The notes under the pieces are model-generated. The model ran no database searches, was not told the origin of the DNA, and saw only the letters and a list, made by a program, of their open reading frames with translations. The position numbers and the translations under genes were made by a program. A stretch of 64,000 bases of DNA from Lepidodermella squamata (taxonomy: Eukaryota > Animalia > Gastrotricha), in assembly GCA_047495785.1 (NCBI GenBank), contig JBLDXI010000017.1, positions 1,674,001 to 1,738,000 of the forward strand, read 5' to 3'. Shown piece after piece: positions 1-64,000 of this stretch (position 1 is its first letter; every line of letters begins with the position of its first letter).

Positions 1-1828
1 ACGGTGAACTCGCTGTTTTCTTGTCCAAGTGGCACTCAGATCGGAATCTATCGATGTAGGACGGATCAGAGGAAATTTCCGACGAAACGCTTCTCGGAAA
101 TACGAGAGATGAACAACGATCTGTTTCGAGTAACTGATGGCTGGTCGGCTCTGACGGGGCGGTGGGAGATAGAAATTTAGCCGCCGCGTCGGAAGAATGT
201 CTCAGCAAGTGCGGCTGACTCAACGCTAGATTTGGTCTCGAAATCGCCGGGACGGTCCATTCACTCCGGTTGATGCTGTGTTGACTGCTGAAATAGCACG
301 TGGTCGATTGTTCCATGGCGGCCGGGGTTGAAATCAACGGCCTAGACGCTGCGAGTCGCTTCTTATGCGGCAAATTCATCGCACTTACGCAATTCGTTCG
401 AGATATTGGTTGCATTGCCGTTGGTTGACGCAAGACCGGCGTCGATTGGGCCAGAATTGACCCGTAAATCAGTGGGAACGTCGATTCTTCACCGCTGGAT
501 CTCAAACTGAATGCATCTATATCTGGATTAGTCATCGTGCCGTCGAGTCTCGCGAAAATATTTGCCTCTGATGCGAATGGAAAGTATGGGTTAATACTAC
601 CCTGCATTGCGCTATTTATGTCTCGTCGCATCCCAGGGGACCGAACGCGACTCAAGTCCTCAGACGATCGGGCAAATAAATCGCTTATCGCCTCAGATAA
701 TTTAGCACTCTCGCCGTCGAATTGCAACAACGAGCGAGGGACGTGTACTAAAGGCTGAAATTTTAAGGAGGACCTCTGCCAGTGTTTCCCGTGATTCCGC
801 TGCGAAAGAGCCGATTCACAGGCTCGAGTTGCACCTTCCGGAGAACTAAGCGCTAACAACAACGTGCGTCTTTTCACATTTGGATGGAATTCGATTTGCA
901 ACAATTCTGCTTTAGAAGCAATTTTCGTGACCATGTTCCATTCAATGATATGATTCGAGGAAATTTTCGAGCGTTCTACTATAACGCCTGAGCAAGAGAA
1001 ACTGACTAGGTAGGGCAGTTGGCTGGTCAGTGAGGTACCGGCGAATCTCTCAACTCCGTAACGAGGAAGCAATTGGCATTGTTGGATAAATCGGAGTTTG
1101 GTCTGATCAACGGTTAGACTGGAAATAACTTTGAGCGCAATTTGGACATATGGAACCAGGACTTTGACAGAAATGACTTGTTTCGGAAGGACGGCGGCCA
1201 GTTTTCTCTCAAATTCAATGCCCGGCATGGCATGGGATATTAAAGTCAAAGAACCAACTAATTGAAAATGCGTCGTTACTAGGAATTTTCAATAATTGAA
1301 AAAATTTACCGTGTAATAGATATGAAGACAGTGAAACGACCTCAGCAGCAGAACGAGTCAATTTTCCCTCGGTGAAATCGCATTTCAACTGGTAGTACAT
1401 GAAATTGCGGAATACGTCATGGTCAAGCAGGGCGTCAGGAGCACCATAAAATCTTATTCTCAGCAGAATAGTAAAAAGACGCTTTTCGCCAGGTCGCTTG
1501 GACGGGGCCGTTGTGGCACTCAGTTGCTCGTAAATGCTTCTTCGGTCATCTATCCAACATCTCTCGCCGAATAACTCGTATTGGAGTCCAAAATATATAA
1601 TCTAAAGGTTACGAAGTGAAAACAATCGGCGAAACTATCTGGAAAGCCTACCGCTTCATCTGGAATTCCCATACTGCGCAACGCTTGCCTGATGCATTGA
1701 TTACCGGTAGTTTCAGCGCTTATTTTGAATTCGAAGCCACCGCGGTAAAGAGAACGGATTCGAATAATGCAGTCATTTTTCCTAGTGCATAGGCACTTGT
1801 CTTTCGGGCAGCCAGTCGAACAAGGCAT
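1..1828 (-). CDS. FERM-domain protein, spliced, 3' end beyond the window
   Basis: Exons give LGLQY...LRIRFY...YYQLKCDFTEGKL...KLRFIQQCQLLPRYGVERF (FERM N/M/C lobe motifs), then a long Ser/Pro-rich frame open to base 1. ATG at 1828. Confidence 0.8.
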
Positions 1829-2095
1829 GTTGCTAAACCACTTGAGCTTCAAATTGTTCTCACTACATTTTTTAAATGCGACCTAAAAAAAGCAAAGCAA
1901 TTCATATCAACGTTTAACTTCTTGAAGCAAATCGAGATCAAGCACTTTTTCGTAAAAATATTAATAAAACTGAGATGGCATTCCAACAATAAATCTCTGA
2001 GAACAGACAGCATTTACACTCATAAACTTGACTAGTACAAAACTTGAAAGAAACCAATGACATGAGATCATAATTTAAAAAATTAATTGCACTGA

Positions 2096-2846
2096 TCAAT
2101 TTGACGATCCCCAAAAGGAATCTGAAACAAATAAAAAGGCGGCAAACAATACAAGAATATTGACTGACATCAGTTGAACACTAATTGCAACGCTAGTGAC
2201 TACCATGGTAGAGTCAAAATAGAAACACGCCTCGCCAATCCGATTAGCCACTTTGAGCCTCTGACTTTCGCAAAAGTGCCTGCCATCAGGATACAACTGT
2301 TGCACCTTGGAACCTTTCATGATAGCAGTGGCACAGGCAGAGTAAATCTATTGAAAAATTCATTTACACAGGACAACCAATAGTTGTTAAATGAATTACC
2401 TTGTCACAAAATTCGTTGCATACATGGAGCCATCCTATAGCTTGGAAGAATTTGTTTTGATTAGGCGCACATACATGGCAAATAAGATAATTAATGTAAG
2501 TCTGACACTCCTTCGAGGATCCTTGAAGGGGCTTTATTTTCCTGCAAATTTTCAATAATAATGAAATATTAAGAGCAAGTAACTCAAGTCTTTGCAACTT
2601 ACGAGAACAAGTTATCGATTTCTTCCTGTAAGCAACAGCTATTTTGCCGATACCAGGTGCAGTTTTTCAAGAAAGGTTGAGGGCGAGGAGCACGATTAGC
2701 TATAGTTCATTCAATGCAAAATGGCACAGGCTTGAATTTGTAATATACTTACCAAAAAATGAGCAATAATGTTCTTCTGAAACATTCTGGCATACAACAA
2801 TCGAAGCCGAGACACAGATCAAAAATGTATAAACCAAAAAAAGCAT
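2096..2846 (-). CDS. Folate receptor / riboflavin-binding family protein, secreted, probably GPI- or TM-anchored
   Basis: Signal peptide MLFLVYTFLICVSASIVVC; Cys-rich NCTWYRQNSCC...CHVCAPNQ...VCNEFCD...YSAC; hydrophobic C-terminus; short introns. Confidence 0.8.
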
Positions 2847-3642
2847 CCTAGGGCTCTAAAGGAAAATTACAAGTTATATTCAGCTAGGAAAGTCAACTTT
2901 GTGACTACCAGTTGGCACATTTCCTAAATCGTAAATGGGTCCAGCATTCAGCACTCCAGTAAACCTGACTTTAAGAAGAGCCGAAAACAAAGCGAACGCT
3001 TTCGCATACCTGGCCTAAGTTCGGTTAGTAGTTAGGTAGTTAGATAGTTAGTACCTGGCTCCAACCTCGGTTTTCGGAGGGTCGGGACAATAACAAAATC
3101 TACCGGCGGCAAAAAGAAAAAAAATCGGATCCGCGGGTCCAGGGAAAATGGCATTGACACCTTTAAAATTTTGATATTTATTGATGGCTTTCTTAACAAA
3201 AATAAAACTATCGGCATGAATTCTAACTGAAAATTTAAAAATTTAAAAATGATTTCGCGCCAAACTTCATTTTTTCCGGTATTTTGTTAAACCTCGGAGA
3301 CATTTTCGTAAACAACCCCCGGTCACCGGTTCCAAGTTGCTGTAAAAACACAAACAAACAGGTACATACACACGGGACGGGAGACGGCGTTATGCATCTC
3401 ACCCGTTATCTTCTGTCAATAAGCATTTTCAGCCAACGTCTGTTGCCTGGCGTCTGATGTTCGTCCGGTTATTCAATATTGAAGTCTGGAATCCGTAGCC
3501 ATAAGTTGTTGATGACCTTTGAGTTGACTTTCTTAGCAGTGCTCATCGCCTTCAATACACTCCGCCATCCCATTTTTATAGTTCTTGCATTCAATTTTTC
3601 TTATTGACTTCGCCTTTTTTCTCTTAGGCGTCTAATTTTAAA

Positions 3643-4585
3643 ATGAAGGCCGTAGCGGATGTTGTTTCATTCATAGCGACCGTGGTTACTCTATGCACTA
3701 ACATTACCACCATGTAAGTGAAACGTTCATCTGACGTATCATTTAAAAGATTTTATGATTTTCCAGGTATGCCATGCGGTTGATATGGCTTCAGAAGAAT
3801 ACCACCAACTTCCTGCTGTTGCCATATTTGGTTATGTTTATGTCGTAAGTTGCCTGAGAAGCCTGATTTTCGTCATTAGTAGATCAATTTTCATCATGTG
3901 ATTGCTTACAGAGCTGTGCTTTGGGCTGTATATGGCGCGATGACACAAACTTTCTCCGTCGAATTCGTTTCACTTGTAAACTTGGTGTTCAATTTAATGT
4001 ATTTGGTGCTTTACGTCCGGTTTTCACAAAATAAGGTATGTTTTAAATTGAATGTGGATTCCCAACATGATTCGTTTAATCTCAGACTCAGCCTGCTTAT
4101 CAAATTTTGGCTGCCGGACTTGGCTTGATTATATTTCTAATATATTTCCGGGCGTCGGTTGTTACTGATGCAACTGCTGCGATAAATGAGTTGGGTCTTG
4201 TATGCGACGCAGTCACTATTGTTCAATTTTTCTCTCCACTTGCTGCTCTGGTAAAACATGACAATAGCCTTAGAAATCCTAGTCAAATTCCATGTTTATA
4301 TTTAGGGTGATGTCATCAGAACTAAATCTTCGGAGACCATTCCACTGTCTTTAGTTTCTGTTAATTTCGCTGTCTCTGGGCTTTGGTGGTTTTACGGCTA
4401 TCTGCTGGAGGATTATTACATCATCGTGAGTTTAATTCTAAAAATTGATAAATCGTTTACTGAGAAATGACATTTAGTTTCCCAATATGATTGGATGCTT
4501 CTTCGCGTTCGTGCAATTGACCCTCTGCTTCATGTACCCGCGCCGATCAACTCAAACCGTCGGTCATCTTTCGAGCCAAGCTTGA
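3643..4585 (+). CDS. SLC50A1: SWEET (MtN3/saliva) sugar transporter
   Basis: Two MtN3 repeats: LLPYL...LWAVYG and FFSPLAAL...VIRTKSSETIPLSL...LWWFYGYL...PNMIG; stop TGA at 4583-4585. Confidence 0.88.
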
Positions 4586-4873
4586 ATATTGGCAGATTCG
4601 TTGTGAAATTTTCAATGCAATTTGTTAGTTCTGATAAACGTTGTTCTTGGACCAACTTGAAAGAGCTGTTGCGACTTGTGAGGGGCGTTCACTTTCAGAA
4701 AGAAGCGTGCGCCTTATTTATGCGTATTTATCTATTCGACTGGTTGAATTTAGCTGAGCTTGATATTTTCTAACGGTAATCCAGTTATATCGTATCTTTG
4801 GACTATAAAATGTGGTTTTGGTCTATAATACCTAATCTTATGCCTCTTTCATTCTAGAATAATTACGTTTTTG

Positions 4874-6736
4874 ATGACGCTCAATTCCGAATCGGTAACT
4901 TACGAAATCGGCGATCGAGTCGTCTGTGATGAATCATTAGGTACTGTGAAATACGTAGGCGAAGTTGATGGCCAGCAAGGTATTTGGATCGGTGTCGAGT
5001 GGGATGAAGTAAGTCGCGGTAAACATGACGGAAGTGTTGCCGGCAAGCGTTATTTCGAGACTAAGTAAGCCTTCAATTTGTATAAAAATACATGACAATG
5101 AGAGCTTTGCCAGGCATCCTACCTCAGCTTCATTCGTCAGGCCTAAAAAATTGGACGCTGGTCGAGATTTCATTCAAGCCGTTGAAGATAAATACGGGCC
5201 ATATTGCCCAAATAACGAAGATGATGAGGAAAATTCGTCAGCCCCTTCTCACGAGCTGTTGGTCCTGAATATGAAATCGAACAAAGCAATCGCCGTTGAC
5301 TTTGTTGGTGGTGATCGAGTTATCAAAGTTACTAATGATTGGTCTTCTCTATCTCGCCTGGCTTTGGATCGCCATAGAGTGAATGGCATCGACCTAGCTT
5401 CGAACGACCCACAAAAGCTAGCTGCATTTCCTAACACAACTCACCTGCTGTTACGAGCCAATCTAATTTCGAACTGGCGCCAAATCGCTGATATTTGCTC
5501 TGTCCTTCCTGGCTTGACGAATTTAGATGTGAGCGAGAATCGAATCAAATCACCTGATGAAGAAACACTGAAATACCATCGAAATTCATCCCTATCTGAG
5601 GTTGCTGCTCTTGTTATGCACCGTCTTCAATACTCATGGGAAGACGTTTTAGCCGTCCTGTCGCTATTTCCCAGCGTCCGATCTCTCGGCCTTTCCTTTA
5701 ATTCTATTTCTTCGATAAATATACCGGTTGATAGTCTTGGCTATCGAGTTTTATCAAATGTAACGTTACTCGACCTTGTCGGAAATCCGATCAGCTCTTG
5801 GGACGACGTTTTAAAATTTGGATTTATGGAAAAGTAAGTGATTGCCATATTTTGCTCTTTACTTATTTCATATTTTTTCCCGCAGTTTATACGAGTTACA
5901 CCTTGACGAGTGCGGATTGACAGACATTTACTTCCCGGATGCAAAAGCGACAGAGGACACGAATTTGTTTCCTTTCCTGGATCATTTGACAATAGATTTC
6001 AATAAAATTGAAAACTGGAGGTCAATAGGCGAACTGGGAAAATTGCCATCTTTACGCGAAATTCGACTAAGGCACAACCCTGTGTATCGTTTGAATGATA
6101 TAACGAAAGAAACTGCTCGACAATGGGCAATAGCTCGACTTTTCAAAGTCAAACACTTGAACGGATCGCCGATTAGCCATGAGGAGAGACGGGGAGCCGA
6201 GGTCGATTATATTTCTCATTTCGCGAAAGCGTGGATTGAAGCATCGAAGGCTGACAAATTAGACGATTTTATCAATGAACATCCGACCTTTGAACGATTA
6301 ATCGACAAGTATAATCTTAGGAAAGAACTGCTGACTGAACAGACGAAAACTGAGACATCTTTATTTATTGGTACGATTTTCATGGCGGTTTTTTTAATTG
6401 CAAATTAATTTCTGCTGAATTTCAGAAATTGGTTTTGTTACATTTGGCTCTACTGATAAGCCAATAATGCAGCGAGTGTCTGTGAATGTTGCTATAGCTA
6501 AATTGAAAATACTCGCGAAGCGTGTTTTAAAGCTGACCAAACCGCCGAGTGCTTTGACGCTGTCGTATCAAAGTCTTAAGGTTTGTTGAATATAAGAGTA
6601 ATGTAGATGAATAATTGCTTAGCCGATGATGTTTTAGAACCCGAAGCTGCTCGTCCCGCTGGATAGAGACTCAAAAGAGCTGTCTTTCTTTTCAATCGAA
6701 AACGGCGATACTGTGGTTGTTCAATTCTGTGGTTGA
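4874..6736 (+). CDS. TBCE: Tubulin-specific chaperone E (CAP-Gly, LRR, UBL)
   Basis: CAP-Gly GTVKYVG...WIGVEWD...RGKHDG, LRRs, ERRGAEVDY motif, C-terminal ubiquitin-like ...[14 protein letters not shown]. Confidence 0.93.
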
Positions 6737-7689
6737 AAACACCTAGCTGCTGCTGCTTTCTCAAAGCCTAAAAAGCTGATGTCTTTATCGTGATCATTGA
6801 AATACCGCGTAGAGAATTCATAGCCTGCACCTAAATGATAAGGGTATATTGTTGTCGTCTGTGATACATTGCCTAGTCACCTTTAAAATAAATGCATGCC
6901 TAAAGATATGTTATTATAGGCAATTCACATTTCGTTCGTTCTGTGCTCAGCGAAATGCATTACGAGACTATGGCTATGATTGTAATTACAACTGCGTGAA
7001 TACTAATAAATCTCATTGCTTCTAATCTATACACAGAGTAGAAGAACAGATGGCTGAAGCTCTTACGCACAGCCTGCTGCCGCTCCTCGACATTAGGTTT
7101 TTAGGTTTCAATATTCAACGACAGCAGCGAGCGACGCAAAAGAGAGGACTTTTCTTCCCTTCCTACATTAGTTCGGTACTGCTGTGCGATAATTCCGTCT
7201 AGCAGCTCGCATAGTAATGTTGTGTTAGCTCAAAAAGTTTTCTCTCGAGTCAAAGATATGAGATTGATTTATCGTCATCATAATCATCATCGCCATCAAT
7301 GTTGTTTGTACGGCAAATATGTGCATAGATTTCATGTTTCATTTGCTAAGGATAAATTACACGATTGAGCCTGCCCTTTGGCTTGGTTCTTTGGTTCGTT
7401 TTTCAATAATAATCAATGCTAACGGCAATGTGCATATTTAGTTTATTATTTCTCCTCCGTCTTGACTATTATATGATGTGAAGTAAGTATATATGGCTTG
7501 GCTTTTTTCGTTTTTTTTCTCTCTCTCGCTCTTACTCCACCGCAGCCTATTGACAAAGCTTACTTCTTAGGGTTTTTACGAACTTGTTAGCGCTTAGTTC
7601 TCGATTTTATTTATTATTAGTATTGCCAGCTATATTAAGCCTCTACCGTTTTTGAGTTGATAATCATCGCTAAAATAAGGAGTGGAGTA

Positions 7690-7713
7690 GATGATGATGA
7701 TGATGATGATGAT
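7690..7713. repeat. (GAT)8 microsatellite
   Basis: Read directly from the sequence. Confidence 0.9.
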
Positions 7714-8625
7714 AACTAATCAATATACTTACTCTTCGGCCGGCGTACTACTACTGCGATATTTTAATTCACGTGCGGCTCCGTTTTGCATTTACTTTGC
7801 TGCATTTGGCTCTATTGTATACACATGCAGTAGAAGCAGCAAGCAGTCAGAAGACTGAGCGGGCCTCTTAAGTTGCCATCTTTGTTAGATTCTTCTTCTT
7901 CTTCTACCCCTCATTTCGATTCATCCGCCTTTAGTTCTTTGCGCGATAGCGAGCGAGCGCGCGTCCTTTTACGAACAATGTTCGCGCTCTACAACAAACG
8001 ATATAATAGTAAATGAATGTTGAATGCATCTATCATTTCGCTGTATCTATTTACATTTGTGATGTTCAAGTCGACTCAAAAACTGAAGAATAGAGGCTGA
8101 ATTTTAGCCTCTCGCTCGCTCGCTCCTCATATCTTATGCGCGTCTTATGGGAGTTTTGGTTCTGCCTTTTTTCAATGCGTGTATGTGCGCGCGCGCAGCA
8201 GTTATTCGCTTCGTTGGCCTTAGTCTTCTTCTTCTTCTTCGTCCTTGGTTGACGTGCTTCATTTATGCTGCTCACATTATCATCTCTCAGCCCCTTAGCA
8301 TCTGTTCTGAATAGCAAGTCACGAAATCGCTATTACATTATTTTCGTCTCTTTTGACAATTCCCTCAAGCCTTTGATTTTTCACAACACGCTGTGATTAC
8401 TTTATTATTACTATTATTCTATTACATTGTCTTACCACTATTATTATTATTATTACAATAATTTTTGATTATTTCGGACGAGACAATTTTCCCTTTGCTT
8501 CACCCCATTTAGGGCTGTGTATTATATAGATATTGACAAAGACTCGATCGTTTTGTTGAGTTATTGTTGTCGCTTCGATCGTTTTATTTTTTCCTTGTTG
8601 GATTTTTGTTTGCGGCGGCGTTCTT

Positions 8626-10312
8626 ATGAAAGAACAACACAAGACCTCATCGGCGAAGAACAACGGCGGCAAAGATTCGTCAGTTCCCGGCCAGTTTGAA
8701 GTCACTATCGGCCAGAAAGTTGAGGCGCTTGACATTTGCAACATATGGCGCATCGGCGAGGTTCGCTTGTTGGACGCGTGGGATAAAACCGTCTACGTTC
8801 ATTTCGATGGAAGCGATGATATGGCGAGCGATGAATGGTTCGAACTCGGCAGCGGGCGACTTCGGCCGTTCAAAAAAGTTGACACGTCTACGTCATTCAA
8901 AATCCCGAAAGCCGACCGAGCCAAACAAATGGCGCTGGCTTCGTCAATTTCTCAGGTTGTTTTTTCGCCGTCGGCTTTGTCATTTCATGAGTTCTTTACA
9001 TGTGCTTTAGGACGATTCGGAGAAGCCCGCTAACAGTGGACTAAAGCTAATGGCTAAGGAGCGCAAAATCTCTCAAGTAAATTTGATCATTTCCCCCGGA
9101 AGCTATTAAAATCGATCGCTACTACTACTACTACTATTGCATAGACTATCCATAATGTGTGTGCTTATGTATGTGTGTGTATTTTCAGTTCAAAAGAGGA
9201 ACATGCGTCGTTGCGACTTGGGTCGATGGTTTGTCCTACCCGGCCGTCATCGTTCGCGTTCTCAGCGAACAGTCGTTTCTCGTCGAATTCGTCGATGGCC
9301 ATCGCTGGGCCCTCGGCTCGCACTGTTTCACGCGAATTTTGACGAAAACTGAATACGAGCGATGTAAGAAAAACATTTTAAGGTGGAATTTTTATCAAGA
9401 TTTTTTGTAGTGATCGAAAACCCGCAAGATGCCGGTGAAATTTTGGGGCCTAAGCCGAGCAATCGTGTTGTGATGTCGCCTACGGAAGTTGCCCCGCCGC
9501 CTAGGAAGCGTTTCCGTTTAGCTTCACCAGCTCCAGAGCCTGCGCCCCCACCATCTTCTGGTCGCAAAGTTGGCCGGCCATCGCTGTCAGCTCAAAAGGA
9601 GAATTCAACGCCGGCGAATAAAAGCTCGAAATCTCAGACGAAAACGCCCGATACTAGCCGGCGGAAATCGGCAGCTCCTGTCCTCGGAGGATCAGCCGGG
9701 ACGTTTAAGTCTAAAGCTTCAGTCCGATCAGTCTCACCCCTGGCTGAAAAGCTGCTGGATTCTGCGACTAGATCAGGCCGGAGATCAACTCGCCGTTCCG
9801 AAACTGAGCCTGAAAAAATCGAGGATGCGATAACTGTGTCGGAAAGCAGTTCTAGCGAGGGGGTTATGACTAAGGTTGAGGAGCCAGTGGTGCTGACTAG
9901 AGTTGAAGAGCCTGAATCCAGTAACCGGCGACTTTCATCCCGAAATCGCCGCCCTTCAGTTTTGCTGCAAGACTTCGCCGTTTCTACCCCGAATGACAAG
10001 TCGAAGAAATCTAGTCGGAAAAGTAAGAAATCGGAAATCGAGGACGAGCCTGAGTCATCTGTTGCCGAAAAAATGTTAGCGATGATACCTAGCCGAGAAG
10101 ATCCGTCCGTCTCGCTGTTGGACCGTAAAAAGCGCCCGAGTTCGACGCAGCCCAGTGATGATGATACCAGCGAGACTGCTCAGAAAGTTCAGTTCGAAAA
10201 CGCTCATGTTGAAGCGACGCGGCCTAGCCGTAGTACGCGTCTCAGCGCGAGGCGTTCGATTTCGAAAGAAGACGACGTCTTCACTCAGAAGCCGCTTTCA
10301 GCCGAAAATTGA
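8626..10312 (+). CDS. Double-Tudor chromatin protein resembling the PHF20/MBD-R2 N-terminus, with a disordered basic Ser-rich tail
   Basis: Tudor1 IGQKVEALD...W...VYVHFDG...DEWF...LRP; Tudor2 FKRGTCVVATWVDGLSYPAVI...FLVEFVDG; AT-hook-like VGRPS; stop at 10312. Confidence 0.7.
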
Positions 10313-10587
10313 CTCTTAAAAATATGATGCTTTCTCATAATATTGATTTTGTTGATGCTTTTTTCTCAACGCCAAACCGGTTTTTTTTCAAAGTTGCACG
10401 CCTTTCGCAGATCTGACTTTGTTCTTTCTTTCTTTTCCATCGTAATTTTAATCTTTCTTGATTCTTTGTAAATATAATTGGAGGATAATTGCTCAAATTT
10501 TTCTGTGTTTTTTTTTAATATTAGGAATTTTTTTATTTTGAGGAGTAGCAAAAGTGTCGGGAATAAGGTCGCAGGTCGTTTTCTGCA

Positions 10588-13500
10588 ATGAGTAGCAGCA
10601 AGAGTGATGACGGCATGCCGGCCGCGATCGCTCAGTTGCAGCAGCTGCGAAAATCGAAGCCCGGCAAGGGTCCGCAACTGCCGTCAATGGTGGCGTTATC
10701 GCGGCGCGAGCGAACGGCCGAACTCGACCGATACATGGCAAATGCTGCGAACGGAACCGGCGACAAAGACGGCGGCTGGGCCGACCCTCTTCAACCGATG
10801 ACTGCCATGACCCCTCAAGCTACTGGCAATGGACCGCCTTTGAGTGATGAAAGTTCAAATCCAGCTAGGTATGCGAAGATTTTTAATTTACTATTAAATC
10901 ATATTTTATGGGTCTAATCACTAAAATTGAGAGACCAGGGCTAAATTTAAGCATTGTTTTTAAACAAAAAATTGACATTTAATGGAAAACAAAAATTTGG
11001 TGAAATTCAGTGAAATTAGTAATATTAGTTTCAAGCAATATTCGAAAATGTAATTTTTTTAAATTAAAATAATTTGTCAATTCAATTGAAAATTATTGTA
11101 GAATTAATTTTGAAAAAATTGAATATTCGACACCTCTTATTATTCCTTCTTTTGGACTGGTTGAAATTCTCCGAAAATAATTTTTAATATATTTTAATAT
11201 TTAATATTTTTTCCAGCTATTCTGCATCAAATTCGAATCAAGGCTCCTGTGATATGGAGAGTGCGAGCACTCAGTCAGGAAATGTGACCGAGCCCTGGAT
11301 GCTGTGTCCATCGGTTGGATCAAAAGCAAGTCATCGATGCCCGCATTGCAGCCAGTGTGCCTACTCGTCAAAAGGCGGTCTACGCCGCCACATCGAGAAA
11401 AAACACCCCGAAACTCTACCACCACCTGCGCCGAAATCCAGCGAAATGGAGAGTGCAGGCGTAACCGATCCGTGGAAGCTATGCCCGCCGGTTCCGGCTG
11501 AATTCAGCAAATTCGGTTGCTCGCTATGCCCTAGTGCCTATTCATCAAAAGAAGGCCTGGCGCGGCACGTTTCATCGAAGCACCCCGAGGCGTTACCAAT
11601 GCGGGTCGAACAACCATCGGAACCAGCGCCCTCAGCGACACCCAGCTTGCAATGCGATGTTTGCAAGAAATTTTTCTACCATCGATCCTCCTTAATGCGG
11701 CACTATTTGGAAATTCACGGTGAAGCCGGGCCGGCTGTAACTGACGTTATGCCACCTGGTGGTTTCCCGGCGAACCAGCCGTTATTTTCGAACCCTTCAG
11801 ATGCAATCGCGGCAGCTGCGGCGGCTATCCAGTACGGAATGTTACCCCCGCCCGGGCCGAACTTCATCCCTCCAAATGCATTCCAGCAACAATCATTTCA
11901 TCTTCCCGTAGTAGCACCAACTGTGACAACTTTTTCGAATTCAGCCGACACGCACCGATCCACGCCGTCGCCAATGCTAGAAATTGCCGAGGATGAGATG
12001 GAAGAGGAGAAATCCGATCCGGTTGAATGTCTATTTTGCGGGGTTAAATTTCGGAATCGCAACCCGGCGTTGATTTTCCACCAAATCGTCGCGCATAAAT
12101 TCAACGTGGACCAATTTTCGAGTGATCTAACACCGCCGGGTTACGTCAGCTGTCCCGACTGTTTACTGCCGCTGAATGCTCGAGATTCAGATTTTCCGCG
12201 GCATAAATGTTCCGGGCCGAAGTTGCCACGCACCGAAAAGCCGATGTTGTGTGATAAATGCGGCGATTGTGTTTACAACGAAGACGCGTATGTGGCGCAT
12301 CGCGAGCGGGAACACGGCCTTTTCGACTGCTTTAAGTGCCAAACTGTGCTCGAGTCTCGTGATGCAATCATGAAACACGAGTGCCCGAAACCGAACCCGG
12401 CCTTGAGTATCACGAGCCCGCCGCGATTGCTTCTCTGCCCGCTTTGCAAGGACCGATTTTCAGACAAGCCTAGCCTTGTAGATCACGTGACGTCATTCCA
12501 CCGAACAGACTATGCCTTATTCGATAAAAACGGGCCGTATTATCGCAGTGATAACGTGGAGCGGAAATCGGTTGATATCGCTAGTTCGGGTTCTTCCACC
12601 TTAACGGTGAATCACGCCAATTCAACATCAGCCTCACCCCAAAGTAACTCGTCTTCCCCGGAAAATGTTGTGCCATCACACGGTAAAGACTCAGACTCGG
12701 CTAATAACCTGAACAACTCGACAGAGGGCGATCAGAATTCGCCGAAGCGGAAACCCTTAGCTAACCGGGCATCTGCGGCGGATAAGTGGCGAAATGTGGA
12801 CGGGTTCAATTGCGCGCATTGCGGCGCGACGTTTTTGACCTCGCAAAGCCGCGCGCAACACGTTCGATGGCGGCATCCGGAAATTTTTGCCGCGATGACC
12901 AGCCCCGAGAAGAAAGAACACGGCTTAGTCAGCGAGGTCCTATCCGCCGATACTTTGGCGACGAGTGAAACTAGTGTTGTCTCAGGCTCGCCGCCGCCCT
13001 CAGCCCAGCAACAACAACGAGGGGCCATGAAGCAGAATGAAACTTTCGTCTGCCCAGTTTGCAGTAGTTCTTACATCTCGGCTAGGAGTCGAGCTCAGCA
13101 TATTCGCTGGTCTCACCCTGACGTTAACATGGCTGATTTTGCGGATAAAAACGACAATACCGAGCCGCCGTCTTCCAAGTTGTTGCGAAGCCCAGTCGCG
13201 AATAGCAGTGCCCCTTTGCCGAAGGACGATGCGGCCTTATTAGCGGATTTGAATGCTGGTTTCAAGGGCACTTGTGAGGTGTGTGGCGTTGCGCTGGTCA
13301 ACGCTCAGGGCCGGGCGCAGCATCTGCGGTACAAACACCCGGAAGCGTGGGCGCTGTTGCGGGCCAACATGTCGCCTAAAACCCTCAACACTTTCTCGGC
13401 AGCTGCTTCTTTTGACATTCCAGTGAGTATTTTGAGTTCAGTTTAAAAAATTAAGGTGGACTTTTTGTATCGTACCTTGGGACAAAACCGTTTTGTTCGA

Positions 13501-16500
13501 AGGTTAAAAATAAGTTTTTTCTCAAAAATTCTGAAATTTGTACCGAAGACGAGCAAATTTATTCCTGGAAATTTTGAGAATTTTTCAACTTTCAAATAAT
13601 TGTTGGCAATCTAGAATTTCAAAAAATGTAGACATCCCGAAACGATATCTAAATTTGCACTACTGAAAATCGATTCTTTATCCTATCACTCCGAGTTTGG
13701 TCTCAAACGAAAGCTGATAGGATGGTGAATTTTATCCGAAAAATCCCATGTTTCTAACTTTCAACGCCGTTAGTCCAAGTCTAAGATTACCCTGTCAATT
13801 ATTACCCTACGATAAAGTGGTACTTCTTATTCGATAGCCAAATTCTATTTTCAATTTTTTTCAATAATTTTATTAATTAAATTTTTTTTAGCCTGATACA
13901 ATGGCCGCGTTGCAAATTTCACCAGCTGATCTGTTGGATGGACCAGATTCGACTAGCGAAAACGACGGTCACTATCCATGCGTATTCTGCGAGAAAATGT
14001 TCACTTCAAAGCGAGGCCGCAGTCGCCATTATTACTGGACGCACCAACAGCGGCTGAAGGACTACCCGGCGTCGTTATCGAAAGATTTTGTCGAAACCGA
14101 AAGTGCGGCTGGTCCGCCTAAAACCGAAGGCGCTGATGCTATGTTCACGTGCCCTAAATGCCAGAAAAAATTCTCACGCCGCGTCGGGCTGTCAATTCAC
14201 ATGACCCAGGCGCATCGGAATAAAGAAGCCCCGACGACCACAACAGCGCAAAAACCAGTTGAAAGTAATCCGGTTGAACCGGTGTCTGCCACGCCGAGTA
14301 AATCTGCGCAAAAGAAGGCGGTACTGCCGTCGGCCAATGCGCAATGCCTCATGTGCGAGTTGGGATTTTCGAGCCAAGGCGAAGTCTTTCAACATTTGCA
14401 AGAAGCTCACGGCATTTCAGATCCGACTGATGAGCACTGGTAATTTTTTACTAATTTTAATATTTAAAATTTGATTAATTAAAATTATTTTTAATTATAA
14501 ATTTAATGTAAATTTACCAAAATTAATAAATCAATATTTTAATTAATTAATTTAAATTGATTTGAATAAAAATGAATTTTAATTATTTGAAATTTATTAG
14601 ATTTAATCAACTAATTTAACTAATTTCCCTTAATTTAATACTTGCAGGGTTTGGGCTGTTGTTCACGCGGATTCTGAAGAGGACAATGAGGAATTTATGG
14701 ACGACGATTTTGTGCGTGAAATTCCAGTGCAAGAACTGCAACGACTTCAAAACCTAACCTGCACAGCTTGTGACCAAAGTTTCCCGAACGAACTGCTCTT
14801 CCGCGGCCATATGCTACTCGAACACCGGATAAATGTGACCAATGGCAATGTTGTACAACAGTCGAGTGGCCAATCGCTGCCTGTTGGCTCAACGAGTGCA
14901 AGCTCGGCAAATTCGACCCCGGAATCGGTGGCGGAACATCGGTGTCAAGTTTGTAACAAAATGTTCCAATCAAGCCGAGCGTTGAATATCCACATCCATC
15001 ACACCGGCCACGTGGTTGGATCCCCGCCCGTAGCCGCTCAGCCTCAAAAGCCGAAGCCAGCCGGTTTGCTGAGGTGCACGAACTGCCCCGACCAGCCGAT
15101 TTTCCCGAATCAAGGCGAGTTATTAGGCCATCAACAGCGGAAACATAAGCCGTACAGATGCTCGAAATGCACGGTTTTGGTCGAAGGCCTGGACGCGTTG
15201 CAAAGCCACCGCTGCGAACCAACCAACCGGAAACGCCCGGCTGAGGTTGTTGATTTGATCAACGACAAGAAACCGGCGAAAAAGCCGAGTAATCCTAATC
15301 AGAAAGTGCCAGTGGCAGGCGATAGCGTTCAATGCGGCGGGTGTCGGCGTGTTTTCGTCTCAACGCGGGCGTTGCACATCCACCAGAAAATGTCCGGCTG
15401 CTACTCGCCCCCAGCTGCGCATAATACTATCACAATTTCGCCTGTTGAATCAGCGTCGAGTGAACTGGCCGAAATTTTCCCGTGCGATATGTGCCACGAG
15501 GTGTTCTCCCGGGCTCAGGGCCTGGCGTGCCATAAACGGTCGAAGCATTCCTACGTTTCGATGAGCCCGAGAAGCATAGCCGGTAGACAGCGGACGTTGG
15601 AGAAATCGGCGGTGGGCGGCGATAACCCGGCGAAACCAGGTTTTCAATGCAAGTCGTGTCAAATCACGTTCAGGTCACGCTTCGATTTGATTGAGCACAA
15701 GAATAGTGTCGAGTCGAAGTGCGGGCTCGACCGAACGACGAAACGCCGGTCGTATCAGGGCCACGTTTGGTCTGCGATTCGATTTGCCCTAGTCGCGAAA
15801 ACTGATGCGATTAAAAAGCGACACGAGGTGGTACGGAAATGGGTGGGTAAAGTTGCTGAGGCGGCCCCTCGTGAGGCCACCCCGCCGCCGCCTAAACCGG
15901 AGAAAAAGGCAAGAAAATCAAAGTCGAAACATGCCAGCCCGCCGACGCCACAGCGATTGCCGGGTAAGAAAACGTCGCCGATTTTGCCGCCGAAACCGAC
16001 TTCTCCGGTCAGGTCGGCGAGTGGCTCGGTAGCGGCGCCTGGCGTGCACCGGTGTTCGATGTGTGCACGTGAATTTCCGACCTCTGTCCAGCTGATGATT
16101 CACTACTGTCGAGACAACTGTGCCGCTTCGGTGAAAACTCAGCCGGAACCCGAACCATCCTCTCAGGTAAAATAAAATTTCAAAAAAATTTCAAAATCGA
16201 AATTAAATTTCAAAAAAATTTCAAAATCGAAATTAAATTTTAATATAATTTCAAAAATTTTTTAAATAACTTTTTTTAATTTGAATGAGATGAGAAAGGA
16301 AAAAAATGAAAATTTTTGTTATCCTTGACCTACTTGAAAAATTCGCGGACCATAGTTTTTTCGTCAGCAATATCCTTCTTTTGACAGCAAAATCCTTTTT
16401 CTCACAGCAATTTTTTTTCGCGAGGAACATCTTTTATTTACAGCAAATCCCGTTTTATTTCAGGAGAAAAGAAAAAAATTGCAAGTTGAAATTGAAATTA

Positions 16501-18617
16501 ACCACGCGATTCAGCGTCGCGTGTTTAGTTAGCATCATCACATGTCAGTAGCATTGTCAGTAAATTATTGCTAAATTATTCGGAAAAAATGTCAGCTTTT
16601 TCTGAAATGAACATTTCCCAATTTTCCACGTCACCCTATTTCCCCAGGGCCATGTCGTGATTGTTGCAAAAAAAACATGGTATGTTGGCTTCCGCCCGGC
16701 ACCGCGATGGCCGACGGGCCTGATGACGTAAGGGACAGATTCCATTTGATGGACCTCAATATTGATATTACGGCTCACTGCGATTGCTGTAAGGGCCTCC
16801 TCCTCGCCCCAGTAGCCTAGATCCGACAGGCGTAGAACTGCAAATAAAGTTAATTAAGTTTTGCACACATGAAACGCGATGCAAATTAATTTACCAAATT
16901 CCAAATAATCTTCCAAGCCGTAGGGCGTATTCTCCTTGTCACCCGGGTGAATCCCGGCGAAGTAAGGCATCACCAATTCAGCGTTGTCGGTGAGCCAGTC
17001 TACCGCCTCAGCCCTCAGCTATGCATGGTCGTCCTCCGAACCGTGGAGGAGTAGTGCCATCGCACGGAAGACACAGTTCCCGTCACTCAGAACATCGTGC
17101 ACGGCGAATCGGTCGTATCGGTCACCGTCACGAGGGCAACCGTCACCAGCAGGCGGAGACTTCTGTACTTGTTTGCGATTCTTTTTGGATTTAATCGGCG
17201 AAGGTTCCGGAGAAAAAAGTGAAGATGCGGTGGACGTAGCAGATGAACGACCTGCCTTTCTGCGCAAAGCTCGACGCTTACGAGTCTTCGCTTTTGATTT
17301 GATCGGCGAAGGTTCAGGAGAATGTAGCGACGATTCGTTCGACGTAGCAGGTGACCGAGCTGCCTTGCTGCGCTTACGAGACTTCGGTTTCTCGAGACCG
17401 TTATGTTCTGTCAAGAAACAGCCTGAAATTGCCATCTTTTTCTTCGTTTTCTTGACTTCTTCGCCTACTGACTCAACAGCTTCGCCTTCTTTCTCTTCGA
17501 CAGCTTCGTCATCATATCCGCCTTCATCATTGCAATCTTCAGCCGAATCCGAATCAAATTTAAGCGCATCAGATGCCTTTTTCGGCCGGCCGCACGATGA
17601 ACCACCAAGAGAGGCAGCTCGATGCTCACTCGGAATTGCTTCCAACCCGGTGACATGTCGCACCATAACAGAGTGAACACAAGGCGATTTTTTGGAGCCG
17701 TGGAAGCAGGTGCAGGTTGTGCCAGTCTCTGTGTTGTGAACCAGAAAGACGTTGGAAATCGACCATTTGTAGGCGTCATAGCATATCCAGTTGCTTTCTT
17801 GTCGATTTGTGACGCAGCGATCTAGCGAATCGGTTTCGACATGGCAACTGGTGACGACGTAGAAGTCCCCATCGACATTGAAAACCTTCATGTGCGGCTT
17901 CTTTTTTCTTGGATTTTCTTGGCAACGCTTTGCAACTTTCAATTTCAATTTCAACTTGCAATTTTTTTTCTTTTCTCCTGAAACGGGATTTGCTGCAAAT
18001 AAAAGATGTTCCTCGCGAAAAAAAAAAATTGCTGTGAGAAAAAGGATTTTGCTGTGAAAAGAAGGAATTTGCTGACGGTTAAAGTATAATTCAAATTCGC
18101 TAATTTAAATCCAGCTTAAACAAATTTAAATTAAACTGAAATTAAATTTAGAATTACTTGTGGTTATTTATTTGGATTTCTGATAACAAATTATGAAATT
18201 CCCGAAAAATTTAAGAAGGCATTTTGGGACCATAATTTGGGACCACATTTGGTTTCACTAATTGTAGGACCCATTTAATACTTTATTTAAAAAATTAAAA
18301 AAAATTGAATGATGGAGCTAATATTAAACAGCTAATAAATTTTGAAGAATGATTCTATTTTCTTTTTTTTCGTGTTTCAGCCAATCGTTGAACCATCTCG
18401 CAGCTCTCTACCTTCATTCCCGTCTGGTTCTGACCTTACCTCGTTACTTCCAGCCAACGCCGGTGCCTTAGCCGATCCAGGCCTGTCATCATCATCATCG
18501 CTGCTGTCTTCTGCTAATTTAGGCGGAGTGCCGCGCAAAGCCGCGCGCATGAAACGCCCGACCACTTTCGAAAGCAGCGACGACGCAGCCGATCGGCCCT
18601 CGCCAGCCTTCCAGTAA
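10588..18617 (+). CDS. Large multi-C2H2 zinc-finger protein, about 5 exons (approx. 10588-10868, 11217-13422, 13892-14439, 14649-16167, 18381-18617)
   Basis: Many dispersed CxxC...HxxxxH fingers in ORFs 11254, 13901 and 14697. The last intron is phase 0 (CAG|GT ... AG|CCA) and contains a transposon. Confidence 0.8.
16175..16240. repeat. 30-bp tandem duplication (AAATTTCAAAAAAATTTCAAAATCGAAATT x ~2.2)
   Basis: Read directly in the intron. Confidence 0.85.
16362..18077 (-). mobile_element. Non-autonomous Mutator-like (MULE) element with ~137-bp inverted repeats
   Basis: 16362-16499 is a near-perfect reverse complement of 17941-18077, with CAGCAA-ATCC-TTTT sub-repeats; encloses a SWIM finger and GRPKK transposase tail. 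No clear TSD. Confidence 0.75.
16636..17954 (-). pseudogene. Truncated MULE transposase C-terminus (SWIM, GRPKK) fused to an OTU deubiquitinase domain
   Basis: CTCFHGSKKSPCVH; GRPKKASDALKFD; OTU DGNCVFRA, YWGEEEALTA. In-frame TAG at 17019-17021; the His motif NNHDMAL lies one base out of frame after a T8 run (16668-16675). Confidence 0.75.
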
Positions 18618-20019
18618 TTCGTATATAAAATAAAGCGAACCGTCACTCTTGTCAGCAAATAATTTACATGAACACACAACTTCACATTTATATTGCCGAG
18701 TCCGGAAAATTATATGTTTACATTCGATATATATATACTAGTAACGAATTTTTACAAATCTTTCCCAGCCTTGTCTTTTACCCAATGCTGTATCACTTCC
18801 AGTCAACAGAAAAGTAAGATGGGCTCGAAATTAAATCAATCAATACCGGGAAAAATAATTTTATACGCTAAGCTAGTTTTTTAACAATAATTATGCTAGT
18901 TTTGTTGGAGAGAATAATCAGATGAATATCTTTATATTGTTGAGATCATTTATCTACGTATATATAAATAGGCCTTTCTTGTGATTCAGATCAAAATTCA
19001 AATCGAAACCGTGTTATATCGAGTCATTTTTTTTATATTCAACGCAAATGAACAACTCGTTTTTGTGATCTTCATCGAAAAAAGTCGCACTATCTATCAT
19101 CAGCATTTATTATCATGTCAATTATTCTGATTTCGAAACTTGTCAGTTTTTTTCCGATTCCACGACAAAATTACGCTATAATTGAAAAGCAAAAATCCTT
19201 ATAATTTTTTTGGCTAGTTTTTACTCACTTCTTCCGTGATTTCGCGTCGTCCAATTTTTGTGGTAACTCTGTACAGTCAGTTCGCTGCAAAAGTGTCTCG
19301 TGGCTTGCCTTTTGCCGTATATATATATGAAAATTCGAGAATAGTTTCGGACTCGTTTTAGAAGAGGCTAGTACTACTACTATTGCTGTATAAAAAAATC
19401 ACGTGCTTTAGGTTGTGTCCCTGCTCGCCGCAGCACATAACCTGCGCCTTTGTTGTTTCTTTATCTTCTAAAATCTTTTCATCTTCTTCATCTCGCTGTT
19501 ATAAAAGAAAAATAATACGTACTATACAACGATTACAATCGTGTTTTTTTACAGCAAATGTGTGCGAAATGTGTGCATCAGTGTGTGAGCATTGAAACAA
19601 CTGAAATCGAAAATAAAACATGAAAGAAAGAAATCAACAGGTGGTTGCGTTTTTGACCTAGTAATTGGTCCAATTCGAAAGAGCGAAAAACGTGCAAATA
19701 AAGGAAAATATAGCTAATGGAAATCAAAATTTTAGCCGGTAAAATATCCATGCTTTCAACAAAATTAAGAAAATTATCGGACTGGAAATTCAAAAAGATT
19801 TTATGGTCATTTTGATTTTTTTTAATTAGCCGCGAAATTCCAGAAAATTAAAAAGATTTTTGGGCGAATTATGTAATTACTCGAAAATTGGTTCCGCTTC
19901 CGGTCAACTTTCGCTCCGCTGAAATTAAGACCCGAAAAATATTAGGTATGGAAAATATTTTTAGGTGGAGTTTTCTCAATTTTTCCGCTTTTGTTTTATT
20001 ATCCTGATTAACTGTTGCA

Positions 20020-20853
20020 TTATACGTTCATTTGCGTGAAATTTCTGCAATGCGGTATAGAACAGACGATGATGAGGATGAAAATAGTGATAATTGACAG
20101 AATGCCGAAGGTCAGTACAGCCATATGGCCGACTTCTACAATAAATGAGCGCTTTGGCTTTTGCTGCTCCTCGATGCCTGGCGCAAATTGACAAACACCT
20201 GGTTCTGTCCACGCTCCATTTTCGAGGCAGCGAATCGACGAGGCGCCATGTATTTGGTAACCCTCGATGCATGCGATGAAAAGTTCACTTCCAAACATGT
20301 CGTAAGCTTGTCCTTTAACGCCTGACTCGTGTAGATTACCGTCAGGAATTACAGGAATTTCTCCACAACCTTGAGAAATAATATTCAGTTTACAAAAAAT
20401 TCGGAGGGGATGGCTATATATACGCTTGGCGCAGAGTGCTTCGTATTCCCAGACGCCTTTTCTGCAGGTAGCCGCAAAAATTTGTTGTTGATTTGTCGAC
20501 TCGAATCCATCCAAACATCGGAAAAATCTTCGATTTCCTGTCTGATTCCTATCAGCGTATTGCCCATTTCTCACCTCGGGAGCGGAATCACAATCTGAAA
20601 ATATTTTTATTGGGACAATGGATTTGAAAAATTTTAGCTCTTACGTACAAGTAACCGAAGAAATAGCGATGCCAACTGGTAAACGTTAAGAATTTGAAGA
20701 AATATCTATGAGTAAAAATCGTTTCATACCCGTTTGTTCTCTATTAAGACTGCTTGGTTCGAATTCTAGCAGTGGATCCGCGGATGTGATTTTGAGGAAA
20801 ATTAAGGCCATTGATTGTAGAATAGCGATAGCGCCAACTTCTAAAGTATTCAT
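20020..20853 (-). CDS. Single-pass membrane protein with two Sushi/CCP domains
   Basis: Signal peptide; CDSAPEVRNG...CLDGF...ATCRKGVW and CGEIPVIPDG...CIEGY...CLENGAW; TM VLTFGILSIITIFILIIVC. Confidence 0.8.
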
Positions 20854-21179
20854 TTTTTGGTAATGTTCGAATTTCGACTTGAAGTGGGAGCAAAAAATGA
20901 ATTTTTGTTGTTAATTATTTTTTGCGAAATGTTTGCTACTCGCCGCACAATTTGCTCATAATCCGCAACGTCAACATTCATTCTTAAATGGAGATTATTA
21001 CCTGTAACAAGATGAGCCATGTTCGCAAAACAATTGATGTCGTTTTTTTGTTGAAAACAACGTCTAAAACATGTTTGCGGGTTTTCAGGCCCTCGTCACT
21101 CGTAAACATTGCCGTTTTTTGCGGCCCCTGGTTACACTTTCAACCCAGTTGTCAAATTATTTTTTCATTTTTTGATTTA

Positions 21180-22021
21180 TTAAGGCCGAGGAACACACTG
21201 GCAGTTAGGTTTAAAATGCAACAGTAAACTGATAACGATTGTTATAACAGCGAATATGATGATACAGAACACAATGAATAAAATACTCGAAGCGTTTAGC
21301 GATAAGTTATCCGGCCGTTTGCACTCACCAGGCTGCGACCAACTGCCATCGTGTTGACATCGAATTTCGGGCGGGCCAAAAACATAAGTCCCTGCATTTT
21401 CGCATACAACCCGACGCGTTGCACCAACAATTCGCCGGCCAGATGTACCTTCAATTTTACCACCTACAACAGCCGGGTATTCGTCGCAGTCTTAACAAAA
21501 AATAGCTGGAATTAATGCAGTAAATTTGTAGATGCAGATTACTTACTTCTTACACATCGGGATGAAAGCGACCAGGTTCCATCAGCTTTGCAAATAATGT
21601 ACGGCTCAGATTCGTTTCCCGCGGCTGAAAAACCACTGTTGCATTGAACGACCCGTAATGCGCCAATTTTCGAATTCCCCCTTCCTAAGTTTCCATTCAA
21701 CACAACGGGATTTTCTGGTTCGCATTGCTTCACTGCAGCCGGTTCTTGCTCAGGTACTTGCGCAGGTTCCTCCTGGAAAGGACCCTGCAGTGCGTTGGGA
21801 ACAGTTTCGTTCTCGGATTGGTATTGGTATTCGGCGGGTTTGACTATTACAGGGTTGAGATAGTCGTAATCCATAGCTTTCACTTTCACTCCAGGTTGGT
21901 GGTAATCCATGGCTTTGACTTTTCGGAAGTCAACTCCAGCTCGGGAAATGCTCAGCAGATTAACGAAAAGCAATGAGTGAGTAATGAAATAGGCAACCAT
22001 TTTGTGAAAATAATGTTTCAT
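21180..22021 (-). CDS. Single-pass membrane protein with two Sushi/CCP domains (tandem paralog)
   Basis: Signal peptide; CEPENPVVLNG...CNSGF...CKADGTWS; exon 2 CDEYPAVVGG...CQHDGSWS; TM ILFIVFCIIIFAVITIVISLLL; stop at 21180. Confidence 0.8.
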
Positions 22022-23451
22022 GGTCCTTTGATGACGTTGTGAACATTATGCCGCAGAATTATGTTGTTGTTGTTGCCCACCTGTTGGTGATGGAAAGTTG
22101 CCGTCAATTGCGCGGCGCGCGAAAACAAAAACATTATTTCTGCGAAACGGTCGAGAATCTTTTGAGAAACGTGCGCTATCAACTCCAACCTGTAATTTTC
22201 TGTCCCAAAGAATATGTAGCCATTCTCTTTGTATACATTTCGATACTATTCAGAAGAGATTTTCGGGTCTCGATTCCTTCGAATACTAAAAAATCTGAAA
22301 TGGTCAGGATTTAATGTCTATAAAAGGCCGCACAATGGTTTAAGTAGATGATAAGCATCGCTCCTAATACAGCTTCCATCTGCCAGGCAGATCGCTTCCG
22401 CCGGCCCATGTCCGCTCGGGGTAAAGCTTTTGTCACCAATATTGTAACCAATTGGGCCAAACCTCCGTTAGGAATGGTCAGAAACGCTTTACACACCTTT
22501 CAAAAAGCGGAAATTCGTTTTCCGTAAAATGAAAAACGAAAAACGCATTAGTACATTTTCTGTGATTCCTATTGAAAACAACGAAATGGTTCGGTAATAT
22601 AATGTAATAATAATTGGTAATAAGTTTTTTACGTTTCCTTTTCATCATGTATGCTATTTCACGTGGGCATACATCTACCTCAGTGTACCGAACGCCGAGG
22701 CCGGGCGTTGGTCGGCTCGACTACGACGCCAGTGTTGAAGGAGGACCTCGTCCCCTCGACGCTATCCTGGGCCACGACATAAGTTAATGAGTCGAATTAA
22801 GTTCTGTAGGTTAACCAATATTGAAAATGATCATGCTGCTTTGATTTGGAGCTGAAGTGGACCAGGGTAATAGTAAAGATCAGGAATTTTACAAGCCGAA
22901 GATTTGAGTAGGTTTCCAATACGCTTTATAAGTTCAAGCGTTTTCCTCGGGCGCACTGAGGTGAGCGATTCTTCTTCACCAAATTGAACATCATGCCGTG
23001 GCATCTTCCAGCCCACGCATATATTGCCATAGTATATTCCAAGTCTTAACGAATTTCGAGGCGTCAAAGTCCGTGTTTTTCATGTGTTGTACGCTCATCG
23101 TACGCGTACGAGAGAGAATACAGCGCGCATACGACAAATCGCTGAAATACAACATACGAAGGCGCGCGCACACATCGAGCGGCTGCTTTGATCGCCGTAA
23201 CAGTTTGCGCGCTCAAAAACACGCTTTCAGCCAATAGCAAAGCAGAGTAGGTAAAAACGAATTTTCAAGCTTTTATTGTCTTCGTTTGCTCTAATCATCA
23301 TTGCCGAGTATAATTTTGCACGCGCTCACTATTATTTATGGTGTTATTATTAATATTTACGCTTTTTAAACAAGCGATTATTATTAGCGATTATTTTTTT
23401 TTTATAAAATACAAACTATTTGACGAGATTACTAGCTTAATCGAAGTACGT

Positions 23452-24925
23452 TTAATGAACGATGTGGTGTACGATGAGTTGGCGAAGCTGCTCGCGCCTG
23501 GCATGGCCGTCCTGGTTGTTGGGGCCTTGTTCAGGCACTTCGTTCATGTCGTCGGCGTCTTCTTGCTCTTGTGCGGCCAAGTTGGCCAAAAACTCGACGT
23601 CGTCCGCGTTTTGCATCGGATATTCGTCTTCGCCTAGAAGACCGATGTTGTGAAGGGCGCAACAGGCGAGGATGAAGCTGACGCAGCGTTCGATGTTGCG
23701 AAACTCGAGGACTGCGAGTCGCCGCCATTTGCATTTCAGCAGCCCAAACGCTTGCTCAATAATGACCCGAGCTCGGCTGATGAGCTTGTTGAACCTTTCT
23801 TTCGAACGTCCAAGACGACCAATCCGTCGATAAGGCGTGATGCACCACGGTCGAAGCGTGTAGCCGCCATCAGCGATGAGGAATCCGTCGTCGCCATAAA
23901 CAACCTACTCGAATAATACATTATAGGAAACGTTGAACTATAGTTTCATTTTCGAACCTGAGGAGTGTTTTCTGAAGCCAGTCCAAGAGGCGAATTTCGC
24001 AGAACACGGGCGTCATGGGCCGAGCCGAAAAAGCCGGCGTTTATGTCGAGGAAAACCATTCGCCGGTCACAGACAGCCTGCATAGAGATGCAGTGATATC
24101 CGTCCTTCCCTGAGTAGTAGCGCTCGGGCTGTTGCTTGCGTATCGGTCTGATGCGAATTTTCGTGACGTCGATCGCACCTCTCACATTCGGAATGTGGCT
24201 TTAGATTTGCAAACATTTTAGTAAAAAATCCGATTTTATTATATTTAATACAAATTTAGACTTTGTTAATTATTCATTGATAGAAATTTTTAAATCCAGA
24301 AATGCTTTACTAGAATTCCGATTATTCCTAAAATCGAGAACTATTTTACTAATATTTTGATTTATTTTTCTAAAATTCATTTATTTTTCTAAATTTATTT
24401 AAAAAATTAACAAAATAAGAACTAGACTCACCACTCGTGAGAGAAGCCGTTAGAGACAAACGCGACGTCAGCAGGTGTTGAAGGCCATTTGATAAAATCG
24501 GACGAGAGGCGCGAAATTCGCGAAGATAGCTGCATGATGATACGAAATGCAGTTGATTGAGAAGTTCCAAATCGATCGGAGACGGTGCGCAAAGGTTCGG
24601 TATTAGCTGCATACCAAAGAAATAAATGTAGCTTTTTATTGAGAGACATGGCCGAAAGTGGTTCGTCGATTTGTTGCTGCTCGAGCAGGTTCAAAATCCG
24701 GGCAACTGTTGGCCGGCGAAGACGAAAAGTCGCTCGAAATTGTTCGTCTGTCATAGCTTGAACCGTGATTTCGAAGAAGTTGTCGACAATTTGCCGGGGT
24801 ACCCCTCGAACCCGTTCACGATCCAAGTCGGCTTGTGCCAGGAATAGTAGGAAATCTTCATCGTCATCAGATGATGATGAGTCGATCAGCTCAAACAGAA
24901 AGTTCAAAACCCGAAGTTCATCCAT
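23452..24925 (-). CDS. Harbinger DDE transposase (DDE_Tnp_4), exons 24925-24432, 24198-23958, 23904-23452
   Basis: FRATFRL, HTH, PNVRGAIDVT, GSAHDARVL, FLIADGGY, RVIIEQAFGLLK.KWRRL, CCALHN; spliced frame uninterrupted, ~395 aa. Confidence 0.93.
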
Positions 24926-25120
24926 GATGAAATTCTAACAAAAAAACAAAAAGCATATTTAGAACTAGATTGCAAAAAAGCCTTTTCAAGTTTATTATAC
25001 GCCGAGTTGAAAAACGGCCGACAAGTAATAGTGCAGGATAATTCGCAAAGCAAATATACAAAACAGGTATGCAAAACAGGTATACAAAACGAAACACAAT
25101 TTTTATCAAGATGACAGAGA

Positions 25121-26210
25121 TCAGTCTTTTTTGGGGATCAACTGGGCGCCAAGTTCGCGGAACATTTTGAGCTTTTCCTCGTGGCGGCGATTTTTATCCT
25201 CGCGGCTAAGCCGCATATTTTCATTGATCGCCTCGGCGATTAGCGACGAAACTGAAGGTCGCTTGAGCTTGTCGACCTTGGGTGTATCAGGGCCAGATGA
25301 GCTCACCGAGCTAGCAACGCTATCGCATCGTACCGGTTCAGCTTTCTGAAAACAGCAAAAATCAGTAAGTAATATTTTCAATAAATTTCGAAGAATTTGA
25401 CGATTAATTTGATGAAAATTAACTAACCTTTTCGATTTTGGCTTGGAAACCAGCACTGATAACGACTTCGGGATCCAGCTCCTTATCACCCATGACGCGC
25501 TGGAACCACTCCATGTTCGCCATCTTCTTGGTCTTCGTGCCGCTAGTGTGTCGATTGTGGTCACGGACCACTCGATAACGTGACATCAAGTTGCGAAATT
25601 TGCCTGCTACGTCGGCGCCGGTAGTTTTCAGTCCATAGTTCAGGTTGAGGCCATCCGAAATCAGCTTGTAACCGGCGTTCGGGTTCTTCAGCTTGCCGCT
25701 GAACTTGCCCAAATTATCTTCGTAAAGGCCGAGTAAGGCCTTCGTGACTTCCTCCCGCTGTCTCTTCGTCGATCCAAATAAAAAGAGTGACGTAACAGCT
25801 GTCGCCTCGACTTCTTCTTCGGTTTCGACCTCGGTATCGGTAGTGTCACCTTCGGTTCGCTGGCGGGTAGTTTTCGGCTTTTTTGACTTCGATGCTTTGG
25901 CGCGTCGTTTCGGCTTTGCTTCGGCGGCGGCTACGGCTGGCTGAGGGTGAAGCTCAGGTTGTAGCAATCTCGGCGTTTGAGACTGCTGAGTTGCAGGTTG
26001 CGGCGGTAAGAATTGGTAAGAATTCGGGACTTGCGAATGCGAAGCACCATGTTGGAAAAAATCGGCTGGCGGCAAGTTTTGGTATAAACCCGCCGAATAC
26101 ATTGAAGGGAAAGGTGATTGATGATTCAGAGAAGATGCCATCATGCCAGGCGTACGAAAAATAGCTGCCAATTCCTCAGGCGTTAATTTGGCCAAAATTG
26201 AATGATTCAT
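25121..26210 (-). CDS. Harbinger Myb/SANT-like DNA-binding protein, 2 coding exons
   Basis: TKALLGLY...YKLISDGL...DVAGKFRNLMSRYRVVRDHNRHTSG...WFQRVMG; basic NLS; C-terminal helix RRHEEKLKMFREL; intron 25427-25346. Confidence 0.85.
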
Positions 26211-27834
26211 ATCAAAAGCAAATTGCAATCAAATTCGGCAATGAAAGTGCAATTATTCGTCGTCAAACCTTACCTGAACTTTCGCGCCTTTTCAAGTTAT
26301 TAACGCTTGATCAACTTCATGGTCGGGCGGTGTAATTTTACCATTTTACCCCTTTTCTTTCTCTTCAATTACCTCGGTATAGGCGGTTCCGCCAAGGGTT
26401 CCGCTCGGCTTTTGCGCACTGCTGTGAGCGCTTAGATGAGTGCGCGGTGATAAGGCGCGTCGTACGCGCGCGCTCGTACGCCCCCCTAGGCGTACGACGA
26501 AAACTGCATCGTACGTACAACTTTTCCGTCGTACGTACGACGCACATACGACGCGCTGAAATACAGAATACGACGAAAAGTGTGCGCGCATCATCGTACG
26601 TACAACACATGAAAAACACGGAGTAATGTGAGATTGATGCGGAGACGAGGAATCATTAAGAGGGGCTTGTAAGCTGCTGCTCCTCAGTGATACACATGCG
26701 ATGGCTGGATCTCATGGCCTCGGCGGTCAAGTACCATAGAAGACTGCCGACTCCTACACTGTAAAAAATAGGGGGTAATTGCACGAATAAATAGCCCCCG
26801 CTGTGCATGGTAAATAGCGCACGCGGTGTATTGGAATTACTCCTCAGCAATTTTTTTCTTAAGGAGTATTTACCCACAGCAATGATTTTTTAACGTGGAA
26901 AAATAGGCATTTACCTTGTGACTTAATACCACTTGACCAATAGTAACCCATGTACTAGGCCACGCGCGCACCCCGCAGGCCGCAACAGGGCGTATGCGGA
27001 CACCCACGTGCTGCGTAGCGCCGAACCCCGCGGCGGGCGCGTATTTTTAGTGACACCGTCTCATTTGGGTACCGATATTTCATCAACCGTGAGGAATATA
27101 GGGGAGAATTTTATATCAGAGAGTAGATCTCTCCTTTTCATACACCCGTATGCAAGTCATATTTTGTTTGGATGAAGTGGGAGAAAATTGTTAGGTGTGC
27201 GAATAGGCTTTATTTGAATAGGCCGCGCTTCCTGCTGATAAATCAAAACGCGATAAAATTTATATTGGGGTGAATGGGAGGATGTGCCCTATCGGATGAA
27301 ATTAATTCCATTCTATTACTCGTGAAGGATTTCGCAAAAAGGGGCCCAAACAATGCACATGCTGCGGCTACGTGTGCGCGCCGGTAGTCATGCTACTTGT
27401 TCTCCCTCTTGTACTCTTACTATAATGAATTTTGAAAATTTGAAATTAGTTTGGGAGTGCTGATGGAAATCACAGGCTTTAGCAGTTGAATTATGCACAG
27501 TAAAAGTACTAAATTAACCTGGCTTGTCAAATGCGTAATACTATAGCAACTATTATTGTTGCTGATATATAATTTGGACTCGTTTATAGACGTTCACACA
27601 AGCAGCTTTTTAAAAATACAAAGAATAACGTGTTACTAGGTAAAAAGCTGTGAGCGTGAGCAAAAAACCATCATCACTCCGTATTTGTTGGCAGTTTTTT
27701 TTCTGAGCATTTAAAAGGCTGTAGTGTAGTGAAAACACGGTAGTGAAGCGTGCAAAGCTAAGAAGAGTTCACGTGGAATTGATACTCGCCACTCTTAACG
27801 TTGTTGTTTTCCGTTTCAAGCCTGATATTAGACA

Positions 27835-29912
27835 ATGAAATCTTGCAAACGTCACCAACACCCGCATTTTAGGCCAGCGAGGTGTTGCTCTACAGCGATT
27901 ATCATCGGAGTTTCCTGCTGGTGCTTGTTATCGCATCATATGGGAATTGCTTGCGCTCAGCATCTTCACAATGAGTCCAACTCCACTGACTTCATGTCCG
28001 CAGAACCGCATGAGACGTCGAAAATGGTTCACAGTCCATTTTTAGCCGACATTTTCAATGGCTCTGAGATCTTACACGTTGCAGGTTAGCTTTGCAATTT
28101 CAATCTTAAAATTAAATTAAACCGCGTTCTTCAGAATTGAAGCTCCACCTGAGTTCGCTGAATATAGGAAAAGGCCGCCAAAATGATTCTCACGAGGAAA
28201 CCGGAAATAACAGCTCTCGAGTAACACACGGCAACAGCAGCCACGACCATTCCGGCGAAGAAGGTGGGAAAGAAACTGATGAGCATCACCGCTGTATCAA
28301 TGCTGAGGAGATTCTCAAATTGCATGGCATTCATAGCAATAACATTTCTAAAGAAGACTTCACATTGATTTGTCCCGCCTTGATACAACAGCAGTTATCA
28401 AAAAGCTGTCTAGTCAGATCTCATGACCATGATCACACGGATGCCAAATCTGAGCAGCCTTCTTTTGCTGAACGTAAGCATTTGAGTTGGCTCTGGCTAG
28501 AATTGTAGGTGAATCCCAAGTTTTTCATTACAGGTTATGGCTACGGCACGTTAGCCGTCTTCCTCATCAACTATCTTCCAGTTCTCATAATCATAGCTAT
28601 ACCTAAAACTAGTAATCGCGCTTTCCCGTATGTGATGAACGCCCTTATCGCCCTCGGAACAGCAACTTTGGTATCTGATGCTGTTTTACATCTCCTACCC
28701 GAGGCGCTTGGTGCGGAAGATCACGCTCATGGAGGCCACGAAGAGGAGGAAGAAGAGAAACATGGAGTTGAGATTTCGGACGTAACCATGAAGGGCGTCA
28801 CATTTCTATGTGCCATTTATGGATTTTATTTGTAAGTTTGTCAAATCTAAGAAATGTTTCGTAAAAGAAAATTTTAGACTCGAGATGCTGGTAGGCACCA
28901 GAACACGAGTGAACAAAGGAATAGCCCCTCCGGAGCTGGGCCATGGTCATAGTCATGGAGTTCCGCAGCTGCCAGCAGCAATGGAGGTTTTATCAAATTT
29001 CATTCTTATAGTTCAGCTCGTCATATGGTTAACTTAGATGACTAGCACCGCCGAAGTAAAATGCCACGATAGCTGCGAGGAACCTCAAGAATCCAATTCT
29101 TCCAATAGCTCCGTCGCAAACGTGGACAAGGGATGCGAGCATGATCATGCGTCTGTTTCAATATTTTCGGCGCAATACTTTAAAATTTGGTTCAGAGGTA
29201 AGAAGGTTCTCCGATTTCAAACCAGAACTCAACGTTACGAGAGTATATCCCTGTAGAGTGTATCCCCGAGAAGCCCTTTGCGTGGATGTTGATTCTTAGT
29301 AAGTCTTTGAAGCCATTTTCCAGAACGTAAACATCGACTCTTCTTTTTCTTACAGGCGATGCGATTCACAATTTTATGGATGGCCTCGCGATGGGTAATA
29401 CTTCAAAGTACTATTCTCTTTTGATAATCATCTGCAATATACCTAACCAGGCGCCACTTTTTCAACGAAACTTGTCGACGGTCTAGCAACTTCGCTTGCC
29501 ATATTCTTTCACGAAATTCCTCATGAGGTTGGCGATTTTGCTGCACTAATGAACTCAGGTTTGTCATGGCGGGGCGCAATGACATGGCACATCTTCATTT
29601 CATTCACCGCTTTTGCTGGCCTTTACGTCGGTTTGGGCGTCTCGACAGAGGAAGAGGCTCATTCTTGGATTTTCGCATTCACTGCTGGTATCTTCATGCA
29701 CGTTTCGCTGAGTGCCTTGGTTAGCCGAAGAGAAAAGAAGATTCTCGCTATAATTATAAACATGATTTTATTTTTAGATGCCCGAGCTTCATCAAATTAA
29801 GGAAAACTTTTGGATTTTCTTCGGGCTGCAAAACCTTGGCATTCATGTTGGATTCTGGATCATGTTCGTTATCGCCGTGTATGAAGAGCAAATGTCGCAC
29901 ATGTTCGATTGA
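27835..29912 (+). CDS. ZIP (SLC39) zinc transporter, LIV-1 subfamily
   Basis: His-rich ectodomain, CPALIQQ, SDAVLHLLPE, GHGHSH loop, GDAIHNFMDGLA, FHEIPHEVGDFA. Confidence 0.93.
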
Positions 29913-30015
29913 AATCATGACCTGATTACGTAACAATTAGCTTATGATTACCGGTGAAAGATATATATCCCCAACACTTGAAAAGATTACACTGACTAAA
30001 TTAAATCAATAAAAA

Positions 30016-31355
30016 TCAATTTGAAAAGATGATAGCGTAAGTTATAAATGTAGCCAATAAAATTAGCGTCACAGCAACGGCGAAAACGCAGATATCAATG
30101 ACACGGATCATTTGCATTGAAACGCCCCAACCCCAGCGAAATAACATAACTTCTTCCTTGAAATAAGGCATCAGGCAAATGCAACTAGCGACAAGCACAT
30201 AAACAGTCACAGCGGCTCCAATCACGGTCATGATAGAAAAGTAGCAAACCAGTGCAGTAGTTTCGGATGATTTAGGGAAGCTGGAGTAAAATCCAACTTG
30301 GAAAACAACGCTTGACAACACCGTCGTTATTGCATACTCGGCTCTTGTTGCATTTCTAGGTGGCATGAGAAGCCCAGCCAATTGTAGGATCAGCAGCAGA
30401 AGTATCGGTAGAAAAATCGCGGCGCCATAAAAACGGGAGTTTCTTCTCAACCGGAAGCTGAAAACCACGCTGCTGAAACCTGATCGACTTGACCTAAGGA
30501 CCTTCGAATCACTTTCCAACAAAGTCCATGCTGCCGAGTCTCTAATGAAGGAAACTTCGTCCACGTCGAGGATGACGGCTTCGGTGATGGCTACATATTC
30601 AGGTAGATCCACAGAAGTTCTGAAATAGAGACATTTCTCTCAAAGGTGAATGCTCGAGTTCAACTTACATTTCAACAGAGCAAATTTGAACGTCGTTTGG
30701 AAATTTGGCATAAGACAGTGGGCAGAACGAATCGAATCTACCCGCAGAGCTCCAATAGGCGTAACCATTTCCTCGAACTTCGATGTCTTGCCCGAGTCTA
30801 AAAATCGGCAAGCTTTGAAAACTTGGATTTCAGGGATTTTATGAAAAACCTTTCCGCGAAGTCTTGATCATCCAAGCTGTTGCTATGTCGAATAGTTGGA
30901 TGCCATAAGGTTCTCTTCCGAAATCGGCAAAAAGACATTTGCTTTGCCGCTGAAGAAATGTTGGCAACAGTGGACGTATCCCATACTGCGCATGGCGGCA
31001 TTCTCCAAGCAAAGGCAATCTGAGCCTCAACTGAAAACCTGAGAATTAGAGAATTTCAAGTAGAGGAAACTTGGTAACATTTCGCATACCGCTGCTCAGG
31101 ATCATCTATTCCAAGAAATCGAGTAGCAACGAATGCAATTGCTAGCTGGACTGCTTCTGTTTGATTTTCGACAGGTCTTGCTCTTATACTTCTGACGTAA
31201 GGGCAAGTGGAAGCCAACCAGTTGCATAATTCATCCTCTGGTGGGATCCACCCGCTTTTAATCGGCGTCGCAGTGGACTGTGGATCACCCGACGATTTCG
31301 CGTGAGCCACCGTACTTAACGATGCGAGTAGAATGCAACTTAAATACGAGGTCAT
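30016..31355 (-). CDS. Divergent Cys-loop ligand-gated ion channel subunit with a very short M3-M4 loop
   Basis: Signal peptide, RARPVEN, LWHPTI, Cys-loop CPLSYAKFPNDVQIC, FRLRR before M1, four TM segments. Confidence 0.85.
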
Positions 31356-31691
31356 GTTTTATATGTCATGTCCCATATTGCATCTTCAGCTGCTATGCAG
31401 GACATCGTTTAGAGAAGGGGCCTACAGTCAATTATACAAATGCCATGGCCTAGATTGTTTGCTCAGCATGATAAATCAATACGGAAATTATGTACCTGGG
31501 CGATTTCTACAATGTGAGAGTTTTGCACTTGGCATCATTTTCCCTTTCAACCGTTTCTGATGAATCATAAACCTCGCAGTTCTTGTAAATAATTTGAAGC
31601 TTGAAATCAATGTCATCTTCAACTTTCTTTATTTTGAGTAAATTCGAGGTGAAAAATCTAAACGTATGAGATGGAAATGGGTGGCCTCAGA

Positions 31692-32566
31692 CTAGCGAAT
31701 CGGCAGTAACCAACTTCGACACATCGGGCAAGTTGCTTGCTATAGAAGGAAAGGCGATATAGCATACAGGGAGCCTCAAGAGAAACTTTCTTACCTGTTG
31801 AAGCCAGCGTACAAGGCAGCCTCTGTGGAAGTAATGCCCGCATGAAATGCGACCGATTGAATGCTCATCATCCACAGGGTGATCTTCGAATTCTTCCAGA
31901 CAAATCGAGCACGTCCGTAAATTCATGGTGTCTTCATCATCGATTTCAGAAGGCAAATCTTCAAAGGGCATTTCTGTCACTAAAACGTCAATTTCCTGCT
32001 CATTCGCCGGAGGAAATTCATGCTCGATTCCCGCTTGATCAAAGGCTTGTGCTTGTTCTATCATTACATCCCGTCTTGCGTTTAGCTCCAGACTTCCAAG
32101 GTATACCTTGTGAAAATAAGTGAGTAAAGTTATCAAACCGAAATCAAACCAAATTTACCCAATATTTCCATCCTGCATAAAAAATTGCCGGGCCAATAAT
32201 GAAAGACGCAAGAATTGCGATCACGAACCGTTGCTCCTCAGCTCGGCATTTGTCGTAATGAAAACGTTGATATTCATCGGATAGAAAATCGTACGCTCGC
32301 TGAACATCGCTGAAGTCAGCCGCACTCATCCTTTCGTCATTTCGGCGATCAGGATGACGAAGTTTAACTTTGGATCTATACGCAGCTGTTATCTCCCGCC
32401 AAGTCGCGTCCGGGGAGATGCTCAGAAGTGAATAAGGATCCTTGACCAAACCACCGCATTTGAAAATCGACAAAGTGTTCGGCAAAGAAATGTAGTTAGT
32501 TGTCAAGCAGGCTTCAATTAGCGAGTGACATAGTGAGCTTAAAACAATAACAATAAAACGAACCAT
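31692..32566 (-). CDS. J-domain (HPD) + TM + RING-H2 protein, putative membrane E3 ligase
   Basis: DPYSLLSI...AYRSKVKLRHPDRR...FSDVQRAYDFLSDEYQRFHYD; TM; phase-0 intron 32158-32107; CSIC...CGHYFHRGC...QATCPMCR. Confidence 0.85.
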
Positions 32567-32684
32567 CCACACCTAGATAACATAAAATGGATTAAGTTGC
32601 GAATATTCAGAAAAAATGAAGGTTTATTTTGAGAGGAGATGACATTGGAAGGAGAATCGACTGGTTCAGATTCCAGATCCCATA

Positions 32685-33217
32685 TTATACCATAGAAGCA
32701 TGGTTCACCATCGCAAACACAGCTACATCTTTTTCGACGTTGTTAGCAGGCTGAATCGGGTAAACGATTCCACTTTTCGCGCGGTGCTCAGCTTCTTCAG
32801 CGCCGAGATTGTTCTAGGAATCCAAATGAAATTTGAAGATTAAAGAAATTTAAGCATTTTAAGTATCTAAGGATATACCCAAGTCTTCCAGCCGTATACC
32901 ATGAGTGGAGGCCCCAATATGGCGGTTACTACTATGAATAGCAAATAAATTTCTTGCTCCTGCCTGCACTGTTGAACTGAAAGCGAGTCGTGTTCAGCGA
33001 TTACGTTTGAATTCTTCGCATCGGTGGACTTTTCCTCGTGAAGCTTATCATGGGAAAGATGTGGGTGAAGTCGGTTGGCTAAAGCTTCATGGTGGCCGTG
33101 AAGGACTTCACGGAAGTGTTTCTTCCCACAGTTATAATAGGACAGGATGCAACAAACAATGGCTAACGAGACGAAACCAGAGTAGCAAATTAATGCCAGG
33201 CGAGAGACCCTCAGCAT
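32685..33217 (-). CDS. Two-TM protein with a His-rich loop; RING-less paralog of the downstream J-RING gene
   Basis: CRQEQEIYLLFIVVTAILGPPLMVYGWKTW aligns with CRAEEQRFVIAILASFIIGPAIFYAGWKYW, with an intron at the same position. Confidence 0.65.
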
Positions 33218-33933
33218 TGCGACAACGTTAGTGCTAGCCAAATTCAAATTATTGAAAATAATTACACTTCACATAGAGGCTTAGTATGAAAATGAAACTA
33301 CATTTTGTATTTAATGCCTGTGGATCACGCATATAATTTATTCCACACAAGGAATATCCAGATAAACACACGAGCCTCTAATATAAAAAGAGTTTTACTA
33401 TAAATTTTCTGAATGAAGAGCACGACTTGTAGTAGTTTCAGGTTTCAGTGCGGATGACTATTTCGAATGGAAAGCTTACTCGTGTTTTTACATAGCCAAT
33501 ACTAGGTTGTTTGCTTTGAAACTTGCACACCTAAGCTCAATGCTGTTTTCTTATCGATGACCAGCTGTTGTCAGCATTCATAAATACTAGAAATATTTAC
33601 TCTCGATTCTCTGGCGTAACTTGCCAAATTAAAAATTTAGCCATGCTACGCGGATTTTTATGAATTAAATCAGCTTTTCCAGTGACTTTTTAGAAGTTGC
33701 ATAGTATATTTGTCTTGTAAGAATGCATGATAAACCCAATTTTTTCTATCTTTGTGGGCAAATAAACACAGAGCGGTTGAAACATGGAAAATTGCGATAA
33801 AGCAGAGTTAACCGCTTTCTTATCTGTGCGGGATAATGAACTTGCATCTTGGAGCGTGGCGACGCTTCTTACTCATTCATCAACTCTGCTGTTGTTTCAT
33901 TTTCGACCCCCATCGAATATCATAACTTCTGCG

Positions 33934-35149
33934 ATGGAGCTTCGCGAATATATATTCACGGCAATCACCGGTTTCTTGGTCAGTGGATTCTGTAAGTTGA
34001 AGTCGACAAATTATGAACTGGACAATTTGATGAAACTTTGACCTCATTAGACATCATTGCTTGTGAAATCAATTACATGATTGATATCACACCGATGACG
34101 AGAGGATTCGATTCCGCAGATTCATCGATTGCTTACTCTAAAAAGGGCGATACAGTCGGCGATTGGGACATGGTAGGAGCATGCATGGGCGCTGCTGTTG
34201 GGCTGGTAATTTTGAATTTTATCCCAAAAATAACCAGAAATTTTTCGGGTTCACTAAAGATTTTATTCACGGAAATTCCTTACTGGTATTTACGGAGGAA
34301 ATCTCTGTACAAGAGTTGGAAACTGGTGGCCTATTACTGCTGTAGTGACCTGATCGTAATTTACTTCATAGGACTTGGTATGCCTAAAAATCTCAAACAC
34401 AAACTGTGAATATTTCTCAATGTAAAGGCGTGACTGTTTCCTGTACCAATTTGCTGAAGTACATCATTGCAAGACCCAGGCCATATTTTCTGGACTCGTG
34501 CAAGCCTAATTACACTGCTATAGGATGCGACGAAGCTAAATGCGTGCGATACCCATTCTGCCCCCATTGCGGCTTGATAGACTTCGAAAAGCTCGGAAAC
34601 ATTTGCACGGGAAAAACATCATTAAGCGATAACATCTGGTAAGATTATCATGGCTTCAATCCCTGTACCTTACTGCTCATTTCTTTCTAGGTTTTCCTTC
34701 CCTAGTCTTCATGCCTCCCACACAACCTATGCGATGTCGTTCTGCTTTCTGTTCATTCAATTTCGGATTTTGAAAGCAAAGGCTGTTCACAAATTTTACA
34801 ACCCAATAATTTCGATTTTCCAATACGCGGCAATCGGATTCGCCTTGTTTACTTGTTCGACTCGTGTAGCTGATAACCGTCACCATTGGGACGACGTCAT
34901 CATTGGGATGTTGCTAGGCTTCGCAGTAGCGTGTTGGCAGGTTAGATATTCATTATTCTACGAAATTGTTTGCAATCAAATACTGTAAACACACAGACCC
35001 ATTCATTCGTGCGCATCATCAAAACAAGAACAACTGAGGAGGTGGTTCCGGTAAATGCCCCTCTTGATGATTCAGCTGCTAGAGAGGCAGCTTCGTTGGC
35101 ACTTATACCGTCAACTCAGTTCTTTGAGATGAAACCTCACAATGGATAG
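33934..35149 (+). CDS. PAP2 / lipid phosphate phosphatase family protein
   Basis: C1 KYIIARPRP, C2 SFPSLH, C3 STRVADNRHHWDDV; multiple TM segments. Confidence 0.88.
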
Positions 35150-35258
35150 GACATTTATTAACAAATTTTAGCCAATTTACAACGACTGCATCGATTTTAG
35201 AAGACAATTTAAGACTGAAGAATTGAGACAAATACGAAATTAAACAATCGATTTGGTT

Positions 35259-37539
35259 TTACCAATGATTGCTAACCGCTATTTCTCTGACTATGGGAAG
35301 TCCAATACACATGGTAACTGAGACAGCACCGACAAGGAGTCCGAAAACTCGGAAAGCAATCCTGTCTACGCAAAGAGAGCATTGCCTCCAGTCTTTAATG
35401 ATCTGCTCTTCCAATTCGGCTTTTCGTATTTTCCAAGTTAGCTCATCAATGTAGCCAGCCAGGCTGTCTCGCATCTTGGAGAAGTCATCCTTGACGTTTT
35501 CAGGCATCCTTTTCGGCAAAGGCGGCGCGCACTGGTTGATAGCAGCTGTCATTTGACTTGCCAGTAAAGAGTCTTGAAGCCTAAAGGAAACTTTTTGTAA
35601 TCGAATATGAAAATTGAATAGGACACTTACAGCCTTCGATGTGCTTCCGATTTTTCATGACGGTCGATCGGTAGGGTCGAGTTAAGAAGATGTGGATCGC
35701 TATTGTAACTGCATAGATAAGGGCTTCGGCTGACTTTAGGCTTCTCCGACTTCTCCGAGCCGGACGTCCAGAAGAAGGGCGGCGGAGGAGGGCTCGGCTC
35801 AGTCAAGCGTATGAACTCGTTACCTATCGTCAGCGACTTGCGAGCCTTCTGCCTATTCTGCTCAATCATTTTAGCAACCATCTTATTTTCTCGGCCTTCG
35901 TATGAGAACCTAGGGTGTCGGCAGAAAGTCAACAATGCCAGAATTTTAAGTGTTTGCCGAACATATCTGCAAGAAGATTTTGGATGTAAATTTAAATAAG
36001 TAGCTAAGTCTTGTACTAACTGAGGAACTGTTCGCTCTCCAGAAGCATGGTGCATTTGAAGAGAGATTATCGTGATTAGCAGAGACGTACTGCTCGCAAC
36101 AAGTAGAAATGTCAGGTAGAAGCCAACAATTGGGAGAGAATCAGAAGTCTTCGGAAGGGTTTCGGCAATCATCAGTAGGAATACGGAAAACGACAGAAGA
36201 ATAGTGATGCCGAGGCCTGTTTTCTCCCCACTCTCCGCGGGGAGTTTGAACACGAGGACGATCAAGCCTGTTAGAAATAATGTAAATATATCGAAAGTAA
36301 TTATTCAGTAAAACGTTAAGATACCAGACAGCAAGGTGCAGGGTAGTAGGATATTGATGAGGTGATAGTAGAATTTTCGCTGGATGATTAGCTCAAACAT
36401 TACGTAGGAGTACGGTTCGCCGTAGAATCTGACGCCTGCTCTCGCTTTTGTTTCGATCTTCCGAAAAAAACGTTAGGAAATAAAAAATCACATAGTAATG
36501 ACTTGAAGCTACTCACGATGTGCCATTCCCCATTTATGTTGTAGTCTTTCAAGTCGATTCGATCTGCTGAGGTTGTAAGATGGACATGTTTATCACTGTA
36601 CGCCCAACTCGAAAGCGAGATCACACAGGACTGGTAATCATACTAGTCGGAAGAGAGGAAATTTAGTCTTGAATGGAATCAGGTAGTGATGGTTACCGGG
36701 TAGTAAGTGACGTCCAATTTGCAGGATGTCGAAATTCTGCCGCCGGGAGTCCATGTTACTTTGCCTTCGTAGTCCACAATTGCTCTGAATTCTGTCCGGA
36801 ACGAGCTTTGGTAGATAGCGTCAACGCTATTTTCAATTCCAATGTCTGAAGGAAGCCATATCTATGAAGCAAGCGTGTCAATATTCGGTAAATAGAAATC
36901 TTTGAGTTGTCTCACGAGATCAGGCTGAACCACAAAATTCGTTAGGTTTTCGAAGTCGCGAGGGTCCCATACTGAAATTGGGTAATGTTTCAGTAATTAC
37001 ATGGCTAAAATATACGCAAGCATACCCAAGAACTCATCCTTCCAAATCATCATCATGTAGCCAGTTGTGGACAGCTCCTGCTTGCGATCATCCTGTAGAT
37101 TGAGAATAGTTTCTAGCTGTTGAAATTTTAAAATTGATTAGCGAACCAATGAGTTGATAGATAGCAAGCTGAGCTGAACTGATACGTCGACAGATAGGCT
37201 TGAGTTCCTCAACGGTCGCACCCCCGGAACGTATTTGGGCTCGTCTTTAGTTCCAAACAAGAAATCCATCAATCTTCTTTCAGATGACCTCGTGTACTCT
37301 GATTAATGGAATGGCATGAAAATACACATCATACAGCCCGTCACTGAAGTTGTACCTTCTTCACCGGATACTATTTCGCAATACACAGTGGCAGTGCCGT
37401 TATTTTCAGATTTTTCTTGATTTGCAGCTTGGGCATTTCTCTTGGTTTTGCTTGTCTTTCCGCCGAAAACCTCGGCTACGCGCAGAAAGGTTATCAAAAA
37501 TCCCAGAGAAAGGACGAGTTTACAGGTGAAGTTCAGCAT
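35259..37539 (-). CDS. Nicotinic acetylcholine receptor-like subunit (no vicinal Cys), paralog 1
   Basis: YVPGVRP, Cys-loop CKLDVTYYPYDYQSC, SSWAYS, M2 ESGEKTGLGITILLSFSVFLLMIAETLP, M4 VDRIAF. Confidence 0.92.
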
Positions 37540-38217
37540 AGCCTTAAAACCTATTAAACTTTTAAATCCAAACAGGTTTGAGCTTTGAGTTGTGAACAGA
37601 GCAGGACGTCAAATTGGAAACTTTATAACAAAATGCAGTGAAAGTTGAAACAAAAACACCCAGTGAATTGTGATCATCCAGCATGCATAGATTTATTTTC
37701 AAGGCAAAATTAAATCACTCCATTTTCATCCAGTATGGCCTCCTGCACGATGCATCTGTGAGTTAGTAGAAGTGATGGGAATTATCGCAGCGTCGCGATA
37801 CGAGTTCCGTGTCGTGTTGAGATGCAGCTTTCGCTTCGATCAACATTCAAACCAAAGCGAAATAGAAATCAACTCCCGAGTGTAAAAACGAAAGCCGTGT
37901 TCAAGCTACAGTAAGGAACTCGGAAATCATTAAAATTATCAACAAAAATTGCTTCCAAAAAGCAGAAATGGTTGTAAAACTAAAATTGGAGAAAATCTGC
38001 GCAAACTTATTAAAACAATAGCTTAGGCAAAATCAAACCAACCAACGCACGAAAATAACAAAATTTGAACTTATTTGTGCGAGTTTACCGCAAGAATTAT
38101 GGAAGCAATGTCTTCTATAAATGAAAATAATCAAGTTGGGCCTTGCATCGACCTAAATCGATGTAAAGCGAATTTCAAAGTTTAATATCTTAGCTTGACA
38201 GCCATAATATCTTTGCT

Positions 38218-40514
38218 TTACCAGTGATTGTTGACAGTCAACTCGCGCACAACAGGCAATCCGATACACATGGTCAGGGAAACCGAACCCACTAATATCG
38301 AAAACACTCTGAAAGCAATGCGATCAACGCAAAGGGAGCACTGAAAAACATTGCGATTATTTCAGGTCGGCTATTAATCCATCTAGAACTTACTTCTTTC
38401 CAATCCTTCTTAATTTCGTCCTCTAGTTCAGCTTTTTTCATCTTGTACGAAAGCTCATCAATGTATGCTGCAAGACTTTCTCTCATTTTCGCCATATCAC
38501 CGTCCTTGGCTCTGTTAGGTAAAGGCGGCCCGAGATTGTGGATTGAATTCGATAGTTGACTCGCAAGAATCGCATCTTGCAACCTAGATTCGAAGGGAAA
38601 AATAACGAGAGGAATGTCATTAAGGGGTTACTCTCGACTCACAACCGCCTTCTATTCTCTTGGCCAGGCGTATTTTTGGGTAGGGTAGCGCTTCTAGGAC
38701 TCGTCGTTGTGTAATTCATGAGATAGGGACTTCTACTGTTGGAGCTTGATTGTGTTCTCTTCCGGTCGATTGAGTCGAAAGTCGTATTGTGAGCACCCCA
38801 GAGGCCACCGGCGGGTGAACCATTCCCGCTGAACGAAGTGGATTTCCTGGTAAATACTGGGTTGCGGTCTATTATCGCAGAAACGCTCTTGTGATGTCGA
38901 GTACAATGAGAAAATCTCGGGAACCGCGTGAAGGTAAGCAGAGCCAATACACGTAGTATTCTACGGACTGTTTGAGGAACAATTTTCTCGCCATTCGCAT
39001 GGTGCATAGTTAGGGAAATAATGGTCAAAAGTAGAGACGAACTGCTGGCTACTAAGAGAAACGTAAGGTAAAAACCAATGATTGGCAGAGAGTCGGATGT
39101 CTTGGGCAGTGACTCCGCGATCATAAGAAGGAACACGGAAAAGGATAGTAGGATTGTTATGCCAAGGCCGGTTTTCTCCCCGCTCTCAGCCGGCAGTTTG
39201 AAAACGAGAAGAATCAAACCTTTAAATATTGTTATCTTGGTTACGGAATAGGCTATTCTCAACCAGACATACCAGACATCAAAGTGCATGGGAGTAGAAT
39301 ATTGATCAAATGATAATAAAATTTTCGCTGAATGGCGATCTCGAACATGACGTAAGAATAAGGCTCTCCATAAAATCGAACGCCAGCCCGAGCCTTGGTA
39401 TCCACCTGAGACAAAGAAGAAACGTCACCTATAGGTAAAGTTCAGCGAAATCATACAATGTGCCATTCTCCGTTTATGTTGTAGTCTTTGAGATCTATTC
39501 GATCTGCAGACGTTGTAAGATGGACGTGCTTGTCGCTGTACGCCCAACTCGAAAGCGAGATCACGCACTTTTGGTAGTCGTACTAAATGCGAAAAAGCAT
39601 CAGTTAGAAAGAAACACTCTGGGGATAATCGGCAACTCACGGGGTAGAATGTTACGTCCAACTTGCATGAGGTTGAGATCCGTCCTCCCGGTGTCCAGGT
39701 AACTTTACCTTCGTAGTCAACAATGGCTCGAAATTCTGTGCGAAATGAGGTTTGATAGATTGCTTCTACGCTGTTCTCAATGCCGATGTCCGAGGGTAGC
39801 CAAAGCTAATCAAATATCGAAATAAGGTGGACGATCCTAATTTCTGAAAAATTATTTACCAGCTCGGGTTGCACAACCATGTTGGTCAAGTTGTCGTATT
39901 CCATCGGGTTCCACACTGTGGAGAATGATTAGGCAACGATCATGAGTCATTATTAGAAAAAATTACCCAGGAATTCGTCAGTCCATTCCATCATCATGTA
40001 ACCAGTCGTGGAGAGTTCTTGATTCTTGTCGTCCTGGAAAAATAGAAAATTAGCGACGGATTCAGATGAAGATAGCGAGGCTTACCAGTGAATTGATAGA
40101 TAACAAGCTCAGTTGAACTGAGACATCCACCGATTCTCGAGAATTTCGCTTAGGCCTCACTCCAGGCTGATACTTCGGTTCGTTGCGGGTGCCGAACAGG
40201 TCGTCCATTAACCGCCGTTCCGATGATCGCATTATATCTAGGTAGTCAGTTTTGGATTTCGGTTTTGGCAATACCAGACGCGGCCGTGATTTTTGCATAC
40301 CGTCATCGACGACGTAGCCAGCTCGGCATTGCTCGCAGCGTGTTGTTTCGTTCCTTTCTGTCTGCACTGGTACAACGACAGCTTGACGCGGGCTACGTTG
40401 CTGAGCCGGTCTGGGGTCACTTTCAGCGTTGTCATTGCAGCAAGCGGATGTAATCGTCAATAAGCTCAGCACAGCAAGAGACCAGCAGACTATTTCAGCG
40501 ATTCGCTGGCTCAT
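38218..40514 (-). CDS. Nicotinic acetylcholine receptor-like subunit (no vicinal Cys), paralog 2
   Basis: YQPGVRP, Cys-loop CKLDVTFYPYDYQKC, near-identical M1-M3 to paralog 1, largely shared intron positions. Confidence 0.92.
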
Positions 40515-41779
40515 TTGTCAGGCCATGTTCTGATTTCTGAGATGTCTCAGCGTTTGATCCAAATCGGAATGATGCGAACTGCCGTCGGCTTTGCTTCACG
40601 CATTCTAAAACTTGGTTTTTTTCGAATTGCGAAAAAAGGATATGGAGTATATATCAAGTTTTGCGTAGTAATTAGCGATTCAAATCCGCCGTTTAGAAGC
40701 TAATAGTACGTATACAAAGTAAAAGAGAGTCGTATATATTGGAATGGCTTATAGAATCGTCGTTCTCTGTCGCCAGTTGGGAGCACATCGGCGAAAGCTT
40801 TCCGCGTTGATTAAAAAAGGACAGCCTCGAGCACTTTTAAACATACCCTGTCATTATCGCATTGTGGCAGCAGAAGGAGAGAACGCTATTTTTCTGGCGC
40901 ATTTCATGGCTGGGAATTGGGCGTATCAGGATTATGATAGCCAGAGACAAGTCTGCCTCATGCGCAGCGTTGGCTATCGATATTTTCGGGAGCTGCCTAT
41001 ACACATTGCAGGACTGTTTATATAATACTTACGAAAATAATAGAAAACCATCGCCATTGCCGCACCCTATTGGTCTATTGGTAGGGACAACAAAGGCGAT
41101 ATTTTTTACATAATGTCAGATGGCAACAATGTATCCAAGTAATATCGCAAATTCAACCTCCTAAGCGAGCAGTGCAAACAAAAATAATCATAGTAATACA
41201 TTCCCAAATACAACAGCGCTGCCAAATATTTTGTCAGATTGCAGCCATTATTTATTATTATTTATTCCGGTTCTCGTCATTTCATTTTTCTAAGAAGAAC
41301 TTGGGCTACGTCGTATTAAAAGGCCATTACCGAAAATTGCCCCCGATGTGTCTGAATCGGCCTCATGGAAAGCATGATGTTTCAGTGAATAAACAATAGA
41401 CATTTTTGAGCCGGAACGTCTGACACCAGGGTACTGTCTCATGCTTTATTGATTTTGATTCAAAACTAGGAAAAAAGGGACACATCCTATATGTCCATGT
41501 TCTAGGTCATGCGTCATACTTGCTCGAGGCAAAGCTTGAGCTCGAGGTCATAAAAAAAGGTCCGATTCATGGCGTAACCTGAAAGCGGCCTTTTGTGAAG
41601 TACCTAGTTACCATTCATGCGAGCAAGAAAGAACGGCATTCAGCTGATCGCTGTAAATATGCATTAATAGCCAACATGCTTGAATGATGTCAAACTATTG
41701 ACAAAAATGTGAGCTAACAGACATAAATTCGAGTACATAACTCGTCGGTAAATTTTGACTTTGGGTAGCGTCAACTAAG

Positions 41780-42070
41780 ATGGCGTACTACTACATGCCT
41801 CCAGGTCCTTATGTCCCGGCTGGAGTCACCGCTCTGACCTCAACGATAGCAGCCTACCCTGCCGCGCCAGCTTTAACCGGCGGTTTCACCATGGGCGGGA
41901 CCCTGGCGCAACCAGTTGTTATCGCACCAGGAGGAGCTTTCACAATACCTGCTGTGTATCAGCCTTACCCTGTCTATGACAGTTCATGTCCCTTCTGCAG
42001 GCCAGGCTACGACCATCCTCATTACTGCGAAACGTGTGCGAGGCAATCACGACATCATCGTTACTATTGA
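41780..42070 (+). CDS. Small Pro/Gly/Tyr-rich protein with C-terminal CxxC...HxCxxC
   Basis: 96-aa intronless ORF with strong compositional bias; CPFC...HYCETC. Confidence 0.65.
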   Translation: MAYYYMPPGPYVPAGVTALTSTIAAYPAAPALTGGFTMGGTLAQPVVIAPGGAFTIPAVYQPYPVYDSSCPFCRPGYDHPHYCETCARQSRHHRYY

Positions 42071-42127
42071 AACATTTTATTCAAAGAGAAATTATTGCCA
42101 TATGAAAATAAAAAGTTCAGTTCGATG

Positions 42128-42715
42128 TTAGAAATATGGTGTTGTGTATGAGTATGAGTAAGGGTACGGATTCGCTGTTCCTTGGTAATTCCATGCAGAG
42201 TAAGGCGCAGTGTAGTTGAAGTTGTAAGGGTAATACGGATCATTTCCAGGATAGCTACGCCAGTAGTCACCGCGTTTCGCCAAGGTTAAGTAATACTTCT
42301 CATACTCATCGAAAGACCAGTCGACCTTGTAACCCTCGGGCGGGATTCCTGGTGCGCTTTGAAACACCGGGCCTGGAGCTTTGCTGTTCGGGAATCTGTT
42401 ATAAAGCCATTGCTTTTGACGGTGAGGTGGGTTGTTTCGCACCATATATCGGTAGTAATCAGCCAGTGCCTTCTCTTGAGGATCTTTGCTCGATAGCTTT
42501 TTGAAATAGATAGGGCCTGGTGGAGGTGTTGGCTCTCGTTTTATCGGGGGCAGCTTATTGGGGTCTTGTCCTGCTTCTTGCATCTGCAGCTCTCGCCGCC
42601 GCTGCTTAAATTTCTCTTTCTTCTCATCGTCCATTCGCAGTTGCCACACTTTGAGGTTCATGCGATCCATGGCTTTCGTGCCCTTCCGTGTCACCGTGAG
42701 TGGAACCTGCGACAT
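42128..42715 (-). CDS. Intronless Pro/Tyr-rich protein of unknown function
   Basis: 195-aa ORF; charged helix, Pro-rich middle, Tyr-rich tail. Confidence 0.7.
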   Translation of the reverse strand: MSQVPLTVTRKGTKAMDRMNLKVWQLRMDDEKKEKFKQRRRELQMQEAGQDPNKLPPIKREPTPPPGPIYFKKLSSKDPQEKALADYYRYMVRNNPPHRQKQWLYNRFPNSKAPGPVFQSAPGIPPEGYKVDWSFDEYEKYYLTLAKRGDYWRSYPGNDPYYPYNFNYTAPYSAWNYQGTANPYPYSYSYTTPYF

Positions 42716-43147
42716 TTTTCTAATCGAATCTAGTCTAAATCAATTAAGCTACGCTATATACGTAGTAGGATTTTCAGCATTACAGGCTTTGGTGTGGAAC
42801 AGAAAAAGATTTTTCAGTGCACCTTTTCTAGTAGCTATAATTCATTAAGATGAATGAATCTTTTCACATTGGAGATGAAAGAGATGTGCGGCTCAATCGC
42901 TTTCACCTGCCAGAATTGTCTTGCCCGGTGCATTGCACCAGAAAAGTCATAATCATAATTAACAGGTGCAATACAAATATTTATTCAAAAACTCGAAAAG
43001 ATTCCAAAAAACTGAGGAATATTCTAGAAGACGCGACATTGGAGAGTATCATATCACAGGATTGATCAACAGCTTTTCAAAACAATAAAAAAATCCGGGA
43101 TTCAGTTCTCCAACGGGATTTGGATTTGCCGGTTCGGGGCAGCGGAT

Positions 43148-43420
43148 TTACAAATCGCTGCAGGCGCTTCGGCATCGCAGTAGGTTATCCAGGGCAATTT
43201 GGCGCCTGTAAGGGGTGCAGTAGCAGTGAGTGGCATAGAAAGGATCGCAGCTGCGGTCGAATAGGCGACGGCGGCAGTAGTAGCATGGATAGTCCTCAAG
43301 CTCGTAGTAAATCTCATCGTAGACCGAAGAATAGCCAGACCAGTAGCATGGATTCTTGCAGGGGTCACACGGGTCAGGGCAGCATGGGTTGCATGGGTCG
43401 TAGCAGTAATACCGCGGCAT
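43148..43420 (-). CDS. Small Cys/Tyr/Pro/Arg-rich protein, paralog A
   Basis: MPRYYCYDPCNPCCPDPCDPCKNPC...YPCYYCRRRLFD...DPFY...CYC; motif shared with the neighbouring gene. Confidence 0.75.
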   Translation of the reverse strand: MPRYYCYDPCNPCCPDPCDPCKNPCYWSGYSSVYDEIYYELEDYPCYYCRRRLFDRSCDPFYATHCYCTPYRRQIALDNLLRCRSACSDL

Positions 43421-43678
43421 TTTGATTGATAGCTTAAATAAGTAAAACAAAACCCTATAAAAAAACAAAACGAAAAATGTCAGTCCACCGTGAATTTATT
43501 CTTCAAAGGAACAAATCAATTCACACTCAGAACTTAAAGAATATTACAGATCTCGTTGTAGTGTTGCATTAGATTATGATGTGTCGTTACAACTGAAAAA
43601 AGAGTGGTTGTCAAGAATTGATGAACTAAAAAATGATGTTATTCGTGGCAGTTGCATTTATTTGTTGCTTGCTCCGTT

Positions 43679-43951
43679 TTAATAGCAAACGGTACGGCAG
43701 CGGACGGGTGGGCAGTAGTCGTCCAGGAACACGCGGCGTGACAGGGGTCGGCAATAGCAGTTTCGGACATAGAAAGGGTCCGTTTCGCCGTCGTAGATGC
43801 GGCGGCGGCAGTAGTAGCATGGGTAAGGTTCGTAAGGATCGCAGCGGTAGTAGTAGGGATCATCCAGGTAGTACGGGTAGCGCCAGTATGGGTACCTCCA
43901 GTAGCGACCATAAGCGCGGTCGCAGGCATTATAGCAACTCGACAGAGGCAT
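43679..43951 (-). CDS. Small Cys/Tyr/Pro/Arg-rich protein, paralog B
   Basis: ...YPCYYCRRRIYD...DPFY...CYC.P..R...LD...RCR..C; motif shared with paralog A. Confidence 0.75.
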   Translation of the reverse strand: MPLSSCYNACDRAYGRYWRYPYWRYPYYLDDPYYYRCDPYEPYPCYYCRRRIYDGETDPFYVRNCYCRPLSRRVFLDDYCPPVRCRTVCY

Positions 43952-45350
43952 TATTCAGTTATTAAAATGCTCACAAAAAGCTCTAGGTAAATTCCAAATC
44001 GGATAAGCAAATTAAAAGTCTGGAAATGCAAGTTCGTTTCGTTTTTTGGCTTTACTGGCCCTTGTGTGCAATATATGAGTATAAAAAACTCAGGTGAGGT
44101 AGGTAGATCGAAAAATCTAGCATAACCGCAGCGCACACCGCAGTAGCCGCACGCTTATGCCACAGGGGAAATGGCGATTGATCGGCAAGGCATGTCGCTT
44201 AAATAGCCGGCCTTCCTTTTGACGTAGCCTTGCGTGGGCTGCCAGGCAACACGTTTACTGCACTGCGCTCGGCTAGTTTATTATTATTTCAAGAATATAT
44301 CGGCGCGGCAGGAGAGATGCGTAGATGTGTTCCTGATATTATAAGAAAAAATTTGCACTTGTCACCTTTTGGTCAGTACAGCGTGATGACACCAATAGTT
44401 TGCAAACAAACTGATGGCCTGGAAGCGACCTATGAAAAATTACATATTCTGACACACTTCACTGAGCTCAGAATTGCACTGACGGGTGTGTCAAAGCCTC
44501 AATGGCGCAAAAAACGAGGTCTTCTCAATATTCGTGAATGCGTTGCTCACCTTTTTTTATTTCAATAGTACATATCATCAACAAGGTAGTATCTTTATTC
44601 TTGTATATAAGTATATACGTCTTTCAACTCAGATTCGAAGTCCTTCAAATGTCCCTCCAATCTTCCATACCAAACATTCATTCTACCGTTGCATGCAGTT
44701 ACTATGCGAGAATAGACAAGGCGTCTTGATTCATTGACGACGAACATCAATGTGTCATAGAAAGGACGAAAACAGACCAATTTAAGACCGACTTCTCGTA
44801 TAGAAATAATCAATAGAAATTAAGCATAAAGCCGAGACTTCTAAATAGTGACTTCACGAAATTCTCTAAAACAGGGAAAAATATCGAGTAAAAAAAGAGA
44901 TGAGATGAACATGTCAAGCAGGTAGGAATAAACAAATAGCGCTTGAATTATCTGACAAGCACGTGACAGGTTGAGTACATGCAACGATGATGATTTATCG
45001 GTCAATAGACTACATATTAGTTTGTAATAACGAACTGGCAGCTTCGCGTGCAACCTATCAAAATGACAGCCGAAAACAACGAACGAGATTGTCGCGCGAA
45101 ATCGATTGATAATACATTATTTTAGTAGCAACAAGTATCTGAATATAACGAGTCTTTGCAAAATCACAGAAATAAAAGCTGACGTTTCCCGCGCACAGTC
45201 TCGCCCAATTCAGTACACGATTAACTAAATAACAAGCCAGTGTGGCTTTTGAAAATTCTTAAAATAGGTAGTTTCAAAGATTACGAGACAAAATTATAAC
45301 CGGAAACAAAAAAATCTTATTTCAATACCGCACTACAAGTTTCTTTGCTT

Positions 45351-48300
45351 TCAGCTGTGAGATTCATTTTTTCCTTGATCTGCTTCAGCTATGACTGTCC
45401 ACTTCTTCCCGGGAGCTGCAGCACCACCACCACTACCGCCAGGCGCTGCTGGTCGAGGAGGAGGGCCACGCTTCTGGTTTTGATCTCGCAAATCATCATC
45501 GCTGTCGTCACTCCCAGTGTCTCGAGGTGGCGATTGAGGTCTTTTCGATGACTCCGTCTAAAAAAGCGCAAATAAAAAAAGCAATGGATTGTAATAAGTA
45601 ACATACCGGAGGACTCATAGGACGAGGTGGGGGAGGTCTAGGAGGTTCATGGTGAGCAGGAGGAGGAGGAGGCGGAGGTCCAGGTTTCCCCTTGATTCCA
45701 TTAGCCATCGCGCCACCTTTCTCGATGAAGCTTTGAATTAAAGGATTAAGCTGGATTTTAAATTTCGGCTTTTCGTCCTCATCGTCATCGGAGTCATCAG
45801 ATTCATCCGAGACTTTAAGGCCAGTCGGCTTCTCGACATCATGTGGTTTAGCTTCGCCTTCAGCTGCTGGAGCGGCGGCGGCTGCAGAAGCAGCAGCAGC
45901 TTTCGCACTTGCTGCTGCCTTTTTCTTCGCAATCACCTCCTCGTCGCTCGAATCCTCATCACTAACAGCAAGCCCGGCTCTATCGGGCACTTCCTCGGGG
46001 TTAGCACTCGGTTGCGCACTGACCGTAATCTTCTCGCCAGGTACTAGCGTGGCCGGGAGTTCGAGCTGAACCTTTTCAGTTGTAGCATCGCCCTTCTGAA
46101 TTTCGTTGTTAGTGTACTCGATTTCGACTTTGTAGTAGAATCGAGCGAGCTGTTTCACCCACTTATCCGGCGGCTCGTCAGCTTGACTAGTCGATGCTAT
46201 CGAACGAATCACTGCTTTCGAAACTGCAGTGGCCGGCATGACGTAGTCGACAGTGACGAATTTCTCGAAATTATCCGGAATGGGATCGTGCGCGCCCAGT
46301 GGGATTCGCACGGTCATTAAATGAGTCTTGTAGGCACCTTGGAAACGCTCTGGCAATCGCGGTATCCGCCACACCAAGCCATTGAGCAAGTGTTCATACT
46401 TGCAATCACCCGTATTCACCTCCATCTGGCAACCAGTTGGGTTGTTCGTTTTTGGAATGAGCCCCTCAGCCATATTCGTGATACGGTCGAGACCTTTCAC
46501 CTTACCAGGGCGTGCCTTGTGCGCATGGACCGACCCGTAGCCCCACACGTGTTCAACTCTGAAGTAGTAGATCCATGGTTCAGGAATTGGGAAAGCAATG
46601 GCAATGTTTTCACACGGCGCCTGGTTTGCTTTCCTGCTATTGCTGAAGTAACCTGGGATGAGTACTTCCATGCGGATTTCTACATCACGATTCTTCCTGT
46701 CAAGGTTCATAATAGCACGAACCTGCAGGGGTAACTGGAAGTTTTTACGAGGTCTGACACGGAAGCGCAAAATTTCGACGTTGATGCCATCTGGCGGCTG
46801 GAACCGAATTACAGTCGATTTGTTGAACTCCTCTTGATTGACACAGCAATGAAACTGGTAATCTTCGATTCGAATCCACTGCTCGGTCCGCATGGGAATG
46901 ATGTCTTGGCGCCGGACTACTTCCTTGCCCTTACGCCGGATATCATTGACACCGAACTCGACGAAAGCCATGCCGGACAAGAAGGCGAGACAGTAGACTC
47001 GAACACGGGCTTTTTGCTCGGTGATATGGCCATACTTATCGACCATGGCCTCGTACTCATCAATCACCTCAGCGATAATTTCATCCTTAGTGTAAACCTG
47101 AGCAGTCTGGGACCGTTTGGTTATCACTTTCATCATAGCATCTTCGAAGTACCAACGGAACTGTTTCAGCTCCTCGTAGTTCAAACAACCAAGCTTCATC
47201 AGTTCATCGTGAGTCGGCGCGTGGTCGAGAATCATTGTTGCTTTCGGCTTCGTTATCAATCGCTTCAAATCTTTGATTGAAGTTAACGTCAGACCTTTCG
47301 GGGTGATTTTGTCCGCTCTTAGCGCTGGTCTTTCTTTATAATCTGTGCGATAGATTTTCGTTGTATAGACCTTGCCATACTCGTCAAAAGGCTGCATTCC
47401 TATTTCCGATAGCGTCATGTGAGGATCAATTTTCAATTCCTAAAGTTAATTATGTAATTACATTGGATTTGAAATTTTCGGAGAGCAAACCTGTAACGGA
47501 TTCTTGCAAGCAGTTGCATCCTTATCCGTAAGATAGAGCCGAATGAAGACATTCTGGTTCTTTGGTTCGGTTTCGATACGGGCGTAGGTAGTCCTCCAGC
47601 CGCGTTGTCCAGTGAAAGGCATTTTGCTCTTCTTTGGAGGATTGCGGAGACCCATTTGAAACCATTGCCCATGGTAGACTTCGTGGAAAGGTGCCAGAGG
47701 TGCAGTATCGTCTTCGTCGTTGTCGATATCGATGGATTCTTGGGAAGCCGATGATCCCTGCGAGCCACTTCCTTTCTTCCGCTCCTTCTCCATTGCCGAC
47801 CGTTTCGCCGAGGCACCTGTTTTTCCGAAGTCTGCTGCGAACCCTGCCGCGGCAGCGTCAGCGGACTGAGGCTTTTTCTCGGCAAATGGGTCGAATTCGT
47901 CCCATTCTGACCCACCAGCAGCTGTATCGCCCTTACCGCCGATTGACGCCAACTGCGAGAACAAATCATCGCCAGCACCAAATGCGTCAGAACCAGCTGG
48001 GGGAGAAGTTGTTCTGAATGGGTTGTTCGCTGAACTGAAACCGCCGTCAGTCACTGCACCTTCGTCGTCCGTATACGTCTGCAGGGTGTCGAACGCCTTG
48101 GGGAGAGGCAGCAAACCCCCAGAGCTACCCCACGCCTCGGTCGCACCACCGCCTTTGTTCGACGAAAATTTCGAGAAGAAATCCTCAGCATCAGGGTCGT
48201 CATTCGCCGTATCGAAGTTGGTTTTGAAGGGGTTATCCTGCTCGGATGACGGCTTCTTCGCCCCGTCTTCCATGAACTTAGAGGTGTCGAAAATATCAGG

Positions 48301-49650
48301 CACGGCGAATGAACTAGGCGATGGTACTGTCGGGGCGGGTGGAGCTGCTGGAGCTCCTAGAGTAATCTCACTGGCTTTAGGCCGCGGGCGTGAAATCGCA
48401 GCTGACGGAGGCGTCGCAGCTCGGGTTGGCTCCATCGCTATAACGGTTGCGGTTGAGGTCGTGGACGAAGCCATTGCAGAGCTGTCAGGCGAGGCTCTTG
48501 AGATAGGCGATGGAGGTCTGACTGGAACTATCGGTTCAGGTGTTGGTACTTTCTGAGGCGGCGAGGCGGGGCGGATGGGTTCCGGCTCCATAGCCGGCGG
48601 TTCTGGCTCGGCTGGAGGAACCTCAGCAGCCTGCTCTTCCGACTCGGGGTTGAAGCTTTCCCATGACGGAGCCGGTCCGGTGCTGGAACTTGTCGGCTTG
48701 GCAGCTCCCGTCGCAACTGACGTATCGGCCAGTTTGCTCATTTTTGTCTGTCAGCCAAAAAACATGTCTTTTAGATGATGTGCAACTTCATCAGAATTAA
48801 AAGCCTTTTACAGCAAGAAATTCTACACGGGAAAACACACGTTTTTATAGTGATTAATCAGTATTTAAAAGCGCATAGCGAGCATATATTATGAGTTTTA
48901 GCGCATGTAGTAGTAGCTTTTGCTAATCGATTTTGATCAATGCGATGGATTTCATAATGAAACACTGGTGAAAAAAAATTGCGCAGCAAATGTCTCGGTG
49001 TGGGTCTCGTGCCGTCTCGTGTCGTAAAAAAAACCGGCAAGCGGCCATCTAGAAAAAAGCCATTCGTCTCTATCGGATCGATTGTTACGTCGCGTGCTGC
49101 CACCCGCACTTAGAACGAGACGATACAAACTACATAGCATTATAATATGGGAACATGGGAACGAGGCCACTGGTTGAAACAGAAGCCTCGCCTAGTTTTC
49201 ACCACCATCATCGAGTGTTTGATGAATAAATAAATGAGCGCCTTCAAGTTGGTGTTAGTCAACTATCTAATTAAAATGACACAGCACAAATCACAGCCTA
49301 ATAAAAATCGCCGTAGGGCATGCAAATGAGTTGAGGAAACATCGAAACATGCAATTTAAGGAAGATGAAGAAGTTTTCTCAGATGACAGATGAATAATTA
49401 GGTATGTTTTGCTCACCTTGGCATCCGCGACGGTATCTTGTGTTTTATTGAGCATAGCGTTGAACTTTTTCCATTCTTCCGATTCCTGCGGGTCTGGTTT
49501 CGCTTCGATTTCCACTAGAGGCTGGGCAGCGGGTTTTGTGTATTGCAAAGTGCCGGCGCCCTTCGCCGCCAGTTGCGCCATCATTACTTCGTCCTCTTCA
49601 TCCTCGAGCTCGCCATCCTTGTTCTTCTTCTTGCTCTTCTTCTTCAGCAT
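45351..49650 (-). CDS. stnB: Stoned/stonin endocytic adaptor: StonedA-like N-terminus, WxxF/NPF/DPF region, SHD, mu-homology domain, long C-tail
   Basis: QRGW, KIDPHMTLSE...FDEYGKVYT, CLAFLSG, GVND...VVRRQDIIP...FHCCV...FQPPDG, KYEH...LVWRIPRLP; exon 1 (49650-49417) splices in frame to 48747. Confidence 0.9.
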
Positions 49651-51386
49651 GGCGATGAGTCACGGAAAACTAAGTGTAGTTGTTTATATATAAATTTAAA
49701 GATTCAGTGAGATAAATTCACACGCAAAGGAGTCGAACAAAAATTCCTAAAAAATTAATGAGAGTTTACAACAAATTATAGTATTGCAGAAATTTGGCGC
49801 CGCAACAAAAATATGCGCAGTTTTTAAGAATAGCAAATATAGCGATAATTTGCTGATGATGGTGGTGACGATCTTGGCGAATCTTTAATGCATGTCCTCA
49901 GTAAAGGCGATTATCATTATCATTATTATTATTAAGATTATTACTAGACATCCGCGTGATGATAAGAAGGAAAAATTTATTGCTCATCGGTTTTTTTCGA
50001 CAAATTTATTTTGTAGTAAAAGCTAATATATTATATCATGAGCTATATTAAAGAGAAGAGAGAGAGGGAGGGAGAAGTGAGCACAACGCGCTAGCATTTT
50101 CGCCGAAACTCCATTGCTATGTCGCCTTATATAGTAAAATTCAGTACTGTGCGCGCCCGCATATATAGGCAGCATAATAATAATAATGCAGGACATGCGG
50201 CGGATCGGAGCTTTTGCATGATTCGCCGCTGTCGCCGTCGTCGTCCTCATCGTCATCGCGCATGTGTATGTAATATACTGCGCGCGTGTAAAACTGAAAA
50301 TACAAGCTTCGGCTAAAAATCATCGATTTCTCGAATTCTTTTTCGCTGCACACGTTATTATTATTATTATGATTGCGCCGATGTGTTTATGTTTAGCGGG
50401 CGCGCTCGATGCGGCTATAAGTCGCGCAGTTTGTGTGTTGTGCGCCCGTCGCCGATATTCGGCTGTACTTTTATATTTACTACTGCGTATACGGCGGCGA
50501 GATGCGCGCGACTCACTCGCATCATCTCCAATCAATACAGTTATTCATCATTTTCTATAATAGTAATAATAACAACAACGCAAAATTCGACAATGTATAA
50601 TAATACTAATCCATATAAAAGTAAGTCCTCACTTCGTTATAGTGAAAAGGGCGACTTAATACATGCCTCGAAGTATATACATCACAGTAACAAAAAGCTC
50701 TCATCCGAGTAAAAAATTATAATATATTTGGTTTTCGCGAGTGGCAATATAAAATAAGTCGCCGGCGATATATATTAGGGTGACCGATCTACTCTGGCGA
50801 AAATTTTGTTTGCCTTGCGCGTTATATAAAGTTTGATTACTTGCGATAATACCGGTCGATTTTTCATCGTTGGCAAATAAACAAACAGGTTTTTTCCTGA
50901 ATTTTCCTCGAGAGTGCCATTAGGCTAATTTCTGAAATATGAGATTGTTTATTTATGAAATTTGAAGCTGCTGATTCATTTGACACAAAAAAAACCAGTT
51001 TTTAATTATAAGCCCCTTGAAAAGGGTCAAGGTCAGGTACCTTCGAAAACAAGAAAAAAAGAAGTGACTTCAATTTTGACATTTTTATTGCTTTTTCGAC
51101 CTCATAATATTATGTTACAGAGGTACCAATGAGATGACTCGATTGAGCTCGCCAGTTTTTGTTTATCAAATGCATGCCAAATGGAACAAAACTCAAATAA
51201 AAATCATATTATTTCATCTCTTCAATAAAACTGAATAGTTATTCATTAACAGCGAAATAAAATTCGAAACAATACAATGCAAGACAAATATATTTTTTTG
51301 TAATTTTTTCCATATTATAGCGATTGACTGAAGAAATAACGGTCGATGTTTGGATTGTTCGTTGACTGACTTTCGATGTTCGATGG

Positions 51387-52792
51387 CTAAACAACATGCC
51401 GATCTGAGGGTCTAGGCATGACTTTTTGACCCGACACGTCTCGAACACTGTCGGGGCCAATGTCTTGCTCTTCGAGAAGGGCCTGATGTTGAGGTCCTGT
51501 TGATAAAAGACCGCCTAACCGCCTGATGCCGTCATCACCTGGCCGTCCAGTCAGCCCTTTATCGCCGCCGTGATTCGCGCAACAACAACATTTCCGAAAT
51601 TCTTGCGATCCCATAACGCATAGCCAAAATTTCAGCCCGAACGAGAGTAAAGGCGCTAGTTCGAAAACGAGGAATTCGATCAGCTGAAATAGCTGAGTGT
51701 CACTCTGAGTCGGGTGGATATATCGAATGATAAGTGCGTAGATGCTGAAGCACGCGAGCGGCAATTGCGCGAACATGTGGCAAAACGTGACGGGCAAAAA
51801 TTGACGGCCGTGCCTTGCTTGAGCCGAGCCGTGGTAGACCTTGCGATTTGAGTATTTGACAATGGTTACATTCATAGTGAACACGCAGCAGAACGGGATG
51901 ATGTAGCCGGTGATTAGGCCGATGCCGATTTGACGATAGCCGATTTCGTACGGCACAATGCCCGACCAGCATGAATCGGTGATAGGGAAACCAACGGCGA
52001 AACGGCGTTGTTCGTAGAACAGAGCTCGAGCAGCGGTGTTTTGCGACCGAGAATCGAATAGGTGAACCAGAACGACGTCGGGAATCAAGAGAAGAGCGGC
52101 TGAGATACCGATTATCGAAATTATGAGCCATCCGATGCGACGATCGCCGATCTCGCCGCCGAACAGACGCAGCGTTGTGAACATTGCCATATAGCTAAAT
52201 AAAATAAAATAAAAAATCCTCCTTAACCAAATTAATAAAATATAAAAAAAATGTCGATAAGTTCCTATAGAAAGCTCTCTATAATATTTGGAATAATCGC
52301 CCGAAAATGTTCGTTTGGCTCGGTAATTATATATTCAATAATGCAGCTCCCTTAAAAAAGTTGCAATATTTGTGTAACATTTTTTTTTATTTACCTGTCG
52401 ATGGTGAGCGCAACAATGACCCAATTATCAACCAAGCGAATCCAGCTGTAGACGTACGACAAAATGCGGCATGAAAAGTCGCACCAGAAGAAAATATTAG
52501 GCAACTCCGGCCAGTAGAACTCGCTGGCGTAGCGGTAGGCAAGAAATCCCACGCTGAGAATCTCGAGAATAGCCGCAACTTGCAGGTAACACGTCCAGTG
52601 GTTTTTACGCTTGGCTGGCCAGCCGCATGTTGTTACAATGAACAGGATGAGAAGGGAGAATACGCTCAAACCGCAGAGGCCAACTAGGGTTAGCTTCATC
52701 GATTCGAAAATCGGCTGGTGGCCACTGACCAGATTCTCCAACATTCTATTAAGTTGGCCTTTTTCGTTCATTACAAACGAAGGCAACAACAT
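51387..52792 (-). CDS. Divergent class A GPCR, peptide-receptor-like, 2 exons
   Basis: Seven hydrophobic segments, TM3 Cys, WVIVALTID, YIIPF, QLP, helix 8 GSQEFRKCCC; intron 52394-52195. Confidence 0.75.
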
Positions 52793-55700
52793 CTTGCTTT
52801 TCTAACAAAGGTAAAACCTATTAAAAACGTAGCAAAAAAAAATTATTCCGATTTACAGCGCCCTTGAAACTGGCTTTTGATGTATAATCGTATTGGACGC
52901 GCCGCAATCTTGACGCAGTTAGCTTTTAGCTAAATTTTAATTAAAGGTTCAATGTGGCGTGTTCAATAAAACGCATTAAGGCGGCGTGCGCGTATAAATG
53001 CGCGCGCGTCACGAGACGCTACAGGCATATCAGAGTAGGAATTCGACGGCTCATCGTCGCGCGCAGTCACTGCCCGTTGTCCCCTGTGCGATGATAATTA
53101 TTGTATAGCATTACTTAGTATCTAGTTACAAGCCCTGATTATCTGTTTAATGGCTCGGAATGGCCAGACGGGAGTCGCGACGCTGAGGTTTATCCTCAAT
53201 GATACTTGTAATAAATAAATAAATGTAATTTTCGATCATCAATCGACATCGAAACAGTAGGTATGAGAAGCCGGAGAAAGAAATAGGCGCAGCCACATTG
53301 TCGCAGCCGTCAGATAATAATAGCGATGACCAGATGCGGATCGATGTTAAATTAGTTGAGCCAGAGAGATGGACAAGTGTCATCGGGCCAATTTTTTTAT
53401 TGAATTTATTGTCAAAACCGTCACGGTGCACAGTTTTTAGGCCGTTTCAAGTAATGACAAAAATACAATAATAAAAGTTATTGCCAATAAAAGCGCGCGC
53501 TTTTTCGATAAATAATCTACGTAATTTTATTTGAATACAAAATTCCGTGATGCTTCGAGTACAGGAAGAGGAATATTTGCCGCGTTTAAAAAAAGATAAT
53601 ATAAATAGTCAAAAAATTCCGAGGACTATTAGCTGCACTGAGGCACGACATGAATTATGCTGGTATAATTATACCTAAGATGTTTTATCCGCTCGTAAAA
53701 ATAAATGTCTCATACTAAAAGTATGCAGTGTTTGCATTTTTTATTGCGAAAAAATAACCGACGCGCACTCGTCGTGAAATGAGGCGAATATTCGGCGCGA
53801 AAAAAGTTATAGCGCAGCACACACTTCTACTCCACCAGCGCAATGAGGCGGAAAACAAATAACAAGGCCAGGTGAAGATGATTTGCAGGTAGCGCGTGTG
53901 GGTAAAAGAAGATAAGTTGCTATTCCGTAATTGGTGCAAATTGTTGTTGTTTCAATGGCGGCTTTTACCAGCCGCCGAGATTTGTAATAAGTATATAGTA
54001 TAGCGGTTTAAGGCCGGGCGCGATATAGCTCAGCTGCTCAACTTGCTGCCTCGTCGGCTTTTTAATACCTAATATAGCCGCTATTATTTTGTTTTTATTA
54101 AAAATCTCCAGAGTCGGTCCGGCGCTATGTTGTTAAATGTTAATATTGTTATGAGACAAAAACAGTCAGAATATATAGTAATAATACCTTTTCATAAGCT
54201 GTGAGTCTCGGCGCCATTTTTATTGTTCTTACGCGAGAAAGCGTTAGATTATGCGCGCTCACAATAAAAATTGTTAGGCGTTGATGTGATTGTTGAAAAA
54301 AGGCGCAAGCGCGCATAAACCAGCCGCGCTCGCTTTTTGATGATGCCGCGACTATGAGATGAGATAATATTTTTATTAAGTGAGGATAGCATCGCTATAC
54401 ACCGGCAACGTGTTATTTATTAAAAATAACACCCAAACACCGGTTTGCTAGAGCAAATATATATATATACAGCGCAAAATTAACTTCAAACCCGCCTTTT
54501 TGTTGCGCTAAAAATGCGCGCATGAATTTTTGAGCTTGAGTAAACCTTGCAGCGTAAAAATTTGTTTTATCGGCTAGCCGGCTTCATTAACATTTTGTAG
54601 AGCAGCAAAAAGTATAGCATTCATTGATGAAACGTTGAGAGGTGTATTTGGCACATGTTGGCCATGTATATCCGGGGCGGTGTAAGCGAAACGAACATGG
54701 TCTGTGTCTCATTAATTAATAAATATCGGGCTTTATTAATATTATTTTTGTTGTTTACGGTTGCGCCCGGCCTCGCCCGGTCTAATATAATATATTGGTT
54801 ATATTGCGGCCGCGAAACGTTTTCCGCCCGGCTAGGGGCTTCATCACGCGCATCGCAGCCGGCATAAAAGAGATAGTTGAGGATAATAAAATGAGGTGCC
54901 AGTGTTATATTAATTAGGCAACAACAGGGTGCTTGAAAAGGCGCTAAAAGCCTTATATTAATTAACACAATAATTATTTGTTTAGCCGGTGCCGCGAACA
55001 CGTGTATAGTTCAGGACACCCTACAAGCGCATCCTTTTCCGGGTGAAAGGGCGCACTGAGTGAAGGCGCCGCTAATTTAATTTAGGCACCTTTCGGGAAG
55101 CGAACCGACACAGGCGGAGACAGCAAGTAATCATAATTAGATCACGATAATAAATCTTACATATGTGGAGTCAAAATTTGTAGTGCACCGCGCGCTGTAT
55201 TGTGCGAGCGCTCTTGCTAATAAACAATTTATTATTTATTTATTTGCTATATATTTTGTGTGAAAACATGTAATTATAACAAGTTGCCTGGCATCAAAAT
55301 GCCACCTTAAAAGCAAGTGTGGTCATCATTATCTCGTCGCAGCCGGGCCGCGTTTCTAAGCCGAGCTAAAGCCGCAGACTGGAATTTACAGTTGTTACTA
55401 CTCTAAGGATATTCTCTTGTGGTTTTCTTTCAATTTTGCAGCAACATTATGGTATAATAGCAAACGCAAAAATAATAATAATTAAAAATTGAGAGAATGG
55501 CGTATTAATGGCGTAATTATTCTACGATTTGGACGAGGGTATAAAAGCAAATTTAGCGTCGCCCGTTGAGCGTGTTTTGCTGCGGCCTAAAAACAGTTCT
55601 CAAAACAAAGCTAACGCTAAAAACGGCCCGACTGGCCACACAGAGGGACGCCATCAATCAACAGCGATCGGATTTCGCGCGCCTAAAATATATACCTATA

Positions 55701-57731
55701 GCCGGCTAATATAAAACGTCGGCTGCTGCTGACTAAAAGGCCGCCGAAAAATAGCATTAATGTTTATTATTTGAATGAAACATGGCAAAATTTCGGAGAC
55801 GAATATAGGCAATGAAGAGCGTCAAGCGTGGGTCATTTCCGCACCTGCATCGCACCTACAACTAAACATTCGTTTGTAAAACCGCGCAATAATTGCCTTC
55901 ATTAAAACGCCACTACGTATAATATTAATGTAATAGGAATCACGCCAATTAACGCCTTTGAATGAATTAATATGAAACGTGCGCTATTTCCGAGCAATTG
56001 CGGTCACTTTCCCAGAAGTAATAGCTGAGGTAGTGAGTAAAATCCGAATATATAAGAGAAAAAAGTTTGCACTGGTGATTTAGGAGTAATATCGTGTTTT
56101 CAGCAGGTGGTAAGTTATTTTCTATGGGCGCGCTTTAGTTTCTCACTGGCCTGTTAAATTATTCATTGTATCCAAGCGTAGTGGACGAGAGAGCGATGAT
56201 GGACAGCAGAGTCGATTTGGTACCTGAATTGGCTTTGTTCAAAAACTTAGTCAGCTACTGGCGCCGTAGTCACAAAGAGACGAAAATAAGTCCTTTCCTA
56301 CGAAAATTTCCGATATGACAGCAAAATGTTTATCAGAATATTCATCTTTCCTACTCCGAATTCGCGACTCGAGCCAAAACTTATGGACTGGAAATATATT
56401 TGCGATGGCATTTTTTTGCTGTGCTGCCTACACAATAACACAAGTGTATAATTCGAGACCAAATTCATGTTTTATAATCGAATTCACATCGGCTTTTTAT
56501 TACTCCCTCGTTACCGGTTAGAATTGTAAACAAAAATGGGTCATTTTAACTTCTTCGACTCAAGATATCATTTTCGTAAATAATAACAAATAAATGCAAA
56601 GATGAACGCTAATTTGGTTAACAAAAGTTGCGCACGGTCAGGAATTTGTTGAGTTAAAAATAAAAATGTCTCACACGCGCCCGAACTATTTTTAGCTCCA
56701 AGCTTGGGTTAACATCAGCTAAAAATAAAAAGTGTAACTCGAACATACCAAACAGTTATTAGTAGTAAAAGTATGAATATTCATAAGGTGCTAATTTTAA
56801 TATTTCGAAGCCCTCAAAGTTGATAATTATGTCAGAAAAATTCCGGAAAAATTATTTTTGATTTGTCGACACCTTATTCCAACTGCTCAAATTTTTCTGC
56901 ATTTTATGGCACTCAACTAAGAATGTCCTAGTCTCATGACACATCATGAATATATTCATATTCTTGAAACTATACCCCCTTCCTTGGAGCTATTTTTGGA
57001 GCTCATGGGAAAGGCGTCATTTTGGTCCGTTTTGCAGGAGACAAACAGCCTAATTTAGCACGTGCGTAAAAGTTCAACTAGTGTCGCCTCAATTCCACCG
57101 TGTGGATCTTTTGATTGTCATACTGTATATTAATTTTCTCATTTTTCTCCAATATTTTACTGAGATGATGTCGGGTTGGTAACTGTAGGGCCGCGCTTAA
57201 GAATGATCTGTTCGGGAAATTTCAATTTTTTCATCGAAAGAACCCATCGACCGAGCTGGATCCTTGATTTGGCGACGGCTTCAGACCCTGATGGCTTTCT
57301 TCGAAAACCATTTACCGCCGCCTCCAATGAATTCAAGATCCTCACTATTTTCATTCTAATCGACAGATTTTTTATTCAAATCTTTTATGTGATTTGTGAT
57401 CTTACTTGAAATTGTACTCATTTTATTTTACGAAACAACGATTAATTAAGCTGGATTTTGCACACCTATTTTCTAGGTCGCTTTTAAAGCTTTTAATTGA
57501 CCTAAAAAATGGGTCACGCCACGATCTATTATACGCTCACCCTCGCCGTTTTTCGGTCCGTTCTCTCGATGATGGTCAAGTTTAATCAATTCTCGACAAA
57601 ACAATAGTTCAAAATCGATTTCTGCAAATCCGAGTTTTTTCAACCACCACGGACCGCCTCAACTTGTGCCGTACACCCCAGTCATTGGCTTCAGGAAGCT
57701 CGACTGAGCAGCGGCGACTGCAGTATATATA

Positions 57732-58155
57732 CTGTATATCTACTAATTTTCGGTGGTCACTAATTTTCGGTTTTGGAGATTTCGGACCTGTACTTTTAAT
57801 TTCGGTGGATTTGAATTCGGTTTGAGAGTAGATCCTGAGAAAAAATTCGAAATTAGTCACTTGAAAATTGATTTCAGTGCTTCAATTTCGTGTTTTTACA
57901 CGCCATGCGGAGATAATCACTGCTTTAGCAGCGTCAATATCTGCTGCTTCCAATATCCTTACTACCTAAAATTGCAGGTAACACAATTTTGGCACATTTT
58001 ACCCTACTTTACCATGATAAAGCTGTATTGTAGAAAAGAACTATAAATTGGCCTAATTTATTTTCGGTGATTTTGAATTCGGTGTTTCCTCAAAAACACC
58101 GAATTCAAAGATCAAACCGAAAATTAGTGACCACCGAAAATTAGTAGATATACAG
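57732..58155. mobile_element. 424-bp MITE with 42-bp perfect TIRs and TA TSD (Tc1/mariner superfamily, Tc2/pogo-like end)
   Basis: TA|CTGTATATCTACTAATTTTCGGTGGTCACTAATTTTCGGTTT ... reverse complement|TA. Confidence 0.9.
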
Positions 58156-58292
58156 TATTATAAAAGACGTGGCAACCTTTTTCAACCTTTGTCACCAATG
58201 CTTTTATTTTTGATATCGTGTTAAAGGTTTTGATACGTATATAATTCGGAGGGCAAAAATTAAAATTTGCAAATATCTGATGGCGATGAGTT

Positions 58293-59686
58293 TTATTCTT
58301 CCAACTGGAATCGCAGGCTCTTTTTCCGGGTAACGACTCGCGTCGACACTGCCGGGTCGGAATGTCTCGGCCGCGATGACATCGGTATCACGGTTAGCCT
58401 CGCGACCTTCGACCGGCGATGAGCCCGCTTAATAGTGGCAAATATTGACTGAACAAACGGATTGAGCACCGGAGCTAACGGAGATAGCCAGTAGCTTATT
58501 GTTAGCACGATAGGCGGCACGTGATTTTTTACTTGTTCCGCGTCGAGTTGCGTCGACAGCGTCACGAACATGACGAGGTAGACGAGGCCGTTGAGCAGGT
58601 AGAACACTAGGATGGACGTAGCCATCAGTTGAGCGACGTGAACTTCACGTTCAAACGCGAGCCGGGCTTGCCGGTTCGCGTCGTAACACCGCTTGCCAAT
58701 TTCTAATTTTCGGCTAAACCGGTAAGCTCGAACAAATACCCACATTCTCCTAGATTTTTGCAAAAATAAAATTAATTAAAATTAAAATTAATTAATTAAG
58801 GTAAACTAATTAATTTAATCAATTTAATTTTATATGATAATTTAGATTAAAATAAAAATAAAATAATTACTTACGAATAATTGACGGTATTTAAAACAAT
58901 CGGCAAGAAAGTCGTGCTCATAACGACGAAATATTTGAACACAACCTGGTTAAGGTTCGATGGGACCGGCAGTAGGCCACATACCATGATCGGCCAGTTG
59001 CCCATACCGGCACCGTCAATTGGCAACAAAAATGTCCGGGCTACGCCGAGAAAAACAAATGGATAACTCCACATGACGCCGTTGAGTAGAAAAAGCAGGC
59101 CGATGAGGCAAATTAGGGAGCACCAGCTCATGCCGGGTAGGCTTTCAACGCCGGGAGTAGCCGCGGTCATGCTGGCTAATTTGCACTGCCTCCCGACCGT
59201 GCGAAACCGCTCGTAACTGATCAGCGTGAACAGCCAGTTTATTAAGGTGGTTAGGGCGAATCGGCTGCCGATAACAAGAGCGCAGCCCGAGGTGCCGCTG
59301 AAGTACCAGTCATTGTACAGCCTGGACAAGGCTCCAACCAGGGCGACGGCTGCCAGTAAACAGTTGGCGAGGGTTAATGTGAATATAAGGAGGAGAAATT
59401 CAGGTCGAACGCGTTGGTTGTGGAAGCGATGTAGAGCGATAGAGTTCGTGACAAGAGCCAGGCAAAACAAAGTTATGGAGAAGGCAACTTCTAACGGCGT
59501 GCAATAGCTTCCTCTGTTGAATTGCTGGTCGTACAGGTAAATGCAGGGCGGGGGAATTTCGGTGCCATTTTCATCGGCCACTCGCCACTCGGCGGGCACC
59601 TGTTTGCGTGGGAGGCACACCCAGGACACGTTCAACGGCCCTGTAACCCTTCGATTAACGTTATAGCCGAGAAAGCAGCCATCCAT
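58293..59686 (-). CDS. Class A GPCR, 2 exons
   Basis: TM1 Asn, TLTLAN, WYFSGTSGC, ISYERF, TM4 Trp/Pro, FLPI, TM7 VLNPFVQ. Confidence 0.82.
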
Positions 59687-60071
59687 AACGCAGGGTTAAG
59701 GTTAATCGAGGTTTTATTACAGTTAATTGACACACTAGTCAGCTGCATTAATTTAACGTGTTGGATGGCAGCAGGGAAAAATCATTCCATTAACATTAGT
59801 TTTAAAGCTATTTAGTATAAGAATAATGAAGGTGCAAATTTTGTCATTTAATATTATTTAAGCACGTGCCTATTGTTGGGAGTTACACGCGTTTGAGTTC
59901 GAACCATTGAGGAACTGTGAAGAGCGAAGGCCAAAAAGCAAAAAATTCGAAAGATTATATCACACGCATCGATTTTTTTATTGGTGATTCACAAATAGAT
60001 TGCTATATATATATATTTGGTAGATATGGAATCCGGAGCAAAATATTCTCATCATCAGAAAAATTCAAAAT

Positions 60072-60791
60072 ATGGATTTACCGGGGATTGATGACAGCTC
60101 AAGATCCGATGCCATGAGAAATCTCAAATAGTTGGCAAAATTATAGGTCAAAGAGTAACTTGGCGAAATTTAGAAGGAGGCTTTGTTACAGGGTGGGTTG
60201 AAACTCCCGCCAATTATGGTCACATGGTATAATCAAGCACGTGACCCACACAACTATCTTAAACTCTTTCGCAATTGTTGAACTTCTTGAATTTTCCAAA
60301 ATCCTCATAATAACATGACCTAATTTAATAAAGCGCATCCTGCGCAGTTGCAAAAACAAAATGAGGCAATAAGTTGGAAAATCACCGAATAAATAAGCGG
60401 AGGCAATTTCCAACATCGCTCGTTGGTGAAATGAATTCAAATTCTTCGGAATTTCTTGGCACAACACAAATTTCAGCCCTAATAGAACCGTTTTATAAAT
60501 TGAGCTTATACAGTGGGAAGAGACAATAATGTTTTCTAACTGGTTCAGAGTTTGCTTACGGAGTATTATTAGAGCGAATGATCTTTCAACAATTTTATTC
60601 GAAATATACCTCATTCCATTCTGACAGTTAAAGCGGCCTGAGTTGCAGCTGAAATAGCATGACTGTGCAAATGTTGAGACCACGCTCAAGCGACGTCAAG
60701 CGCCGCAGTTGCACCTAGAAATTTGGGGAAAAGAACACCTTACGATGAGTGCTCATATTGTCAAGATGTTTATTATTTCGCAGATGAGTAA
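60072..60791 (+). pseudogene. Possible BEL/Pao-type gag relic with many in-frame stops
   Basis: One frame gives LKLPPIMV...Y...P.NY..F and a terminal CSYCQDVY(Y)FADE knuckle-like motif; 18 internal stops; the in-register antisense frame is open for 167 codons. Confidence 0.35.
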
Positions 60792-61368
60792 GCTAAAATA
60801 TCTGGAAAAACTTTATCCATCAGGTTTTCTGAATTTTTTACCGGGATAAAATCGGATAAAAATTCATCGAGATATGAATTTTCGAAAATTAGCAGCAAAT
60901 TATTAATAAAAATATGGGTCACGCTAATTGCGCGCGCAGCCCGAAATACCATGTCATAAAACCGCCTTAATTCAGAATTCGCAGAAAAAATAAAATAATG
61001 GGAAGGCTAGAAAATTGTACGTTATGGTCTCAATTAAAAAATGTTTGCAATTGCTGACCGGCATTAACATCTGAAATAAAATAAAATCTGATGAAGAAGT
61101 AAGGCGATTGACCTAGTTTTCACCAAGAAGTTCATCTATCGGTTATTAATCAAGGAGATATCTTTTTGTTTTAGCTGAACGCGATTTTTTCATTATACTA
61201 TTAATTAATTTGTCCCCATGATATATCGTGAAAAACTGCGCATCAAAGACCAATTTTATTTCAACAAGACAATTTACTATAATAATAAATGCGTACAAGA
61301 GCATGAACCAGTTGAAAAAATCAAATAATCGCATCATTGGCACATTATTTCAATGGAAAATTCAGAAG

Positions 61369-62729
61369 TTAATCGAAGTCGATAAGCGAGCCGAAGAAAA
61401 CGACCTGGTCGCCCTGGTAATCTGGTGTCACAACAACGGCAGCACATTTCGCTGCGCCACCAGCAAATTCGAAGGGCTCGGCGCCACTCGGAGCGTGAAG
61501 AACGGCAATATCATTCGCCATATACGTCGGAGGCATACCCGACCTAATAAATGTCGATATAGTTTCATCGCCGTCAGGAGAAACGACCTGAAAAAAATTG
61601 AAAAATTAATTAGAATTTTTTCAATTTTTCAGAAACTTACGTCTATTCGACTGGTGCCTTTATGAGCGATTAAAATGTTGCCCTGCTGGTCGAAAGCTAC
61701 TGCCTTGGCATTTTGGTAGGACGGTGCCCCGATTTGCCTCGCCAAGTCTGTGAGTAATCGGCCAGTATTCGGGTCGATAGGCACCGTGTTCAAGTACTGC
61801 CCGCCGTGGGTGTTATACAACAACCGGCCGTCCGGGTGCACACCTAGAACCTTAGACTGGCCGAAAAACGCGTCTTTCGGGAAATTTACCAGCCACTTGC
61901 CGCAGCAAGTCCAGTCGTCGAGGGAGTAGCCAACAATATGGCTGGCTTCTGCGGTGAAAAGGCGCCGGCATGGCGCCGAACACGCAATACCCCGTTTTGT
62001 GACCGTAAGATCGAAACTCCGCTGAGTAAGGTGGACGTAGACGTCATCTTTCGTCCAAACTGGTGGTTCAAAAGAATTAAGCTGGCCGCGGTAAACACAT
62101 ACGATTTGACCATTTATCGGGTTCCGCGTTAGACTAGTCAAATGCTGACCGGGGGTGCAGCTGTCCCCAGGGCCAAATTCTACCTGGTACGTAGATTCAA
62201 TCGTGCCAGTCGGGTTGAAAATCTACGAAAAAAACAAGTATTTCGGGGCTATAACGATGAAAAAATCGCTTACATGAATTCGATGTGTGTTCCAAACTGC
62301 GAGTTGGTTGCGTTCTGGCATAGCTACGACGTGATTAGGCTTCTTCAGCATAGTTCCCATGCGATCGACGCCTTGAAACGTAGCCACGACCTGCATTTCA
62401 TCGTAGTTAATTTTAGCATCGCCCGGCTCACATCGCCGCCTTTTCCGTGTCTTCTCGTCCGCCGTATTGCCATTCGTTGGACTTGCCAGCGTTATCTCAC
62501 CGATTGGTAACTTCAGCAGATTGCTAACAGTTAGTTCAAAAGTGACGTTTTCTTTGAAACGGGCGGTAACTAAGGCCTCGAGCGGCGCCGAGTTGGCCAA
62601 TTTTCGGAATTCGGTAATCATTCGAGTTTGTTCGATCTGAAGATGAGCTACCATTTTGTGAACGATAGCCGCCGTTTTCAGCTCCAGCCGGCGCTCCATC
62701 ATTTGAACAAACGTTTCAGGGTCCATCAT
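61369..62729 (-). CDS. Coiled-coil + NHL-like beta-propeller protein (TRIM-NHL-like, no RING/B-box)
   Basis: N-terminal helix ending FKENVTF...LLKLPIGEI; PNHVVAMP, LGVHPDGRLLY, AKAVAFDQQGNILIA repeats. Confidence 0.65.
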
Positions 62730-63374
62730 TTTTGGGGTTGAAAATGCGGGCAATTAATTTAATTTGATTATTTATTCTACAATGAAAGCAGCAGTGATTT
62801 GCGTCCGGAAGAAGTCAAGTCTAGCTACGCTATATTAAAATGAGCTATTTAAGCAACACGCAGCGGATATGGCCCATTTACGCACCTTGTATGGGCTAAG
62901 AAACTTTGAAGCGGCTTGTTTTATTATTTATAGCTCACAACGCGCATACACTTCGCGCGTAAAACAAGGAAAAGACAACAATTTTCATAAAATATTTAAC
63001 TAAATGGTCGCTCGTAATGAGACACCGATCTTATTGCTAGCCAGGGCGCATTTTAAACAGTATTGATTGTACATATTTTCTCCAACGTTTTGTGTATATT
63101 CACGGACACTTCACGCCCGGTGTTTGTGTGTTTACCTTGCAATATCTGTCGTAGAAACAAGTAGCCATATATCCGGTTGTGTGTTAATTTTATGCAATGG
63201 TAAGATTGTTTCCGCTTCATTCTTGTTTACAGTGGCCGTCTTACTTCAGGCATAGGAATTTCATGCAAGTATACGCCAAAATCATTTGTGTGCTGGATTT
63301 CAATTAATCGAATACATCAATAACAAAAATTGACCCAACAAATTTCAAGATTTATTCATCAATTTAACGCAAAA

Positions 63375-63656
63375 TCAGTCCAGTTTATTGTTATCAGATG
63401 CTGCAGGCTCTTCAGATGATGCCGAAGGGTCCCGTTGAATACGCAGCTGGCCGAATGGTGTTTTCAGCAGCCGATCGAGAAGTGCATTGAAAACTGGATT
63501 TTCCCTGAAATGAATATTCGGGTCATTACTGGACGTAATTAGGCTGCTAGCTTCGGCAATTAGTTTTCCTCGCTTCGCCAACAACTCCTCGATTGCGTGT
63601 GTAATTTTCTCAGAAAGGTCAGCTTCGATTTTGCCAAACTCACTCGAGTCATCCAT
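63375..63656 (-). CDS. Small coiled-coil protein related to the N-terminus of the NHL gene
   Basis: FRENPVFNALLDRLLKTPFGQL motif shared with both neighbours. Confidence 0.55.
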   Translation of the reverse strand: MDDSSEFGKIEADLSEKITHAIEELLAKRGKLIAEASSLITSSNDPNIHFRENPVFNALLDRLLKTPFGQLRIQRDPSASSEEPAASDNNKLD

Positions 63657-63705
63657 TTCAAATTTTATCAAATATTTCGCTAAATTATTCGGGTATAAAC
63701 ATTAT

Positions 63706-63951
63706 TTATTTTTCTTGACGTTTATTTTTCTTGTGTTTTTTCGGCGATTTTTTATTTTCTGACACCGAAATTATTTGCGTTTCCAGGAGTTGAGATAGGA
63801 TTTCATCAAACTCTTTGTTTCTCTCGAATTCCATCACCGACCCGTTTTTCACGCCTTTGTCAATATTTTCAATCAATCTGTCGCGTTCTTTGTCTAGAGC
63901 TGAAGTTAAACGCTCTAACAAATCAGCCAATACCCTGTCAACATTCGACAT
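63706..63951 (-). CDS. Small coiled-coil protein of the same repeat family with a basic tail
   Basis: FERNKEFDEILSQLLETQIISV motif; KKSPKKHKKNKR tail. Confidence 0.55.
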   Translation of the reverse strand: MSNVDRVLADLLERLTSALDKERDRLIENIDKGVKNGSVMEFERNKEFDEILSQLLETQIISVSENKKSPKKHKKNKRQEK

Positions 63952-64000
63952 TGGACATGAAAATTATCTAAAAAATTGGTAAAAATTTGATTTGTTTATT

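Follow-up and report, generated by a model that had tools for sequence, protein, structure and literature searches.

We describe here a small spliced gene of the gastrotrich Lepidodermella squamata, gene A, which encodes a hydrophobic N-terminal segment, a J-domain, a single transmembrane (TM) helix and a RING-H2 domain in one polypeptide. It lies in the window, by which we mean the whole stretch of 64,000 nucleotides that was analysed, next to a tandem paralog, gene B. Our preferred reading, to which we give a probability of about 0.5, is that gene A encodes a lineage-restricted, small, type-I-like membrane E3 ligase, probably of the endoplasmic reticulum (ER), with a luminal J-domain that would engage BiP beside a cytosolic RING.

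Gene structure and expression of gene A

The coding sequence of gene A is divided into three exons, of which the first carries the J-domain and the TM helix, and the second and third share the RING. Its parts are as follows.

31692-32566, (-): gene A, full coding span, three exons with 255 codons plus stop, encoding a signal-like segment, J-domain, TM helix and RING-H2 (translations, Pfam, splice joints)
32159-32566, (-): exon 1, 136 amino acids with the hydrophobic N-terminal segment, J-domain, juxtamembrane Cys-Arg, TM helix and GWKYW (translation, Pfam, hydropathy)
32107-32158, (-): intron 1, 52 nt, GT..AG, phase 0 after GWKYW (52 letters skipped by the X1 contig)
31795-32106, (-): exon 2, 104 amino acids with a basic post-TM stretch, an acidic linker and the first six RING-H2 ligands, the RING starting from 31911 (translation, Pfam)
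31740-31794, (-): intron 2, 55 nt, splitting the RING ahead of its last CxxC (55 letters skipped by the X3 contig)
31692-31739, (-): exon 3, 15 amino acids plus stop, with the last Cys pair of the RING (C-P-M-C) and a short tail (translation, X3 joint)
31628-31633, (-): AATAAA 3' of the stop codon (read from the sequence)

Introns in the window are generally short, with a length of 50-80 nt.

Contigs from three public runs, named X1, X2 and X3, were aligned to positions 30500-34500. Those of X1 and X3 are spliced and bear poly(A), which means that both runs derive from RNA, while X2 provided a 5-kb DNA contig with the introns retained. In the X1 contig, 32298-32156 is joined to 32103-31979, so that flanks of 125 and 143 letters border a joint between 32103 and 32156; shifting the cut by +3 sets it between 32106 and 32159. 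The intron is thus found exactly at the junction 32158/32107, for which the preliminary description had asked for RNA evidence. As this joint lies in one RNA, the exon with the J-domain and TM helix and the exon with the RING share one transcript, and are not distributed over separate transcripts, the outcome that had been named as speaking against a single gene. The joint of intron 2, between 31739 and 31795, was identified in X3, where 31907-31795 is joined to 31739-31684. At all joints of genes A and B, GT..AG is present on the minus strand.

Since every exon of gene A is an uninterrupted frame, the chain from the J-domain through the TM helix and the linker to the RING is complete. Its mRNA is covered in pieces from runs X1 and X3, with no single contig reaching from end to end, and a second X1 record carries 30 letters upstream of 32555 that have no match in the window. 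Gene A is a real, expressed gene, and its model is supported by spliced contigs.

J-domain and membrane segments

Hydropathy and codon numbering of gene A were computed on the joined coding sequence, while all database, fold and family searches were carried out exon by exon. The following features were assigned to exon 1.

32501-32566, (-): signal-peptide-like or signal-anchor segment, residues 1-22 (hydropathy windows 1-23 above 1.7)
32456-32458, (-): Cys37, common to gene A, gene B and the ortholog described below (invariant alignment column), proposed disulfide partner of Cys107
32252-32440, (-): J-domain, residues 43-105 (PF00226, 59.8 bits, E=2.8e-16, cut-off 27.8, full model 1-63)
32348-32356, (-): HPD motif, H71 P72 D73 (read directly)
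32243-32248, (-): Cys107-Arg108, invariant juxtamembrane pair (alignment of gene A, gene B and ortholog, motif scan)
32168-32230, (-): TM helix, residues about 113-133, with a conserved Gly-Pro (hydropathy peak 2.19 at 114-132, AF2 helix)

The J-domain is canonical: helix II is basic, HPD is present, and so are the motifs F..V..AY..LSD and YD. It matches J-domains of the PDB with E values down to 1.3e-8, DNAJC16 and DNAJC10 being among many matches of similar score. With PF00226 above the gathering score and the HPD in place, gene A shows the sequence features by which J-domain proteins are recognized, and may be predicted to stimulate an Hsp70 ATPase. Exon 1 was also modelled with AF2 (pLDDT 70.5). 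The model has J-domain helices at residues 44-47, 56-70 and 82-96; helix IV and the TM helix form one continuous helix from 98 to 135. Seen together with the known J-domain fold, the model places the base of the J-domain at the membrane, with the HPD loop presumably pointing away from it.

Kyte-Doolittle analysis revealed peaks at residues 1-23 and 111-134, and hence one internal TM segment only. In its make-up, the N-terminus resembles a signal peptide, having a short n-region with Arg, a hydrophobic core of 10-12 residues and small residues near ...IEA; read by eye, cleavage after ...SLIEA is possible.

The RING-H2 domain

Exon 2 matches zf-RING_2 with 32.9 bits (cut-off 27.3), the last CxxC being excluded from this score, and no family other than RING families was detected for this exon in Pfam. 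Joined across intron 2, exons 2 and 3 give the pattern C-x2-C-x19-C-x-H-x2-H-x2-C-x10-C-x2-C, in which all eight C3H2C3 ligands are present. The preliminary description had listed an N-terminal hydrophobic segment, a J-domain with HPD, a TM helix and a complete RING-H2 as parts of one spliced gene, and all of them were recovered at the positions given in our lists. By inspection, the hydrophobic positions that contact the E2 are occupied: Ile/Leu follows the first pair of Cys, the helix holds a Trp, and a Pro comes after Cys7. Such Leu/Ile, Trp and Pro positions are typical of active RING-H2 ligases.

For the RING of the ortholog, the comparison with Praja1, RNF38, RLIM, RNF126 and RNF13 gave E values of about 1e-12 to 1e-11, and the RINGs of HRD1/synoviolin and gp78 were also detectable as matches. 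The subtype represented by Praja, RNF38, RLIM, RNF126 and RNF13 includes many proven ligases. Gene A encodes a putative RING-H2 E3, for which ligase activity is predicted.

Topology and compartment

According to the preliminary description, the TM helix puts the J-domain and the RING on opposite membrane faces. The two hydrophobic segments lead to the same arrangement, as an argument from the sequence. A RING requires cytosolic E2 enzymes and reduced zinc-binding cysteines, which makes a luminal J-domain and a cytosolic RING the workable orientation, and this is the one that we infer. On the J-domain side, the only cysteines conserved in gene A, gene B and the ortholog are C37 and C107, the pair that flanks the J-domain; this suggests a Cys37-Cys107 disulfide, which would fit an oxidising luminal side. 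In the ortholog, the stretch right after the TM helix has a net positive charge (K, K, R, R, R). An Hsp70 on the luminal side is a feature of the ER, and the gene A protein is probably located in the ER membrane as a single-pass protein.

Gene B and the junction between the two genes

Upstream of gene A, and head to tail with it on the minus strand, we found gene B, whose end is separated from the ATG of gene A by 118 bp.

32685-33217, (-): gene B, two exons, 155 amino acids with a hydrophobic N-terminus, a His-rich segment predicted to be luminal, Cys-Arg, TM helix, GWKTW and a short tail (translations, BLASTP, spliced contigs of X1 and X3)
33217-32879, (-): exon 1 of gene B, 113 amino acids
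32814-32878, (-): intron of gene B, 65 nt, with position and phase as in intron 1 of gene A (joint between 32813 and 32879 in X1 and X3)
32813-32685, (-): exon 2 of gene B, 42 amino acids plus stop, the stop codon at 32687-32685
32888-32950, (-): TM helix of gene B, residues about 90-110 (hydropathy peak 2.15)
32572-32628, (-): junction from gene B to gene A, with AATAAA at 32628-32623, poly(A) addition at about 32606 and an acceptor-like AG at 32574-32573

In BLASTP of the two proteins, the first exons matched with E=2e-11 and the second exons, in the post-TM stretch, with E=1e-4. Positions that are invariant in gene A, gene B and the ortholog comprise Cys-Gly ahead of the luminal domain, R-H-P, Cys-Arg, the Gly-Pro of the TM helix and W-K-x-W. 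As judged from these sequences, genes A and B are tandem paralogs, and their likeness lies in the membrane core. This agrees well with the preliminary description, in which a paralog about 120 bp upstream was said to have the Cys-Arg/TM/GP/GWKxW block and the intron in common with gene A.

The same description saw a His-rich loop in place of the J-domain and no RING in gene B, a wording that we consider fair; neither DnaJ nor RING was matched in Pfam. In the alignment with gene A, the equivalent of the HPD is interrupted and reads HP-HLSH-D. An origin of this luminal part from a decayed J-domain was considered and is unsupported, with no BLASTP alignment to the J-domain of gene A and no Pfam match. 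The AF2 model of gene B is of low confidence (pLDDT 61) and displays two long helices.

At 32606, one X1 contig terminates in a run of 19 T on the plus strand, corresponding to the poly(A) tail of a minus-strand RNA. About 33 bases beyond this poly(A) site of gene B, a candidate acceptor, ...TTATCTAG, ends at 32573, and the ATG of gene A follows 6 nt further on at 32566. On sequence grounds, the pair looks like a two-gene spliced-leader operon with gene B upstream and putative trans-splicing at 32573, and co-expression of both genes would follow from such an operon. A read-through fusion, in which the donor of gene B exon 1 would be spliced in frame to the acceptor at 32573, was absent among the joints listed for the contigs at 30500-34500. 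Co-folding of gene A (residues 36-136) with gene B (residues 28-113) gave a score of 0.02, which counts neither for nor against binding. Given the adjacency and the probable shared operon, gene B is a possible modulator, partner or decoy of gene A.

An ortholog in a related species

A phmmer search with exon 1 of gene A against 1.84 billion representative proteins, a library that does not contain this animal's own gene A protein, delivered 8614 J-domain matches. Among the best 150 of these 8614, only one match, P0013, extended beyond the J-domain across the TM helix and up to the exon end. This protein of 111 amino acids corresponds to residues 28-136 of gene A and includes the TM helix and WKFW. 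It is encoded on a metagenome scaffold of the ENA (L014), where the exon ends in ...WKFW followed directly by GT, and a 78-nt intron stands at the identical position. Downstream of this intron, a basic stretch like that of gene A is followed by a linker and a whole RING-H2, all within a single exon (zf-RING_2 57.2 bits; tblastn E=5e-11). The gene is also present, with J-domain, TM helix, intron and RING, on scaffold L015, which comes from another sample.

The neighbours of the ortholog on L014, a Na/Ca exchanger and Fringe, have their best matches on the contig that carries gene A (C17), with top matches 50-74% identical, from which we take the scaffold to come from a related species. The architecture of J-domain, TM helix, intron and RING is thus conserved in one related species, as far as can be told from the sequences, and all RING ligands are kept in both gene A and the ortholog. 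On the fetched parts of L014 and L015, which extend a few kb to each side, no B-like gene was found near the ortholog.

The ortholog and gene A are about 33-35% identical. Compared with the 50-74% of the best-matching neighbours, an identity of about 33% means that the family evolves fast, and such divergence is as compatible with a dispensable or conflict-driven gene as with one that serves quality control. In the ortholog, the motif reads HPE instead of HPD, and its J-domain score of 33.5 bits is weaker than that of gene A. Since the ortholog thus has HPE and a weak J-domain, and the paralog has no detectable J-domain, the conserved part is the membrane core and not a canonical Hsp70-activating J-domain. 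Judging from these sequences, the function that the family conserves may be something other than canonical Hsp70 activation.

Searches for further relatives

Word-index protein searches with the RING-exon ORF of gene A (region 11-114) and with exon 1 revealed no relative, and a profile word search with the alignment of gene A, gene B and the ortholog returned P0013 only. A pattern scan of the JGI metagenomes gave 182 matches with no relative among them, and in the ESM Atlas only generic DnaJ clusters and generic RING clusters were found. Among the best 150 of the 8614 J-domain matches, none carried a RING family; a similarity search of this kind is blind to unrelated fusions of J-domain and RING, and more distant orthologs may sit below these 150.

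In the animal's own genome (assembly of 121.2 Mb in 151 contigs), exon 1 of gene A matched generic J-domains only, with at most 44% identity, exon 2 matched one unrelated RING only, and exon 1 of gene B matched itself only. A fusion of J-domain and RING is unnamed in the literature as far as it is searchable; likewise, the accessible portion of a large J-protein survey names no such fusion (PMC10410713).

The preliminary description had not recognized the architecture, and this impression held: protein, metagenome and literature searches brought up no described widespread family, and only one related species shares the layout. As far as our searches reach, the architecture of gene A therefore appears to be new as a combination of known parts and restricted to its lineage.

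Selection between haplotypes

The DNA contig of run X2 represents another haplotype, and its comparison with the window revealed 13 SNPs in the 768 coding bases of gene A. Eight codon changes are synonymous and four are replacements, three of the four being conservative (D87E, E110D and T180S are replacements, as is codon 23, a two-base change read as Leu). For comparison, intron 1 shows five SNPs and one indel in 52 nt. With a rough site count, pN/pS is roughly 0.16, which points to purifying selection on gene A.

Proposed function and alternative readings

ER quality control normally uses several proteins (an ERdj, BiP and a RING ligase) to relay information from the luminal to the cytosolic side. 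In our preferred reading, the N-terminal hydrophobic segment would take the gene A protein into the secretory pathway, most likely to the ER. The J-domain would come to lie in the lumen, pinned near the membrane by a helix IV that is continuous with the TM helix and probably clamped by the Cys37-Cys107 disulfide, while the RING-H2 in the cytosol would recruit an E2. By engaging BiP, the luminal J-domain would trigger ATP hydrolysis right beside the ligase, so that BiP-bound clients could be brought to the RING and their exposed cytosolic parts ubiquitinated. With its single TM helix, the protein would form no retrotranslocation channel, and luminal substrates would have no route to the RING; the likely clients are therefore membrane proteins or proteins already under extraction by other machinery. 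The coupling of BiP to ubiquitination, BiP as the partner, the E3 activity and the substrates are all what we infer for gene A.

In a bolder form of the proposal, which we hold tentatively and with some doubt, gene A would be a complete chaperone-to-ubiquitin relay across the ER membrane in one polypeptide, independent of HRD1, in which the J-domain loads or senses BiP and steers the RING, and the co-transcribed paralog regulates the process. Rather unlikely, in our view, is a history in which the J-like domain has ceased to be an Hsp70 co-chaperone and serves as a structural or ligand-binding ectodomain, comparable to PA, in a protein that may act in the Golgi, in endosomes or at the cell surface on non-folding cargo. 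The ortholog with its HPE and weak J-domain score would fit such a history, and so would a paralog that keeps the TM core without a detectable J-domain, the fast divergence at about 33% identity and a RING of the RNF13/RNF38/Praja type, a type whose membrane-bound ligases are mostly post-ER. However, the J-domain of gene A itself is fully canonical, with 59.8 bits across the entire model, the replacements between haplotypes are few and conservative, and the step from HPD to HPE, Asp to Glu, is a conservative change.

The membrane-proximal position of the J-domain also invites a regulatory model, which we regard as improbable. ERdj4 and BiP repress IRE1, and by analogy free BiP, recruited via the J-domain, would keep the gene A protein monomeric or inactive, until its titration by unfolded proteins permits dimerization and switches the RING on, with gene B, which has neither domain, competing for the membrane core as a damper. 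Several features are in line with such a sensor: in the AF2 model, helix IV of the J-domain passes without a break into the TM helix and so holds the domain close against the membrane; the TM/GP/GWKxW core is conserved and common to genes A and B; the two genes are probably co-transcribed; and a single TM segment speaks against a channel role. It is drawn purely from analogy, though, the co-fold score of 0.02 is neutral regarding binding of the two proteins, and the fetched parts of L014 and L015 contain no B-like gene near the ortholog.

Least probable to us is that gene A is a young and nearly neutral product of exon shuffling, which may have no selected function linking J-domain and RING. 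It would be suggested by a family found in two related species only (protein, profile and JGI searches) and by a phase-0 intron at the boundary between the part with J-domain and TM helix and the part with the RING. Against it, architecture and intron position have been kept between genomes whose neighbouring genes show best matches of only 50-74% identity, both gene A and its ortholog retain all RING ligands, the ratio of synonymous to replacement changes points to purifying selection, and gene A is expressed.

If the preferred reading of a luminal J-domain and a cytosolic RING-H2 on one TM helix is true, gene A would be a simple test object for how much of a relay is needed. It could show whether the engagement of BiP steers ubiquitination across a membrane, and might serve as a template for engineered degraders against luminal or membrane clients. 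Should the J-domain turn out to be inactive, gene A would be just another membrane RING ligase peculiar to its lineage.

Comparison with known systems

The PA-TM-RING ligases comprise RNF13, RNF128/GRAIL, RNF130/Goliath, RNF167/Godzilla and the plant RMR proteins. In its order of signal peptide, luminal domain, single TM helix and cytosolic RING-H2, gene A, in its predicted orientation, would resemble these ligases, and the RING is of the same subtype (RNF13 RING against the ortholog, E=1.3e-11). In contrast to them, the putative luminal domain of gene A is a J-domain, with no PA match in Pfam at E up to 1; its protein is also much smaller, with 255 amino acids, and its detected sequence similarity to them is confined to the RING.

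Membrane-anchored J-proteins of the ER lumen, namely ERdj1/DNAJC1, Sec63/ERdj2, DNAJC25/ERdj7 and DNAJC16/ERdj8, have a luminal J-domain beside a TM helix and a cytosolic effector. Gene A would share this layout of a luminal J-domain adjoining the membrane, and with it the logic of passing a BiP signal across to a cytosolic effector. Its effector is a RING-H2, whereas theirs are SANT/ribosome-binding, Brl or thioredoxin modules. Unlike in ERdj1/DNAJC1, no SANT/Myb match was obtained for exon 2 of gene A in Pfam, and its J-domain is no closer to those of the ER-membrane J-proteins than to generic DnaJ.

In ERAD-L, where HRD1-SEL1L works with ERdj4/ERdj5 and BiP, a luminal J-protein and BiP recognise clients and pass them on to a RING-H2 ligase in the membrane, which has its RING in the cytosol. 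The functional idea of a luminal chaperone and a cytosolic RING is the one that we propose for gene A. There, however, the parts are separate proteins, with a multi-pass ligase forming the retrotranslocation path, whereas gene A unites J-domain and RING in one polypeptide; and unlike HRD1 and gp78, it has one internal TM segment, with which no channel appears possible.

Chaperone-coupled ubiquitination with the E3 in cis or in a complex is also known from CHIP/STUB1, with its TPR and U-box, and from DNAJB12/14 with RMA1/RNF5. As in these systems, a module predicted to bind Hsp70 is linked to an E3 in gene A. CHIP, in contrast, acts wholly on the cytosolic face, binding the Hsp70 tail by TPR repeats and having no J-domain, and the DNAJB12/RMA1 pair is likewise confined to the cytosolic face, with DNAJB12 and its E3 as separate proteins. 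Lacking PA, SANT and multi-pass domains, gene A is to be placed outside the PA-TM-RING, ERdj1 and HRD1 families, and as a new combination of known parts.

Junction of Genes B and A

Gene A, the minus-strand gene encoding the J-domain, transmembrane helix and RING-H2 (31692-32566), and gene B, its upstream paralog, look like a two-gene spliced-leader operon. The features of the region separating them, taken from the sequence and from a contig of the public spliced-RNA run X1, are as follows.

Features of the B-to-A junction
32572-32628, minus: operon-like junction region (sequence and X1 contig)
32628-32623, minus: AATAAA (sequence)
about 32606, minus: start of poly(A) tail (X1 contig)
32574-32573, minus: acceptor-like AG (sequence)

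On the minus strand, the ATG of gene A lies 6 nt past the acceptor-like AG at 32574-32573. For the 5' end of gene A in RNA, an X1 contig (record 2; region 32555-32585) matches the window from 32555 downstream, its initial 30 letters being unmatched, and no AG precedes 32555 in the window sequence at this breakpoint; the unmatched letters therefore stem either from a difference between strains around the ATG of gene A or from a leader whose join was not seen. Within the last exon of gene B, an X1 contig breaks off at 32719 into a plus-strand run of 21 A, which could be an artefact or mark where an antisense transcript ends.

Allelic Variation

Contigs of the DNA run X2, aligned over 30500-34500, revealed two haplotypes. 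All 23 differences between a 5-kb X2 contig and the window fall in 31689-32615, with none in 32616-34500. At 30500-30779 two alleles stand side by side with 0 versus 21 differences. This pattern looks like block-wise heterozygosity or a mosaic contig.

Neighbouring Genes and Related Scaffolds

The plus-strand neighbour at 33990-34990 has three confirmed introns, and neither of the two further open reading frames listed here matched a Pfam family.

Neighbouring features in the window
33991/34051, 34204/34259, 34376/34427, plus: intron joints of the neighbour gene (confirmed)
34650-34985, plus: PAP2 lipid-phosphatase domain of the same gene (E=1.3e-15)
31056-31355, minus: 99-aa ORF downstream of gene A, signal-like peptide at its start (sequence)
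30016-30612: 198-aa ORF, multi-hydrophobic (sequence)

Elsewhere on C17, the contig carrying gene A in this genome's assembly (G000), Na/Ca-exchanger-like genes form a very large tandem array at 429687-804198; the exchanger search matched 81 exon-sized pieces, nearly all of them at 0.43-0.80 Mb of C17.

The ENA metagenome scaffolds L014 and L015 (ERZ23486787 and ERZ27333047; 17 kb and 27 kb) are eukaryotic and derive from an animal related to the one sequenced here. Their genes, broken at introns by a prokaryote-style gene caller, include a sulfotransferase, the J-TM-RING gene, two Fringe genes, and CCDC61.
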